A stretch of 64,000 nucleotides of DNA from a virus (taxonomy: Duplodnaviria; Caudoviricetes). The position numbers were made by a program, and so were the translations under genes. The notes under the pieces are model-generated. The model was not told the DNA's origin. It worked only from the letters and a program-made list of their open reading frames with translations, and made no database searches. The DNA lies in the IMG/VR virus record IMGVR_UViG_3300028048_000040, positions 278,329 to 342,328 of that record. The stretch is one strand, 5' to 3'. Each line of letters begins with the position of its first letter. Positions within the stretch are counted from its first letter, which is position 1. This document shows, piece by piece, positions 1 to 64,000 of this stretch.

Positions 1-150
1 GTAACTGTTCTTATTGCTTCTACGCTACATGCAGATATTGTAAAGCGTGGTCAAATATGTTTATTTAAATCTGAAGGAAATTTATATGAAAAAGAAAGAA
101 TAATAGATTTATTCAAAGATAATATTAAAGCAAAGGAAGAAGATATCTAA
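1..150 (+). CDS. Partial hypothetical protein (3' end, start lies outside the window)
   Basis: Frame 1 is open from base 1 to TAA at 148-150 (VTVLIASTLHAD...KEEDI*), overlapping the next ATG. Confidence 0.6.
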   Translation, partial: VTVLIASTLHADIVKRGQICLFKSEGNLYEKERIIDLFKDNIKAKEEDI

Positions 151-422
151 TGGGTTATGGTGCTAAGAAGAAAAGATATATTGTATTGATTCATTCATAT
201 AGTTATGTAAATAAACGTACAGAATGTTTAAGGCTAGAATTATTTGATACAATAGAAGAGGCTAGAGAATTTAAAAAGAAAACTGAATCGGAACCTTGTA
301 TAACTAGGAATAGCAAATTGGACACATCGGTTAGTATATTAGAAATCAAATCAACCAATTCTGATACGGCATTAGAAAGGCTTAGAGAAGACTTTCCTAG
401 GTCAAATATTACGCTTGCATAA
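150..422 (+). CDS. Hypothetical protein
   Basis: 90-aa ORF translationally coupled to its neighbours. Confidence 0.6.
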   Translation: MGYGAKKKRYIVLIHSYSYVNKRTECLRLELFDTIEEAREFKKKTESEPCITRNSKLDTSVSILEIKSTNSDTALERLREDFPRSNITLA

Positions 423-624
423 TAAAGGAGGAAAAATAAAATTGCTTAGTTTGAAGACTTTGGAAAAATTGATGACTCATAATATCGAAGGTATGTATAT
501 CTTTGAATGGCATAATGGAGATATAGTAGATTATATCGACTTTTCAGACGAATACATCTCTAAGAAAATTGATATTGAGATGAGTACAGAAGTTGAGGTA
601 CAACAATGTTCTATTGCACAGTAA
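415..624 (+). CDS. Hypothetical protein (start probably near 442, after AAGGAGG)
   Basis: Short ORF in an overlapping run; strong SD at about 425-431. Confidence 0.55.
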   Translation: MHNKGGKIKLLSLKTLEKLMTHNIEGMYIFEWHNGDIVDYIDFSDEYISKKIDIEMSTEVEVQQCSIAQ

Positions 625-875
625 ATGTATCACAAGGCAAGATAAATCATATCTATACTATAGATAAATACTATGATGAATGTATTCACGTTGCCTATCT
701 GCTTCAGTTTAATTGGATGGCTGGTTTTAGAGTAAATGGTAAATATTATAAAAGGCAACCAGGATTACCTATGGTAATCGCTGTAGGTACTGATAATGAA
801 AGTGCGGTGAAAAATTTAGTATTTACTGGCAAATATATTGTTGTACAAGAGTACAAATATACAACTATTGTATGA
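606..875 (+). CDS. Hypothetical protein
   Basis: 89-aa ORF preceded by GAGG, overlapping both neighbours. Confidence 0.55.
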   Translation: MFYCTVNVSQGKINHIYTIDKYYDECIHVAYLLQFNWMAGFRVNGKYYKRQPGLPMVIAVGTDNESAVKNLVFTGKYIVVQEYKYTTIV

Positions 876-1558
876 TATATAAGGAGAAATGTAAAATGAA
901 GCACAAAATCTTATTGGCATCTAATTCTAAAGGAAAAATTAGAGAATATAAGGAGATGTTCTCTTCTATTCCTGATGTAGAATTAGTAACCATAAAAGAT
1001 GTATTTGGAGATAACCCTCCAGAAGAACCAGAAGAAGATGGAGCAACCTTTATGGACAATGCCCTCATTAAAGCAGCATATTATGCAGATAAGTCTGGTC
1101 TTCCTGCATTGGGAGATGACTCTGGTTTATGTGTAAAAGCACTGGATGATTTCCCCGGAGTATATTCTAAGAGATTCTGTGAGACTGAAGAAAATCCCAA
1201 TCCCACAGAAGAAGATCACAACATAGCTCTTATCAATATGCTCCATGATAAAGGAATGACAGAATCCATTGCAGAGTATCGTTGTTCCTTGGTATTATTC
1301 TTTCCTAAGACTGGTGCAATCTTTGGTACTCAAGGTATATGTAAAGGAAAATTCAAGGATAAGTATTCTGGAGAACATGGATTTGCATATGATAAGTATT
1401 TCTGGAGCAAAGATTATAATTATAATATGACTTTAGCTGATTTGGCTCCAGAGGATAAAGATCATATATCTCATAGAGGTAAAGCATTGCAAGAGATGGT
1501 AAAAGGATTGAATACAATCTTACCATTAGCTGATAATGGAGAACTGAATTTATTCTAA
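872..1558 (+). CDS. rdgB: Non-canonical purine NTP pyrophosphatase (HAM1/RdgB, ITPase family)
   Basis: Motifs LASNSKGK, EDGATFMDNALIKA, DDSGL, PGVYSKRF and SHRGKAL; probable start near 896 after AAGGAG. Confidence 0.93.
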   Translation: MIYKEKCKMKHKILLASNSKGKIREYKEMFSSIPDVELVTIKDVFGDNPPEEPEEDGATFMDNALIKAAYYADKSGLPALGDDSGLCVKALDDFPGVYSKRFCETEENPNPTEEDHNIALINMLHDKGMTESIAEYRCSLVLFFPKTGAIFGTQGICKGKFKDKYSGEHGFAYDKYFWSKDYNYNMTLADLAPEDKDHISHRGKALQEMVKGLNTILPLADNGELNLF

Positions 1559-1623
1559 GGTGACGATCAATTCTAACATATTCTCCCACAATCTTATAAA
1601 TAAATAAGAGGAGGGAGAGTAAT

Positions 1624-2622
1624 GTGATAGAATGTAGAGATCCAGCTAGTCTTACTAAACCAGATGAGAAATATCTTATTGTTGCTACTCATAGTGGCAA
1701 GTTTCATGCAGATGATGTTATGTGTTTAGCTTTAGTATCTCTATTTAGTTCTAAGCCTGTAGTGCTTATAAGAACAAGAGATGAAAATGTATTTTCAAAA
1801 TGTCATATGGTATTAGATGTAGGAAACAAAGATTTCTATGGGAAACACCATTTAAGATTAGATCATCATCAGACTTTAGAAGACTATATAGTCAATGGAA
1901 AAGTAAAATCTGGTACTAAAGATAAGTTATACTACAAGAATGGCTTAAAGAAAGCTACTTGTGGTAAACTTGCAGATTGGATGTTCTTAGGAATATCCAA
2001 TTCTTTTTTGGATTTCCTTAGATCTAAAGTATTATACTGTTTAGAAGCAAAAGATAATGGAGTATCTATTATTGGTAAAATAAATAGAGATATTAATGGA
2101 AATCCATATCCATTAGGATTTGTTTCTCTTATGAATCCATCTTCTCAAGAATGTAAAATGTATGGAACAAGTATAGCTACTAGAGCATGTTTCATAAAAG
2201 CAGAAGAAATGACTAAGAAAATTCTTATTAGAATAATAGAAGAGTTTGAAGCTAGAGAAAATAACAATAAGATTCTAGATGAGATGATTAAGGAAGTATC
2301 TTCACAAAAAGTAAGATATTTTATTAATGAAGGCGTACCAATGTCTAATCTAGAAGAATATATAGTATCTTGGAACAATTCTGTATCTAATAAGAAAAGA
2401 ATAATCTCTTTAATGCAAAGAGCATTTGGAGAAGATGATTTATGGGTAGTAAAAACTATAGCAGGATATAGCATTCCTCTTGATTGGAGAAACAAAGATA
2501 AACTTTATCTTCAGAAGCAATCTGGATATACTAGTATACAAAAAGTTATTTGTAATCTAGCTGTATTTTCAGATAAGACTGAAGCAGAAGATTTTGTTAA
2601 AAAACTAGCCAATAAGAAATAA
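1624..2622 (+). CDS. MYG1-family (DHH-like) hydrolase/exonuclease
   Basis: N-terminal THSGKFHADDV, RTRD, VLDVG and DHHQ motifs. Confidence 0.85.
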   Translation: MIECRDPASLTKPDEKYLIVATHSGKFHADDVMCLALVSLFSSKPVVLIRTRDENVFSKCHMVLDVGNKDFYGKHHLRLDHHQTLEDYIVNGKVKSGTKDKLYYKNGLKKATCGKLADWMFLGISNSFLDFLRSKVLYCLEAKDNGVSIIGKINRDINGNPYPLGFVSLMNPSSQECKMYGTSIATRACFIKAEEMTKKILIRIIEEFEARENNNKILDEMIKEVSSQKVRYFINEGVPMSNLEEYIVSWNNSVSNKKRIISLMQRAFGEDDLWVVKTIAGYSIPLDWRNKDKLYLQKQSGYTSIQKVICNLAVFSDKTEAEDFVKKLANKK

Positions 2623-2656
2623 AGAACAGTAGGCTTTTGCCTACTGTTCTATTTTT
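2623..2656 (+). terminator. Intrinsic terminator
   Basis: AGAACAGTAGGC-TTTT-GCCTACTGTTCT followed by a T-run. Confidence 0.8.
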
Positions 2657-3620
2657 GCCGTTTCACATCAGAATAATGGGAGGTATATATATGTTTAAAA
2701 TAGATACTCTTATAGAATCTAATACTGAAGTTAAAATAGATAAAGATATACCAATAAGACTAGAAAAGTCTTATTATGAGATGCAAAAAGAAAATCATAA
2801 GAAATATATAGAATTACAAAAAGAAAACCTAAGAGGATTTGCTAAAGTCCAATACCAACATAAGATGATGGTTAAAGTATTGATGGGTAAAAAGATATCT
2901 GATCTAGGAAGACAGATATGGACTAATAAAGCTGGTCAATGGGTGTTAGAAGAGATAATCAAAAATAATACTAATGTAGAAGATCAATTAGCTGTTATAA
3001 AGAGATTTTGGAAAAAAGATAACTCTCATTCATTATTAGGATATAAAGTAAAGATACAAGATTGTTTTATTCCTAGATTAGAGATACCATCAATGAGTTA
3101 TGAAATGCTTAAGAACTCATATGACCTTAGTGATGAACTTACATGGCAAAATGGAATAACTCCTCGATTAGGTATGTTTATTAGACTATTTCCAGATTGG
3201 ATGAAAGGTAAACCTGGAGCATTAGAAAGAGAATTGAGCAGATTCCAAAGTCCTATACCCAGTGTTAGATATAAAAGACATGGGTATAGTATACCAGAAA
3301 TGATAGACTATGTTACTGCTATAAATAAAGAGTATAAAGATAAGCTAGATAAATATAGAGAAGATTATCATAACTTAATGAAAGATATAGAAATGTATGA
3401 ATCTCAATTTGAACAATTTACTCTTACTTATAATGCTGAAGAGATAATACAAATATATATGCATGATAGAGAAGTATTATGTAATTCTCTTGTATTTGCG
3501 TATAAAGAGTTATGTAAGAAAGCATATGAATCTCATGTTAAGATAGCAGAAGCAGTAAATGAGGTATACCAAAAGATAGTAAATAATAGTGCCATATCTA
3601 AGAATGATTGGGAGGATTAA
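2637..3620 (+). CDS. Hypothetical protein, probably virion-associated (start probably 2691)
   Basis: 327-aa ORF; GGAGG before ATG 2691; late-type promoter at 2664. Confidence 0.6.
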   Translation: MPTVLFLPFHIRIMGGIYMFKIDTLIESNTEVKIDKDIPIRLEKSYYEMQKENHKKYIELQKENLRGFAKVQYQHKMMVKVLMGKKISDLGRQIWTNKAGQWVLEEIIKNNTNVEDQLAVIKRFWKKDNSHSLLGYKVKIQDCFIPRLEIPSMSYEMLKNSYDLSDELTWQNGITPRLGMFIRLFPDWMKGKPGALERELSRFQSPIPSVRYKRHGYSIPEMIDYVTAINKEYKDKLDKYREDYHNLMKDIEMYESQFEQFTLTYNAEEIIQIYMHDREVLCNSLVFAYKELCKKAYESHVKIAEAVNEVYQKIVNNSAISKNDWED

Positions 3621-3882
3621 TATGTACTTTACTACCATAAATGAAGATAAACTAGTTGCTAAAGAGAGAAACTCATTAGATGATTCTACATTTGGTATTC
3701 CTTCTCAAAGAAGATATCCATTAAATGATAAATCTCACGTACTAGCAGCAATAAGAATGTTTAACCATGTGGATTCTGCTCATGAAGCAGAATTAGCAAG
3801 AAATATAAAAAAGAAAATGAAAGAATATGGAATCTCTCCGGATCAAGTAGGTGAGAATAATAGATTAAAGAAATATATTTGA
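3589..3882 (+). CDS. DUF6582-like small phage protein
   Basis: RNSLDDSTFGIPSQRRYPLNDKSHVLAAIRMF pattern; start probably 3622. Confidence 0.65.
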   Translation: MPYLRMIGRINMYFTTINEDKLVAKERNSLDDSTFGIPSQRRYPLNDKSHVLAAIRMFNHVDSAHEAELARNIKKKMKEYGISPDQVGENNRLKKYI

Positions 3883-3891
3883 GGTGAGAAT

Positions 3892-4356
3892 ATGGGTTAT
3901 CTGAGTTTTAATGAAGGGTTATTTGATTCTATAGGAAAATTTATGGATAAAAGAAAATCAGAATCAGAAAAAATGGAAATAAGAAAAGCTATTAATTATA
4001 ATGCTTATCCTCCAGCATTTTGTGTTGTACCAGAAAATGCAACACATGTTGAATTTTTCTTATGTGATTTTAAACATGCATTGAATGACTATTTTATTAT
4101 CAACCATTCTAAAGAGATAAAAAAACATCAGCCTCAACCAAAAGTATCGGATAAATTAAAAATTGATAAGGACGATTGGGAGAAAATAAAACATCAACGA
4201 GTAAAAATATTCATAGCTAGTTTACATAAAAAGTTTCCAAAAAATACAATGATTCCTGCAGATCTTATCATTGATACATATCATATGCATGTTAGACAAG
4301 AAGGCCCATATTCTATTGAAGAGCTTGCTAATGCTATGAATATAAAATATCTATAA
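3892..4356 (+). CDS. Hypothetical protein, possible head-internal protein
   Basis: N-terminal FNE/GLFDSI resembles protease-cleaved propeptides of jumbo-phage head proteins. Confidence 0.55.
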   Translation: MGYLSFNEGLFDSIGKFMDKRKSESEKMEIRKAINYNAYPPAFCVVPENATHVEFFLCDFKHALNDYFIINHSKEIKKHQPQPKVSDKLKIDKDDWEKIKHQRVKIFIASLHKKFPKNTMIPADLIIDTYHMHVRQEGPYSIEELANAMNIKYL

Positions 4357-4373
4357 GGAGTGAAAATCACCAT

Positions 4374-5354
4374 ATGAGCTATTTAAAAACAGATACCAGT
4401 GTAGATGATAAGCTATTCACTGATTTTTTGGATATTGCAGGAAAAGAGTTTCAGAATTCTCCTTGGGTGCCTAAATCTGACGACGTAAGGGTTAAAAATT
4501 TTGGCATATTTAATCCAGAGAAAGTAAAACATGATGAAAATGGTTATCCAGTATTTACACCAGTGCAAATAGAATTTTTCGAATGTTGGTTAACTGGATA
4601 TTTGTATGGTCATCTATTAGGATTATTAAATACTGGTTTAATGATTGCTTTTGATAGATTTTCTATAGGAAAGATACAGCAAAGTTTACATAATAAAGAG
4701 CTTATAGAATATATGGATAAGCAAGTAGAAGAAGTATATCAAAAGCACCCCAACTATAGAAGATGTACTAGAAAAGAATTTAACAAGTCTAGTCTATTTA
4801 ACTATTTCATGTCTGAATTTAGAGATAAGAAAGCTAAGGATATAGCTAAACAAGTAGGAAAAGAGTTTATAGATAAAGCTATAGAATATAATCTTATACC
4901 ATTCATTCTAGATAAGACTTTTACTAAATTAGATATAGGAAGAGTATATGGTCCTATAAATCCATATACTAAACAAAGAATAGTTGGCAATATGGTTAAT
5001 AAAGGAACTATAAAGTCTTTGAAATATCTATTCTCTAGACCTTTAAAGATATTAGCTAGTAGACATGGATTGAGTATGATGCTAGGATCAGTTTATGAAC
5101 AAGCTATAATGTATAATGGAACTATTGTATTTATAGGTCTTGAATGGAGTCCTACTGGATTTAGATTTGTAAATATGAGAGTATTGTCAGTAAAAGAAAA
5201 TGGTAAACTAGTACAAACTTCTATTAAGAATCCCCCTCCAAATTTATTTAAACCATCTAAAGAATCATGGGCAACTATTATAAAAAGAGTTGCTAGAATA
5301 CCAAAAAAACAAATACAAAAGGAGATGGATAAAGTTGGACGTGGACAAAACTAA
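4374..5354 (+). CDS. Hypothetical protein
   Basis: 326-aa ORF with AAGGAG SD. Confidence 0.7.
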   Translation: MSYLKTDTSVDDKLFTDFLDIAGKEFQNSPWVPKSDDVRVKNFGIFNPEKVKHDENGYPVFTPVQIEFFECWLTGYLYGHLLGLLNTGLMIAFDRFSIGKIQQSLHNKELIEYMDKQVEEVYQKHPNYRRCTRKEFNKSSLFNYFMSEFRDKKAKDIAKQVGKEFIDKAIEYNLIPFILDKTFTKLDIGRVYGPINPYTKQRIVGNMVNKGTIKSLKYLFSRPLKILASRHGLSMMLGSVYEQAIMYNGTIVFIGLEWSPTGFRFVNMRVLSVKENGKLVQTSIKNPPPNLFKPSKESWATIIKRVARIPKKQIQKEMDKVGRGQN

Positions 5355-6612
5355 TTTAGAATATGATCCTATTATAGATGGGATAATTCAAGAAGCTATG
5401 ATAGATATAGCAATGCAAAATGAGGAGTTTAAACAATGGCTTATAGAGAATGGATATGTTACTTTATCTGAGGAAACTCAAAGCCAAGGATATCTTAAAT
5501 GGAAACAAGCTACTGCTACTGGTATGAAAGCTACACTAGATAAATTCTTAGCTTATTCTAATAAGCAAATTAATAAGAATAGAGCTTTCTTAGAGCAGAA
5601 TAAAGAGATGATATTAAACTCTAAAAAGTATCCAGTAAAAGGATCTACTGTAATACAGAATGCTCCACTTTATGATCAAGCTATACAGAGAATTTCCCGT
5701 CCTGTATCTAATGGATTAATAGGTATTAATCTGGAAAAAGTAGAAGTATCTGGACAACAAGAGAATCAAGTATCTATGGGAGAAGCTCAAGTACAGCAAC
5801 AGCCACAACAAGCTCAAGGAGGAACTGTATCTCAAGCTACTGCTAATAGTCAACAGACTACTACAGAAGGAGAGAATTTATGGCTAAAGAAAATGCTAGT
5901 CCCTGGATATAATGGTAAAGTTAGTTTTACTGAAGGAGCTAAAGCATATTTCTATGGATCTGATAGCAGAACTAATATGAATATAAAGATGGTACAACAG
6001 TTACTTCCCAAAGCATATCAGTACTGCTATAATTATAATAGAAATGCCCATTCTACTCAGACTGATTTGAATGGGATTATATCTTTTATAAATAAAGATC
6101 CATTAACTAATCAACAACAGACTCAAGCTGCTACAGCACAACAAGCTCAACAGGCAGGTCAGACTAATGGTATGGCATCTACTAATCCTACTGCCAATAC
6201 TGCAGTAAATGCATCAGTAGAAGCTGAATATTTCTTTAATAGATATGGGTTACAAGAAGTAGATCAAGCAACAGTATCTACTGTAAATAGACCTATAGCT
6301 CCAGCTAGATCTGTTAATACAGCTCAACAATCTAATCAAACCAAACAATCTTATACTCAGAATAGAGTAGATACTACTACTAACCAACAAGATCAAAATA
6401 ATCAACAGTCTGAAGATGATAAAGCTAAGAAGAATGAAAAAGCTAAAGAGAAACAAGCTAAATCTCAAGCACAATTATTAGCTAAAAAGAAACAAGCTGC
6501 TGTAGAACTAGTAAGAGATGCATTTAATGCTAAACTTACTGCTATGGGATTAGTATATAGAGACTTTATAAAGATAATGAATAATCATGTAATGTCATAT
6601 AGACAGAAATAA
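5290..6612 (+). CDS. Gln-rich putative virion protein
   Basis: 440-aa ORF with Q/T/N-rich linkers; followed by a hairpin terminator. Confidence 0.65.
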   Translation: MLEYQKNKYKRRWIKLDVDKTNLEYDPIIDGIIQEAMIDIAMQNEEFKQWLIENGYVTLSEETQSQGYLKWKQATATGMKATLDKFLAYSNKQINKNRAFLEQNKEMILNSKKYPVKGSTVIQNAPLYDQAIQRISRPVSNGLIGINLEKVEVSGQQENQVSMGEAQVQQQPQQAQGGTVSQATANSQQTTTEGENLWLKKMLVPGYNGKVSFTEGAKAYFYGSDSRTNMNIKMVQQLLPKAYQYCYNYNRNAHSTQTDLNGIISFINKDPLTNQQQTQAATAQQAQQAGQTNGMASTNPTANTAVNASVEAEYFFNRYGLQEVDQATVSTVNRPIAPARSVNTAQQSNQTKQSYTQNRVDTTTNQQDQNNQQSEDDKAKKNEKAKEKQAKSQAQLLAKKKQAAVELVRDAFNAKLTAMGLVYRDFIKIMNNHVMSYRQK

Positions 6613-6640
6613 TTGTCAAGACCTATATGGTCTTGACAAT
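6612..6640 (+). terminator. Intrinsic terminator
   Basis: 12-bp perfect stem directly after a stop codon. Confidence 0.75.
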
Positions 6641-6656
6641 CTTCTTTTATATATCT

Positions 6657-6672
6657 ATATATTATATAGGTG
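6657..6672 (+). promoter_or_regulatory. Early-type phage promoter ATATAYYAT-N5-TG (representative of 15 copies)
   Basis: Plus-strand copies at 6657, 25672, 25751, 25819, 32382, 37143, 37317, 41924, 56093; minus-strand 9-mers at 17601, 21731, 22048, 22197, 47483, 53699. Confidence 0.8.
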
Positions 6673-6692
6673 AATGAAAGGAGAGATGTAAA

Positions 6693-6914
6693 ATGACACC
6701 GTTATTAGATCTTTTGTTTGAATGTGTTTTGGATCCAAAACACAAAGTAGACGTTGTGAAAAAGGAGATCAAAGATGATCTCACTTACGCAAAAACAGGA
6801 TTGGATGTAGTTACAGGAAAGGAAAAATATCTTATGACCGCTTATATGAAAGCGGATCAAAAAGTATCAGCTGAGGTGGATAAAGCCTTCAGCTGGAGTG
6901 AAAAATTGTGGTAA
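6693..6914 (+). CDS. Early hypothetical protein
   Basis: Follows early-type promoter at 6657 and AAGGAG. Confidence 0.65.
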   Translation: MTPLLDLLFECVLDPKHKVDVVKKEIKDDLTYAKTGLDVVTGKEKYLMTAYMKADQKVSAEVDKAFSWSEKLW

Positions 6915-7164
6915 AGGAGTGACAATCATGGCAACTAGATTTATAGATATTAATGCAGGTTTAAATGAGATTGAGATTATCCATTCTAATACTGATGATA
7001 TTGATGAAAGATTGTTATATGAGACAATTCAAGAAGTGAAAACTTCTAGAGATGTTATGATAGAAGCAGGAATATCTGATTCTGAATTCGACTCTGATTT
7101 GCGTAAAGCAATAAACCTTTACATGGAGTATTATGAAAAACATGGTTTCATATACAAAATGTAA
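6898..7164 (+). CDS. Early hypothetical acidic protein (start probably 6928)
   Basis: AAGGAG before ATG 6928; followed by a terminator hairpin with T-run. Confidence 0.65.
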   Translation: MKNCGKGVTIMATRFIDINAGLNEIEIIHSNTDDIDERLLYETIQEVKTSRDVMIEAGISDSEFDSDLRKAINLYMEYYEKHGFIYKM

Positions 7165-7235
7165 AGGTTTATCTGACAGGCTTTGCCTGTCTTTTTTTGT
7201 TGAAAACAAATCAATAAGAATAGGAGGAGATATTA

Positions 7236-10046
7236 ATGCCAAGAACTTATGCTTGTTGTTATTGTAACCAGAAATTTAACAGAGGGAAACTTCCCAAACA
7301 TATGGAATCCCATGAGTCAGAGATTCCAGAAAATTTAACACCATATCAAGTTGCTTATGATATTATAAATGACCATCCAGATCATCATGGAAGGTGCACT
7401 ATATGTGGAAAAATCACAAATTGGTCTACCAAGAATCAAAAATACCACAGGATTTGCCGAGACAAACGCTGTGCCGAAGCTATAAAGAAAACTTACCAAG
7501 AACGTATGATAAAGGTCTATAATAAACCTCATCTGATGGATGATGTAAATCATTTAGAAAAGATGTTAGCCAGTAGAAAAATATCTGGTAAGTATAAATG
7601 GTCTGATGGTACTGAATTTACATATACTGGATCTTATGAAAAGAACTTCTTAGAATTCTTAGATAAAGTAATGAATTATGAATCTAGAGAAATTATATCT
7701 CCTGGTCCTGTATTGGAATATGATTATAAAGGAAAGAAGCATAAATGGATCACTGATGTAATGATTCTTCCATATAATCTTATAGTAGAAATTAAAGATG
7801 GTGGGGATAATAAGAATGGTAATAAAGCATGGAAAGGTACTAGAGAGAAAACCATTGCTAAAGAAGTAATGATTACTAATCTAGGAAAGTATAATTATAT
7901 TAGATTAACTAATAATGACTTTGCTCAATTCTTAGGTATTATTGCAGAACTAAAAATGCAAATAGTAGATGATACTGTATCTCCATTATATAGAATACAT
8001 GAGAGTACTAATTTATTTTTAGATTCTAAAGAAGATAGAGAAAAGCTATTAGACTTTACTCAAAATGAAATTAGAGAACTTCCTAGAGAAAAAGATACAA
8101 AATTTATTTGGCCAGATCAATTAATGCAATCTAAAAGAGGAAATTGTGTAGATGTTGCATTATTATGGTATGACTATTGTAAAAAGAGAAATAGAGAGGC
8201 TTGTTTGATAAGAATAGGATATTCATATAAGCATTCTAACAGTAACAATACATCTTTAAGTCATCAATTTCATGTAATGTGTATGTATAAAGAAGATGGT
8301 GGAAATTGGTGTATTGTGAATAATGTTGGTCCAAATAAACTTAGTAAAGAATTATTTATTGGTAATAAGAGTAAAGAATCTACTATATCTCTATTTGCCA
8401 AAGAATTTTTACCATGTTTAAAAGGATATATAGAATCTATCTATCCAGATGCTATAATGGTAGAACCTATTACACAAATAGCTCCAGATGATAAAATGGA
8501 TAAGTTCTATTCTACATATTTCAATAAATATAATGGAAACAAACAACTCTTTATGAAAAATATATTTACTGAAGATACTAGTTTAGATGAAGGATTTATT
8601 AAAGATACTGTTATATCAACGATAAATGGAATAAGAAAAATTGGCAATAGTATAGAAAGATTAAATAAAAAACAACAACAGATACCAGATCATAGTAATC
8701 AAAATATTCATAAAGTAAGAATAAATGAAAAAGCCATTCAAGTAAAAAATACTATTCTTCAAATGAAACCTTCTGATGGATTTGATTTTGAAGAATGTAT
8801 GTCTTTATCTAAAGTTATAGATTCTATTTCAGAAGAAAAACTAATTAAATATTTATATAAATATGGGGGTTATACATTAAAAGAATTATTAGATGATTAT
8901 AATGAAACTTGTGATATACCAATTAAGAATTTTTTTAAAGGTAAAAAAGTAACCAAAACCATAGGAAATGAAGGAGAATATGATTTATATTTCTATTGTT
9001 ATGATACCAAAAAATGGTATCAATATCATCATGAAGATGAACCTTTAATATCTATTAATAAAGGTATGGACTATAGCACTATGAAGCAAGAATTTAAAAA
9101 ATCATATTCATCAGATTCTTTAGAAGAAGATTCTCTTCCAGAAGCTATAGATAATTCATATACTATATTAGAAGAAAATGACTTAGATAAAGAATTAGAA
9201 TATCTTCATGAAGGATTTTTAGATACTATTAAAGGATTAACCCCATCTACACAAAGAGCAATAGAGAATATCAAAGCTCCTCTAAAAGCAATGGTTACTG
9301 GAGAACATAATGGCAAAAAATTGGATAATGTCACAAGATTTATAGGAGCTTCTGCAGATGCATTGACTTCAGCAGTGATATATCTTCCAGCAGGAGTATT
9401 ATTAGATGCACTTCTACTTATCACCATAGGATGGTTAAAATTTTTAACTAGAAATGAAAAAGAGATTAAGCCAGAAGATTTACCAAAGATAAAACAGCAA
9501 ATTCTAAAAATACAATCATCTATGCAAAAATGTAAAACAACATCAAATCATAAAAGGTATAATGACCTATATTGGAAATTAGAATTTCTAAAAGGAAAAT
9601 ACAATGCTTGTGCTAAGGCTAATGGAATTAAACCTCTACCTGTTAAAGGACCTATTAAAGAAGATTCTCTTCCAGAAGCTATAGATAATCCATATATGCT
9701 AAGAGAAGCACAAGAGTGGGAGCATCTAACTCATATGTGGAGTAATGCTATAGATGATATAATTGGTAATGTGACTAATTCTCCATTTGAGGTAGCTAAA
9801 GGTTCTTATATAGACCATGATCCTGAAACAGGAAAAGAAGTCTGTGTTATGAGAACTATTAGACCTAAGGCAGAATTAAAGAATAGAGAATATAGAGATA
9901 GATTAAAGAAACAGATGTATCATCTACAGCAGAAGATAAATAAAGCTTATAATGTACATCCATCTGTGATGTTTATTCAGTATCCTATAGATAATACTAA
10001 TCTTACAGAAGGGCTAATTATAGGTATAACTAAAACATCAAGATAA
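7236..10046 (+). CDS. Multidomain (polyvalent) protein: Zn fingers, TnsA-like PD-(D/E)xK nuclease, transglutaminase/papain-like domain, further modules
   Basis: CCYC..H..H and CTIC..C..C; TDVMILPYNLIVEIKDGG; WPDQL..KRGNCVD with a downstream His; repeated EDSLPEAIDN linker. Confidence 0.7.
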   Translation: MPRTYACCYCNQKFNRGKLPKHMESHESEIPENLTPYQVAYDIINDHPDHHGRCTICGKITNWSTKNQKYHRICRDKRCAEAIKKTYQERMIKVYNKPHLMDDVNHLEKMLASRKISGKYKWSDGTEFTYTGSYEKNFLEFLDKVMNYESREIISPGPVLEYDYKGKKHKWITDVMILPYNLIVEIKDGGDNKNGNKAWKGTREKTIAKEVMITNLGKYNYIRLTNNDFAQFLGIIAELKMQIVDDTVSPLYRIHESTNLFLDSKEDREKLLDFTQNEIRELPREKDTKFIWPDQLMQSKRGNCVDVALLWYDYCKKRNREACLIRIGYSYKHSNSNNTSLSHQFHVMCMYKEDGGNWCIVNNVGPNKLSKELFIGNKSKESTISLFAKEFLPCLKGYIESIYPDAIMVEPITQIAPDDKMDKFYSTYFNKYNGNKQLFMKNIFTEDTSLDEGFIKDTVISTINGIRKIGNSIERLNKKQQQIPDHSNQNIHKVRINEKAIQVKNTILQMKPSDGFDFEECMSLSKVIDSISEEKLIKYLYKYGGYTLKELLDDYNETCDIPIKNFFKGKKVTKTIGNEGEYDLYFYCYDTKKWYQYHHEDEPLISINKGMDYSTMKQEFKKSYSSDSLEEDSLPEAIDNSYTILEENDLDKELEYLHEGFLDTIKGLTPSTQRAIENIKAPLKAMVTGEHNGKKLDNVTRFIGASADALTSAVIYLPAGVLLDALLLITIGWLKFLTRNEKEIKPEDLPKIKQQILKIQSSMQKCKTTSNHKRYNDLYWKLEFLKGKYNACAKANGIKPLPVKGPIKEDSLPEAIDNPYMLREAQEWEHLTHMWSNAIDDIIGNVTNSPFEVAKGSYIDHDPETGKEVCVMRTIRPKAELKNREYRDRLKKQMYHLQQKINKAYNVHPSVMFIQYPIDNTNLTEGLIIGITKTSR
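9124..9689 (+). repeat. 32-bp exact direct repeat (9124-9155 and 9658-9689) flanking an in-frame 178-codon module
   Basis: AAGAAGATTCTCTTCCAGAAGCTATAGATAAT occurs twice, 534 bp apart. Confidence 0.9.
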
Positions 10047-10087
10047 TGAATTGAATATAAACTTTACTGTGAAAGGTGAGATAATAA

Positions 10088-10738
10088 ATGGCAACATTAG
10101 ATACTACTAAATTTAAATGGGTTAGAGTTTGGTCTCCTGGTGGAGTTGTTATTAATTTCCAAGGTCAGACTGGTCTCTCTAAACCAATGGCTCTTTCTGT
10201 AGAAACTATTAAGAAATATCTTGATCAGAAATCTATCGTAGAAGAAATTAAAGATGATGAAACTACTCTTCGTCTTACTCTTGAAAACTATAATACAAAT
10301 AATGGTGGTAAAGCTGTAGAAGATACAGTTATTTTCCCTGCCGATATTGAAAAGATTCATGCTGATGCTAGAGCAGCAGAACAGCAAGCTAGAATTGATA
10401 GAATAGAGAAAGAATATAAAGAATATTTTGAGGCTAACGATGCTAAAGATATTGTTCTTCTCACTATTGCTACAACTGAACTTGTTGTAAATAAAGGTAC
10501 TATTGTAGAAGATGTTAAACTGCCAATGAAAGCAACTGCTACATTGGATGACGAATCTGAAGTAGAAGTAAAGCTTACTTGGGATACTTCTGACTTTGTT
10601 GCCAATACTGTTGGTGAATATGAACTAGTTGGTACTCCTGTACTTACTAAAGGTATTTACAATTCCGGTGGCGAAACTGTAACATTTACTCTTAAAGTAA
10701 TTGAACCTCCTGTTGCTGAAGAGCCAGAGGGTGAATAA
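10088..10738 (+). CDS. Putative virion decoration protein with C-terminal bacterial Ig-like (Big_4-type) domain
   Basis: LPMKATATLDDESEVEVKLTWD..GEYELVGT pattern; N-terminal domain paralogous to 48362..48889; late-type promoter at 10034. Confidence 0.7.
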   Translation: MATLDTTKFKWVRVWSPGGVVINFQGQTGLSKPMALSVETIKKYLDQKSIVEEIKDDETTLRLTLENYNTNNGGKAVEDTVIFPADIEKIHADARAAEQQARIDRIEKEYKEYFEANDAKDIVLLTIATTELVVNKGTIVEDVKLPMKATATLDDESEVEVKLTWDTSDFVANTVGEYELVGTPVLTKGIYNSGGETVTFTLKVIEPPVAEEPEGE

Positions 10739-10809
10739 TAGTTTAATAAAACAATTTAAGCTAGGCTGAATTATCAGCCTAGCTTTAGATTTTGAACACA
10801 ATCCTATAA

Positions 10810-13290
10810 TTGAAGGAAGGAGGATACCAGATGCAAGACTGGAAGTTTAGAATATCAGGAAAGATAATCATTCCTGGTATGGAGAATCAAACACTAAATA
10901 TATATCCAGAGAATATAAAGAGTATAGTAAGAATATCAGATTACATAGGTAGAAATGAACCTATGATGATGGCTAGAATGAATCTAGATAAGAACTTTTT
11001 TGATATTATAGTTAAGAATGCTAAAGATGCTACTTTATATCTTAAGATAGATAAGTATAATGCTAATGAAGAATTACCAAATAAAACTACTATAAAATAT
11101 ATAGAAGAAGAATTCACTATGGTAGTATCTAGTGATGTCAATTATACCAAAGATCTAGATTATATGAAATCTGGAAAAGAAGCTAATGATAAAGCTAAAT
11201 TTAATCCTAATGATGATGCTAAGGATAAATATAGAGAACTTATACTAGGATTGATGAGTAAGAAAGCTATAGATGCTAATAAGGTAGTAGCAAATAATGT
11301 ATTTAGAGATACTGATATGATGAGTATGGCATGTACTTATATGACTGATCTTCATTTATTGTTAGAACCATTTGACTATAATAAAACTAAAGATCAGTTT
11401 GTTATGCCTCCTAAAGATACTCTATCTACTACTATAGAATATCTCAATTCAGTAGAAGTATTCTATTCTACACAGTATCTATTTTTTATAGATGAACCAT
11501 ATTGTACTTATCTTATATCTAGATCTGGTAAAGGGATACAGAAAAAAGATGAGAAATATAAAGATGTATTTATCCACTTAAGAAAATCTACTGATAATAT
11601 GATGGCTGCTCCTGGTATGTATGAAGATGATCAAAATCAAAGATATGCTGTAGATGTACCAGCAGTAAGATCTAAATACAATATAGATCATGATTCTGCT
11701 AAATTATACAGTGAATTACAAGCTGTGATTAATCCAAATCAGTTAAATAACGTAGACAAGAGTAATGATGTATTAAAAATACAGAATTATATAAACAAGA
11801 CAGTTGGCACATTCAGACAATATGTGCATAACTTTGCTAAGAATATAGGTAATATAGGAGAAAGAGTATCTGTATTAAAGACTGCTTTTACTTCTAAACT
11901 AATGGATGAAGTAACTCCTAAAACCAACATAATAAACAATATACAGTCTTACTCTATGGCATCGGAACTAATGCCAACGCCTACATCTGTTGATGTTACT
12001 CAAGGAGAAATAAGCTTCCCAGTAGATTTAGTTTCTGGAGGATTTACTTCTGCAATTGCATCAGCAGTATCTTCTTACATGTCATCTGCTTATTCTCAAA
12101 TAGCAGGTTTAGGAACAATGAATGGATGTTTTGGCCAAGTATCAGATAATCTTATTCCAGCATATTATAAAGCTACTAACTTAGATAATTTTTTAGGATC
12201 TGTAACTCATATAAATGCTCAGGATGTTATAGCTAAGACTACTAAAATGGGATCAGGAATTGGATCGGCTTCTAATAGTATAACTAGTTATTTCTCTTCT
12301 AATGTATCAGGAAAGATTAATACCATATCAAATGCAGCCTCATCTGTTTCTGCTGTATCTAATCAAATGCAAAGTGCTAAATCTACTATAGAGACAATAC
12401 AGGCTGGAGCTAGTTATGGATTAGTAATGGAACAACATGCTGGAGCAGATACAAATCTTAACTATGTTAAAGAGAATGCTGATAGAGTAACTAAATGGAG
12501 TAATGAAATCAATTCTGCTTGTAATGCTATGAAGTCTACTGTATCTGCTTGTGGATCTATTGTATCTACTTATGGTAATTTTGCTAATAATGTAACCACC
12601 TTTACTAATGGATTAAATTCTATAGTAAATGTAGATTTGAAATCCAAGTTCTGTAATATAACTCCAGTAGCTAATCAGATTCAAGGCATAGGAAATACAT
12701 TGAACAAAGTAACTAATGCTATGAGTGTATTCTCTAATATATCTAGTATCTTAAGCTCAGGTTCTTTAAACTTAGATTCTCTTAGAGCTATATCTCAGAA
12801 CCTTAATAAGATTAAAGATATAACAGCTATAGGAAAGACAGGAATACCTGCTATAAATGTAGCTTTACAATTGGGTAATCTAGCAAATGTATTTAAACCT
12901 GGTACTAAACTAATTAAGACTAGGAATGATAATCCTAATCAGATAAAAAATATAAAATCTGAAATAGAAACTATGGTCAATCAAGTATCATTTAGCAAAC
13001 CAGGATTAGATCCGTCTGTATTTACTCCTAATAAGAGATATACTATAAAGAACTTTGATGGTCATTCAGAGAAGGATGGTATATTTATCTTAAATAAGAA
13101 AATAGAAGCATATGTAAGAGAAGGAGATAGTTTTGTATGTACTCTCACATTGTACTTCTCTAAGATATTAGAGGAGTCCAATACAGATAAGTCAGAAAAT
13201 AATGCTAAAAATGAATCCGCTACATCTAAATCATCTGATTCTCTTTCTGCTTCACAAGCACTTCAAATGCAAAATATTATTATGTACTAA
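10810..13290 (+). CDS. Putative baseplate hub/tail structural protein with Ser/Asn-rich insertion
   Basis: 826 aa; late-type promoter at 10797; C-terminal FTPNKRYTIK..DGIFIL..K resembles hub-type beta domains. Confidence 0.45.
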   Translation: MKEGGYQMQDWKFRISGKIIIPGMENQTLNIYPENIKSIVRISDYIGRNEPMMMARMNLDKNFFDIIVKNAKDATLYLKIDKYNANEELPNKTTIKYIEEEFTMVVSSDVNYTKDLDYMKSGKEANDKAKFNPNDDAKDKYRELILGLMSKKAIDANKVVANNVFRDTDMMSMACTYMTDLHLLLEPFDYNKTKDQFVMPPKDTLSTTIEYLNSVEVFYSTQYLFFIDEPYCTYLISRSGKGIQKKDEKYKDVFIHLRKSTDNMMAAPGMYEDDQNQRYAVDVPAVRSKYNIDHDSAKLYSELQAVINPNQLNNVDKSNDVLKIQNYINKTVGTFRQYVHNFAKNIGNIGERVSVLKTAFTSKLMDEVTPKTNIINNIQSYSMASELMPTPTSVDVTQGEISFPVDLVSGGFTSAIASAVSSYMSSAYSQIAGLGTMNGCFGQVSDNLIPAYYKATNLDNFLGSVTHINAQDVIAKTTKMGSGIGSASNSITSYFSSNVSGKINTISNAASSVSAVSNQMQSAKSTIETIQAGASYGLVMEQHAGADTNLNYVKENADRVTKWSNEINSACNAMKSTVSACGSIVSTYGNFANNVTTFTNGLNSIVNVDLKSKFCNITPVANQIQGIGNTLNKVTNAMSVFSNISSILSSGSLNLDSLRAISQNLNKIKDITAIGKTGIPAINVALQLGNLANVFKPGTKLIKTRNDNPNQIKNIKSEIETMVNQVSFSKPGLDPSVFTPNKRYTIKNFDGHSEKDGIFILNKKIEAYVREGDSFVCTLTLYFSKILEESNTDKSENNAKNESATSKSSDSLSASQALQMQNIIMY

Positions 13291-13298
13291 AAAAGATA

Positions 13299-13323
13299 TC
13301 CCTGATGCTATTAGCATCAGGGA
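13299..13323. terminator. Bidirectional terminator between convergent genes
   Basis: TCCCTGATGC/GCATCAGGGA stem. Confidence 0.75.
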
Positions 13324-13328
13324 AACTA

Positions 13329-14408
13329 TTACATTAGTTTATCTATACTAAGAGGACAATCTTTAAAATATTTACTATTAATATCCCATAAAGTTTGCAT
13401 ATCAGGTTTCTGAGCTATCCATCCAAACTCTTTAGATTCTGGTAATACACTATATTCAGCTAATTGATGATAGATATCTAAACACTTATATCTATTTTGT
13501 ATATCCTCTAAAGTAATAACTTTATTACCACCATATATAGTCTTGAATCCTTGATATATCTCTTCAGGACTAAAGTTACTATGAAGAGATGCCAATCCAC
13601 ATATAAGTTGTAATACTCTTTCATATGATAATAATGGATGCACACCATACTTAGCAGGATATTTTCCTAAACCTCCTAATATCATATATGGAGTCATCCA
13701 TATAGGATTTAGTGGTTCTTGTACTTCTACATTTCTTATATACCTAATATATTCATTAAGACAATTGTTATAGTTGAAACTAAATGAACAATCTAATCCA
13801 TTCATTTTATACTGTTTAAAGAATACAACTACATTAGGCATAACTGCTGGTAACTGAAAAGCATATGGATCTCTAGTTACATATACACATGGTCTATCAA
13901 ATCCATTATTCACTAATTGCCTTATTATATCGAATGATATAACAACAGGACTAGCAGTTCCTATCTTTAGAAACATATCTGGTATAGATGGCATTAGAGT
14001 ATTCATAAGATCTAATGCTGCTTTTATGTTATTTAAAGCATTAGGATTAGCCATCATTCTATTACTATATTCAATATACCAATCTTTAACATACTTTCTA
14101 TTATTCTGAGACATGTTAGGAGAGAATATAAAGAATATATTAGAATATAATCCTCTCTTACCAAAGAAGTTTCTATAATGTATACCCATATTTATAATAG
14201 CACTAGCTATTCTTATTGGGCTACCTTGAGCTGTAATTGTAACTCTATATAGATCGCTTAATAATGAGAATAGATCTATATACACATTCACATAGTCAGA
14301 TTTATCACCAGTAAACTCTTTCTTAAATAACACATCTAAAGTATCAAACTTTATGTAGTTCTTAAATACTAATAGTTCTGGTGATGGTTGTTCTGTTTCA
14401 TACCCCAT
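13329..14408 (-). CDS. Hypothetical protein, possibly divergent 5'-3' exonuclease/flap (PIN-like) fold
   Basis: VYIDL start followed by helix and FFIFS strand; catalytic residues not convincingly present. Confidence 0.4.
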   Translation of the reverse strand: MGYETEQPSPELLVFKNYIKFDTLDVLFKKEFTGDKSDYVNVYIDLFSLLSDLYRVTITAQGSPIRIASAIINMGIHYRNFFGKRGLYSNIFFIFSPNMSQNNRKYVKDWYIEYSNRMMANPNALNNIKAALDLMNTLMPSIPDMFLKIGTASPVVISFDIIRQLVNNGFDRPCVYVTRDPYAFQLPAVMPNVVVFFKQYKMNGLDCSFSFNYNNCLNEYIRYIRNVEVQEPLNPIWMTPYMILGGLGKYPAKYGVHPLLSYERVLQLICGLASLHSNFSPEEIYQGFKTIYGGNKVITLEDIQNRYKCLDIYHQLAEYSVLPESKEFGWIAQKPDMQTLWDINSKYFKDCPLSIDKLM

Positions 14409-14428
14409 TTTACTACCCCTTTATTTGA

Positions 14429-14998
14429 TTAATGAAATGACGGTGTATCACTCATATCTTTTCTATGATAATCACAATCATGTCTACCATGACAGTAACA
14501 TTCTACTTTGTATTGATCATTAAATAATTCATGATTAAAACAATCATCACATATGCCAGAGAATGGTATAACAGCAGGATGATGTTGTTTACGACCACAA
14601 TGCACACAGGTGAATGGCAATACTTCTCTAGCATGAATTCTATCTAGACAACTTTGACACCAATATTCTCTCATCTCTCTAGGATCCACACTAAACTTTT
14701 CTTTGCATATAGAACAGATAGTCCAATACTTCTTAGTTAATGGAGCAGTTTCTTCCTGATCAAACATACAATTCTCTGCCATGCAATTACCATAAAGATC
14801 TATATACTTACATGCTTCTTTATGATATTTACATTCTTCAAACTGAAGCATTTGTCTATCAGCATTGTCTCCTTTAACTTCTTTAGTACCATTCTTACTA
14901 AATGCAGCTTTTTTATTCTGTTCATATGCTAAAGATTCTGTATTATCAGAAGTTCTAACAGATCCATCAGGATTGGTTATACCATCAACACTAGGCAT
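14429..14998 (-). CDS. Cys-rich multi-zinc-finger protein
   Basis: CSIC, CQSC, CVHC and CDDC pairs plus extra Cys/His clusters. Confidence 0.7.
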   Translation of the reverse strand: MPSVDGITNPDGSVRTSDNTESLAYEQNKKAAFSKNGTKEVKGDNADRQMLQFEECKYHKEACKYIDLYGNCMAENCMFDQEETAPLTKKYWTICSICKEKFSVDPREMREYWCQSCLDRIHAREVLPFTCVHCGRKQHHPAVIPFSGICDDCFNHELFNDQYKVECYCHGRHDCDYHRKDMSDTPSFH

Positions 14999-15057
14999 AC
15001 TTATTCATCTCCTTTAAAAAATATACTGATGGGAGGCCGAACCCATCAGTATATATT

Positions 15058-15477
15058 TCATTCCATATTAATGAAACTAGCAGGATCATAATAATCCTCA
15101 TCTGATATTTCTATCTCAGAATCTTTAGCTTCATTAACCTTTGCTTTACCAATAGCCTTAACTAAAGCTTGATCAAAGTCTTCTCTACTCTTAAGGTTAT
15201 TAAGTATTACGTCTGTCTTACCAAATCCTAATTTAGTCATTGTATGAACTAAGTTATGTGGACCATCTTCTGTCAAGAATGAAACTCCTTTAAGAGGTTT
15301 ATCTCCATTCTCTTCAACTACCCATCTTCTTAGTTCTAGCTTATAATTCTCTCTACCACCCCAAGCTACTTCCCTAAGCATAATAGTAGAATTATTCTTC
15401 TCATCTATTAACTCGTTGATACCATCTTTCTTGATATCAAAAGTTATTACTCCGTCTTTCTTAAACATAGATATCAC
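15058..15477 (-). CDS. YdbC/PC4-like ssDNA-binding protein
   Basis: LREVAWGG..KLELRRW..PLKGVSF pattern; acidic C-terminal tail. Confidence 0.75.
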   Translation of the reverse strand: MISMFKKDGVITFDIKKDGINELIDEKNNSTIMLREVAWGGRENYKLELRRWVVEENGDKPLKGVSFLTEDGPHNLVHTMTKLGFGKTDVILNNLKSREDFDQALVKAIGKAKVNEAKDSEIEISDEDYYDPASFINME

Positions 15478-15492
15478 CTTTTTTAAAAATAA

Positions 15493-15520
15493 TTGAGTAG
15501 GGGATTTCTCCCCTACTCAA
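15493..15520 (-). terminator. Intrinsic terminator
   Basis: TTGAGTAGGGGA/TCCCCTACTCAA stem. Confidence 0.75.
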
Positions 15521-15542
15521 CTGTTACTCTTGTGATAACTAA

Positions 15543-16319
15543 TTAGTTGCAAACAACAATACCAAGATTGTTGGCAGTGCCGAAACCAAACTTACGAATC
15601 AGAGCCTGTACATCATCAGCGTCCACACGATAAATGAACATAATCCAATTCTGATTGATGTTATAACCACCAGCAGTCATCAGATTGTTCACAACAGGAT
15701 TACCAATCTGGATGAGATAGCTGTATTTGGTGTGCTTATCATCAGCATAAATACGACGAACCAGTTTGGTGAAATCAATCGTAACTGCAAAAGCAGTAAT
15801 GCTACGACCAAAACCATCAGGGATAGCTTGTTCAGCAGTAATAGCATCCCAATTGATCTTACCATTCTTCTGATTAATAGCCTGAGACGGAACGAATTCA
15901 CTCAAGATGGATTTACCTTCTTCAGTGAGTTTGAACTGCTTAGGACGAGTACCATTATTATGGATGAAGTTATATGCCTTCATACGGCTAATAGCACTCT
16001 TGTTGTTGTCAGAAGTCAGAATAGGAGTGATAGCCTTGAATGGACCATTCTCTTCATCATAACCCATTTCAACATCAGTATGCTGACCATCATCAGTGAA
16101 ATAGATAGTGGTCATAACACGACGGTTCTGAACCACTTCGATTTTGCTACCATAGAACTGAGGAAGAGCAGGGCTGAAAACATTGTTAATCAGCTGAGCA
16201 AAAGTGTCAGTATCTGCAATAGCAGTCTCTAACAGTTTCGGGAATTCAAGATTACCCAATTCAAGTTTTGCTACGCTCTTCTTTGCCTGTTCCTGATTGT
16301 TGTTGTTAATTTGTGACAT
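15543..16319 (-). CDS. Hypothetical protein, probably highly expressed
   Basis: 258 aa; GAGGAGG SD; codons richer in C-endings; own terminator. Confidence 0.75.
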   Translation of the reverse strand: MSQINNNNQEQAKKSVAKLELGNLEFPKLLETAIADTDTFAQLINNVFSPALPQFYGSKIEVVQNRRVMTTIYFTDDGQHTDVEMGYDEENGPFKAITPILTSDNNKSAISRMKAYNFIHNNGTRPKQFKLTEEGKSILSEFVPSQAINQKNGKINWDAITAEQAIPDGFGRSITAFAVTIDFTKLVRRIYADDKHTKYSYLIQIGNPVVNNLMTAGGYNINQNWIMFIYRVDADDVQALIRKFGFGTANNLGIVVCN

Positions 16320-16422
16320 AATTAATGTCCTCCCTCTATAATTATAGATTGTTTTGAGTGTATACTGCAGCGGCCTATCTGCAACACTCGCTTATATATT
16401 AAAGTGTTTCCACTCTAATACC

Positions 16423-17526
16423 TTAATTGGATTTCTTGGTTAGAAATGTTTTCAATTCATCTACAGATAATGCTGTTTCTTTATTCTCTAAAGTATCTTC
16501 TATTATCTGTCTAACCACTGGTTTATTTCTATATATCAAAACATAGATCTTATTATCTTTCATTGTCTTAACAAGTACTATGTTGTCTTTTGGGTTTTTA
16601 ATTCTTAACTGATCTAGATTTACATAATCTGTATATTCCATAGTTCTTATAGATACTGGATCTATTGTACTATTTGAATTATGCATCTTATCAAGTGTTG
16701 TTCCATGGTCATATGTCTCTATTATTCGTAAAAGAGAAGGATATTCATTAAGACCTTTATTCATTTCATAGATTGACTCTATGAAATGATCTCCTCTTCT
16801 ATTTTCTGGAAACATTGTATCTGGGATTATATTCATTACATTACAGATTGGATAACTCATTCTCTCTATCTGTTTAATGAATCCCAACAATGATTTTGTT
16901 GTAAACACTTTTTTATCTATACCTAAATCATAGATACCATTGATACTCATAGATAGACTTCTTAATATTTCTAACCATCTCTTTCTATCTATGAACTTGA
17001 ACAGATCTACTAAGTTATCTTCTTTATATCCATATACAATAAACCTCTTTTCTTGATGTACTCCTTTTGTAAAATCTTTATCCTTAGGAATACATATACA
17101 ACAATCTTGATCTAATGGTACTGCTAATGCTGATACCTTTTCATGTCTATTTACCTCCTTTACTGCTTCTATACTATTTGACTTCATATATCTCAAATAC
17201 ATACCCAATATATCCACACATTGGAAGTATGTCATGAATGTTCCGTTTTTATATGTAGGCTCATACTCATTGACTGTTATTACTAAAGATCTTCTTATAT
17301 CTACATCTGTTATATATCTTATAGCAAATGTAATATCTGGTTTGATAGTCGTATAGAATTTGTGCAAGTTTATCTTATCAATAGTTATTCTCTTAGATCC
17401 TTTCTTTACTACCACATTATCTGCATCTTCTTCTAATACTCTTATATCGTCTGGTAATGGAAAATCTTCTTTGACTGTTTCTGATAGATAGAACTTTCTA
17501 CCTATTAGACTATTCATACCGACCAT
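16423..17526 (-). CDS. Early hypothetical protein
   Basis: 367 aa; early-type promoter at 17594-17609 (minus strand). Confidence 0.7.
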   Translation of the reverse strand: MVGMNSLIGRKFYLSETVKEDFPLPDDIRVLEEDADNVVVKKGSKRITIDKINLHKFYTTIKPDITFAIRYITDVDIRRSLVITVNEYEPTYKNGTFMTYFQCVDILGMYLRYMKSNSIEAVKEVNRHEKVSALAVPLDQDCCICIPKDKDFTKGVHQEKRFIVYGYKEDNLVDLFKFIDRKRWLEILRSLSMSINGIYDLGIDKKVFTTKSLLGFIKQIERMSYPICNVMNIIPDTMFPENRRGDHFIESIYEMNKGLNEYPSLLRIIETYDHGTTLDKMHNSNSTIDPVSIRTMEYTDYVNLDQLRIKNPKDNIVLVKTMKDNKIYVLIYRNKPVVRQIIEDTLENKETALSVDELKTFLTKKSN

Positions 17527-17623
17527 AAGAAAAAATCTCCCTTCAGAAATAGATTAAAATATAACTGATAGGATTTACATCCTATCAGTTATTCATATTA
17601 ATAGTATATGCCTGAAAATTTTT

Positions 17624-19153
17624 TTACTTTACAGAAAATCCATTAAGTGTATCGCTGAATTCTTTATAGTTTACTCTATTGAATCCAGTTTTATCTATTG
17701 TTGTAGAATCATTAGATTCTAATAAAACTTGTAGATCTAATTTAGGCATTCTGAAATATCCTTCTTGTAAGTGAGAAGTATCTATATCTTTACTAGAATA
17801 AATATTAAGTTTGGAATACATCTTAGCTCTATCATAACTATCTGCTTCTCCTCTATATAGTATATAACTATATATAGGTTTGTTTGGGAGAAGATTTATT
17901 TCTTCTCCTCTGACAAGAGTTATTAAACAATGAGCAAGATGAATATAGAATAGTTTGTCATTAGCAACTACAGGACAATCTATATCTAATTTATCACAAA
18001 TGTCTTGAACAAAGTTTTTAGGTGTAGAGTTTTTTTCATTCATCTCTTTTATTCCAGACGATATGTTGTTGTAAAGCTCATCTGACATTGGTAAGAAATA
18101 TACACATAAGAAATCATCTTCATCATTCTTAAGATCCTTAATTGTTATCTTTCTTCCAATTTTACCTCTAGTAAATTCATACAGAGTATCAGATAATGGA
18201 TCTAATCCTATAGCTATTCTAGTAGCTAATTCATTATTAATCATAGTATGAAGGAAGAATACAGATATTCCTTTAGTACTTTGAGCAGCTTCTTCTGTAA
18301 TTACACCATACTCATTTATATAAGATAAGTCTATAAAGTATCTATTGGTAAATACTTCTTTAGATAAAGCTTCATTAACTCTATCAGAGTAGATACTTCT
18401 ATCTTTGTATACTTGCTCATCTAATATACCAAAAAGCGCTTTATCTGGTTTTTCTGATATATCGAGTTTATAAGTATTTACTCCATAACATCTCATTTTG
18501 AAATCTTCGAACCATGCTTTAGGAACTTCTAAATGATTATCCTCAATCTCTTTAGGAGTAAAGAATGATTCTTTAAAATATCCTATTGGATATACTTCAT
18601 CATCATCTCTTTTTAACAATCCTTCTTGAATATTTCTAGCATAGCTTTTAACTTCTTTAGCTATAATAGAATCTCCAGTATCTAGATTTTGCATAGCTTC
18701 TATAAGATATAACTGCTCTAGAATATCATAACTTTTTTCTATAGCTCTAAGATAATAAAATGGTTTATTCCAAGATTCAGATAATCTTAAAGCTTGATTA
18801 AAGTCATCATGATAATTAGGAAAGTTTTCATTAAATGTTTTATCTGATGGAGAATACACTTTAGGAATTTCTGTATTCTTAATATCAGCTTTAGTAAACT
18901 TAGCTTTTAATCTAGGATATCTTTCTTCATTATTAGACCCAAAAAGGCTAATCGATTTTTCATTTGCTACTAGTCTTTGATCATATCCCATCATATCCCA
19001 TTTAGCTTTATCTTTTTCTAATTCAGCTTCAGAGTTATATGACTGCTTGAATACAATCATATTAGGATATTCCATTCTAAATCGATTTACTTCTTTATCT
19101 TTGAAATTATCATCTGTAAATCTAGCAGGTGTGTTTAAATTGCTTAACTTCAT
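17624..19153 (-). CDS. Hypothetical protein
   Basis: 509-aa ORF coupled to the upstream gene. Confidence 0.7.
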   Translation of the reverse strand: MKLSNLNTPARFTDDNFKDKEVNRFRMEYPNMIVFKQSYNSEAELEKDKAKWDMMGYDQRLVANEKSISLFGSNNEERYPRLKAKFTKADIKNTEIPKVYSPSDKTFNENFPNYHDDFNQALRLSESWNKPFYYLRAIEKSYDILEQLYLIEAMQNLDTGDSIIAKEVKSYARNIQEGLLKRDDDEVYPIGYFKESFFTPKEIEDNHLEVPKAWFEDFKMRCYGVNTYKLDISEKPDKALFGILDEQVYKDRSIYSDRVNEALSKEVFTNRYFIDLSYINEYGVITEEAAQSTKGISVFFLHTMINNELATRIAIGLDPLSDTLYEFTRGKIGRKITIKDLKNDEDDFLCVYFLPMSDELYNNISSGIKEMNEKNSTPKNFVQDICDKLDIDCPVVANDKLFYIHLAHCLITLVRGEEINLLPNKPIYSYILYRGEADSYDRAKMYSKLNIYSSKDIDTSHLQEGYFRMPKLDLQVLLESNDSTTIDKTGFNRVNYKEFSDTLNGFSVK

Positions 19154-19165
19154 ACAAATATCCCC

Positions 19166-19897
19166 TTAAATAATATCTTCAAAGTATATATCTTTCATCT
19201 CATGTACAGATTCTGTTCTCTTATGAGTAATCTCATTATACCCATAGAATCCTTTATAATCTTCAAAGATTAGTATGCTCTTATTATCTAATTTAGATAA
19301 GATATCTTCTGCTAGTCTTTTATCTCTCTTATTGAGAATAGGAATGTGATTCTCTAGAGTATTAAATGGAGATTTAGAATCAGGAATATATTCACTATCC
19401 TTTTCTCTCTTTTCTTTTTTAAAATGCTCAAAAGATGTCATTGTATCTTGACCAGCAGAACTTATAGCTTTACTCATCTTATCTAGCTCTATTTCTTCTA
19501 ACATAGGATCATATTTAGCTTGATCAGGAACTAATAATTTATGACCAGTGAAAGCTTCATATATATAGTTTCTATCATGTACAGGTCTATCTTCATAATC
19601 TATGTTAGTTTCCTCCAATAGACTATCAAATATTTCATCTGCTTTAGGATTAAGAGAGTAAAATCCTGTAATATAATCTTCTCCTAATGTAGTAGCTACT
19701 GTATTCTTAATTACTTTACCTTTACCATCTATACTTAAAGAAGTACTATCCTTATCTAAAGATTTAGATACACTATAGTCTCCCCAACCACCACTTAAAT
19801 CTTTATCATTAGATAAAGAGTTTACTATCATATTACCTCTTCCTGTACCAGGACCTACCATAGGATTCATAGAGGCTAAACCCATTGCTTCATTCAT
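19166..19897 (-). CDS. Hypothetical protein
   Basis: 243-aa ORF with AAGGAGG SD. Confidence 0.7.
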   Translation of the reverse strand: MNEAMGLASMNPMVGPGTGRGNMIVNSLSNDKDLSGGWGDYSVSKSLDKDSTSLSIDGKGKVIKNTVATTLGEDYITGFYSLNPKADEIFDSLLEETNIDYEDRPVHDRNYIYEAFTGHKLLVPDQAKYDPMLEEIELDKMSKAISSAGQDTMTSFEHFKKEKREKDSEYIPDSKSPFNTLENHIPILNKRDKRLAEDILSKLDNKSILIFEDYKGFYGYNEITHKRTESVHEMKDIYFEDII

Positions 19898-19949
19898 TTT
19901 AAAACCTCCTTATACCAATTACATAAAAGTTTATCTAAGGAATAATGCT

Positions 19950-19983
19950 AAAAAAACACTGGCGGGATAAACCCACCAGTGTT
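19950..19983 (-). terminator. Terminator of the TpsB gene
   Basis: GC-rich stem with an A-run on its plus-strand 5' side. Confidence 0.75.
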
Positions 19984-20002
19984 ACTTTGTGTAATATTAC
20001 TA

Positions 20003-21634
20003 TTACCAAGTTTTACCTAAGATAAACCACAGTCTTCCATTAGCTTTAGCTTCTTCAGACATTCCATCATAACCACCAATACGTCTAGCATAATCAAGAC
20101 GAGCAAACCAATTATTAGGAGCTTTATAGAATGCTCCTACACCCCATCCTAAGAGAGAAGTGTGTTCATTATCACTCTTGCGTAAGCGTACTTCACCACC
20201 ATCTAAATAGCAGCTAAGAGTCAATCCACTGACTGGTGTATACCAACGCAATTCCGCAGTTCCTAAAAATCCTTCATCACCAGAACATTCTCCCTGAGGA
20301 TATGCTCTTACACCTTGAGCACCACCTAAATAGAATCTTTCAGAACTATCTAGATTCTTGCTTGCTAATTGACCCTGTGCTTTAATCAGAATATCAGAGC
20401 TATGACCTAAAGACTGAATAAATGTAAAATCTGCATTTCCTTTAGTAAATCCACCAGAGAAATGGTTAACACTATCCATTAATTCTGCATCTGCTGAATC
20501 GGTTCCCATAACACCATGAGTTAATATCACATTATAACAGAATGATGATTTCTGATGTTGGTTTATAGAACCAGATAATCCTATATATCCAGAATGGGAA
20601 TGTCGGTCACTATCCCAATTTGGACTTGTGATACTATCTTCCAAAGATCTATAATTATATCCATACAAAATATCTAAATTTTTCTTAGAAGTTTTATAGA
20701 TAGGAGTTTTACCATATACAGATATAGTATTTGCTTTACCCTCCATACCAACAGATGCTAAATATGAATCCAAATCATAATTCATATGGCTAAGACCAAT
20801 ACCAATAGTAGAACTGCTTCTTCCAACATTCATCTCATAAGACATATAATAGTTCTGCATGAGTTTATTGGAAATAGAAGTTCCTATTCTAAGTAAATCC
20901 CCCTTATGACTGATATTGTTTATAGTTTCTTGAGCAGCATACTGATATCTACCAGAATACTTGCTTCCATAGTTACTTACATAAGCAATACCTTCATGCT
21001 TTTTATGGTCTCTTATGTTTATAACAATATCACTAGTACCTTTATCAGTACCAGGAGATAGAACAGTAGATGCTTTTACTCCAGGAAGATTATTTAGATT
21101 ATGAATAGTAGTTTCCAAAGAAGTTGTTTTTATAATATCTCCAGAATGAAGACCTTTTGAAATACGTTCAGCTACATCATTATCAAGTTTAGACTCATTG
21201 TTTAATGTTATATTACCATATCTACCTGGAAGAATTGCAATCTTTATAGTAGAATGAATTATTTCTTGCTCAGGTACATATACCATAGCAGCAGGATATC
21301 CATTGTTACGAAGATATAGTGACATCTTCTTAGTCATTTCATTAAAATTATTTAAAGTGACAGTTTTCTTAACGTAAGTCTGAGCTATTTCTAATAACTT
21401 TTCTTCATTGAAAGATAAACCACCTTTATCAACCAATTCCACTTTATGAAGATAGAAACTAGGTGTCTCTTTAGATTCATGGGTATTAATAATTTCCCCA
21501 TTATTAATAACAGGTGTCTCTTTAGATGATGGTACATTTACCACCGGATCCTTTAATGCTGTTGCAGCATTACACTCTAATGGTGTCAATAATATTAACG
21601 TAGTGATAGCTGCCTTTGAAAGTTGTTTCTTCAT
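20003..21634 (-). CDS. TpsB/ShlB/FhaC/HecB-family outer-membrane transporter (Omp85 superfamily)
   Basis: Signal peptide, POTRA-like segments (YLRNNGYPAA.VYVPEQEI; LNNLPGV), SNYGSKYSG, LDSSERFYLGGAQGVRAY loop-6 motif, terminal aromatic residue (GKTW). Confidence 0.92.
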   Translation of the reverse strand: MKKQLSKAAITTLILLTPLECNAATALKDPVVNVPSSKETPVINNGEIINTHESKETPSFYLHKVELVDKGGLSFNEEKLLEIAQTYVKKTVTLNNFNEMTKKMSLYLRNNGYPAAMVYVPEQEIIHSTIKIAILPGRYGNITLNNESKLDNDVAERISKGLHSGDIIKTTSLETTIHNLNNLPGVKASTVLSPGTDKGTSDIVINIRDHKKHEGIAYVSNYGSKYSGRYQYAAQETINNISHKGDLLRIGTSISNKLMQNYYMSYEMNVGRSSSTIGIGLSHMNYDLDSYLASVGMEGKANTISVYGKTPIYKTSKKNLDILYGYNYRSLEDSITSPNWDSDRHSHSGYIGLSGSINQHQKSSFCYNVILTHGVMGTDSADAELMDSVNHFSGGFTKGNADFTFIQSLGHSSDILIKAQGQLASKNLDSSERFYLGGAQGVRAYPQGECSGDEGFLGTAELRWYTPVSGLTLSCYLDGGEVRLRKSDNEHTSLLGWGVGAFYKAPNNWFARLDYARRIGGYDGMSEEAKANGRLWFILGKTW

Positions 21635-21760
21635 TTCTCAAATACCTCTCCTTAAATTAAATAAATTAGTTATAGTGTCATTTGGTATATCGAAGTTTAA
21701 TCGATATCTCCTCAATACACTATCATTAAAATAGTATATCTCTAAAAAAATTTTTAATAA

Positions 21761-21790
21761 AAAGAAGAGGAGATAATTCTCCTCTTCTTT
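21761..21790 (-). terminator. Intrinsic terminator
   Basis: AAAGAAGAGGAGA/TCTCCTCTTCTTT stem. Confidence 0.75.
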
Positions 21791-21793
21791 GAC

Positions 21794-22036
21794 TTAAGCT
21801 ATTTTTGCTATTTGATGTTTGCTTAAGTCGGATAGATTGATTTCCATACTAATTGGAGTATGGCTCATCTTTGTCTTGAGCTCCCCTAGCTCTGAAGTCA
21901 TTAAACTGATCTCTTCTGATAATCCCCTAATGGATTCTACTAGATTGATGTCTTGCCTTGATAAATTGTTCCCCATACAAATTACCTCATCTTTCTTTGG
22001 AATCTGTTTAAGTGAAATAATATATACCTCACTCAT
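21794..22036 (-). CDS. Small early hypothetical protein (coiled-coil; start possibly 21976)
   Basis: Lies between early-type promoter 22041-22056 and terminator 21761-21790. Confidence 0.55.
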   Translation of the reverse strand: MSEVYIISLKQIPKKDEVICMGNNLSRQDINLVESIRGLSEEISLMTSELGELKTKMSHTPISMEINLSDLSKHQIAKIA

Positions 22037-22078
22037 CCCTCAATAAAATAATATATATTTATTTTTTATATTACTTTG

Positions 22079-22190
22079 CAAAAAAGAAAGCAAGTACAGT
22101 TTGCGGTTGAAACTTGCTTTCTTTTCACCCATATTGGAGGACGGGTATGAAGAAAAGTGTAATGATGGGTCATCACTCCATCACTCACTC
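22079..22190 (-). ncRNA. Candidate small RNA (about 112 nt) with a CCUCC loop
   Basis: Early-type promoter at 22190-22205, three hairpins, terminator with U-run, no ORF. Confidence 0.6.
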
Positions 22191-22268
22191 ACTATAATAA
22201 TATATAACTATAAAAAAATTTACTTGTATAAATTCATAGATTTCACACTTAGATAATCAAATAAAGGG

Positions 22269-22700
22269 GTGGTGAAATTGCCTGTAACATTTGATGATGA
22301 AGCTAATGTACGAGATTATCTATTAGCTGTTAATGATATTAATAGACCTAAAGTAGTAGATATGAAGGATATAAAACCTAATAAATATAATTCTGCTATT
22401 ACTATGATTAGTAGACTTATATTGATTAGGAAGGGTACATATCCTGATCATCCTGATATGGGAATAGATATTGTAGGAAGATATAGATTTGCTTTTGAAG
22501 AAGAAGCTAAAACACTATCTAGAGAGATAGAAGAGCAGGCAAATAAATATCTTCCAGAATTTAGTCCTATTCAAGTTTATTGTGAATTGATTCAAGACAA
22601 TGAAAAGCATAAGATTAATATCCATATCATAATAAATGAAGTTGAGTATCTTTTAGTTTACAATATCTCTGATAATACATTAGAGGGATTATTAGAGTAG
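22269..22700 (+). CDS. Baseplate wedge protein, gp25/GPW-like
   Basis: LILIRKGTYPDHPDMGIDI..YLPE pattern; late-type promoter at 22244. Confidence 0.75.
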   Translation: MVKLPVTFDDEANVRDYLLAVNDINRPKVVDMKDIKPNKYNSAITMISRLILIRKGTYPDHPDMGIDIVGRYRFAFEEEAKTLSREIEEQANKYLPEFSPIQVYCELIQDNEKHKINIHIIINEVEYLLVYNISDNTLEGLLE

Positions 22701-22712
22701 GGGTGAATGTAG

Positions 22713-23072
22713 TTGAAACTAATTAAGGTGAGATATAAAGAAGGTCAAGGATATCCATTAGATAGAGATTACTATATAATGGATTTTAGATTTGATGAAT
22801 CTAAAATGATCTATGTGGGGGAAAATGAACCACCTAAACATCCAGAAATTTGGAAATCTGGAGAATGTCCTGGTATAATCACTACTGATTATTCTAAATT
22901 TAGAGATAGTCATCATGGTACTATGCATAATGGCAAACTAGATTCAGGAGCAGTAGAAGAATTATTAGATAAGGGTATAGAAGGGGCTAAAGGAAGAGCT
23001 GATGAAAGACAAAAGAAAATAGGGAGCTCTTTCAGAAAAATAAAACATTTAAAAAGAAAGAAGAAGAACTAG
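22713..23072 (+). CDS. Hypothetical protein with basic C-terminus
   Basis: 119-aa ORF within the late operon. Confidence 0.6.
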   Translation: MKLIKVRYKEGQGYPLDRDYYIMDFRFDESKMIYVGENEPPKHPEIWKSGECPGIITTDYSKFRDSHHGTMHNGKLDSGAVEELLDKGIEGAKGRADERQKKIGSSFRKIKHLKRKKKN

Positions 23073-23083
23073 GAGGTTTAGTA

Positions 23084-25099
23084 ATGGCTGAAAAAGAACA
23101 ACTGTCTCTTGCTGATCTTGGTTTAGAAAAGGAAGAGACACCAGCACAGAAAGCAGAAAAAACAGTAACAGAATCTGTTCAGGATAATGGTGTTGCTGTT
23201 AAGAAAGCAACAGTACGAGATATGAGCGAGGTTCAGCAAGTAGTTACATCTAGTCCTGCTAAGAAACCTGTATCATATGCTCCTGTACATAATAATCAGG
23301 AGAGAAGAAAATCAGAAGATCTTTCTCAGGCAAGAGTAATTACTGATGTAAATGAAATTGCTAAGATCAAATATAATCCCACTGATAAATACGTTCAGAA
23401 GGTAAAGAAGAATCAGCAAGATCTATTAGAATTAGCTGATAAGGGTATTGAACGTACTATCAAAGAGATGACAGCTCCTGATGGTAGAATTACTCAGGCT
23501 AAGCATGAGTATGTTAGAACTAAATATGAAGAGCTCTTAAATAGAGCAAAGAAAAGCAAACAGCTTGCTGGAAAAATTAAAGCGCTTCAGGATATGATGG
23601 ATTCTGATGCTAGATTTGATGATTGCAATGAATATGAGAAACATGGATACATTCTCTGGAATATAGCTCATGATGATACAGTAGAAACAAATGATGACTA
23701 CTTTGGTATCAAAGCAAATAAAGAAGCTAAGAAACAGAGAATGGTTCGCAATTCTCGTGATGCTAAGTTAGAATTGGATAAGATGAATGAAGAACCAGTA
23801 GATGATATTTATAATGATGATCAGACTATTGTGGTTTCTTCTAATGATCCAGTTCTTCCATTTAAAGATACTACTAAGAAAAAAGAAGTTAAGAAAGAGG
23901 ATACTTCTCTTAAACTAGAAGATCCTACCAATCTTGATTCTGATTTAGTACTAGATGATGAACCAGAAGAAAAAGAAGAAGTTAAAGAAGAACCCACTTC
24001 TACTCTAAAAGAAGAAAAATCTGAAATTGAGTTAGAAGAAGATGATACTGAAGACGATTTCCAGTTATCTGATGAAGATCAGAAAAAGATTCTTACTAAC
24101 TATAAAGAACAGTTAGAATATAGCCTTGGTATTAATAATATTACTAACCTTAAAGGATTCACCATCTCTAATAAAAGTATTAAACTTAGTAATGCTCTTC
24201 AGGGTGGTACTTATAAGAAGACTGCTACTTGGGGATTGCAGTTTGCAGGTCAAGCTATTGAAATGACTCCTCTTTCTGGTGAAGAGTTGATTACTCTTAA
24301 TCCACAACAGACAGCATATGATACTGTAGCAGGTTTAAGAACAGTATTCTCCATTATCTATCGTCATATTGCAGATTCTAAGAAACCTGAATTTGAAACT
24401 TGGTTAAAACAGATTTCAGATTATGATGTAGATTCTCTATTGTTTGCAGTCTATGTAGCTAACTTTAAAGATACTAATATTGTCACTTATCAGTGCACCA
24501 ATAAGAAGTGTCAGAATGTATTCATCAAGAAGTTAGATGTAATGGATATGCTTAAGTTCCCGAATGATGAAGTAAAAGAATCTTTCTTAAAAGTATTAAG
24601 AAAAGATACTCAGGGAACTAATCTCTTTAGAACTAATCCTGTTGCTATCAATAATAGATATGCATTCGGTTTTGTTACTCAGTCTGCATATTCTTCTCTA
24701 TTTGAACCTGCAGCTCTATCTGAAGAGTTCAGTAAGAAATTTAAGCCTATTCTTGATATCATGCCTAATATTGATACAATATATAAGATTGATCAAGAGA
24801 ATAGAACTCTCTTACCAATTACTTTTGGTGAAGCAGATACTTTCCAGAAGACTGTAATGAGAAAAGTTAAAGGTATTGCATCTATCATGAAGAGCTTTAC
24901 TCCAGATGAAAGAGCATTAGTAGTTTCTGAAGCAGGTAGGATTTCACTTACATTTAGTAGTGATAAGATTACTTATCATATTCCTGAATCTAAGTGCCCT
25001 GTATGTGGTGAGCATATTGAAGAAACCACTACTACTCCTCTTGATCTACTTTTTACGCGTGCCCAATTACCGATCATAGCAGCCTCTATTCAAGAGTAA
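23084..25099 (+). CDS. Tail/baseplate assembly chaperone (T4 gp26-like C-terminal region with Zn ribbons)
   Basis: EMTPLSGEE, YQCTNKKC and CPVCGEH motifs; long acidic N-terminal region; next to the gp25-like gene. Confidence 0.6.
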   Translation: MAEKEQLSLADLGLEKEETPAQKAEKTVTESVQDNGVAVKKATVRDMSEVQQVVTSSPAKKPVSYAPVHNNQERRKSEDLSQARVITDVNEIAKIKYNPTDKYVQKVKKNQQDLLELADKGIERTIKEMTAPDGRITQAKHEYVRTKYEELLNRAKKSKQLAGKIKALQDMMDSDARFDDCNEYEKHGYILWNIAHDDTVETNDDYFGIKANKEAKKQRMVRNSRDAKLELDKMNEEPVDDIYNDDQTIVVSSNDPVLPFKDTTKKKEVKKEDTSLKLEDPTNLDSDLVLDDEPEEKEEVKEEPTSTLKEEKSEIELEEDDTEDDFQLSDEDQKKILTNYKEQLEYSLGINNITNLKGFTISNKSIKLSNALQGGTYKKTATWGLQFAGQAIEMTPLSGEELITLNPQQTAYDTVAGLRTVFSIIYRHIADSKKPEFETWLKQISDYDVDSLLFAVYVANFKDTNIVTYQCTNKKCQNVFIKKLDVMDMLKFPNDEVKESFLKVLRKDTQGTNLFRTNPVAINNRYAFGFVTQSAYSSLFEPAALSEEFSKKFKPILDIMPNIDTIYKIDQENRTLLPITFGEADTFQKTVMRKVKGIASIMKSFTPDERALVVSEAGRISLTFSSDKITYHIPESKCPVCGEHIEETTTTPLDLLFTRAQLPIIAASIQE

Positions 25100-25101
25100 C
25101 T

Positions 25102-25266
25102 ATGATAGTGGATAATTCTAAGGGCAAAACAACATATGAAGAAGCTTTGAAGTATGATGTTGGATTCTTAAATTATTTATGGTATAAAACTATCAGAGAA
25201 AATAAAGCTCGTTCTAAGGATCCAAAAATGCAAAAAATGGCTGAACTGATGGAAGACGAAATGTAG
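25102..25266 (+). CDS. 54-aa ORF not in the track; probable -1 frameshift extension of 23084..25099
   Basis: MIVDNSKGKTTYEEALKYDVGFLNYLWYK...; frame open from 25045; weak SD; CTTTTTA at 25049-25055. Confidence 0.55.
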   Translation: MIVDNSKGKTTYEEALKYDVGFLNYLWYKTIRENKARSKDPKMQKMAELMEDEM

Positions 25267-25289
25267 AATAACGAGGAGGATATCATATT

Positions 25290-25601
25290 ATGAATCTCTT
25301 AGATTTTCGTAGTAAAATAATATCCTCTGATTCAGATAGAATAGAAACAGATAACTTTTTCTCTGAAGAGGTTACAATGTTCAATATCTTAAATGGTTCA
25401 TTTAGAACAGAAGACATTGAATCTATCAGAGTAGATAAAATAAATAGAAATGTTTCTGTAGATATATCTTCAGAAGATATAGCTAGAAATGCAGAGTTCA
25501 ATCTAGATAAACAAATTGTTCCTGGAAGTTATGTTCCTCTTTATAGAGTTAATGTAACTAGAAACAATAAAACTCTTAACTTTACTTTAGATGAAGTATA
25601 A
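25290..25601 (+). CDS. Hypothetical protein
   Basis: GAGGAGG SD; followed by terminator at about 25612-25640. Confidence 0.7.
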   Translation: MNLLDFRSKIISSDSDRIETDNFFSEEVTMFNILNGSFRTEDIESIRVDKINRNVSVDISSEDIARNAEFNLDKQIVPGSYVPLYRVNVTRNNKTLNFTLDEV

Positions 25602-25667
25602 CAGAAAAGTTACCAGAGTACCTAATTGGTACTCTGGTATCAATTTTTGCAAAGTAAAAAATTTTTC

Positions 25668-25834
25668 AGTTATATACCATTCCTATGAGTATAAGTCTGA
25701 GGAAGGAATAGATAAAATGATATTTTTGAAGAGGGTTCAAAATTTTAGTTATATACTATTCTATTGAGGTGAGTCTGAGGGAGGAATAGTCAAAATGAAT
25801 ATCTTTCTTTTTTTATAAATATATTATATATATG
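25668..25834 (+). promoter_or_regulatory. Three tandem early-type promoters, the first two in an imperfect direct repeat of about 52 bp
   Basis: ATATAYYAT-N5-TG at 25672, 25751 and 25819; shared AGTCTGAGGRAGGAATAG after the first two. Confidence 0.75.
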
Positions 25835-25856
25835 AATAAAGAAAGGAGGAATTAAG

Positions 25857-25916
25857 ATGGAAGATGAAAGCATTGATATTGGACTTTGGGATGTTGATGA
25901 TTTTGAGGAGGAATAA
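25857..25916 (+). CDS. 19-aa acidic micropeptide MEDESIDIGLWDVDDFEEE
   Basis: AAAGGAGG SD, triple promoter upstream, paralogous to the next ORF. Confidence 0.75.
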   Translation: MEDESIDIGLWDVDDFEEE

Positions 25917-25918
25917 AA

Positions 25919-25999
25919 ATGGAACTAGAGATTGTAGAAGATAGTGAATTTGACGTTGGTTTATGGAGTGATGATGAATTTGAAACTGATGAAGAATAA
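25919..25999 (+). CDS. 26-aa acidic micropeptide MELEIVEDSEFDVGLWSDDEFETDEE
   Basis: GAGGAGG SD inside the previous ORF; terminator follows. Confidence 0.75.
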   Translation: MELEIVEDSEFDVGLWSDDEFETDEE

Positions 26000-26024
26000 A
26001 TATCAGTTTCAAATTCAAAAAATA

Positions 26025-26055
26025 ATAGAACAGGAATAACTCCTGTTCTATTTTT
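26025..26055 (+). terminator. Terminator of the micropeptide unit
   Basis: TAGAACAGGA/TCCTGTTCTA followed by a T-run. Confidence 0.8.
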
Positions 26056-26097
26056 CTGCAGAAACAATATGATAAGAAAAAATCTTAATTTATAGGA

Positions 26098-27855
26098 GTG
26101 TTGAATATGCAAAATTCTAAAAAACCAGTAAAACATTTAAAACTAGAACCATTGGATGCTAATAAGTTTATTAAAGTAAATAAACTAAAGGTTATTACTA
26201 ATCCAGTTTATTTTGATAGAACTGGCATTCCTACTCCAGATGGTTTACTCTCTAATGAAATCTTTGGTGTTACATCCAATGATAGAACAGAGATATTTGC
26301 ATATATACCATTAGCAGGTGAATCTTTTTTACATCCATTAGCATATAAAACCTGGTGTAGATTAGATTCTAATGTTAAGATGTGTGTATTTGAATTAGAT
26401 ACTTTTAGATTAGATAAAGAAACAGGAAAACTAGTACCAGATCCTAATGGTGGTACTGGTCTTAAATTTTTGAAAAAGATAATTAAAGATGTGGATTTTA
26501 AGAGAACTCAATCTCTAAAGAGAGAAGTTAAGATTAATTTCTTAGAGACCTATAAAGACAAACTCTTTATGGATAATCTCATTGTTATGCCTGCAGGATA
26601 TAGAGATGTTAATACAGAACAATCTAGAATGGGTGTAGGTGAGATTAATAAGTTATATGATAACGTCTTAAGAGATGTAAATGCTCTTAAAGAATCAGAA
26701 GATTATGGTCTTTCTATGAATGGAGCACTTAGAGGAAGAATCCAAGAAGGATTAGTTGCTATTTATGATTGGATTTGTTTTGGTAGATTTAATGGAGTAG
26801 ATTCTCCTGCTACAGGTCTATCTAGAAAACTAGGTCTTATTCGTAGAGCTGGTATGAGAAGAACATTTGACTGGGGTGCTAGACTTGTTATTTGTTCACA
26901 GAATTTAAGAGTAGAATCTCTAGATGATCTAGAAATAGATACAGATTCTATTGGATTACCATTAGCAGCATTATGTGCCAACTTCTATCCATATATGATC
27001 TATCATATTAGACAATTCTTTGAAAATAACTTCTCATCTGTTAAATATATGCAAGTTATGTATATGAGTGAAAAGGATAAATCTAAACCACCATTCTATG
27101 CAGATATTATTAGTTGGAGAGAAGAATTCTCTGACGAAAGAATTAAGAAAGAACTAGATAGATTCATGCATGGTTCTTCTAATAGATTTGTTCCTATAGA
27201 ATTGCCTATACCTTCTCAATATGAAAGAATGGGTAATAGACAATACAAAGCATATATTAAATTCAGAGGTAGACAAGTAACAACTAAAGAAGCAGCTGAA
27301 GCATTGGCTAAAGGAACAGAATTTAACTTTGAATCATTGCCTCTTGTTCTTAGACCTCTTACATGGGCAGATATAATTTATATGGCTGCAAAAGAGATAG
27401 TCAAAGATAAGATGACTCTTATCACTCGTTATCCTATGGATTCTTATTGGAATCAATTTCCTGCTAGAATAGTAGTCTTATCTACTATTGAAACTGAACC
27501 AATGATAATAAATGGCAAACTATATAAAAAGTATCCAAAGATTAGAAAGTCTGATATTTTAAAGAATAGTTCAAATAAATGGATAGATGTTGCTACACCA
27601 AATAATGCTAGACTTGGAACATTTGGAGCTGACTTTGATGGAGATACAATCAGTTCTAAAACTCCCTTCTCAATTGAAGCAAATAAGGAATTATATGATA
27701 TTACTAATAGTAAAATGAATTACATTGGTCTTACTGGTATTAATGAAATTACCACTTCTAAAGAAGGATTACAAGCTCTTTATAATCTTACTTTAGTATT
27801 ACCAGAAGATAAAGATAAAATGACTAAACTTACATTAGCTGACTTTGGTTATTAA
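26098..27855 (+). CDS. Phage multisubunit RNA polymerase beta-prime subunit (catalytic; probably virion RNAP)
   Basis: DGLLSNEIFG, VMPAGYRD, RYP and GADFDGD catalytic motif; preceded by late-type promoter at 26063. Confidence 0.92.
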   Translation: MLNMQNSKKPVKHLKLEPLDANKFIKVNKLKVITNPVYFDRTGIPTPDGLLSNEIFGVTSNDRTEIFAYIPLAGESFLHPLAYKTWCRLDSNVKMCVFELDTFRLDKETGKLVPDPNGGTGLKFLKKIIKDVDFKRTQSLKREVKINFLETYKDKLFMDNLIVMPAGYRDVNTEQSRMGVGEINKLYDNVLRDVNALKESEDYGLSMNGALRGRIQEGLVAIYDWICFGRFNGVDSPATGLSRKLGLIRRAGMRRTFDWGARLVICSQNLRVESLDDLEIDTDSIGLPLAALCANFYPYMIYHIRQFFENNFSSVKYMQVMYMSEKDKSKPPFYADIISWREEFSDERIKKELDRFMHGSSNRFVPIELPIPSQYERMGNRQYKAYIKFRGRQVTTKEAAEALAKGTEFNFESLPLVLRPLTWADIIYMAAKEIVKDKMTLITRYPMDSYWNQFPARIVVLSTIETEPMIINGKLYKKYPKIRKSDILKNSSNKWIDVATPNNARLGTFGADFDGDTISSKTPFSIEANKELYDITNSKMNYIGLTGINEITTSKEGLQALYNLTLVLPEDKDKMTKLTLADFGY

Positions 27856-27916
27856 TCACATTCAAGTAAATCAATATTATGCTTAATCTTTTAATTAGAG
27901 AGGAGAGCTTAGAGTC

Positions 27917-29413
27917 ATGCAATATATTCCTATTTCGGAAGTACAGCGCAGAAAAAACACATTTAATTACCAGCTATTTATTCCAGAATCGTATCCATTG
28001 TTTGAATCTTACCAAGATATATATAACTATGATAACCTAAGACATTCAGTTTATAAGTGGGATTCTTATTCTAATAATGCAGAAAAGAATATTAATCAAG
28101 CATTATCTTTATTAGAAGTGGTGTTTAAAGAAGGAGTAGATTATGAGCAAGAAGAATTAACTCAGATGATTAGTGACAGAGTTATTTCTCATCTAGGTTC
28201 TCCTGTTATATTTAAGAAGATCCTTCCAAAACATACCGGAATATCTGAAAGTGCTAAAGAAACTTTAATAGAATCTACAAATAAACTTATTGAATGTGAT
28301 AGAGTACTAGAGAATCACTCTCTAGTATCTAAAAGATTTAATATAGATAAATTTGTATCTCGTAATATTATATATGAAGATGCATTTACTGAAACAGTAT
28401 ATACACTTTGTTCTCTTATTGATACTTATAATATGGATATGAAGTCTAAGTTTGCTACTAGTGCTGAACTTGCTTTATACTGTATTAATGAATCAGGAGA
28501 GAATATACCAGAACAAAAGATCATAGAATCAGTTATAGATTATTTTGCTATTTATCACAGAGATAATGATATGCAGAAGTTTGCTGATAATATCTATACA
28601 GCTACAAAGAAAGATCCATTTATTCAAGATTCTATTGTAGAGAACTATCTGAACTACCTTATGGATGTGAATGATAAGATTCAAGAAGAACTACAGAACT
28701 TTGATGAAGAAGTCATTAAGAAATATAATGATGACAGCACTTCTATTTTTGAAACATGTAAAGTATTAGATGGATCTTTAAGAAGTTTATGTGAACTAGC
28801 ATTCTTAGATAAAGCAAAAGAAGTTATTACTAAGATTAAATTAGCTCCAGCTAAATCAGTTGCTATGATTAAAGAAGGTATACGTTCTTTATTAGTTCCT
28901 ACTAGATTACAGGATATCAAAGAAGGAACTAAGAATGCTCTTTCTTTAATTTTTTATTCTGCAATTACAATTGCATGTATTCCTACTGGAGGTCCAGTAG
29001 CTGCTTTATTAGGTGCAGCATCTAGTATTATCATTGCTAAGCATATGGATAAACAGTATCTTAGAGATGCTATGCAAGAATGGAGAGAACATAAGTATTC
29101 TGTAGAAAGAAAACTTAAAGAATGTACTGATCCAGATAAGAAGAGAAAACTAGAGCAATACCTAGATGAAGTAGATAAAAATATTGAAACTCTAGAAAAA
29201 GAATATGAAAAATCTAGAGATAAGACTTTGCCAGAGCTTAGAACTGAACATGAAAAGAGAATAGCATCTCCAGATTATAAGATTAAATCTTTCCAAGTAA
29301 ATCCTCATGGTCAAGAAATTGGCACCAAGAGTCCAGATGATGTATTTAACCAGGTTAAGAAAACTGGTACTACAGATATAAATATAAACCATAATATGGA
29401 TGATGATGAATAA
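27917..29413 (+). CDS. Putative virion (head) structural protein
   Basis: Late-type promoter at 27857; upstream of the scaffold-like and capsid genes; coiled-coil C-terminus. Confidence 0.55.
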   Translation: MQYIPISEVQRRKNTFNYQLFIPESYPLFESYQDIYNYDNLRHSVYKWDSYSNNAEKNINQALSLLEVVFKEGVDYEQEELTQMISDRVISHLGSPVIFKKILPKHTGISESAKETLIESTNKLIECDRVLENHSLVSKRFNIDKFVSRNIIYEDAFTETVYTLCSLIDTYNMDMKSKFATSAELALYCINESGENIPEQKIIESVIDYFAIYHRDNDMQKFADNIYTATKKDPFIQDSIVENYLNYLMDVNDKIQEELQNFDEEVIKKYNDDSTSIFETCKVLDGSLRSLCELAFLDKAKEVITKIKLAPAKSVAMIKEGIRSLLVPTRLQDIKEGTKNALSLIFYSAITIACIPTGGPVAALLGAASSIIIAKHMDKQYLRDAMQEWREHKYSVERKLKECTDPDKKRKLEQYLDEVDKNIETLEKEYEKSRDKTLPELRTEHEKRIASPDYKIKSFQVNPHGQEIGTKSPDDVFNQVKKTGTTDININHNMDDDE

Positions 29414-29425
29414 GGAGGTGAAGAA

Positions 29426-30178
29426 ATGGGATTATTTGAACAGATGATCTTAGGTGAAGCAGCTCCTAAACAGAAACCTTCTCCTATGGTTCAACCACAA
29501 GAAAAAGAAGAAGAACCTCCTGATTTTACACAGAGGGAACCTGATCCAGAACCAGATCAAGCTCTTGTTCCTCCAGGTCAAGAACCAGAACAACCAATGC
29601 CTCCACAAGAGGGTGGTGAAGAAGCACCATCTGAAGAAGGAGAAGAAGTTCCTCCAGAAGAACAAGGAATGGAAGAACAGCCTCCTATGGAAGGAGATCC
29701 TAATGCAATGATGGGTGGAGAACCATCAGATGCAGAAGAATTGGATCAGGCTGAAGGTGAGATATTTAAAGATATCAAACCTGAACAGATGAATATTAAG
29801 ATAGAGGAGCTAAAGCAACAGTTTAAGAAGTTTAATTCTGTTGTAGTTGCTGCTATGGAGAAATTAGATGATGTATCTCATACTACATATGATGATGCAC
29901 TTCTAGAGTTCATTGCTAGAAAATTATTAGAGCTTAAAGAACTCTCTAGAGATTATCTACTCAAGACTTTCAATACTAGAACCTATATACAGAATCAGAT
30001 AGAGTTACAAAGAATGATAGTAGCATTTAATTTAGTAACTAATCTGATCTCTGAAATAAGACAATCTAGAATTAAGAGAAAGACTGCTATAGAAGAAAGA
30101 AATGATAAGCTCTTTAAGATAAAAGATAAGACTGAAAAGTTCCCAAATCAGTACCCTAGAGGGTTCGAAGAAGCCTAA
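29426..30178 (+). CDS. Putative scaffold/head assembly protein
   Basis: Pro/Glu-rich disordered N-terminus, ILGE/AAP putative cleavage site, directly upstream of the capsid gene. Confidence 0.55.
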   Translation: MGLFEQMILGEAAPKQKPSPMVQPQEKEEEPPDFTQREPDPEPDQALVPPGQEPEQPMPPQEGGEEAPSEEGEEVPPEEQGMEEQPPMEGDPNAMMGGEPSDAEELDQAEGEIFKDIKPEQMNIKIEELKQQFKKFNSVVVAAMEKLDDVSHTTYDDALLEFIARKLLELKELSRDYLLKTFNTRTYIQNQIELQRMIVAFNLVTNLISEIRQSRIKRKTAIEERNDKLFKIKDKTEKFPNQYPRGFEEA

Positions 30179-30208
30179 ATCTGTAGTCCCTAGAATATTA
30201 ATATATTC

Positions 30209-30221
30209 AACATATTGATAA
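30209..30221 (+). promoter_or_regulatory. Late-type phage promoter HACA-N6-TAR (representative of 21 copies)
   Basis: Copies at 1587, 2664, 7205, 10034, 10797, 22244, 26063, 27857, 30209, 35117, 35876, 40997, 45630, 45737, 47888, 48324, 48925, 50593, 53726, 57164, 59083. Confidence 0.8.
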
Positions 30222-30326
30222 TCAGAGAGGTTTCTTATAACCTTCATATTATATTAATGAAAACTAACTCAACGTTTGATAAAAATTCCTTTAAGTTGAG
30301 ATAGATCCAAAAAGGAGGAAAACTAA

Positions 30327-32306
30327 ATGGCAGTTGTTGGAACTTCTTCCGCCCAAGAACTAGATACAGTTCTTCGTGGCTATGAAAAAAATCCAATGCA
30401 TAAACTTGCTGAGCAGTTCTCCGATATTGCTCAGGCTGGTTTAAGTGAACAGGTTGATATTTTTAGCGAGCCAGGTAAGTTCTTTATGTCTAACCTGCTT
30501 TCTAATAAAATGAAAAACTTCTTCATGCAGGAAACTTATGATGTTAATGATCCTGACATGACTGCAGATGTTGTAAATGAACACAACGCTATGCTTTCTG
30601 CTCTTTATGATAATGACGTAAAGGGTCTTTGCGAAGCTGCTCCTCTGGGTGCCTATAACCCAGTAGTAGGTATCACCTTCCCAATGCATAAGAATCTTCT
30701 TATGACAACAGTATTTGATAAAGGTGCTATTCCTAAAGATGTAGCAGCTGGTCCTCAGTTCACACTGACCATGGAGACTCGTACTCTCTATGCTCCAGAT
30801 GGTACTGAGATCGATATGTTCCTGGAACAGAATAAGATTAAAGACATCGTTGAGTCTGCAATTCCTCGTAAGGATATTATTATGGAACTTCCAGAAGATC
30901 AGCAGACTAATGTTCTTAAACTTCTTGGTGCTGTTAATCAAACTATTGCCAATATCTCTCGTTCTACCAAAGTTACTAAACTAGTTTGCCCAGGTGTTTA
31001 CTGCGTTGCAGGTGACGAATATTTTGATCCTATTGATAATACTATTAAAGTAGTAGCAGCTGGTGCTGATGGCGTTAAGGCCAAAGTTGTTCCTATTGAA
31101 CCAATTCGTTTCGTATCCAGCTATGGTCAGTATGATAGAACTTTCCAGAAGAGAATTGACCTAGTTCTTCCAAAGAATGCAGCAGGTGACACTAAACAGC
31201 TTATCTTCCAGATTGCTGGTTCTATGCATAAGAATAGATTCACCTTCCTCTGCAGTCTTCCACAAACTGAGGTATCTCACCTGATTCTTTCTGCAGCTCT
31301 TGATGTATCTAGCGCAGCATATGAAACTCCAAAAGTAAAATGGTCTGCACGTACAGACTTCTTCGAGATTCCAGAGGCTCCGCACATTACTGTGACCATC
31401 AGCCCTGAAGAAACTCGTGATATCCAGGCTATGTATAACATTAATCAGCTTACAAAGATCATGTCCATGATCAAGCTGACTCTTGTTAATTATAAAGATG
31501 ACAAGATTCTCGAAAATCTTGATGAATCCTTCCTGAACCTCCCAGTTCAGAATAAGATTTCCAGTGCTTTCAACTTCGTACCTCCTGATGGGTTCCTTGG
31601 TTCCCACATCACTTGGAGATACGAAACCTTCATGGATCACCTTGATACTCAGGTTACTAACCTGCTTCAGATTCTTAATGATGAGAATATGACTGTTACT
31701 ATCTTTGGTCGTCCTGAACTGATTCGTAAGATTACTCCAAAACAGTATACTTACAGCACTCCTGCAAGCATTGGTCCTGTTATGCTCGACTACAAGAAGA
31801 CTATTGTAAATACTTCTGATAATCGTGTATATCAGTTCATTAGCTCTAATAAACTCCGTAATGATAACAACCTGATTGTTATTCTTTGCCCACGCAACAG
31901 CAATCGTGTTATCTATAAGATTTTCGATTATCAGCTCTATGTTGGTAACGAAATCCGCGACACTGTAAACTATCAGCTCCCAGCTGTAACTGCATTCGAA
32001 CGTTTCCTGTTCGTTCAGTATCAGCCTGTACAGGGTCGTATCAGAATCGTTAATCCTTCTGGTCTTAAAGAAGACATTGAAAACAACGAGCCAATTGGTG
32101 ATCGTGCTCTCAATGACTACACTGCTAATAAGCATGAATATGATTTCGGTGGCAATTGGGCTCCTAAAGAAGATCTGCCTGGCACTTCCAGAAGCGCTAT
32201 TCTTCCTGCATCCAACGCAGCTAACGAATTCAAGGATGTTGCTCCACGTAACAACCAGTACGTTTATGCTCCGAACTATGCAGTTGATCAGCCTGACAAC
32301 TTCTAA
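30327..32306 (+). CDS. Major capsid protein precursor
   Basis: 659 aa, strong codon bias, late promoter, perfect SD, own terminator; GLCE/AAP propeptide site; HK97-like pattern (PEETRDIQAMYNIN..DDKILE.L). Confidence 0.8.
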   Translation: MAVVGTSSAQELDTVLRGYEKNPMHKLAEQFSDIAQAGLSEQVDIFSEPGKFFMSNLLSNKMKNFFMQETYDVNDPDMTADVVNEHNAMLSALYDNDVKGLCEAAPLGAYNPVVGITFPMHKNLLMTTVFDKGAIPKDVAAGPQFTLTMETRTLYAPDGTEIDMFLEQNKIKDIVESAIPRKDIIMELPEDQQTNVLKLLGAVNQTIANISRSTKVTKLVCPGVYCVAGDEYFDPIDNTIKVVAAGADGVKAKVVPIEPIRFVSSYGQYDRTFQKRIDLVLPKNAAGDTKQLIFQIAGSMHKNRFTFLCSLPQTEVSHLILSAALDVSSAAYETPKVKWSARTDFFEIPEAPHITVTISPEETRDIQAMYNINQLTKIMSMIKLTLVNYKDDKILENLDESFLNLPVQNKISSAFNFVPPDGFLGSHITWRYETFMDHLDTQVTNLLQILNDENMTVTIFGRPELIRKITPKQYTYSTPASIGPVMLDYKKTIVNTSDNRVYQFISSNKLRNDNNLIVILCPRNSNRVIYKIFDYQLYVGNEIRDTVNYQLPAVTAFERFLFVQYQPVQGRIRIVNPSGLKEDIENNEPIGDRALNDYTANKHEYDFGGNWAPKEDLPGTSRSAILPASNAANEFKDVAPRNNQYVYAPNYAVDQPDNF

Positions 32307-32333
32307 TTTGGATTTTAAAATAAATAAAAACTT

Positions 32334-32361
32334 TCCAGTAGAGCAGAAATGCTCTACTGGA
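32334..32361 (+). terminator. Terminator of the major capsid gene
   Basis: TCCAGTAGAGCA-GAAA-TGCTCTACTGGA. Confidence 0.8.
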
Positions 32362-32438
32362 TCTTATTCGAAATTTCAATTATATACTATATATGTGGAG
32401 AGGAGTAATAAACAAAAAAAAAGAAAGGAGAGAATCAT

Positions 32439-34082
32439 ATGGGAATGACACGGTGTAATAATCCTTACGTTGATGAATTCTTCTCAATGATGGAGAAAGC
32501 TGATAGACCTGATGGAGGTTTTACATATGTAGAGTTGCATTCTATGTATGTAGAATTCATGTCATTCTTCTATCCAGATGAAAAACCTTTGGGTAAAGAG
32601 TCAATTAGAAGAAAATTGATATTCGGTGGATTACCGTATATTGAGTCTAATGATGGAAAGGGAAAGAAACCATATTTGGTAAAACCATCTCCAGTTTTAC
32701 TGGAGATAGAGGGTATCAGAAAGATAGTATTTGAGGCCAAAGGAGTGAATTTAGAGACTATCAAACAAGTAAAGAAGGAGGTAAAAGATATGGAACATAG
32801 TTACAACACAATTTACAAAAATTCGGACAGAAAGTTCGAATCAAAACATTATAAAGCTGATACAGGATCCATAGAAAAGTTTATGTATGACAAAGGCTAT
32901 TCTTTAGTCTTCGATAAGAAAGATTGGATTAAATTTTCCGATTTTTATCGGGACTATTTGAAGTATTGCGCCGATTCTATATACGTTCCTCTTAACCAGT
33001 TAACGGTTAAGAAGTTTTTACAGGATTCGACATATAGGGTCATAAAATTAGTTGAATCAAGGCACGATTCAAAAAATTTATATGTAAACGTCAATAAAAA
33101 GACCTCTCCAAAACCAAAAGTGGTTCCTATTCAACCTGTACAGCAGCCAGTCCAATCTATCATGACCAAGCCTATTCCTATTACAGCAGAATTGTCTGGT
33201 TCTGTTAAGGTGAAACCTATGTTCAAATTGGAACCGTTTACTACATTAAGCGGTGACTTTGGGCAAAAAGTGAACGATAGTGTTCGTGAGTTTATTCACC
33301 GTCGTACGTCTTATGATGAAGACGGTATTCCGTATGATACCAAAATGCTGTATGCAGCATATCGGTATTATATGAGAGACAAGGATATTTATTCCTTCAA
33401 TCAATTTAGATATGTTATCAGCTGTATTCCAGCTGCAAGATTGGAATCAGATTATGATAACAATACCGAAGTATCTCGAATCATTCCAGAATTTGAATAT
33501 CTTTCACGTATGGAAGAGAAAAATAAAGCTGGATTGATTCAAATGAATATTAATAACTATTATAAACGAGTCACCAAAGCATCAGAAGAGACCAAGAAGA
33601 TCTACAACCAGCTTGAGTCTGAAAATGCATGGTATCCTGCTGTAGTTGAAGAAGAAAAGGAGGACAAAGTTGAAGAAGTAAATAAAAACTTTGCTGAAAT
33701 TCAGCATAATATTAAGTCAGCATTCGGAGGTGAACAGAAAGCAGTTAAGGAAATCGTCTCTACTCCTATCGAAATGAAAATGATAGAGACAAAAGAAGAT
33801 TTCGATTCTAAAGCGATGAAATCAGTTGATTCTGCTATGCAGAATATCGAGGAGCAATATGCTCCAATACTGATGAAGTATAAAGCTTTAGAAGAGATTA
33901 AACAAACCATCAAAGAAGAGAGAGCAAAAGTTCATGAAGAACTTAAGCCAATCTTCGATATGATGGTATCAACTTCGTTGAGTAAGTTGGAAAGCTTAGA
34001 TCCGACAACGGCAGGCTTCCATACTGAAGTAGATTCAATTAAAGATTCTCTTAAGAATCTTACTCAATTCACGAAGAAGTAA
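32439..34082 (+). CDS. Early protein with three D5-C-terminal-like winged-helix repeats
   Basis: Repeats like WIKFSDFYRDYLKYC..PLNQ; early-type promoter at 32382. Confidence 0.55.
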   Translation: MGMTRCNNPYVDEFFSMMEKADRPDGGFTYVELHSMYVEFMSFFYPDEKPLGKESIRRKLIFGGLPYIESNDGKGKKPYLVKPSPVLLEIEGIRKIVFEAKGVNLETIKQVKKEVKDMEHSYNTIYKNSDRKFESKHYKADTGSIEKFMYDKGYSLVFDKKDWIKFSDFYRDYLKYCADSIYVPLNQLTVKKFLQDSTYRVIKLVESRHDSKNLYVNVNKKTSPKPKVVPIQPVQQPVQSIMTKPIPITAELSGSVKVKPMFKLEPFTTLSGDFGQKVNDSVREFIHRRTSYDEDGIPYDTKMLYAAYRYYMRDKDIYSFNQFRYVISCIPAARLESDYDNNTEVSRIIPEFEYLSRMEEKNKAGLIQMNINNYYKRVTKASEETKKIYNQLESENAWYPAVVEEEKEDKVEEVNKNFAEIQHNIKSAFGGEQKAVKEIVSTPIEMKMIETKEDFDSKAMKSVDSAMQNIEEQYAPILMKYKALEEIKQTIKEERAKVHEELKPIFDMMVSTSLSKLESLDPTTAGFHTEVDSIKDSLKNLTQFTKK

Positions 34083-34140
34083 AACTTTAAGAACTGGTGT
34101 TGTTTCCACCAGTTCTTTTTTACTATTAGGGGGTAAAATA

Positions 34141-34839
34141 ATGGAAAATCCAGAAAAGATGGCAGGATTGCAAGATTTTATTACTAATGCTTGTAATCAA
34201 GATGCTGGTACGAAAGTGAGGTTAGTCGACCTATACAAGTCTTATAATCTGTTTACTAAGGAGATATCTATGCAACCGTATTCTAGAACTACTTTTAGAG
34301 AACACATTAATCATCTATTTAAGATTAAGAAAGATCCAGAAACTAATACTATGATAGTATCTGGTATTAAGCCTAAAGATGAGCAACAAAAAGAGTTTAA
34401 ACTTGATCCAGATGAAGTTGCTAAAGCTAGTATAGAGGAGGCTAAAGCAGATATGGTTGTAGAACAAGCAGAGACTAAAGTATTTCCAGATGAAGAATGG
34501 GCAGAAAAGATGAAAAACCAAATAGAAGGTATAAAGAAAGAAGATTTGATTGTCACAGTACATCCAGAAACAATATCTGTTGAATACAAACCAAAGCAAC
34601 AAGAAGAAATAAAATCTTCAAATACGAAAGATTATATAAATAGTCTTAAAGAACAAAGAAAGCTTATAGATAAGAAGATATCTGTTATGTATAAGCTTGA
34701 TGCTCTTAAAGAGATTACAGATAAGCTATTCTCTGGTACTATGACTAACATGGCTATGTTGAATGACAGTAAATCTATAGATTCAATATCTGCAAAAATA
34801 TCTGATGCTATTAAAATCATTTCTGATGTAAAAATTTGA
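34141..34839 (+). CDS. Winged-helix (D5/P4-alpha C-terminal-like) DNA-binding protein
   Basis: FITNAC..KVRLVDLYKSYNLF..PYSRTTFREH..VSGIKPK. Confidence 0.6.
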   Translation: MENPEKMAGLQDFITNACNQDAGTKVRLVDLYKSYNLFTKEISMQPYSRTTFREHINHLFKIKKDPETNTMIVSGIKPKDEQQKEFKLDPDEVAKASIEEAKADMVVEQAETKVFPDEEWAEKMKNQIEGIKKEDLIVTVHPETISVEYKPKQQEEIKSSNTKDYINSLKEQRKLIDKKISVMYKLDALKEITDKLFSGTMTNMAMLNDSKSIDSISAKISDAIKIISDVKI

Positions 34840-34904
34840 CAAGGAGATGCTCTAGAGGATTTCTCCTCTAGAGCGTAGCATTTTGGAAACCAGTTAGTTC
34901 TGAA

Positions 34905-35081
34905 CTACTTATCTGTTAGTTTCTTTTTCTTTTTTAATTCTATTGGTTCCATAGGAGAATTACATCCTATACACATTGCTACTTTCTTTGGTTCAACCCA
35001 TTTCTTAGGTTGAGGATTTACTACTCTATTAGCAGTATAATCATTTAAAGCTCTTGGACCAATAAAGTCTTCATCTTTCAT
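34905..35081 (-). CDS. 58-aa protein not in the track, carrying a capsid C-terminal motif
   Basis: MKDEDFIGPRALNDYTANRVVNPQPKKWVEPKKVAMCIGCNSPMEPIELKKKKKLTDK; AAGGAGG SD at 35091-35097. Confidence 0.75.
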   Translation of the reverse strand: MKDEDFIGPRALNDYTANRVVNPQPKKWVEPKKVAMCIGCNSPMEPIELKKKKKLTDK

Positions 35082-35200
35082 TTTATTCTACCTCCTTTAT
35101 ATTTTATTTTGAAGTCAACAATATATTAGTCCCAGAGAATGTTTTCTCTGAGATTCCCCATACTAAAGAACGTCTAAATTTATTAAAGGAGGCATTTATT

Positions 35201-35770
35201 ATGTCACTAGGTGGTTGGGAAGTAAAAGTATCTACAAACTTTCCTCAGAAAGTAGCAACTGGTATTGCTCAGTTTGAAGAGCAGATTATCGGTGCTGAGT
35301 ATGAAGCTATTGCTTATCTTGGTAGCCAGGTTGTTAATGGTACAAACCATGCAGTCCTTGCTGAACAGACTATTCTGTCTGGTCGTGATACTAAGAATGC
35401 AGTAGTTATGGTGTTCAATGAGAAACTGAAATCCATGGATGTTTCTCTCGTATCTATCAATAGTGTTGTTATTGGTGGCCATGGCCCTGGTTCTATTGAA
35501 GTAGATATGAGCACTGAAATTCCAGTTGAAGCTAAAGCAGCTTTTTCTAAAGCTATGGAAGGTTTCGTTGGTTCTAAGGTTGAACCATTTGCTTACATTG
35601 GTAAGCAGGTAACAAAGGGTATTGACTATATTCTGGCTTGTGAAGTTACTCCAGTAACTCAGAATCCAACTAAGGCTATCTCCATTGTTACTGTTCATTC
35701 CTTTGATAATACTCTGAGCTTTAAGGCTCTTATGAGTGCTATCCAGGAAAATAAAGTTACTGAAGAGTAA
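35201..35770 (+). CDS. Tandem cystatin-like repeat protein
   Basis: LGGW ... YLGSQVVNGTNH and second repeat YIGKQVTKGIDY; late-type promoter at 35117. Confidence 0.6.
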   Translation: MSLGGWEVKVSTNFPQKVATGIAQFEEQIIGAEYEAIAYLGSQVVNGTNHAVLAEQTILSGRDTKNAVVMVFNEKLKSMDVSLVSINSVVIGGHGPGSIEVDMSTEIPVEAKAAFSKAMEGFVGSKVEPFAYIGKQVTKGIDYILACEVTPVTQNPTKAISIVTVHSFDNTLSFKALMSAIQENKVTEE

Positions 35771-35918
35771 TATTTAACCAGGTATTCTGCACCTATTTTT
35801 CTTACACACACATTAATTTAAAACTTATACAATTTAGTCTACAACTCACCTAGGGATTCATTTCCCTAGGTGTTTTACATTTCAATAATGAGATATTATC
35901 TAGTAAGGAGGATATATA

Positions 35919-37091
35919 ATGAACGATAATTCTAGACTCAATAGATTAGAAGACTTATTTGATGAAGTAAGCGAATCTATTGGTATTGTTAAAATAGACC
36001 ATTGCTTAAAAAATTTAGATAGTCTAGCACAATCTTTAAACAAGTTCTTTGCAGGTACTAACTGCAATAGGGTTATTTATACTTATAATCCAGACAAGAT
36101 TCCATTTGGTGTAAGTGTAATGCCAATATTAGATGCTGATGATGTAATCAGAACTATTCAATCTGATTATAAACTTATTGTAAAAGAATATAATGTAGAA
36201 TTAGATTCTAGACTATTTGAAGAAGATGTAAAACTAACCGATGATGAAATTACTGCATTACTGATTCATGATATTGCTGCTATGACATCTGATTCTTCTC
36301 CAGCAGAAGAAGTAAAAAGAGCTCTTGATAAATATTTGCAAGATAATCATGAAGTATTAAAACTCTCTGATTCTATTCATTATAAAGAAATGCTTTCTTA
36401 TGGATTTAGAGATGCTATGAGAAAGGTTACTACTGCATTTGAGAAAGCAGAGACTACAGATACTGATATTACTTTATTTGAATTACTCCCACCAACTTAT
36501 GCAGGATATTATAAGTCTGGTTTTGAGAAGGTAGAAAAACAGTTATTAGTATATAATGCTGTAGCAAATACTAAGTTCTTAGTACTCTCTTGGGTAATGA
36601 GATTATATAATGATGTTCTTCACAATAGAATTGCAGCATTGCATACTATTGCTAAATGTATGGAAATGACTCCATCTCAATTGGAAAAGAAAGAACTGTC
36701 TAATCTTGCTAGAAGATTAAATAGAATTGATGATGATTCTCTATTAGAATCTTCTTCTTTACTCACTGAAGCAAGAAATAGTTTGTATGATAAACTTACT
36801 ATGCCATTAGAGAAGAGTGAAGATACTTGTAATAAGCTCAAACTAATGGTAGATGGTTGTAATGATGATGAAGAAGCAGCAGATATTACCCACTCTATCA
36901 ATAATCAACTTACTCTAATAGATGATTATGTGAAGAATGATCCTACAATGGGTAAAGATGAATATAACCAATGGAATGGTATGTTTAAAGATATGGTTAG
37001 AGCTAGACATCAGCTTACTGGTTCTAGAGCTACATTCTTTGCTAAACAACAAAAAATGTTGAATACTTGGAAAGGCCAAGATGCCCAATAA
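35919..37091 (+). CDS. Putative virion structural protein
   Basis: 390 aa; late-type promoter at 35876; own terminator. Confidence 0.55.
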   Translation: MNDNSRLNRLEDLFDEVSESIGIVKIDHCLKNLDSLAQSLNKFFAGTNCNRVIYTYNPDKIPFGVSVMPILDADDVIRTIQSDYKLIVKEYNVELDSRLFEEDVKLTDDEITALLIHDIAAMTSDSSPAEEVKRALDKYLQDNHEVLKLSDSIHYKEMLSYGFRDAMRKVTTAFEKAETTDTDITLFELLPPTYAGYYKSGFEKVEKQLLVYNAVANTKFLVLSWVMRLYNDVLHNRIAALHTIAKCMEMTPSQLEKKELSNLARRLNRIDDDSLLESSSLLTEARNSLYDKLTMPLEKSEDTCNKLKLMVDGCNDDEEAADITHSINNQLTLIDDYVKNDPTMGKDEYNQWNGMFKDMVRARHQLTGSRATFFAKQQKMLNTWKGQDAQ

Positions 37092-37157
37092 TTAAATTCA
37101 CCAAGGCTATTAGCCTTGGTGAAATTCTATTTATTTTTAACCATATATTATATAAAT

Positions 37158-37295
37158 GAAGTAGTGTGAAATTTAGAACTACTTCCATACTCCTTTCAAC
37201 GTCCTTAGTATTTTATCCTATGTGTACTAAGGAAATAAGCATCATCCCTTTTGGGAGACTGATAACAAGCCAATCTTCATCAGTCTCTATTTTTT
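37158..37295 (+). ncRNA. Candidate small RNA (about 138 nt) with single-stranded ACUCCUUUC
   Basis: Early-type promoter at 37143; hairpin begins at predicted +1; three stems; terminal T-run; no ORF. Confidence 0.6.
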
Positions 37296-37481
37296 ATAGT
37301 AAACCAAAAAATAGAGATATACTATATAAGTGAATCAGTAAAGCTTAGGCTTTACTGATATTCTATTCTCTTTATGAGATTAGATATTTTTTCTTTGAAG
37401 ATAAGTATGTTTAGGATTCTACTATTCCTAAAACATCTTATTGATACAATCATCTATATTATTTAAGGAGGTCATATTATT

Positions 37482-38243
37482 ATGGCAGCATTTGAAGGTT
37501 TCCAAGGTTCTAACGAGTCCAGATTTTCTCCGACAGTTTATGGTTACTCTTTCAGTAACTCAGAGTCAGTTGTAGACAAATCCAACATTCAGTTTTCTAT
37601 GTGGAAGACTACTATCAAGATTTCTATTTCTCCGTTGATTGATACCGGCACGAATGAATGGAGAGTAGATCGTAAGAATGCTATTTCTGCATATCTTATT
37701 CCTGCTAAAGCAATGATGTTTGCTAATATCCTCAAGAGATATAAAGAAGATCCTGAGAAGTATAATAACTGGGGTGTTGCATCTGGTTCTGCATATATCT
37801 CTGTTATTAATCCTAAATCTATCAAACCTGATGCTGAAGGATTTGCGATTATTAATATTCGTCGTATTTCTACTGAAGGTGTAGTAGAAGCCTCTTATTC
37901 CTATGAAGTCAAAGCTGGTGGTACATATAATGCTGTTATTGGCTTTGATGAAAAGAAAGGCACTTTCTCTCAGGACTTCGATACTTATGCAGCTACTGAA
38001 CTTGATTTGATCGCTATTCAGCTTATGCAGTATGCTAAGGCTATGAGCAATGCTGTAGCATTTACAGTAACTCATAATCAGTATGATTATCTCGATAAGA
38101 TTGCTCAGAAAGTTGGTGCAGACTTCTCTGGCGGTTATGCTAAGACTTATACTAACCAGTCTTATTTCAGCCAAGCTGGAGCACAGCAACAGCCAACTCA
38201 GCCTCCTATGAGTGCAGGACTTGAATCTCTGATTGGTCAGTAA
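37482..38243 (+). CDS. Hypothetical protein, probably abundant (possible ssDNA-binding protein)
   Basis: Biased codon usage, beta-rich core, long structured leader from promoter 37317. Confidence 0.6.
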   Translation: MAAFEGFQGSNESRFSPTVYGYSFSNSESVVDKSNIQFSMWKTTIKISISPLIDTGTNEWRVDRKNAISAYLIPAKAMMFANILKRYKEDPEKYNNWGVASGSAYISVINPKSIKPDAEGFAIINIRRISTEGVVEASYSYEVKAGGTYNAVIGFDEKKGTFSQDFDTYAATELDLIAIQLMQYAKAMSNAVAFTVTHNQYDYLDKIAQKVGADFSGGYAKTYTNQSYFSQAGAQQQPTQPPMSAGLESLIGQ

Positions 38244-38311
38244 ACCAAATAAAGAAATTTGTAAGTAGAGTACTTTCGAGTACTCTACTTATTTTTTCGT
38301 GAGGAAACATT

Positions 38312-39016
38312 ATGCTTTCAGATTTAATACATGAAGCATCTATACAAGTAGATCCTACTAGAAAAGGAAGAGAATTTAAAAATATTCTTTGTTCTTTTGA
38401 GAGTCTATTTGATATAGACATTGGTTGCATTGCTTATATCTTGATTTCTTTAAAAGATAGTAAGTATATAAAACCAGAAGCATACAACTATACTCCTTTA
38501 TTCGTTCAATACAAATTAGTACATAGAGATACTCTTAACCCATTATCTATCATCTTCAAAGATGAATATAAGGACCAAATAGATAATCTGTATATTGAAC
38601 TATTAGAAAAGAAGAGAGAAGATATAATAAAACTATCATATCAAACTTATCTAGCAGTTCTAGTAGATCAATTAAGGATTATGGGTGGTTATACTATTGA
38701 AGTAGAATGTGATTCAGAACTTGAAAAAGAAAAAGTATCTGAATTAGGTTTATCTCCAGTAGACTACCAAGAAAATTTAGATGAGTATTTTACTCTAATC
38801 TTAAGATCTCCAAAGGATTTAAAAGATAGATTACAGTTTACCGGCAAGACTGTATATTTATGGAATACCTCTATCAATTATTTTGATATGAAGAAAGGTG
38901 TAGAGAATGAAATACTCACAGATGAAATTATAGCTCTTATGGGACAAAAGAATGTGATAAAGATGATAGATCCTTATCAGTATACAGAAGAGCTTGATGA
39001 TAATAAGGAGGATTAA
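38312..39016 (+). CDS. Hypothetical protein, possibly HAD-fold-like
   Basis: NILCSFESLFDIDIG resembles a degenerate HAD motif I. Confidence 0.4.
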   Translation: MLSDLIHEASIQVDPTRKGREFKNILCSFESLFDIDIGCIAYILISLKDSKYIKPEAYNYTPLFVQYKLVHRDTLNPLSIIFKDEYKDQIDNLYIELLEKKREDIIKLSYQTYLAVLVDQLRIMGGYTIEVECDSELEKEKVSELGLSPVDYQENLDEYFTLILRSPKDLKDRLQFTGKTVYLWNTSINYFDMKKGVENEILTDEIIALMGQKNVIKMIDPYQYTEELDDNKED

Positions 39017-40979
39017 CAACATGGCTTTTAATCTAGTAACTAATGTAGTAGATGAAACGCAATTAAGAAAAGCTCAGTTAAGAGCTCTAAAACTATTTGC
39101 AGATACTGTTAAAGGTACTTATGGTCCTATGGGTGAGTATACTGCTTATAGTATGCAAGATCCTAACAATAAACTTAAAGCTATTGTGTCTTATTATACT
39201 AAAGATGGTTTTACTGTATTGAAACATGTAGATACGGATAAACCAATTGAATCTCTTTTAAGAGATGATATCCGCACTATCTGTACTCATGTTATTAAGA
39301 CTATTGGTGATGGTACTACATCTGCTACAATGCTTTCTTATTATATCTTTAAAGGACTTCTTGAACTTCAGTACAAGAGAAAGCTTCCTAAGAGACGTAT
39401 TATAAAAGCATTCAAAGAGATTATCAAAGAAGGTATTTCTGAGATTGAATCCAAAGCAAGAGAATGCACAGTTGATGATATCTATAATATTGCTTATACT
39501 TCTCTTAATGGTAATGAAGAGATGGCAAATATCATCAAAGGTATCTATGAAGAAAGTGGCATGGATGTATTTATTGATGTAAGTGCATCTAATACTAAAG
39601 ATACTATTGTTAAGACTTATAACTCTCTTGTATATGAGGCAGGTTATATTGATTCTTGCTTTATCAATAATGAACAGGATAATACTGTAGATTACCATAA
39701 TCCACATATCTATGTATTTGAATCCCCTATTGATACTCCAGATATGATCAATACTCTTAAACTTATCTTTACTAAAGAGATTACAGAACCAATTCAACAA
39801 TATCAAAAATTGATAGCTAAAGGTAAACAGCCTGATCAACCTCTTTCTCCAGTATTGGTAATCTGTCCTCATATTTCTAGAGATGCTAATAGCTTTATTG
39901 ATCAACTCATTGTAGAGTTTACCAATATGAAGATGGCTCAGCGTCCTCAATTCTGTATTGTATCTAATATTGATAACGATAATGGTTATCTCTTAGATAT
40001 TATGAAACTTACAGAAGCCAAGTTCATCAAGAAGTATATTGATAAAGAATCTTATGAGATTGATAAGAATATTGGTCTAGCTCCTAATGAAATGAATATT
40101 AGAACATTTGCAGGTACTGCTGAACGTATAGTGGTAGATGCTCTTACTACTAAGATTATCAATCCAAAACAGATGTATGATGAGAATGGTGAGTATACTG
40201 AGTTCTATACTAACTATATTAAACAGTTAGAAGATCTTCTCAAAAAGTATGAAGAAACTAGAGAAGAAATAGTTAAGATTGGTAAGCTTAAGAGACGTAT
40301 CAATATTATTAAAGCAAATATGGTAGATCTATATGTAGGTGGTATTGGTACTACAGATAGAATGGCTTTGTCTGATTCTGTAGAAGATGCTGTTCTTAAC
40401 TGTCGTTCTGCTGCTGCTGATGGTGTTGGTTATGCAGCAAACTATGAAGGTTTAAGAGCTTTCAATAAGCTTCTTACTAAGTATGATGCTGAGTTTAAAG
40501 AAGCTGATGAAGCTTATGAACAAGATAAAGAAAATAATAATTTCATTAAAGAGAGAATTCGCACCTTCATCAATAAAGAAGTTGCTACAGTAATCACCAA
40601 ATCTTATATAGAACTCTGTTCACAGATTTATGTTCCCTATTGTGATGATGATCACAAAGATGCTCTTGGTATCGTTGGATTATCCTTAGCTAATAAAGAT
40701 CAATCTAAGAGAAAGCCATTCAATATTTTGACAGAGGAGTATGATGATCTTGTGCTCACTTCTATCAAAACTGAGCCAGCTATCCTAGAAGCTATCTCTC
40801 GTATCATTACTACTCTTTACAATACTAATCAGTTCCTGGTTCCTGATCCAAGATTCAATATCTACCAGATGGATAAAGATGATGAAGAGTATAAGAAACA
40901 GAAAATGCAATCAAAAGAATCAGCAAAAGAAAAAACCGTAGACGTTACTGAATTTATTGATGATGAATCTGAAAAGTAA
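38994..40979 (+). CDS. groEL: GroEL-like chaperonin (start probably 39021)
   Basis: TVKGTYGPMG, TKDGFTVLK, GDGTTSAT, VEDAV motifs; no GGM tail. Confidence 0.9.
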   Translation: MMIIRRINNMAFNLVTNVVDETQLRKAQLRALKLFADTVKGTYGPMGEYTAYSMQDPNNKLKAIVSYYTKDGFTVLKHVDTDKPIESLLRDDIRTICTHVIKTIGDGTTSATMLSYYIFKGLLELQYKRKLPKRRIIKAFKEIIKEGISEIESKARECTVDDIYNIAYTSLNGNEEMANIIKGIYEESGMDVFIDVSASNTKDTIVKTYNSLVYEAGYIDSCFINNEQDNTVDYHNPHIYVFESPIDTPDMINTLKLIFTKEITEPIQQYQKLIAKGKQPDQPLSPVLVICPHISRDANSFIDQLIVEFTNMKMAQRPQFCIVSNIDNDNGYLLDIMKLTEAKFIKKYIDKESYEIDKNIGLAPNEMNIRTFAGTAERIVVDALTTKIINPKQMYDENGEYTEFYTNYIKQLEDLLKKYEETREEIVKIGKLKRRINIIKANMVDLYVGGIGTTDRMALSDSVEDAVLNCRSAAADGVGYAANYEGLRAFNKLLTKYDAEFKEADEAYEQDKENNNFIKERIRTFINKEVATVITKSYIELCSQIYVPYCDDDHKDALGIVGLSLANKDQSKRKPFNILTEEYDDLVLTSIKTEPAILEAISRIITTLYNTNQFLVPDPRFNIYQMDKDDEEYKKQKMQSKESAKEKTVDVTEFIDDESEK

Positions 40980-41102
40980 AATTTTATATTAGAACGTACA
41001 AAATAATAGTGCGTTATCTGCTGTTTACTCTTAACTATTGTGGAGTAGCTTTGGTCGGCTACTCCACAATCTAGTCAAAGAGGTATAAGAAGGTGTTAAG
41101 GA

Positions 41103-41897
41103 ATGACTAAGATCACATTTGATAATTGGATTAAGAATCCTACTGGTGCTAGACCTATGATGGTTCAGCAAAGAGAAATGGCTAAACAGATTTATACTGA
41201 TAAGTATAATAAGATGATGCTGGCTTCTGCTGGAGCTATGAATTATACTTTATGGAAATCACAAAAGGGAGATAGATTTATTATCTTCTTTACCATACCA
41301 TCAGAATCTACTCAGAAGATATTCTATGATGTAGCTGTTGAATTCTATACTAGGGATACAATAGAAACACAGAAAAATAATTTGAATGGATATTATGTTA
41401 GATTCTTCTCTAATGATCCTAACTTTACATTCACTTTTGCTTATGTATATAATAAGCAAGGTCTAATTATCCAAGATCTGAAAAAGAAATTATCTGCTCA
41501 GTCTATAACAGACAAACCAAAAGTTACCAATCCTAATAAAGTAGTAGGATGGGTAAAAGTGTTCTATTTTGCATACTTGTATATGGTTGATCATGGTCTA
41601 TTCAATAAATTGAATTGGTTAAATGCATATACTCTGCAATCTCAACTTACAACTTGCATCAGTAAAGTAATGGATGCTCAAAAGAAACTAGTTCAAGTTC
41701 AATCTTTGAAAGAACTCCAGGATTCTAAAAAGAATCCAAAGATTCCTAATATTGGAAACACTTCTGATCTAGAATCTCTAAAATATAAAGCTAAAAGCAC
41801 TAAGAATGTAGATAAAATGAAGAGTGTTATCAGCAAGATATCTAGAGATAATGTTAAAAGAGCCAACAAAGTCAAATATTCAAAAAGAATAAAATGA
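41103..41897 (+). CDS. Hypothetical protein
   Basis: 264 aa, between the chaperonin and the gp226-like gene. Confidence 0.7.
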   Translation: MTKITFDNWIKNPTGARPMMVQQREMAKQIYTDKYNKMMLASAGAMNYTLWKSQKGDRFIIFFTIPSESTQKIFYDVAVEFYTRDTIETQKNNLNGYYVRFFSNDPNFTFTFAYVYNKQGLIIQDLKKKLSAQSITDKPKVTNPNKVVGWVKVFYFAYLYMVDHGLFNKLNWLNAYTLQSQLTTCISKVMDAQKKLVQVQSLKELQDSKKNPKIPNIGNTSDLESLKYKAKSTKNVDKMKSVISKISRDNVKRANKVKYSKRIK

Positions 41898-41980
41898 CAT
41901 TAAGGAGGTTTCTAAAAATAGGCATATACTATTAAATTGGTATAGGGAGAAAGTAGCATTAAGGAAGAAGGAGAAACAAG

Positions 41981-43780
41981 ATGAACTACAAAAATGCCAA
42001 TGAACTTCATAACGAGGGTATAGGGGATGTTCCTTATGGAGATGATAGATTCTATAGACCTAGAATCAAACTTAATCGGGCATTGTATAAAGAGGGGGAA
42101 TTAATACCTGTAGTAGATTTTGTTGACCACAGTATCTTTAAAGAAGGAGATAGCATAGCAAAGCATGACTTTGCTAATGCTCTAAAAGGTCAACCTGCAA
42201 CTAATGTTGTTTTTAATGCAACAAAACCACCTATTGATCAATGGCAACCAACGTGTGCTGAAGACATGGTCTTCACTCACATTAGAGGAGCTATTATAGC
42301 ACCAGTTCACAAATTTTTTAATATGTCAGATGACGATAGAGCAAATGACATGTTTGACTATTTCTATGTGACAGCTAAGAGATGCTATAATTCTGATACT
42401 AAAGTGAAACCAGATGGAGAAGTATCTATCGGATTTAGAGATCATTGTACTAGCTATCTGAACTATTTTGAAAAGTACTATGATACAGATTTACAGTTGT
42501 TAGGACTGTATAAGGAAATCAAATACATGATAGATTGTGTTCCTAACTATTCTTTAGAAGCATTCAAGTCTGACCTTTGGAAATACTTTATCAATCCAAA
42601 TATGTCTTATGTGGCTTGGAAACTGAACTATGCTTTGGATAAGATGACTTTGGAACAGTTCTCCTTAGACTTGAACTATAAGAACAACAAGTCTCCAGTA
42701 TTAGAATACTCTCCTTTCCATGCTAAGATCATGTTAAAGGTGTCAGTTCAACAGAATATGATCATACCTCTTCTGACTCATTTCATAGTAAAGAAGAAAT
42801 ATGATCAATCGGAAACTAAGAATATACTTCTTTCTACTTTTGATTTGTTGTTTCAAGCAGCTGATCTTATATATGGGGTGGATCTCAATTCTAAGATCCT
42901 TGAAACAACATCTTCTAACGTCGAGAAGAATGTATCAAACAATTTGACTCTTTGGGAAATGCAGACTATAAGAGCAAGAAACACTACTACTCATTCTATG
43001 GAGACAGTAGAAAATATAATCATGCAGATAATCCCAAAGTATACCTATTCAAAGAACATCATTCACTTCAATTACAATGCCATCAATAGGGACATTAAGT
43101 TTAAAGTAACTGGAGTACCATATGAGTTTGGTTTTGTTATGCTATCATCTTCTATAAGAGATGATGATAACAACTCTGAATGTGATAAGTTTGAAGCTCA
43201 TTCTGCTAAACTTAATGAGGCTACTATGATTCAAACACTCACTAATTGTCAAGAAACAATGAAGAGAATCATACTCAAATATGGTCCATTTGATGAGAAT
43301 GAAATCATGTTCTATTATAAGAGAATGTGTAAGAATGGTAAGTTTGTTGTTAATAAACTGCAGAATGTGCTTATTACATATCTCTTTGCTAAAGAGTTTG
43401 ATGATCCTCAAGCAGTTAAGATTGTAAATATAAAGAACTATATCATTCTTTGCATTACTGCTAGAAGAATGCTTCAATCTTATAACATGTTCCAGTTACC
43501 ATTCATGATTGGTGGTAAAGTCAATAGAATTGTTACTAAAAAGAATATCAATAAGAAAGAACTTCAAAAGATCAAAGCATCTAAGTTCTTCCCATTGATT
43601 CATGAGAAGTATAATAATGAGAAGATAGAGAACGATACTATATTCTCACTTATTGCACAAGTACTATCTTCTGAGTATGAAACTATTGACTATTGTCATA
43701 GAGAGAATGATGGTTTACAAATCAATATTATTCCTGATTTAGTATCAGAGGAGTTGTTAAGACTAGTGATGCTTATATGA
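41981..43780 (+). CDS. Probable non-virion RNAP promoter-specificity subunit (AR9 gp226/phiKZ gp68-like)
   Basis: Motif order recalled from AR9 gp226 (KRCY, LDLN, K.SV...IIP.L..F, I.PK, DD...SE..E, terminal EELL.L..LI); two genes from the chaperonin as in AR9; early-type promoter at 41924. Confidence 0.7.
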   Translation: MNYKNANELHNEGIGDVPYGDDRFYRPRIKLNRALYKEGELIPVVDFVDHSIFKEGDSIAKHDFANALKGQPATNVVFNATKPPIDQWQPTCAEDMVFTHIRGAIIAPVHKFFNMSDDDRANDMFDYFYVTAKRCYNSDTKVKPDGEVSIGFRDHCTSYLNYFEKYYDTDLQLLGLYKEIKYMIDCVPNYSLEAFKSDLWKYFINPNMSYVAWKLNYALDKMTLEQFSLDLNYKNNKSPVLEYSPFHAKIMLKVSVQQNMIIPLLTHFIVKKKYDQSETKNILLSTFDLLFQAADLIYGVDLNSKILETTSSNVEKNVSNNLTLWEMQTIRARNTTTHSMETVENIIMQIIPKYTYSKNIIHFNYNAINRDIKFKVTGVPYEFGFVMLSSSIRDDDNNSECDKFEAHSAKLNEATMIQTLTNCQETMKRIILKYGPFDENEIMFYYKRMCKNGKFVVNKLQNVLITYLFAKEFDDPQAVKIVNIKNYIILCITARRMLQSYNMFQLPFMIGGKVNRIVTKKNINKKELQKIKASKFFPLIHEKYNNEKIENDTIFSLIAQVLSSEYETIDYCHRENDGLQINIIPDLVSEELLRLVMLI

Positions 43781-44835
43781 CACAAACTAATACTATCCAG
43801 GACCAACTCAGGGAACAGCTCAAGCAGCTGTTCCCTGATTATAAAGAGTCTGGAAATAGAAAAGAATTTATGATTAATTGTCCACTATGTGAAAAAGAAG
43901 GAAGACCTGATCATGGATATCATATGTATATCTCTCTAGGATATGATGATAAACCTCCTATGTATAATTGTTTCAAAAACCATAATCATAGAGGTGTATT
44001 AACAAAATCCTTTCTAGAGCAAAATTCTAGATATCCCCAGTACATGGATACAGGTGTTCTCTCTCAAGTGGCAAAACGTAATTCTGCCTTGTCAGATTTA
44101 GGCAGGTACCGGCAAATTAGACAAGGAAAATATGAATTTTATACACCTTTGTCAAATAGTGAGATAAAAACTAATACAAAATTAGGATATCTCAATAAAC
44201 GTTTAGGCTGCAATCTATCATTGATAGATTTGCAGTCTCTTAAGGTTATATTGAATATTAAAGATTTTTTAGTATATAACAATATAACCAGAATATCTAG
44301 AAGTCAGTATACAGTAGATCTTCTAGATCAGTACTTCATAGGATTTCTTACTAATAACAACTCTACTATCATTCTGAGGAATTTGGTAAAAGAAAGAAAC
44401 AAGTTACCAGAAGTAGTACAAGATAGATATATCAAGTATTCTATAGTAGAAGGAGGATTTAGTGGTTATTATACTATTCCTTCTACTGTAGATATATATC
44501 AGCCAGTTAATATTCATATAGCTGAAGGTACATTCGATATATTATCTGTATATATCAATCTATGTGGAATGAACAATGTACAGAATATCTATTCTAGTAT
44601 AGGTGGTAACTCTTATCTAAATGCTATGAAGTATTATATCCTAGAGTGTGGTATAATCGATCCTATATTCCATCTGTATATAGATAATGATATCCCTAAT
44701 CAGTTCTTAGAACAGATTAAAAGGGTTATAAAACCTCTAAACCTACAAGTCTATATACATATGAATATAGCACCAAATGAAAAGGATTTTGGTGTATCAC
44801 CTGAAAGGATAAAACACTATTATTATGCATTATAG
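43777..44835 (+). CDS. DNA primase (Zn finger plus TOPRIM)
   Basis: CPLC..YNCF, IAEGTFD, YIDND, KDFG. Confidence 0.85.
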   Translation: MTQTNTIQDQLREQLKQLFPDYKESGNRKEFMINCPLCEKEGRPDHGYHMYISLGYDDKPPMYNCFKNHNHRGVLTKSFLEQNSRYPQYMDTGVLSQVAKRNSALSDLGRYRQIRQGKYEFYTPLSNSEIKTNTKLGYLNKRLGCNLSLIDLQSLKVILNIKDFLVYNNITRISRSQYTVDLLDQYFIGFLTNNNSTIILRNLVKERNKLPEVVQDRYIKYSIVEGGFSGYYTIPSTVDIYQPVNIHIAEGTFDILSVYINLCGMNNVQNIYSSIGGNSYLNAMKYYILECGIIDPIFHLYIDNDIPNQFLEQIKRVIKPLNLQVYIHMNIAPNEKDFGVSPERIKHYYYAL

Positions 44836-45631
44836 GGAGGGAATCACAATGTGTGCTATGAGAAGCGACGAACTTAAAAAGAATATCTACATACCTTTCA
44901 CAATCTTTCACAAAGCTGAAAAGTTTGATGAAGAAGGCCATGTCATATCAATAGATGATAATATTAGCATTAAAGATGTGACCTCTGTACAATTTGACAA
45001 AGTGAAATCTGAGTTTGGTCAAGATTTTGATAGAATTAAAGATGTATCTATCAATCTCAAAATCAATGATATCACTCCATTAAGATTATATGAATATGAT
45101 CAAGATTATGGTTATATTCGTTTATTATATATGACTTATACAGATAAGATTAATGTATATCATCCTGAATCTTCTTTATATGTAGAAGAAAAAGACCAGA
45201 TTGATATAATTTGTTTAGATAATGGTACTGATAAGATGTATTCTAGTGATTCATCTATCTTCTTAGTATCTGATGTAGTATCTCTTCACCAAGAGTTTGA
45301 GAAACACATTGGATTATTAGAGAATGTATTTGAAGATGGAGAACGTGCTTATAAGAATGGCTTTGTAGAACTAGAAAGTCTATTAGAAGGAAACCTTCCA
45401 GAGTTTGAGATTTTCTATATGGATGCTGCACATGAAATTCATGATTTCCATGATGTAGCTGTAGCAAATTATCAGCACTTTAAGAAACTGGTAGATTATA
45501 ATCATCTTGAAGCTGTATTTAGACAGTTTGATTATTCTCATCCAAGTGTATTTAAAAGAGGAGAATTCTCTTGGCATAATTTGTTCATGAAGTATATTCA
45601 AGAGCAAACTAAAAATTTAACACTGAACTAA
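44825..45631 (+). CDS. Hypothetical protein
   Basis: 268-aa ORF coupled to the primase gene. Confidence 0.65.
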   Translation: MHYREGITMCAMRSDELKKNIYIPFTIFHKAEKFDEEGHVISIDDNISIKDVTSVQFDKVKSEFGQDFDRIKDVSINLKINDITPLRLYEYDQDYGYIRLLYMTYTDKINVYHPESSLYVEEKDQIDIICLDNGTDKMYSSDSSIFLVSDVVSLHQEFEKHIGLLENVFEDGERAYKNGFVELESLLEGNLPEFEIFYMDAAHEIHDFHDVAVANYQHFKKLVDYNHLEAVFRQFDYSHPSVFKRGEFSWHNLFMKYIQEQTKNLTLN

Positions 45632-45640
45632 CAATATATT

Positions 45641-45736
45641 AGTGGCGTGGTGAACCACTTTGATAAGTAATGGTGAAGTTCCTTTCGGTAAGATTCCCAG
45701 TAGCTGTAATGGCTACTGGGGTTCTTATTGTTTTTT
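45641..45736 (+). ncRNA. Candidate late small RNA (about 95 nt) with GUUCCUUUC
   Basis: Late-type promoter at 45630, 5' hairpin AGUGG/CCACU at +1, terminator 45696-45736; could instead be only a 3' UTR. Confidence 0.4.
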
Positions 45737-45776
45737 CACATCAAGGTAAGCATAACTCTAATAAGGAGGTATAATA

Positions 45777-47195
45777 ATGGGTTCTTTTACCAACAAGCAT
45801 TACAATGAGACAGTACAAAGTTTAGTACAAGGATCACAGGATCGACTTAAAAACCCGTACTATCTTTTTTCTAATAAGTCTCCAACAACTGTAATGTATT
45901 ATAATATTAACTACAAGATGTCTACATTAGACCAAGGAACTAGACAGGTATATGACCATGTAGGAGAGAACTCTCCTTTAAGATTTAACAAAATTATTGA
46001 TTTTCAGTTATATGGTATTCCTAGAATAGAAATAGATTATAACATTGGAGAGTATGGCGTAGAATCTCCAGTAGAAGGAGAAGCATTAATTCTTCCTAAT
46101 ACAGTAATACCATGTGTAGATGATATGTTTACTATCAATTATCTAGTTGATAAACCAGTAATCTTTAGAGTATCAAAAGTATCTATTGATACGTTAGATA
46201 CAGGATCTAACTTCTACAGAATACAGTACTTTATAGATCGCGTAGATTTAGATGCTATTAAGTATCTTAATGGTAAGCAGTTAGTCAATGAATATGTATA
46301 TAAACCTGGTAATATAGGTTCTAATCTAGTATCTGTTATTGCTAAAGGAGATTCAGATACTATAGAGAAGTTGTCTGAAGCAGCTACAGAGATTCTACAT
46401 TACTATGCTGACCTGTTCTTCAAACCATCTATACAGACATTCTGTTATCTCTATACAGGGATATTTATCTATGATCCGTATTTGATCGAGTTCTTAATTA
46501 GGAATAAAGTATATGCTGTGCCAGACAATGAATATTATATGTATATATCTCAAGCAGTACATACTCCTAGGACTTTTAATATAGAATATGAGCATACTAT
46601 ATTTAGAGATATAGAAAAAAGAAATCCTAAACTAAGAACAAACTCTTGTTATATGGTTCCTTGTCATGATCCTAATAGCTTGCTTATGAATAGAATGGAA
46701 GACTACTTTGAGTTGTCTATTAATCTAAAGAACAAACCATTCTCCCCACCTATCAATTGGTTGAATATGGATCTGTTTGATAGGATAGTAAATAATGATC
46801 TATATGATGAAGACGATCCAGATGCTCCTATCTATAGAAATATAATTATAAGATGGATGAATGATAAATCTTACACTGTTACTGATGAAGAATTAGAGAA
46901 TCTTATTAATATATCATATCACCCATGCAAAGATCTATTTTATGAAATTCCTATTCTACTATTCATTCTCAATGATATAGTAACTGGTTTACAAGTAGAT
47001 CTTACTAACTTACCATCTAATGGTAATGGTGCTATTGGTAATACTTCTGCTGTATCTACCACTAATGCATTAGCAGATGATATTACTGTAGATGAATATA
47101 ATAGTGGTGGTAATTGTGGTAGAACTTGTATGTGTCCTAGGGGAGATACATATACCAAACCAGGTACAGATGACTCATATATGACTGGTAGATAG
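45777..47195 (+). CDS. Putative virion structural (neck/head-completion-like) protein
   Basis: Late-type promoter at 45737; beta-rich N-half (GEALILPNTVIPCVDDMF..FRVSKV). Confidence 0.5.
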   Translation: MGSFTNKHYNETVQSLVQGSQDRLKNPYYLFSNKSPTTVMYYNINYKMSTLDQGTRQVYDHVGENSPLRFNKIIDFQLYGIPRIEIDYNIGEYGVESPVEGEALILPNTVIPCVDDMFTINYLVDKPVIFRVSKVSIDTLDTGSNFYRIQYFIDRVDLDAIKYLNGKQLVNEYVYKPGNIGSNLVSVIAKGDSDTIEKLSEAATEILHYYADLFFKPSIQTFCYLYTGIFIYDPYLIEFLIRNKVYAVPDNEYYMYISQAVHTPRTFNIEYEHTIFRDIEKRNPKLRTNSCYMVPCHDPNSLLMNRMEDYFELSINLKNKPFSPPINWLNMDLFDRIVNNDLYDEDDPDAPIYRNIIIRWMNDKSYTVTDEELENLINISYHPCKDLFYEIPILLFILNDIVTGLQVDLTNLPSNGNGAIGNTSAVSTTNALADDITVDEYNSGGNCGRTCMCPRGDTYTKPGTDDSYMTGR

Positions 47196-47476
47196 AAAAA
47201 AGAAATGGAGTTGGCATACCAAACCAACTCCTGGGAATCAGAAATGTTAATTTAAGGGGACCAAGTTATGTTAAATGATTTTGTATAAATTCAAGGAGTT
47301 TATTCACCTCTTTCATATTTATTTAATCATCATTATTCGATTGTATATACTAACAAAATGCTGTTAATATAAAATATATATAAAATTTAACATAACTTGG
47401 GAACATTTCATACCCTAATTCAAACCTTACCACCCTATTTCCTTACATTACCCATGGGAAATATTGCTTCGGTTTC
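47196..47476 (-). ncRNA. Candidate structured RNA (about 280 nt) forming a long rod
   Basis: Early-type promoter at 47476-47491; perfect 16-bp inverted repeat (47260-47275/47385-47400) plus outer 8-bp stem; minus-strand terminator 47196-47231. Confidence 0.6.
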
Positions 47477-47539
47477 ATAATAATAATATATAATTGAAAA
47501 AAAGTTTACTTTACCAGGATAGGTTTTTCCTATCCTGGT

Positions 47540-47836
47540 TTAGCGTTTGATATAAGTTCTAAGATTTGTCAAAGTGCGTTTCTTTTTTACTTGGAATATG
47601 TTATATGATGCAAATAATGTGTCTAGAGACTTAGTTCTAATACAATTACTTAATGCTACCATTGCATCTAAACTATTCATGAAATCTTCATCACTATCAA
47701 TATCCTCTATTAATTGTTTAAGACCTATGAATGCTGATGCTTCTTTTCTAATAAACTCCATTATTTGATCATAAGGAGGGTTTGCCATGTTTTGCATCTC
47801 ATTCATTGTATTATCAGGATTCAGGATTGCCACCAT
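47540..47836 (-). CDS. Hypothetical protein
   Basis: AGGAGG SD; hairpin downstream at about 47513-47539. Confidence 0.65.
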   Translation of the reverse strand: MVAILNPDNTMNEMQNMANPPYDQIMEFIRKEASAFIGLKQLIEDIDSDEDFMNSLDAMVALSNCIRTKSLDTLFASYNIFQVKKKRTLTNLRTYIKR

Positions 47837-47931
47837 CTTATTGCCCTCCTATAATTTCTATTACAAGATGGTCAACTTAATCTATAAAACAGTATGATAA
47901 TCAGACACCTTATTAGAAGGAGGTTTTATTT

Positions 47932-48135
47932 GTGAGCGCAGTTGTAGACCAAATCATGTTAGAAGACATGTTAAATGAAGATATGGCAGATATTGCCATA
48001 ACTGGTTCTTATAATGAAGCAATAGATACATTGCTGGTATATGATGAAGATACTAAATCTTATGATCCTGATAGTGGAATGATGTTTCCACCTGAGATTA
48101 AAGATTATAATGAATACTTGGATGAGGTGAAGTAA
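47932..48135 (+). CDS. Small acidic late protein
   Basis: AAGGAGG SD; late-type promoter at 47888. Confidence 0.7.
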   Translation: MSAVVDQIMLEDMLNEDMADIAITGSYNEAIDTLLVYDEDTKSYDPDSGMMFPPEIKDYNEYLDEVK

Positions 48136-48136
48136 T

Positions 48137-48325
48137 ATGGCTCAGTTTATAGATACAGATCTTTTAGATATTATGACTGACGGCAAGTATGATGATACTC
48201 TAATCGAATCAGCAGATATGTTTATCGTTGATCAACATATTGAAGATTTTAGAGAAGCTACCTATGAATTAATGGGTGGTTCTATGTCTTTTGATGAAGC
48301 AGTAGATCAGATAGTAGACGTATAA
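48137..48325 (+). CDS. Small acidic late protein
   Basis: GAGGTG SD; weak similarity to the previous ORF. Confidence 0.7.
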   Translation: MAQFIDTDLLDIMTDGKYDDTLIESADMFIVDQHIEDFREATYELMGGSMSFDEAVDQIVDV

Positions 48326-48361
48326 CAGTAATATAAAATTTATATCTTTAAGGAGGATATA

Positions 48362-48889
48362 TTGATGAAAAAGAAAGTAGATGTTTATTGTGCAGCTGCA
48401 TTTGTGATTAAGGGTGCTCCATTTGCAGGTAAATGCCTTAATGTTGTTCTTGATGTTGAAGATATTCGTATGTGTCTTTTAAATAAGGCATTTGTGTGGG
48501 AACTGACTCCAGAAGGTAAGAGAATTCCTCTTGACTTTACAAATTATCGTCTTAACAATGGTGGTGTTGTTGATGATAATGTTATCGTTTCTACTGATGC
48601 TAGAATGAGAAATAATAGTGTCACTAGAGTAATAGTAGATCCAGAAACATCTAAAGCTGTTAAGAAGACTGAAGTTGTAGTTGAGAAGATTGAAAAAGAC
48701 AAACCAAAGGTTATCAAGGAAGATAAGAAAAAAGAAGTAGTGATTGAGAAAGAAGAAGTCAAGGAAGATAAAAAAGAAGATACTAAAGTAGTTGCTGAAA
48801 TGGATGTGACTGCTAAAGTGGAAGATACCAAGGAAGAAAAAAAGTTTGATAACAACTTCAAGAATAATAATAAACACAACAAGAAGTGA
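48362..48889 (+). CDS. Putative virion protein, paralog of 10088..10738, with Lys/Glu-rich tail
   Basis: Shared L.VE.I...L..K..V.E...L...NY..NNGG domain; late-type promoter at 48324. Confidence 0.65.
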   Translation: MMKKKVDVYCAAAFVIKGAPFAGKCLNVVLDVEDIRMCLLNKAFVWELTPEGKRIPLDFTNYRLNNGGVVDDNVIVSTDARMRNNSVTRVIVDPETSKAVKKTEVVVEKIEKDKPKVIKEDKKKEVVIEKEEVKEDKKEDTKVVAEMDVTAKVEDTKEEKKFDNNFKNNNKHNKK

Positions 48890-48967
48890 TATTATAACCA
48901 TAGAGGATGGATTCCTCTATGGTTTACATTGCAGTAATATATATTATTGTAATTGAGGTGAATTTCA

Positions 48968-49870
48968 TTGGAACAAGAGAATCTAATTGGATGTATCCTA
49001 TGTGAAGAGACCTCTGCTAATGTTGAATTTAAAGTCAAAGGAGAAAATCGTAATGGTTTTCTTATTGCAGAAGGTATACTTCAGCAGGGTAATGAAGTAA
49101 ACAGAAATAGAAGATATTATCCTACAGAAGAATTGGTAGCTGCTATCAATTCTCCTAGATGTAAAGAATTGGTAGAATCTGGTAACCTTAAAGGTGAAGC
49201 TGGTCATCCAACTGATACTTCTCTTGCTAGACAGGCCAAAGTAGATCCTACTTTGGAACAGGTTTGGTATCAGAAACTTTGGATGGATGGAGATTATGTA
49301 ATGGGTCAATTTAGAGGCACTAATAATGAATTAGGCAGATCTTTTAATGAAGACCTTAGAGATGGACAAAGACCTTCATTCTCTCTTAGAGCTGTTGGTT
49401 CTTTGGTTAATGAGAATGGTAGAGCAACTGTAAAGAGAATGCAGATGATTACATATGATAGAGTTTATTTCCCATCTCATTCTAAAGCATATATGACTAA
49501 GCTTGTTACTACAGAAGCAGCAGTAGGTATGCCATCTCATGAACAGAGATATTATGATATTGATAAAGATGACTATTTCTTTGTAAAGAGTGATGAGATT
49601 AATAGATTAGCTGAACAAGGCAACTTTGTAGATTTGTCAGAGAGTGTAGTAACTCCTCTTAAACAAGAAGAAGTAAAGAACTATCTCTTATCTGAATCTG
49701 CTAATCTTAAACTTGCTTTAGATACCTTTGATCTATTATATGAATCTATGGAAGTAGCAAATGATCTAGGTACAATGAAAGTTAAGACTGCTTATGGTGA
49801 TACTCTATATCTAGATACAGAAACAGCTCTTAGAAAAGAAATGATACACGAAATCAATAACTATTTTTAA
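48968..49870 (+). CDS. Prohead core protease (T4 gp21-like)
   Basis: EGILQ..NRNRRYY, GEAGHP, SFSLRAVGS, ITYDRVYFPSH. Confidence 0.9.
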   Translation: MEQENLIGCILCEETSANVEFKVKGENRNGFLIAEGILQQGNEVNRNRRYYPTEELVAAINSPRCKELVESGNLKGEAGHPTDTSLARQAKVDPTLEQVWYQKLWMDGDYVMGQFRGTNNELGRSFNEDLRDGQRPSFSLRAVGSLVNENGRATVKRMQMITYDRVYFPSHSKAYMTKLVTTEAAVGMPSHEQRYYDIDKDDYFFVKSDEINRLAEQGNFVDLSESVVTPLKQEEVKNYLLSESANLKLALDTFDLLYESMEVANDLGTMKVKTAYGDTLYLDTETALRKEMIHEINNYF

Positions 49871-49887
49871 TCTAGGAGTTGATATAA

Positions 49888-50534
49888 GTGAAATGTATTA
49901 AGTTAGATTTTACGAAAAGTTTAAATCATAATTATGCTGATGATACAGACCTCACACTTGTGGGGGGGGGGGTAATTATCCAGTCTTAGTAGAAGATGAA
50001 GGAAGTACCTCTTTATATTTAGATCCTAGTTTACCATATCAAGGTTTAGAAGTTCCATATAGCGATAAGTATGATTTAAGTAACTATAATGATTTTTATA
50101 TAAAATTTAAATTTAAAGTAGCACCAGAAGCTATAAATTATCAATATACTACTGTATTTGGTTCTCATACTCGTAGTTACTCTTCATTAACAGCTCATTT
50201 GAATAATTCTTTTTATGGAATGGTTATGCAAGATCAATTTTCAGATGGTTTTGTATATTGGTCTGGTTGGCCAACAGATAATAAATATCATATTTATACT
50301 ATATACAGATTCAATAAAGAGATTTATTTTTATTTAGATAAGGAATTTATTGGTAAAGGATCTTCTGCTGGTAATTATTATCTAGGAACTAGTTTTGGTC
50401 TTTTCTGTATATATCCTAATGTAGGTGATCCTTGGCCGTTAAAAGGATGGGTTAAAGACTTCAGCTTCTATGTTAATGATATAGAAGGATTGATTAAAGG
50501 AAATTCTTTATTATATAACAATATTAAAACTTAA
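49888..50534 (+). pseudogene. LamG/concanavalin-like domain gene frameshifted at a G11 tract (phase-variable candidate)
   Basis: AGGAG plus GTG at 49888; stop at 49987-49989 as sequenced; G12 or G9 joins it to the frame open 49971-50534, giving about 215 aa. Confidence 0.75.
49962..49972 (+). repeat. Poly-G tract (G11)
   Basis: Eleven consecutive G in AT-rich DNA. Confidence 0.95.
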
Positions 50535-50582
50535 ATAGACAATACAACAATACCAATAGAGCATTAGCTCTATTGGTATTTA

Positions 50583-51380
50583 TTGTCTAAAAAACAATTA
50601 GATAAGATGAGAGATGAGGAGGTTACCATTATGGTAAGAGAAGGTAGAATTTATGTTATCGAAGGCCCAGATGGTTCTGGAAAATCCACTATGATTGGTC
50701 ATCTTGTTGATAGACTAAATAGTGTTGGTATTCCTTTTAAGAGTGTAGCTCTTCCTAATGAAAATTCTGAAATGTATAATCAAATAAGATTGTACTTAAG
50801 AAAAACCTATATAGATATAGATCAACTACAACAGTATATGCTTACTAATATGGATGACTGTTTTTCTAAGATAATCATTCCTACTATACAGATTGGAGAG
50901 AATGTTATCTTGGATAGATGGGCAGTATCTACTATTATCTATAATATGATTAATAATGGTAAGCTCATTACTGATGATTATCTTACATCTGATGGATGTA
51001 TTGATATGGAAAGAATAGTAAGAAAAAGCTCTTGTTTTGTTTGGCCCAATAAGATCTTTTATCTAAACACTCCTAAAAAAGTCTTAATAGATAATGCTAT
51101 TAAGAGATCTAAACTTTCAGCTGTAGAAATCTTTGATAAAGAAGAAAAGGTGGTAGCTTTATATAATGGATATCAAGATTTTTACAAAGCTATCACTAAT
51201 GAAAAACTTAAATTTAAAGGTTACCCTATATATGAATTTAAAACCTCTATAAATAAGGATAGACATATGTTGATAGATCCTAATCCTGTATATTATGCCA
51301 ATCCTTTTGATACTGGTCTATATATCTCTATGGAGGATAAGATATTTGATGAAATAGTAAAGGATGTTGGTGTAATATGA
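50583..51380 (+). CDS. tmk: Thymidylate/dNMP kinase (start probably 50631)
   Basis: VIEGPDGSGKST P-loop and VILDRW..STIIY motif. Confidence 0.88.
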   Translation: MSKKQLDKMRDEEVTIMVREGRIYVIEGPDGSGKSTMIGHLVDRLNSVGIPFKSVALPNENSEMYNQIRLYLRKTYIDIDQLQQYMLTNMDDCFSKIIIPTIQIGENVILDRWAVSTIIYNMINNGKLITDDYLTSDGCIDMERIVRKSSCFVWPNKIFYLNTPKKVLIDNAIKRSKLSAVEIFDKEEKVVALYNGYQDFYKAITNEKLKFKGYPIYEFKTSINKDRHMLIDPNPVYYANPFDTGLYISMEDKIFDEIVKDVGVI

Positions 51381-52168
51381 AGTTATCACTATCTTTAAGA
51401 ATACGCTCAAATTTAGAATTGCTAAAGATCTTTTTTAATCATATTAATAATAGATGGAAACTGACTAAAGATAAGATCGTATCTTTTAGCGTAGTTATAA
51501 TGGTGCTATTATCAGTTCCAATAATATCAAATTATCTATATTCTCCTAATACTAGAGAAGAAGCTTTGATGATAATAGTATTTTGTTTTATATTAGAACT
51601 GATAGTATTCTTACTAATGTATTGCAGTTTTAATAAAGCAAAAATAGAAGAAGTAGGAAAAGAGATAGGATATACCACTAAGACATTCAAGTTTATTCTA
51701 TCATCTTATAATAAGATTATAGATAGATATGGTTTATTTATACCAAAGTATAAGTACTTTTTTACACCTATAAGGAGAATAGAAGAGCTAGATCTTATAG
51801 TAGCAAATTTAGTATTGCTTAAAATATATGAGCTATATTTTAAGAATATAGATAAGTATGGTCCTAGTACAGTTAGATACATTCCTGCTACTGTAGTATC
51901 TGATCTTATCAACAATAAAGAATTCAGAGAGTTCTATTCTGTATTATTCTTTGATCCAAAACTTAAAGGAAAGAAGACTCATTATGATGCATTGGTAGTT
52001 AATGTATTAGATGCAGTAGTAACAGAATTGTATACTAAAGATTGGTTTACTGAATACTATGATCCAGATAAGATAGATGCTATTATAGCAAATATATTAG
52101 AGCAATGGTCTTATCTAGCTATTCAATATAATCTCAATATAGAAGATTACCTTATTTCAAAAAATTAA
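51377..52168 (+). CDS. Membrane protein (two N-terminal TM segments)
   Basis: Hydrophobic stretches IVSFSVVIMVLLSVPII and ALMIIVFCFILELIVFLLM. Confidence 0.65.
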   Translation: MKLSLSLRIRSNLELLKIFFNHINNRWKLTKDKIVSFSVVIMVLLSVPIISNYLYSPNTREEALMIIVFCFILELIVFLLMYCSFNKAKIEEVGKEIGYTTKTFKFILSSYNKIIDRYGLFIPKYKYFFTPIRRIEELDLIVANLVLLKIYELYFKNIDKYGPSTVRYIPATVVSDLINNKEFREFYSVLFFDPKLKGKKTHYDALVVNVLDAVVTELYTKDWFTEYYDPDKIDAIIANILEQWSYLAIQYNLNIEDYLISKN

Positions 52169-52169
52169 A

Positions 52170-52195
52170 AGTGAGTAGGAGAAATCCTACTCACT
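52170..52195. terminator. Bidirectional terminator between convergent genes
   Basis: GTGAGTAGGA-GAAA-TCCTACTCAC. Confidence 0.75.
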
Positions 52196-52199
52196 CATC

Positions 52200-52994
52200 T
52201 TATTTTAAAATAGTAACATGATATTCTGGTGGAGCCGATAAATATAAAGTCATCTCACACGTATCTCCATTAATAACACAACTTTTTCTATAATCATAGA
52301 TAGCTCTAGCTATAAATTGAGACATTCTGATTATAGCAGAATGAGAACATACTAGATTCTTATTTCTTATAATCTCAAATCTATCATATAAATTTTGACC
52401 AACGAATATAGATAGATTCATATTATTCACTAATGGATATTTATTAGCATATATATCCTCTTTCATTAATAATGATACACCATCTAATACTTTTTCTTTG
52501 ATAGAAGATATTTGAGGAAATACAAATATTTTTCCATTGTAAAACTTACTTTGTTCTAAATAAGACCCACACACCATTTCAGGTATTTCAAATGTGCCAT
52601 AACAGAGTTGGAGCAAATTCCAATTCTTTTTAATAAATTCTAAAGTGTTTAGATTGTTAGTATATTCCATATATCTAATATATTCTATATCATCTTGCTT
52701 ATTAGGTATAATCTTTTGATCACAATGAGATAACTCATGAGCTAGTATGAATAATAATCCACCTCTTATCTGATTATCTGTTAATCTAGCTTCATTAAAT
52801 TTCTCAAAAACATTATCTAATCTAATTTCTACATACATCATACATTGAGATCCTGCAATAGCAAAATTTTTTGGTGCATTAGGATTAGGTTCGGTAAGGA
52901 CTAATCTAATTGCAGGGACAACAGGATTTATTTCTCCATTGATTCCATTATAAACATTTTTTAAATAATCGGCACAATCAGCATAGGTTAGCAT
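52200..52994 (-). CDS. Putative zinc metallopeptidase (HExxH)
   Basis: FILAHELSH followed by a downstream Glu. Confidence 0.6.
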   Translation of the reverse strand: MLTYADCADYLKNVYNGINGEINPVVPAIRLVLTEPNPNAPKNFAIAGSQCMMYVEIRLDNVFEKFNEARLTDNQIRGGLLFILAHELSHCDQKIIPNKQDDIEYIRYMEYTNNLNTLEFIKKNWNLLQLCYGTFEIPEMVCGSYLEQSKFYNGKIFVFPQISSIKEKVLDGVSLLMKEDIYANKYPLVNNMNLSIFVGQNLYDRFEIIRNKNLVCSHSAIIRMSQFIARAIYDYRKSCVINGDTCEMTLYLSAPPEYHVTILK

Positions 52995-52995
52995 A

Positions 52996-53730
52996 CTATT
53001 TCTCCTTATTGATTGATTTTATTCCTTGATTGAATTTGTTTCTATATACTTTGACCTCTTCTGTAGACCTAGCAGCTCTTATAGTGTAAACTGCATCTAA
53101 AACGCATTTATAAATCTTTGGTTTATCTTCATCTTTAGTACTATCATAAGTCTTTTTAATATGACTTAATGCTAATAGTTTACTAGCAGAAAGAGTCTTA
53201 ACTATACTACTTATAGCAGAATTTAGTTCTTTCACTACTAAATCTTTATTTAGTTTAGCAGAATCTTTGATAAGATTAAAAGATAACTCATCTTCCAATA
53301 ATTTTGTTTTATTCTTTGTATTAGCTACTATTGTAGATAAAGTACTATCAATATCTCCTCTATAGAATAGCATAGCTTTATACAATCTTCTAGCTTCCTC
53401 TCCTTTTTCTGAATTTTCTGATAGATAGGCAAATATCTTAGGCTTTATTTCAAATTTTATTACTTTTACCTCAGAAGTTTTTTGAAATGAATGAGTCTTT
53501 ACACCTTTTTCTTTTATTAGTATTCTTCTTACGTTTGCAGAACTATAGATAAGATCTTTATTGGTTATCAAAGCAAGATATAACCCATAGACACTAGACA
53601 ACTCTAATCCTTCTTTGTCATATTGCATTGACTCCATGAACATATCAAATTGTTGTCTTTTTTCCAAATCAATTGCCATCTTAATCCCCTCCATAGTAAT
53701 AATATATCTTTGAATCGAAATTTGATACAC
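52996..53730 (-). CDS. Early hypothetical protein, winged-helix-like N-terminus (start probably 53679)
   Basis: Early-type promoter at 53692-53707; GGAGG SD; N-terminus resembles the repeats of 32439..34082. Confidence 0.55.
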   Translation of the reverse strand: MYQISIQRYIITMEGIKMAIDLEKRQQFDMFMESMQYDKEGLELSSVYGLYLALITNKDLIYSSANVRRILIKEKGVKTHSFQKTSEVKVIKFEIKPKIFAYLSENSEKGEEARRLYKAMLFYRGDIDSTLSTIVANTKNKTKLLEDELSFNLIKDSAKLNKDLVVKELNSAISSIVKTLSASKLLALSHIKKTYDSTKDEDKPKIYKCVLDAVYTIRAARSTEEVKVYRNKFNQGIKSINKEK

Positions 53731-53763
53731 AACAGTAACGGATTGTCAAAAGGAGTGTGAAAC

Positions 53764-56043
53764 ATGAATGATCCAAATGAAGTAAGACTAGTGGAGAACA
53801 CTCAAATAGTAAGATACTATCAGAAATCCACTACTAATACATCCTTTGTTGAGATGAGTAACTATCTCAAATCTGTTGGTATAAAGAACAATAGATTTAT
53901 GCTTACTCTATTAGATCCAGATCTAGCAAATATAGATCCCCATGATCCTAATTTACCATTAATATATAAACAGAAAGTTCTATGTGAGATATACAATAAC
54001 TTCTGGTATTATCTAAGAGAAGTTGTAAGAGTTCCTAGTGTTGGTGAACCATCTAAGTTTATTCTAAATAGAGGTAATATGGCCTTCCTCTATCTAGCTA
54101 CTATGAATTTTAACTGTTATCTTATGCAGCCTCGTCAGACTGGTAAGACTATTGCAGCAGTCGCATTCTATCTATATATCTATAACTTTAGAACTAAGAA
54201 TACTATTATTCCTCTACTAAACAAAGAGTTCAAAGATTCTAAGGAAAACTTATCTCGTATTAGAGCAATGAGAGATTTGTTACCACCATATTTGAGATTT
54301 GACTCTGTATTCTCTATTATCAATGGTAAGAAAAAGAAAGTAACCAATACTGCTATCTTGATGAAGCATGCAGTTAACTTAAATGAATTAAGAACTTATG
54401 CTAAAGCAAGAAATGATATGCATGCATCTAATCTGTTGCGTGGTCAAACATTCCCATTACTATGGGCAGACGAGTTTGCATTTATACCATTTATGAAAGT
54501 AATCTATGCAGGTATGATCCCTGCTATGTCTAAGGCTACAGAAATAGCCAAAAGAAATAATGTTCCATATGGTATTCTATATACAACAACACCTGGATTC
54601 TTAACTACAGAAGAAGGACAATATGCATATAAAGTTCTATGTAATGCTAGTAAGTTTAGTGAACAATGGTATGACTTACAGTATTATCAGATTAGAGATA
54701 TAGTCACTTCTAATAAGCTTTCATCTTTTATTCATATAGAATTTAATTATCAAGAATTAGGATATTCTGAGGAATGGTTCTATGAGAGATGTAAAGAAGC
54801 AGAATGGGATTGGCTTACCATTAGAAGAGAATATCTATTAGAGTGGTCTGATGAAGCAGAGAACTGTCCATTTACTAAAGAAGAACTAGATATAGTTAAG
54901 AAGTTCTGTAAGAAACCTAAAAAGACTATATTGATCTTTAATAGATATGAACTTAGAGTATTTGAAGAGATACCATTGAATACTAACTTAGTTCCTAAAT
55001 ATCCACCTATAATTGGTGTCGACGTATCTGGTGGTGTATCTAAAGATAGTTCTGCTATAACTATTATAGATTCTAAGACTACAAGAGTATTCGCAGAGTT
55101 GAATTGTAATGTTATATCTCCAATAGACTTAGCTAGAGTAATAGAATTTATAGTTCTAAATATGACACCTAATGCTATAGTAAATATCGAATCTAACTCT
55201 CTTGGTTTGTCCGTGATTGCCAAACTTAAAGAAACTAAAGTAAAGAGAAACCTTTATTACGAGATAAAAGAAAAGGTGTTAGAAGAATCTACTATAGATG
55301 GTAAGATATATAGATCTAAGAAGATAGTTAAGTGCTATGGGTTAAACAACAACAAAGATACTCGTGAAGAACTAATAGATCTTTTAAGACAGAGAATGAA
55401 TCTTCATAAAGATAAGTTTATCTCTGAAACTCTATATAGAGAACTTAGAGGATTAGAAGTAAAGAAGAATGGTAGAGTAGAACATTCAGACTTAGGTCAT
55501 GATGACCAGATATTCTCTTATCTAATGGCTATCTATGTATGGTATGATGGTAAGAACTTAAGAGAAAACTTTGGTATAGAAAAAGGATCTATTAAAACAG
55601 AAGAAGATGTAGATGATGTATTAGAGATGGCTACTGCTGCTAAGAATGATATAATTACTAAAGACTTAGCAAGAGTAACTAGATTAAATACAGAAGATAC
55701 AGCTAAACTTGAGCAACAAATAATGATGATGCAAAAAGCTCAAGGTATAATGTATAGTGACTTTGTAAAACAACAAAGAATGATGGAACAACAGAGATTG
55801 ATGGAAATGCTTAAGCATGATAATATCAAACAAGCATATGCTAATAAGTTTGGTGTAAATGCTGAGGATATATCTGTTGAAGATAACTATACTAATGGTG
55901 TATTACAGAATCTGCCTTCTTCTCTATTCCTAGACTTCAATAAGAATGAAGAAGAACTAGATCAAATGAGTATTTATAACAATCTAAATCCATATAATTA
56001 CAATGGTAATAATAGCGAATATGATGATAACAGTTTACAATGA
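53764..56043 (+). CDS. terL: Terminase large subunit
   Basis: PRQTGKT Walker A, LLWADEF Walker B, TTTPG, IGVDVSGG and HDD nuclease motifs; late-type promoter at 53726. Confidence 0.93.
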   Translation: MNDPNEVRLVENTQIVRYYQKSTTNTSFVEMSNYLKSVGIKNNRFMLTLLDPDLANIDPHDPNLPLIYKQKVLCEIYNNFWYYLREVVRVPSVGEPSKFILNRGNMAFLYLATMNFNCYLMQPRQTGKTIAAVAFYLYIYNFRTKNTIIPLLNKEFKDSKENLSRIRAMRDLLPPYLRFDSVFSIINGKKKKVTNTAILMKHAVNLNELRTYAKARNDMHASNLLRGQTFPLLWADEFAFIPFMKVIYAGMIPAMSKATEIAKRNNVPYGILYTTTPGFLTTEEGQYAYKVLCNASKFSEQWYDLQYYQIRDIVTSNKLSSFIHIEFNYQELGYSEEWFYERCKEAEWDWLTIRREYLLEWSDEAENCPFTKEELDIVKKFCKKPKKTILIFNRYELRVFEEIPLNTNLVPKYPPIIGVDVSGGVSKDSSAITIIDSKTTRVFAELNCNVISPIDLARVIEFIVLNMTPNAIVNIESNSLGLSVIAKLKETKVKRNLYYEIKEKVLEESTIDGKIYRSKKIVKCYGLNNNKDTREELIDLLRQRMNLHKDKFISETLYRELRGLEVKKNGRVEHSDLGHDDQIFSYLMAIYVWYDGKNLRENFGIEKGSIKTEEDVDDVLEMATAAKNDIITKDLARVTRLNTEDTAKLEQQIMMMQKAQGIMYSDFVKQQRMMEQQRLMEMLKHDNIKQAYANKFGVNAEDISVEDNYTNGVLQNLPSSLFLDFNKNEEELDQMSIYNNLNPYNYNGNNSEYDDNSLQ

Positions 56044-56050
56044 ATAAGTA

Positions 56051-56078
56051 TTCCTGTATGGACACATCCATACAGGAA
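56051..56078 (+). terminator. Terminator after the terminase gene
   Basis: TTCCTGTATGGA/TCCATACAGGAA stem. Confidence 0.75.
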
Positions 56079-56105
56079 ACTTTTATTTAGAGATATATTA
56101 TATAA

Positions 56106-56360
56106 ATGGAGGTGAATAAGTTGGAAGTAGATTATGATATGAGTAATATGCTAAATTTTACTTATCTAATGCTAGTTCCAGGTGAGGAGAAAGATAAACA
56201 AAGGTGTTTAAAGACAATGAAAAAATTCTCAAAATCTAATTTCTATTATTGTCAACCAGATGCACCTGAGAATATCTTAAAGTTTCAACCAATAGTGAAA
56301 GGAGAGAATTATAATCTAGAAATGTTGATTACTCTAAATAAAGAATATATGGCGTCATAA
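56106..56360 (+). CDS. Early hypothetical protein
   Basis: Early-type promoter at 56093; true start probably 56121 after GGAGGTG. Confidence 0.6.
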   Translation: MEVNKLEVDYDMSNMLNFTYLMLVPGEEKDKQRCLKTMKKFSKSNFYYCQPDAPENILKFQPIVKGENYNLEMLITLNKEYMAS

Positions 56361-56375
56361 AGAAGGTAAGTTAAG

Positions 56376-57146
56376 ATGAGACCAGATAAAACCAAATCAC
56401 AAATCCAAGCAATTAATCACACAGCAGCAATGGCTAAAAAATATTCTGATGAAATACAGAATTGTATATACTATTCTAAGGTGTATACAAAATATAACAA
56501 ATTTCAAGATAAACCAATTTCGGAAAATAAAGCACAACAAAAAGTTGTAAAAATGGACTCTGTTGAAGCAGGAAAGGTGATGAGTAAAGAGGGTAAGGTT
56601 TGTATATTAAACTTCGCATCATATAAACATTCAGGAGGTGGATTTATTACAGGATCAATTGCACAAGAAGAATGCTTGTGCCATGAATCAATATTGTATA
56701 ATGTATTATCGTCAAACAATCTAAAACCATTCTACGAATATAATCTGGATCATTTAAATGGTGGCTCTTATGAAGATAGAGCTATATACACTCCAGATGT
56801 ATTATTTGTAGATAATAATAATCTTCCTAAATTTAAGGCAGATGTATTAACATGTGCTTCTCCTAATTATGGATATTATATAGCTCAAAGAGTGTCAAAA
56901 GAGAAGAACTATAAAGCTCTTGAATCTAGGATAAATTTTGTTAAAAATATATTAGTAGATAATAATGTAGATATTGCTATATTAGGGGCTTATGGTTGTG
57001 GAGTGTTCCATCAAGATCCATTTGTTGTAGCTAAATTATTCTCTGAAGCTTTCTCTAAAAATACTGGTAGTATTAAGAAAGTATATTATGCTATTCCAGG
57101 TGGACATAACTATTTCGCATTTGAAAGAACTATAAGATGCTACTAA
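56376..57146 (+). CDS. TIGR02452-family macrodomain (bacterial-type PARG, ADP-ribose glycohydrolase)
   Basis: LNFAS..GGGF..GSIAQEECLC, IYTPDV, ILGAYGCGVF. Confidence 0.9.
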   Translation: MRPDKTKSQIQAINHTAAMAKKYSDEIQNCIYYSKVYTKYNKFQDKPISENKAQQKVVKMDSVEAGKVMSKEGKVCILNFASYKHSGGGFITGSIAQEECLCHESILYNVLSSNNLKPFYEYNLDHLNGGSYEDRAIYTPDVLFVDNNNLPKFKADVLTCASPNYGYYIAQRVSKEKNYKALESRINFVKNILVDNNVDIAILGAYGCGVFHQDPFVVAKLFSEAFSKNTGSIKKVYYAIPGGHNYFAFERTIRCY

Positions 57147-57227
57147 ATAATTAATTAAATCTTAACAAGAATGTAGGAAGGGTGTTTATTCCCTTCCTCC
57201 ATTCTTAATATTTTTTATAAGGAGAGA

Positions 57228-58025
57228 TTGTGTATGCTAGACTTTTTAATGAATGACAAAGAATATGAAATCCAGGCTAATGGTCAGGTTGCTACTATTT
57301 TATCACAGTTCAATTCAGATTATGTAATGGATGTAGTACGAAATACTTTATCAGAACAGTTTAATCATTTTGATACAGTTCCTAAACCAAATATCGCTGA
57401 ATCATTTGAAACTTACTTTAAAGAACTTCTAAGAACTTATCCTACAGATGAAACTAATATTCTGGAGACTCGTCATCAAACTTATATGGATATTAGAGAT
57501 ATCATTTGTAGACAGTTTGCTCTAGGATTCATAAATGAAGATGATGTAGATATGTATTCTATTACAACTCTTCTTTATGATTTCTTTGTAGCTAAGTTTA
57601 ATTTTTATATGGTAAATTTCTATTGCAGATATATTGCTACAGAGAAATCTGCTTTGTTTATGAATATGGGATTAGAAAAAGCTTCTAAAGAAGATAACTC
57701 TAGTATGAACTATGCTAGACATGCATTTGGAGATGATGAAGAACTAGCAGCAGTTATTGCTAATCTTCCTGTTGTATTAGGAGCTCTTAAGAGTATGGAT
57801 GTTCCTGATAGATTTGTGTATCAAACAGCTTACGGCAATAACCAATTATTAATAGATCTTCTTGATTCTCATATTCAACCATCTACTTCTATTTTTAATA
57901 TCTATAACTCTATTCTATTTAATCCAGCTCTATATCCAATCATTGTAACACAGATTAGACTAAAGATCCAAATGCAAAACACTAATATAGATCCTACCCA
58001 AATTAAAGGAGCCTTTGGAAAATGA
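57228..58025 (+). CDS. Putative late/structural protein
   Basis: 265 aa; late-type promoter at 57164. Confidence 0.6.
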   Translation: MCMLDFLMNDKEYEIQANGQVATILSQFNSDYVMDVVRNTLSEQFNHFDTVPKPNIAESFETYFKELLRTYPTDETNILETRHQTYMDIRDIICRQFALGFINEDDVDMYSITTLLYDFFVAKFNFYMVNFYCRYIATEKSALFMNMGLEKASKEDNSSMNYARHAFGDDEELAAVIANLPVVLGALKSMDVPDRFVYQTAYGNNQLLIDLLDSHIQPSTSIFNIYNSILFNPALYPIIVTQIRLKIQMQNTNIDPTQIKGAFGK

Positions 58026-58234
58026 TCACGGTTTATGTTTTTTGGTTTATAATATTCGTAGTAGTTGCTGTTATTATATTTAATATAATGCTTGAATCAT
58101 ATAGATTTAATAATGGTATTTGTCGTAAGTGTGGTAATAAACTCACACCAAGAACAGGTTTAGTTGATGGACAAATAATTTATGAATGTAAAAAATGCCA
58201 TAATACAGTTACGATTAGTGGTAGAAAGGTATAG
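58022..58234 (+). CDS. Small membrane-anchored Zn-ribbon protein
   Basis: N-terminal TM helix, CRKC and CKKC. Confidence 0.65.
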   Translation: MITVYVFWFIIFVVVAVIIFNIMLESYRFNNGICRKCGNKLTPRTGLVDGQIIYECKKCHNTVTISGRKV

Positions 58235-58243
58235 GTGATTAAA

Positions 58244-58345
58244 ATGTTAGAACCTATCTTGCTTTGCTTGGCATATTTTTTAATTCCATCTGATGTAGTA
58301 AAAGCACTTATCTTTTTATATTTAATATACAAACTATATGCATAA
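58244..58345 (+). CDS. 33-aa hydrophobic membrane peptide (not in the track)
   Basis: AGGTG SD; MLEPILLCLAYFLIPSDVVKALIFLYLIYKLYA fills the gap between genes. Confidence 0.55.
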   Translation: MLEPILLCLAYFLIPSDVVKALIFLYLIYKLYA

Positions 58346-58362
58346 TTAGGGGATGAACTAAG

Positions 58363-59082
58363 ATGAAAGAACTGGAACTAGATAAACCACAGCAGAATAT
58401 GTTTTATAAAGCTATCAATCCTGAATATGGGAAACTTTTTCAAGATGTATTCGATGCTGGATTAGATGATAGAGATAGATTAATGTTAGAAATATATGAG
58501 AAGTCTAAGGATGATGAATCCTTAGACGAGAAGAAAAAGAAAATTATAGCTGGATGTTATCTAGCTCATATCAATGCTGTATGTGATGGATGTTTCTGTG
58601 GTCCTCTTATGTTCTTCTATGATAAGAAACAACCTAATTTAAAGAAATTTTATGGTGAGAAGAGATTGGTAAGATGTGTAGATGATTTATATACAATAGT
58701 AAAAAGATCTGGATTTGATTGTAGACCAGAATTAATGCCAGATCTGACTAAAGCATTATTAGCATCTTATGGATATGGAGCTAAAGTACCATTTGTAGAA
58801 GATAAAGATGCCATCTTAATGATCCTCTTATCTAGATTTGCTAGAGCTATATCTCCAACAGACTATAAGAACATGTGGTTTGTGGTAGATATGATTAAGA
58901 ATATATCTCTTAATGCCTATGCTACTCCAGAGTATCTAGCGAATAATATGAAGATTCATGATCAGAGAATGAATCTTGTTAAATTTATTATTACAATCTA
59001 TAATACTTACTTCAAAGACAACCCTATTGTACCTGATATAGATATAGCAGAAACTCCTGAATCTGCCGAGAGAGAAATCTAA
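58363..59082 (+). CDS. Hypothetical protein
   Basis: 239-aa ORF. Confidence 0.65.
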   Translation: MKELELDKPQQNMFYKAINPEYGKLFQDVFDAGLDDRDRLMLEIYEKSKDDESLDEKKKKIIAGCYLAHINAVCDGCFCGPLMFFYDKKQPNLKKFYGEKRLVRCVDDLYTIVKRSGFDCRPELMPDLTKALLASYGYGAKVPFVEDKDAILMILLSRFARAISPTDYKNMWFVVDMIKNISLNAYATPEYLANNMKIHDQRMNLVKFIITIYNTYFKDNPIVPDIDIAETPESAEREI

Positions 59083-59120
59083 CACATCAAGGTAAAGATT
59101 TTTATAAGGAGGTTTAAAGA

Positions 59121-60593
59121 ATGGGAAATAGATGTCATTGCCCTTGCCCTCCAGGATATACTCATATATTAGAGCATATGGAGTTTGGTAATTGCATTCC
59201 TAATCATATATTCGATCCCAATCCACCACAGTATTATGGTAGTGGATGGGTTTTTAATCCGCCAGAATTTCATACCTTGTATAACCAGATTTCTAACTGC
59301 CAACCTGGTATGACATCTGGTCTATATAATCCCAATGGTCCTCTCAAGATTTGTCCTGCTAAATGTGCTGCTACAATGCTTACCGGTGTTTCTACATCAA
59401 CTAAGATTGTTCTTTCTCTTACTTTTACTTATACCAATGATAAGTTTAATAAGACTGTAGATATAGAACAAGGGAAAGTGTATACATTTACTTATCTTGA
59501 GAATGGTACTATTAAAAAATGTACTGGTCTTGTTAACAATATCTATAAAGTAAACTCTATTGAAGAGAATGCTAATATTTATAAGATTAAGATAGATTGT
59601 TCTGCTAATTATGCTAATAGTGTAGTAGTAATCAAATCTGATCAAGTAAGAGATGTTGTTCTATATCAAGAATATGCTGAAGAAGATATGACTATTGAAT
59701 CTTCTTTACATAGAAATGGTACAACTGCTGCAGCAGCTATCAAAGATGCTGTTATTAAAGATGCATCTATTGATGCTGCTGGTAATATTCTTAAAGGTAC
59801 TATTGTAGCTGGTACTATTACTAATGGTACAACTGTAGATGGCGTAGCTGAAGGTATGAATAATCAAAACCATAAAGTTTATGTTATTAATGCCCTTACT
59901 ACTGGTGGTATTATTCAGGATGGTTTCATTCTTTATGGTATGCTACGTTCTGGAGATGTAGATGGTCAAAAGAATGATGAAACTGGTATTGTAGAAAATG
60001 CTACTATTAATGGTATTATTGCTAATACCCTTATCATTAATTCTGAAGTATTTGGTGGTAAGACTGAAAATGGCGAATATATTAATCCAGTTATAGAAGA
60101 TTCTATTGTAGAAGATGCTCTTATTACTGGTACTGATATGGTTACTACTGGTGGAGTTACTATTGGTAATATTACTACTGGTGGTGTTACTATAGGTGGT
60201 ACTGCTACTGGTGGATATGCTAGTGGTGTAAAAGATGGAATTATCTATCATATTCTAAATGGTCAAACTGTTGCTAAAACAGGTGGACAGCTTAGAACTA
60301 CTGGTGGTGTATTAACTGGTGGTACTCTTATGGGTGGTCAGAAAGTAGGTAATATGACTATTGGTGGAGTTATTACTGGTGGTACATTAACAGGAGGCAA
60401 AACTACTGGTGGTATTACTAGTGGTGGAACTTTCTATACAGAACCTGCTACTGAGATAGCATTACAGAATTTAAAAGTTGAACAAGTAAGTAAGTCTGGA
60501 TCGACTGCTGTAACATCTAATCCAAGAAGGAGTGTTCTTAAACCACCTCCTCCATTATCTAATGATGCTCAGTTTGGAATACAGATGAATTAA
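59121..60593 (+). CDS. Putative virion protein with Cys/Pro-rich N-terminus and Gly/Thr repeat region
   Basis: Repeats such as TGGVTIGNITTGGVTIGG; late-type promoter at 59083. Confidence 0.6.
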   Translation: MGNRCHCPCPPGYTHILEHMEFGNCIPNHIFDPNPPQYYGSGWVFNPPEFHTLYNQISNCQPGMTSGLYNPNGPLKICPAKCAATMLTGVSTSTKIVLSLTFTYTNDKFNKTVDIEQGKVYTFTYLENGTIKKCTGLVNNIYKVNSIEENANIYKIKIDCSANYANSVVVIKSDQVRDVVLYQEYAEEDMTIESSLHRNGTTAAAAIKDAVIKDASIDAAGNILKGTIVAGTITNGTTVDGVAEGMNNQNHKVYVINALTTGGIIQDGFILYGMLRSGDVDGQKNDETGIVENATINGIIANTLIINSEVFGGKTENGEYINPVIEDSIVEDALITGTDMVTTGGVTIGNITTGGVTIGGTATGGYASGVKDGIIYHILNGQTVAKTGGQLRTTGGVLTGGTLMGGQKVGNMTIGGVITGGTLTGGKTTGGITSGGTFYTEPATEIALQNLKVEQVSKSGSTAVTSNPRRSVLKPPPPLSNDAQFGIQMN

Positions 60594-60626
60594 GTTTTAA
60601 ATAAAAGGTGAAAGGATGAATTCCTA

Positions 60627-61220
60627 ATGACTAAAGCGCAATATCTTGCCGCTATGGCGAAGTACAAAACTAAAGAAGATACCTTTAACGAGAATAAGTT
60701 TGTCCAGAAAGTAGCTGGCAAAGGTCTCTCCACTGAAGATTATACCACTGCAGAACAGACCAAACTTTCTGGCGTTGAGACTGGTGCACAGGTTAACGTA
60801 ATTGAATCTATTTCTGTTAATAGTACTGCACTGACTGTTACTTCTAAGGGTGTAAATATCGATCTGTCTGCTTATGCTCTTGCAACCGATATTAGCTCTG
60901 TATATAAATACAAAGGTTCTCTTGGTTCTTATGCTCTGCTTCCTACCACTGGTCAGGAAGTCGGCGATGTTTACAATATCGAAGCTGCTGATGCTACTAA
61001 TGGCATCAATGCTGGTGACAATGTAGCATGGAATGGTACTGCATGGGATGTACTTGCTGGTACTGTTGACCTGTCTGGTTATGTACAGGCTGAAACTGGT
61101 AAGGGTCTGTCTCATATCGATGTAACTCAGGCTATGAAAGATGCTTGGGATGCAGCCGCTACTGGTGAAGATGTTACTCAGGCTGAAATTAATGCACTCT
61201 TTGGTGAAGTTTCCAGCTAA
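60627..61220 (+). CDS. Head/tail fibre protein
   Basis: KVAGKGLSTEDYTTAEQTKLSGVETGAQVNVIE and YKYKGS..GDVYN..GDNVAWNGTAWDVL fibre motifs. Confidence 0.75.
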   Translation: MTKAQYLAAMAKYKTKEDTFNENKFVQKVAGKGLSTEDYTTAEQTKLSGVETGAQVNVIESISVNSTALTVTSKGVNIDLSAYALATDISSVYKYKGSLGSYALLPTTGQEVGDVYNIEAADATNGINAGDNVAWNGTAWDVLAGTVDLSGYVQAETGKGLSHIDVTQAMKDAWDAAATGEDVTQAEINALFGEVSS

Positions 61221-61246
61221 TATAAATATTTGATTAGCTATAAGAT

Positions 61247-61280
61247 GTTAGAGCCTCTTTTGAGGCTCTAACTTTATTTT
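61247..61280 (+). terminator. Terminator after the fibre gene
   Basis: GTTAGAGCCTC-TTTT-GAGGCTCTAAC followed by T-rich tail. Confidence 0.8.
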
Positions 61281-61300
61281 ATTAAAAAGGAGAGGAATTC

Positions 61301-63334
61301 ATGCCTAAGAATATAGACGAGAAAGTCTTATCTTGTTTGGTTGTGAACAACGCTGACGCATTTACAGACTTAGCTAGTGTTGTTACATGGAATAACTCTG
61401 CTCAGTTAGTAACTGGCGGTGTATATGGTAACAAGTGTTTGTATTTTGATAATAGCACAACCAATACTAAATCTAAAAATGGTGCAGACGTATTTGAATT
61501 CTATGAAACTCCAGACGATCCTGCAATGGTTGAGATTACCTCAACACAAATTATCTTTAAAGACTTTAGAAATCTTACAGTGACCAGTGGTGTTACTGAA
61601 ACTATCGATCCATCTAAATATAAAAATGTGATCGAAATAGATACTACTAATGCTACTATTACAGCAGTACCTAAAGATGCTATTTTTATTACTAAAGAAC
61701 CAATTGAGTTTACTTCTAGTAATTACTTCTCTGGTGTAAACTTTACTAAATCTGCTACATCTATCACTACCAAATTCCTGTTATCTGTAGATAATGGTAA
61801 TACTTGGTATACATTTAAGAATAGTGTATGGACTGCTTGTACTGTAGCCAATATTGATGCTGACGGTATTGATGATATTACAGCAGTGGCCTATTCTGAT
61901 ATCTCTACCTTCCTTTCTGGTAAAACAGAAGTAATGGTATTGATGAAAGCTGGTGTAGAATGTCCTGATGCTGGTACATATACTGTAGGTAATAAAACTC
62001 TTAGTAGCATATCTTATGCGTTTGGTTCTGGCCATACAGTAGATGCTAACTCTTATACAGCATTCAATGTGACTAACAAACTATACTCCAATCCTATTGC
62101 TGCTGCTAATAACTTTGGTGCATTTGTTCAGTCTTCTGCTTGGACAATCTCTTTCTGGTTTAAATTTAATTATACTCAGCGTACTGTATATAGTTCTACT
62201 GATTATACTGCATCAGCTACTACTAGTGCTCTGACTAATTATGTATTAAGCCTGAATAATGATTTGCTAAGAGTAAACTTTTCTGTTAATCTTACCAGTG
62301 GTGCATCTACTCCTATTTCTATTAGCAATCTGAAATTGTTTGGCAAAGATCTAGTAGAATCTGGCACAGACACTTTCTCTGCTACATCTAATATTTCTAG
62401 CCTTGCAGATGTATCTAATAGGTGGATTCACTTTGCTCTTGTAAAGAACAGTGGTACTATCCATGCATATATTGATGGTAAGAAAGCCCTTGGCTATACT
62501 GTTGGTGGTACGCCTAGAATTGGCTGCTCTTATAGCAACTGGGTATCTTCTCAGAGTCCATCCTTCTCTACAGTTGAAGCAAATACTCTAACTGTTGAAA
62601 AACATGATAGAGGATTTGATACTGAAGATATCAAGTATAAGACCTATTTTGATGAAATGGTTTATACTAAAGAAGCTCTGTGGACAGATGAGTTTACTGT
62701 TCCTGTAGATTATATTTACAATATTCTTGGTAACATTGGTAATATCACTAAGGAACAGTATCTTGCTGCAATGGCTAAATACCTTGCTAAAGAGCATACC
62801 TTCAATGACAATAAGTTTGTTCAGAAAGTTACAGGGAAAGGTTTGTCTACCAATGACTTCTCTACTGCAGAACAAACTAAACTTAGTGGTATCGAAACTG
62901 GTGCACAAGTCAATATAATTGAAACTGTATCTGTTAATAGTACTGCTCTTAGTCCAGATTCTAATGGTAATATCAATATTGACATGTCTACTTATGCTAC
63001 TTCTTCTGATATTACATCTGGCTTAACTTACAAAGGTTCTGTTGCTACTTATTCTGCACTTCCTTCTAGTAATCTTGCTGTTGGTGATGTTTACAACATC
63101 GAAACAGCTGATACTACTAATGCTATTAAAGCTGGCGATAATTTAGTATGGACTGGTACTACATGGGATAATCTCGGTGGAAGCATAGACCTGTCTGGTT
63201 ATGTACAGGCTGAAGCTGGTAAAGGTCTGTCTCATATCGATGTAACTCAAACTATGAAAAATACTTGGGATAACATTGATGCTAATGACGACGTATTAGA
63301 CAGTGATTTTGATTCCATGTTTCCCTCTTCTTAA
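61301..63334 (+). CDS. Fibre protein with LamG-like domain plus a duplicated fibre module
   Basis: WTISFWF..WIHFALVK..YIDG..YFDEM LamG pattern; last about 195 aa duplicate 60627..61220. Confidence 0.75.
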   Translation: MPKNIDEKVLSCLVVNNADAFTDLASVVTWNNSAQLVTGGVYGNKCLYFDNSTTNTKSKNGADVFEFYETPDDPAMVEITSTQIIFKDFRNLTVTSGVTETIDPSKYKNVIEIDTTNATITAVPKDAIFITKEPIEFTSSNYFSGVNFTKSATSITTKFLLSVDNGNTWYTFKNSVWTACTVANIDADGIDDITAVAYSDISTFLSGKTEVMVLMKAGVECPDAGTYTVGNKTLSSISYAFGSGHTVDANSYTAFNVTNKLYSNPIAAANNFGAFVQSSAWTISFWFKFNYTQRTVYSSTDYTASATTSALTNYVLSLNNDLLRVNFSVNLTSGASTPISISNLKLFGKDLVESGTDTFSATSNISSLADVSNRWIHFALVKNSGTIHAYIDGKKALGYTVGGTPRIGCSYSNWVSSQSPSFSTVEANTLTVEKHDRGFDTEDIKYKTYFDEMVYTKEALWTDEFTVPVDYIYNILGNIGNITKEQYLAAMAKYLAKEHTFNDNKFVQKVTGKGLSTNDFSTAEQTKLSGIETGAQVNIIETVSVNSTALSPDSNGNINIDMSTYATSSDITSGLTYKGSVATYSALPSSNLAVGDVYNIETADTTNAIKAGDNLVWTGTTWDNLGGSIDLSGYVQAEAGKGLSHIDVTQTMKNTWDNIDANDDVLDSDFDSMFPSS

Positions 63335-63412
63335 TTAAGATAAAATAACCTGTAGACTTTTAATTAGTCTACAGGTTTTATTTAGAAATAACTTATAAAG
63401 AGGGGTGTAAAA

Positions 63413-63823
63413 ATGCCAGAGCAACAACAACCGGTATATAAAAGATGGCCAAAAGCTATATGGGAACAATTCTGTGAAGAATTTACCATATTCTTTTCTA
63501 TGGCAGTTTCCAATTTAGTTCTTGTGGATGGTGTACAAATAGATAGTTTAGACCATGTATCTCATTTTGGTGTATGTAGTACTGCTGGCAATGTACAGGC
63601 TAAGACTGTTAATATTCCTCAGTATAATTTAGTTACTGGGGCAAGAGTAACAGTTAAGTTTGAGAATGAAAACACTTCTACTAATCCAACTTTAAATGTT
63701 AGTGATACTGGTGCTAAAACTATTATATATAAAGGCAGTAATATATCAGCAAATGCGATAACAGCTAATACTGTTTTAGAACTTGTTTATGATGGAACCA
63801 ATTATTTAGTAATTGGTTTATAA
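63413..63823 (+). CDS. Tail fibre-related protein
   Basis: GVCSTA..AKTV..LVTGARVTVKF..PTLNV..TGAK..YDGT pattern. Confidence 0.65.
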   Translation: MPEQQQPVYKRWPKAIWEQFCEEFTIFFSMAVSNLVLVDGVQIDSLDHVSHFGVCSTAGNVQAKTVNIPQYNLVTGARVTVKFENENTSTNPTLNVSDTGAKTIIYKGSNISANAITANTVLELVYDGTNYLVIGL

Positions 63824-63873
63824 TAGGAATTAATGAAATGAATTTTGAAAATAAAATAACTCTTGCTCATATA

Positions 63874-63885
63874 GGGGGGGGGGGG
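63874..63885 (+). repeat. Poly-G tract (G12) in a short ORF starting at 63838
   Basis: ATG at 63838 reads MNFENKITLAHIGGGG then TAA; G11 would extend the frame to TAG at 63977-63979. Confidence 0.9.
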
Positions 63886-64000
63886 TAATAATTATCAATC
63901 TCTCTTATCTATATGGGTAAATAGATCATCATTCATTCTAAATAATAATTGGAATTATTGCCCTCCGATTATTGTTTAGGATGGTGTGAACTAATGAATT

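Follow-up and report, generated by a model that had tools for sequence, protein, structure and literature searches.

A run of eleven G residues near the 5' end of a lectin-like gene in an uncultured cattle-gut jumbo phage appears to be a designed frameshift point, and the gene is off as sequenced. We consider it probable that replication slippage at this tract gives rise to heritable, reversible on and off variants, and that the gene is a simple-sequence contingency locus of the kind found in Fletchervirus phages and in Campylobacter jejuni. The virus contig (IMG/VR; 342,328 bp, 31.6% GC) comes from source run X1, a bovine gut sample, and the window analysed here is its final 64 kb (64,000 nt); positions are those of the window, unless they are marked as genome positions. 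The kind of switch is already known; what is new is the phage group, the protein families, the sharp genome-wide signature and the modular cassette of leader and tract. To our knowledge, heritable on/off switching by repeat slippage has been experimentally proven in very few phages, with Fletchervirus and, more recently, T2 and T4 as the examples. In the present phage this signature stands out with unusual clarity, and it gates lectin-like proteins whose presence varies among close relatives.

Tract and reading frames of the gene

The gene lies on the plus strand, with a Shine-Dalgarno sequence AGGAG (49874-49878) 9 nt before its GTG start codon at 49888. A 5' leader of 24 codons and 2 nt, MKCIKLDFTKSLNHNYADDTDLTL (49888-49961), seen in the sequence and by comparison with a paralogue, runs into the G11 homopolymer (49962-49972), which is the frameshift point. 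The out-of-frame tail of the sequenced, off state (49973-49989) ends at TAG 49987-49989, and the entire frame from GTG 49888 comprises 33 codons. The productive frame (49971-50534, plus strand) consists of 187 codons and TAA (50532-50534) and encodes the body of the protein (P0001), modelled as a LamG/ConA-like jelly roll. 3' of the gene, a terminator search placed a 14-bp, terminator-like hairpin (50549-50580) that would end the transcription unit.

An earlier note, made from the letters of the window, had described the start at 49888 with its Shine-Dalgarno sequence, the G11 tract, the stop at 49989, and another frame open to 50534 that G12 or G9 would connect to the start, giving about 215 aa. 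All of these elements are found in the sequence, and translation gives restored products of 214 aa for G9 and 215 aa for G12; the peptide motifs that had been quoted as a LamG-like pattern are present as well. With G11, a stop codon follows 5 codons after the tract, and with G13 or G10 a TAA follows immediately. A change of one repeat unit in the G11 tract can toggle the gene between an intact full-length ORF and early termination. No ATG, GTG or TTG is found in the productive frame between the upstream stop at 49941-49943 and the tract, and the sequenced G11 allele is therefore off unless a frameshift takes place. Recoding of the TAG as a rescue of the sequenced frame is ruled out by a TAA at about 50077.

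Given the local base composition, a stop-free stretch of 187 codons would arise with a probability of about 5e-8, and the shuffled genome contained 1 stretch of such length among 52,638. By codon position, the GC content of the productive frame is 0.36/0.33/0.13, like that of real genes of this phage.

Seven poly-G tracts in the phage genome

The lengths of G-runs in the 342-kb genome are bimodal: there are 18 runs of G5 and 2 of G6, none of 7-8, and eight of 9-12. These eight correspond to 7 loci, one locus being duplicated at the contig ends. About 0.03 runs of G9 or longer are expected genome-wide, against the 8 seen, and shuffles of the window are expected to contain 0.1 runs of G8 or longer; runs of C never exceed 6 in the genome. 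Both the G11 tract and the 7 loci with G9-12 taken together place long G-runs inside coding sequence, at a level far above that given by composition. The earlier note had proposed a genome-wide count of poly-G genes, and it is this count that yields the seven tracts; the set as a whole had escaped it. Within the window it had reported one other long G-run, and this is indeed present as a G12 at 63874-63885. The tract belongs to a minigene (63838-63979, plus strand) that starts with ATG at 63838 and has a TAA directly after the tract; G11 would give a product of 46 aa.

All seven tracts are found on the sense (plus) strand, 9-46 codons after the start codon, and a clear Shine-Dalgarno sequence is present at the six starts that are firmly assigned (those of all tracts but the one at genome position 249578, whose start is tentative). 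Five tracts are followed by an intact ORF of 96-225 codons in one register and another by an ORF of 31 codons with conserved counterparts in relatives. TAA stands directly after six of the seven, in five cases as TAAT, and the productive register after the tracts reads mostly Gly-Asn. Owing to the TAA after most tracts, one wrong register ends immediately and the other within 5-16 codons. As assembled, the tracts at genome positions 274659 (G10) and 276128 (G12) are in frame, and those at 231029 (G9), 249578 (G12), 276801 (G11) and 328290 (G11; the gene studied here) are out of frame; the locus at the contig ends is out of frame at 342202 (G12) and in frame at 13 (G11). These observations support the view that the G11 tract is a designed frameshift point, not noise.

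As a general signature in viromes, G(n)TAAT finds no clear support: G10TAAT matched at least 115 stretches and the control pattern TAATG10 at least 116, and among the matches listed the shares with a 5'-ORF context were alike (28/93 for G10TAAT vs 25/97 for TAATG10). The motif is probably lineage-specific at most. Also among the matches listed, six unrelated viral contigs (L046, L047, L077, L090, L132 and L133; GC 36-40%) share a gene in which a 25-codon leader precedes G10 plus TAAT and an ORF of 221 codons, a further poly-G-gated family among virome sequences. A candidate shared promoter before two poly-G genes, TTTGACTT, was dropped, as it is not recurrent in the genome.

Variation in tract length

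The contig starts with 138 nt that recur as its last 139 nt (window 63862-64000), the two copies differing only in the tract, which is G11 at the start and G12 at the end; this difference, like the breaks of contigs at G-runs, could be due to homopolymer sequencing or assembly error. Because the ends differ by one G, IMG/VR lists a self-closing contig as linear; a circular or terminally redundant genome is masked by the length difference in poly-G. The closest relatives of this phage are G001 (IMGVR_UViG_3300021431_000076, 332,775 bp) and G002. In both of them, the orthologue of this sister tract (63874) is G10 and in frame, in a 44-aa gene whose peptide is conserved, and the orthologous locus overall is found with G10, G11 and G12. 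The contig of G001 itself begins with G17 (L028:1-17) and ends with G12 (L027:3265-3276); the break in its assembly falls within a poly-G tract connecting a 28-codon leader (M...ASAS) with an 88-codon ORF.

These comparisons bear on the central proposal of the earlier note, poly-G phase variation, which holds in so far as the tract appears designed and tracts of the lineage differ in length at one orthologous locus; for positions 49962-49972 themselves, the comparison is with a G12 paralogue only. The comparison with related genomes that it had suggested likewise reveals the length difference at the sister tract, and the studied gene is without an orthologue in those genomes. We infer from the sequences that slippage at the studied G11 tract is probably frequent and reversible. 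A break in the Logan contigs of the source run at 49971/49989 was rejected as a sign of length heterogeneity, since it is explained by a k=31 repeat that the gene has in common with a paralogue, the distinguishing bases being 49941 and 50019.

The off state could also be an artefact of homopolymer calling, the true tract being G12 and the gene intact. Long G-runs are miscalled by assemblers and Illumina chemistry, one locus was assembled with both G11 and G12 at the contig ends, and the paralogue with a near-identical leader has G12. We nevertheless think such a consensus error quite improbable: stable intact genes would mostly be called in frame, whereas only 7 of 23 calls are, in five assemblies from different samples. 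Moreover, even if this one call were wrong, the bimodal run lengths and the 5' placement would still point to designed hypermutable tracts.

Protein family and fold

Four of the seven poly-G genes are paralogues of about 205-225 aa, at 249.5, 274.6, 276.1 and 328.2 kb of the genome. Between two of the paralogues there is a fifth LamG gene, which has no G-run and matches Laminin_G_3 at 1.3e-14; its match to PHROGs annotated as 'virion structural protein' is at the level of the LamG domain only. The closest paralogue of the studied gene, P0006 (genome 276054-276725), is located 52 kb upstream and is in frame with G12. The productive-frame protein shows 43-46% identity to P0006 and to the homologue P0008, which together with P0010 makes up the only two close homologues outside the genome among 5.8 billion proteins. 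P0008 is in frame and reads LVGGGGNY. P0010 was called from the tract, and its start, MGGGNY, suggests from the protein alone that it stems from a G9 out-of-frame allele.

The studied protein (P0002) has no Pfam match at E<=1 and stays below every Pfam threshold, and it has no PHROG, NCBIfam or PADLOC match. Megablast and tblastn searches against 50,697 phage records returned no close relative of the gene; a search for related loci in viral and metagenome contigs by protein or family alignment gave no match, and nor did a degenerate DNA pattern of G9 plus the next ten codons. No LamG-family homologue was found in the listed G10TAAT/TAATG10 loci or in five other large contigs, and a sequence search of the PDB produced matches at E>0.1 only.

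A family profile, by comparison with 1.8 billion representatives, found 105 matches. Seven of eight more distant ones that were sampled carry Laminin_G_3 (PF13385); the homologue P0010, at 26.5 bits, falls short of the Pfam cut-off of 27.6 for this model. AlphaFold2 models of moderate confidence (pTM 0.66 for P0006 and 0.63 for the studied 187-residue body; pLDDT 57-59) are all-beta jelly rolls with 13-14 predicted strands. Foldseek relates them to ConA-like lectin domains with probability 1.0 and TM 0.5-0.66, and an ESM Atlas model (pTM 0.80) reaches TM 0.67-0.73 to LamG clusters, several of which are viral. Using the studied gene's own model, VIA-align yields Z 11-12 over 144-166 residues to LamG/LNS, pentraxin, sialic-acid-binding sialidase CBM40 and similar domains. 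Top matches to clostridial neurotoxins were discarded as a functional clue, since they concern a generic lectin-like subdomain at 10-15% identity. The profile, the AlphaFold predictions and the structural comparisons thus agree on a LamG/ConA-like fold of the protein, and the LamG/concanavalin call of the earlier note is borne out at the fold level; its word 'adhesin' extends the fold to a putative function, and the virion display that it proposed is likewise conjectural.

Laminin_G_3 and other ConA-like lectin domains (PF13385) are common in phage virion proteins and in bacterial surface enzymes. The jelly roll is alike in the protein described here, but it stands by itself as a single domain, with no fibre, anchor or catalytic module attached. 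The gene is located behind the prohead protease gene, outside the fibre cluster, and hhalign detects no relation to the 677-aa protein of that cluster (probability 0.3%). Judging from the fold, the protein would bind a ligand, probably a glycan of the host surface. Fold, family dynamics and precedent taken together point to a stochastically expressed lectin-like factor that would act on the host surface or on another host-dependent target.

Insertion site and exchange of the leader

Directly upstream of the poly-G gene lies the T4 gp21-like prohead protease gene (48968-49870, plus strand; Pfam Peptidase_S77 1.5e-15; phrog_207, head maturation protease, 6e-28), and no terminator-like site was found between it and GTG 49888. 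In blastn comparisons with G002 and G001 (L013 and L014), homology stops at 49870 and resumes at 50553, which delimits an inserted segment with the poly-G gene (49871-50552, plus strand). In both relatives, the stop codon of the protease gene is followed directly by a terminator hairpin and the thymidylate kinase gene, and in Logan contigs from three further studies (X2, X4 and X5) 24-46 different letters take the place of the sequence between 49870 and 50590 or 50567. The protease gene of G001 and G002 is 94.6% identical to that of this phage, and G001 holds at most one weak match to the LamG family. By these sequence comparisons, the poly-G gene is a recent insertion that is missing in the closest relatives. 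The thymidylate kinase gene (window 50583-51380) has only 81% DNA identity to G001, against 94.6% for the protease gene, such that divergence changes sharply at the insertion point.

A recent and dispensable LamG copy that was frameshifted and is now decaying would also be out of frame. In favour of such a dead duplicate, the gene is missing in the closest relatives and in three other samples, the LamG family is rare outside this genome, and one poly-G gene of G007 retains just a 30-codon ORF. Decay would, however, have to have placed its frameshift exactly in the G-run and nowhere else, and to have spared 187 stop-free codons with gene-like codon-position composition in DNA of 28% GC. Five other out-of-frame poly-G genes (in G000, the present phage, and G003) are equally intact, and we regard this explanation as very unlikely.

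The leader and the start of the tract are shared with the in-frame paralogue at genome 276054, with 27 of the first 28 residues identical. At the DNA level, the first ~135 nt of the coding sequence (leader, tract and 15 codons) are 96-100% identical between the two genes, synonymous sites included, and beyond this point identity drops to about 55%. Near-identity over ~135 nt followed by decay indicates that the leader-tract module was recently exchanged between copies.

The conserved C-terminus of the LamG cassettes, NLKVGD-stop, also serves as the AGGAG ribosome-binding site for the gene that follows. The cassette junction, AATTTAAAAGTAGGAGATT(G/A)A, is found at genome 276033-276056 and 276705-276729 (L011), and the NLKVGD-stop ending also occurs in the external homologues P0008, P0010 and P0086. 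We speculate that this junction may be a conserved site for the shuffling of cassettes.

Relatives and the register of their tracts

Phages that are related through the prohead protease contain from 0 to about 10 long G-runs each; the protease of this phage has at most 30% identity to any record of the phage collection. In G003, three small genes in tandem follow the pattern MSN...-G9/10-TAAT. Twelve genes in the more distant relatives G006 (L038-L040) and G007 (L032-L036) combine a leader of 8-11 codons, M(A/T)TTLKGTI, with G9-11, the peptide VTFSASPA (VTFSASPATVSIP) and variable C-termini. DUF285/BspA-type leucine-rich repeats were recognised in three of the four G006/G007 genes that were scanned, and 2 of the 12 poly-G genes are in frame. 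On the reverse strand of L033, a mid-gene tract joins an N-terminal part of 337 aa to a leucine-rich repeat part of 256 aa. As read from these genomes, the layout stays the same and the domain behind it differs, and every domain that could be recognised belongs to a ligand-binding type.

The tally over G000, G001, G003, G006 and G007 is 7 tracts in frame, 16 out of frame and 1 found in both states. About 30% in frame is the value for a random or freely drifting register, and nearly all of the ORFs are intact. The tally fits either a fast drift of the register or an expression that does not depend on the register in the DNA; it does not fit stable intact genes with occasional assembly error, nor plain decay. 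Out-of-frame tracts have one G too many in 12 of 16 cases and one too few in 4, about P=0.04 on the assumption of independence, which holds only in part for these tracts. Such an excess would not be expected from simple symmetric slippage; candidate causes are a mutational bias, a bias in homopolymer calling or, as a hint, +1/-2 recoding at GGG-TAA.

Expression independent of the DNA register would result if the phage RNA polymerase stuttered, or the ribosome shifted, on a fairly stable tract; a fixed small fraction of the product would then be full-length, and the tract would serve as an attenuator instead of a heritable switch. Registers that look random, with about 30% in frame, are what one would see if the register in the DNA hardly mattered. 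Where one of the 12 tracts with one G over is followed by TAA-T, GGG comes to stand beside a stop codon, and TAA directly follows 11 of 13 tracts in G000, G001 and G003. A layout of GGG and stop resembles +1 recoding sites such as that of prfB. Programmed frameshifts, for instance those of the tail chaperones G/GT and of dnaX, have a fixed sequence and length and a constant product ratio, often with a stimulatory structure. The poly-G genes are like these in that two frames are joined at a slippery run, but the length of the run varies between genomes and among orthologues (G10, G11 and G12), unlike at programmed sites, and the 100 nt downstream of the studied tract fold at z = +0.8, no better than shuffles, which speaks against a stable stimulatory structure. 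In addition, the direction of the required shift differs by gene (-1 here and at 276801, +1 at 231029 and 249578), and runs of G9-12 would be expected to slip in DNA too. We thus judge slippage at the level of expression to be an unlikely basis of the system, with a somewhat better chance than a consensus error or a dead duplicate.

Proposed mechanism and relation to known systems

The reading we favour, heritable switching by replication slippage, would work as follows. During replication of the phage genome, the polymerase would slip on the G-run and produce progeny with G10, G11, G12 and so on. The 24-codon leader would be in frame with the 187-codon body only if the number of Gs is a multiple of three (G9 or G12), resulting in the single-domain protein of 214-215 aa; in the other two registers, translation would end 0 or 5 codons past the tract. 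The gene itself would be an accessory copy that the phage gained recently, at a position behind the prohead protease gene. With seven poly-G-gated genes, four of them LamG paralogues, the phage population would be a mixture of on and off combinations, and we suggest that such switching could be a form of bet-hedging against variable hosts.

The C. jejuni genes cj1421, cj1422 and cj1426 encode sugar transferases and are replicated by a bacterium that is not known to have mismatch repair. In these genes, the poly-G tract is 5'-proximal, G9/G10 sets the gene on or off, and populations are mixed (PMC8713573). The tracts described here are similarly near the N-terminus; unlike those of C. jejuni, they are found in a virus and are probably replicated by its own polymerase.

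The Campylobacter-phage precedent invoked by the earlier note does exist (Sorensen et al. 2021, Cell Rep 35:109214; cited in both PMC10579305 and bioRxiv 10.1101/2025.10.21.683753). According to citing papers, Fletchervirus genomes contain several hypermutable tracts of G7-11, and frame shifts in receptor-binding proteins give rise to subpopulations (Sorensen et al. 2021). As far as these secondary accounts go, the two systems are alike in having several G-runs of about 7-12 in phage coding sequences, and the gated products here are ligand-binding folds. They differ in that the present phage belongs to another lineage, that of a 342-kb cattle-gut jumbo phage, in that its gated protein is single-domain and LamG-like, with BspA/DUF285 leucine-rich repeats in relatives, and in that the system is known here from sequence alone. 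T2 and T4 have contingency loci in which homopolymer repeats in ORFs cause reversible frameshifts as a means of bet-hedging (Gomez, Barrick and Waters, bioRxiv 10.1101/2025.10.21.683753). The T2 and T4 repeats are short, with 6 or more units that are for the most part A/T, and spread across all gene classes, whereas here the runs are long, made of G, bimodal in length and located only at the 5' ends of a small number of accessory genes.

If confirmed, the present case would imply that large gut phages in general rely on bet-hedging by contingency loci. A further gain would be a simple rule, a long 5' G-run followed by TAA, for finding genes that phages treat as host-dependent, and the genes found in this way would be candidates for host-range or anti-defence factors. 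For annotators it is a warning that gene callers split or truncate poly-G genes; the database protein for the gene studied here, P0009, is a fragment of 102 aa.

(AT)n repeats behind poly-G genes

Runs of (AT)n with n>=10 occur only four times in the genome, with n=11-15 (231732-231761, 250223-250252, 275271-275292 and 277140-277165 of G000:C1, all outside the window), and no such repeats were found in G003, G004, G006 and G007. Each of the four lies 19-40 nt after the stop codon of a poly-G gene, inside a mini-ORF of 14-26 codons, M(S/N)..D(IY)n, before the next gene. One of the three frames of the mini-ORF ends on or beside the ATG of the next gene (ATGA overlap), and the others stop 0-4 codons past the repeat. 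The repeats may constitute a second switch, based on a dinucleotide and acting through translational coupling.

Joining all of these elements, we offer as a tentative reading, clearly less likely than the slippage switch at the studied gene, that a clade of cattle-gut jumbo phages gates changing free-standing binding domains (LamG here, BspA/DUF285 leucine-rich repeats in relatives; up to ten genes per genome) by portable modules of a short leader, poly-G and TAA. In this lineage the modules would be combined with an (AT)10-15 switch, and each burst could then be a combinatorial mixture of surface-interaction or host-interaction proteins in at least 2^7 states. The excess of tracts with one G too many may, on this reading, mean that +1/-2 recoding at GGG-TAA accounts for part of the expression.

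In G001, (AT)n loci are located at L028:300-321, L027:2190-2211 and L025:841-860. One orthologous pair is (AT)13 in G000 and (AT)11 in G001, and both members of the pair are in the coupled frame.
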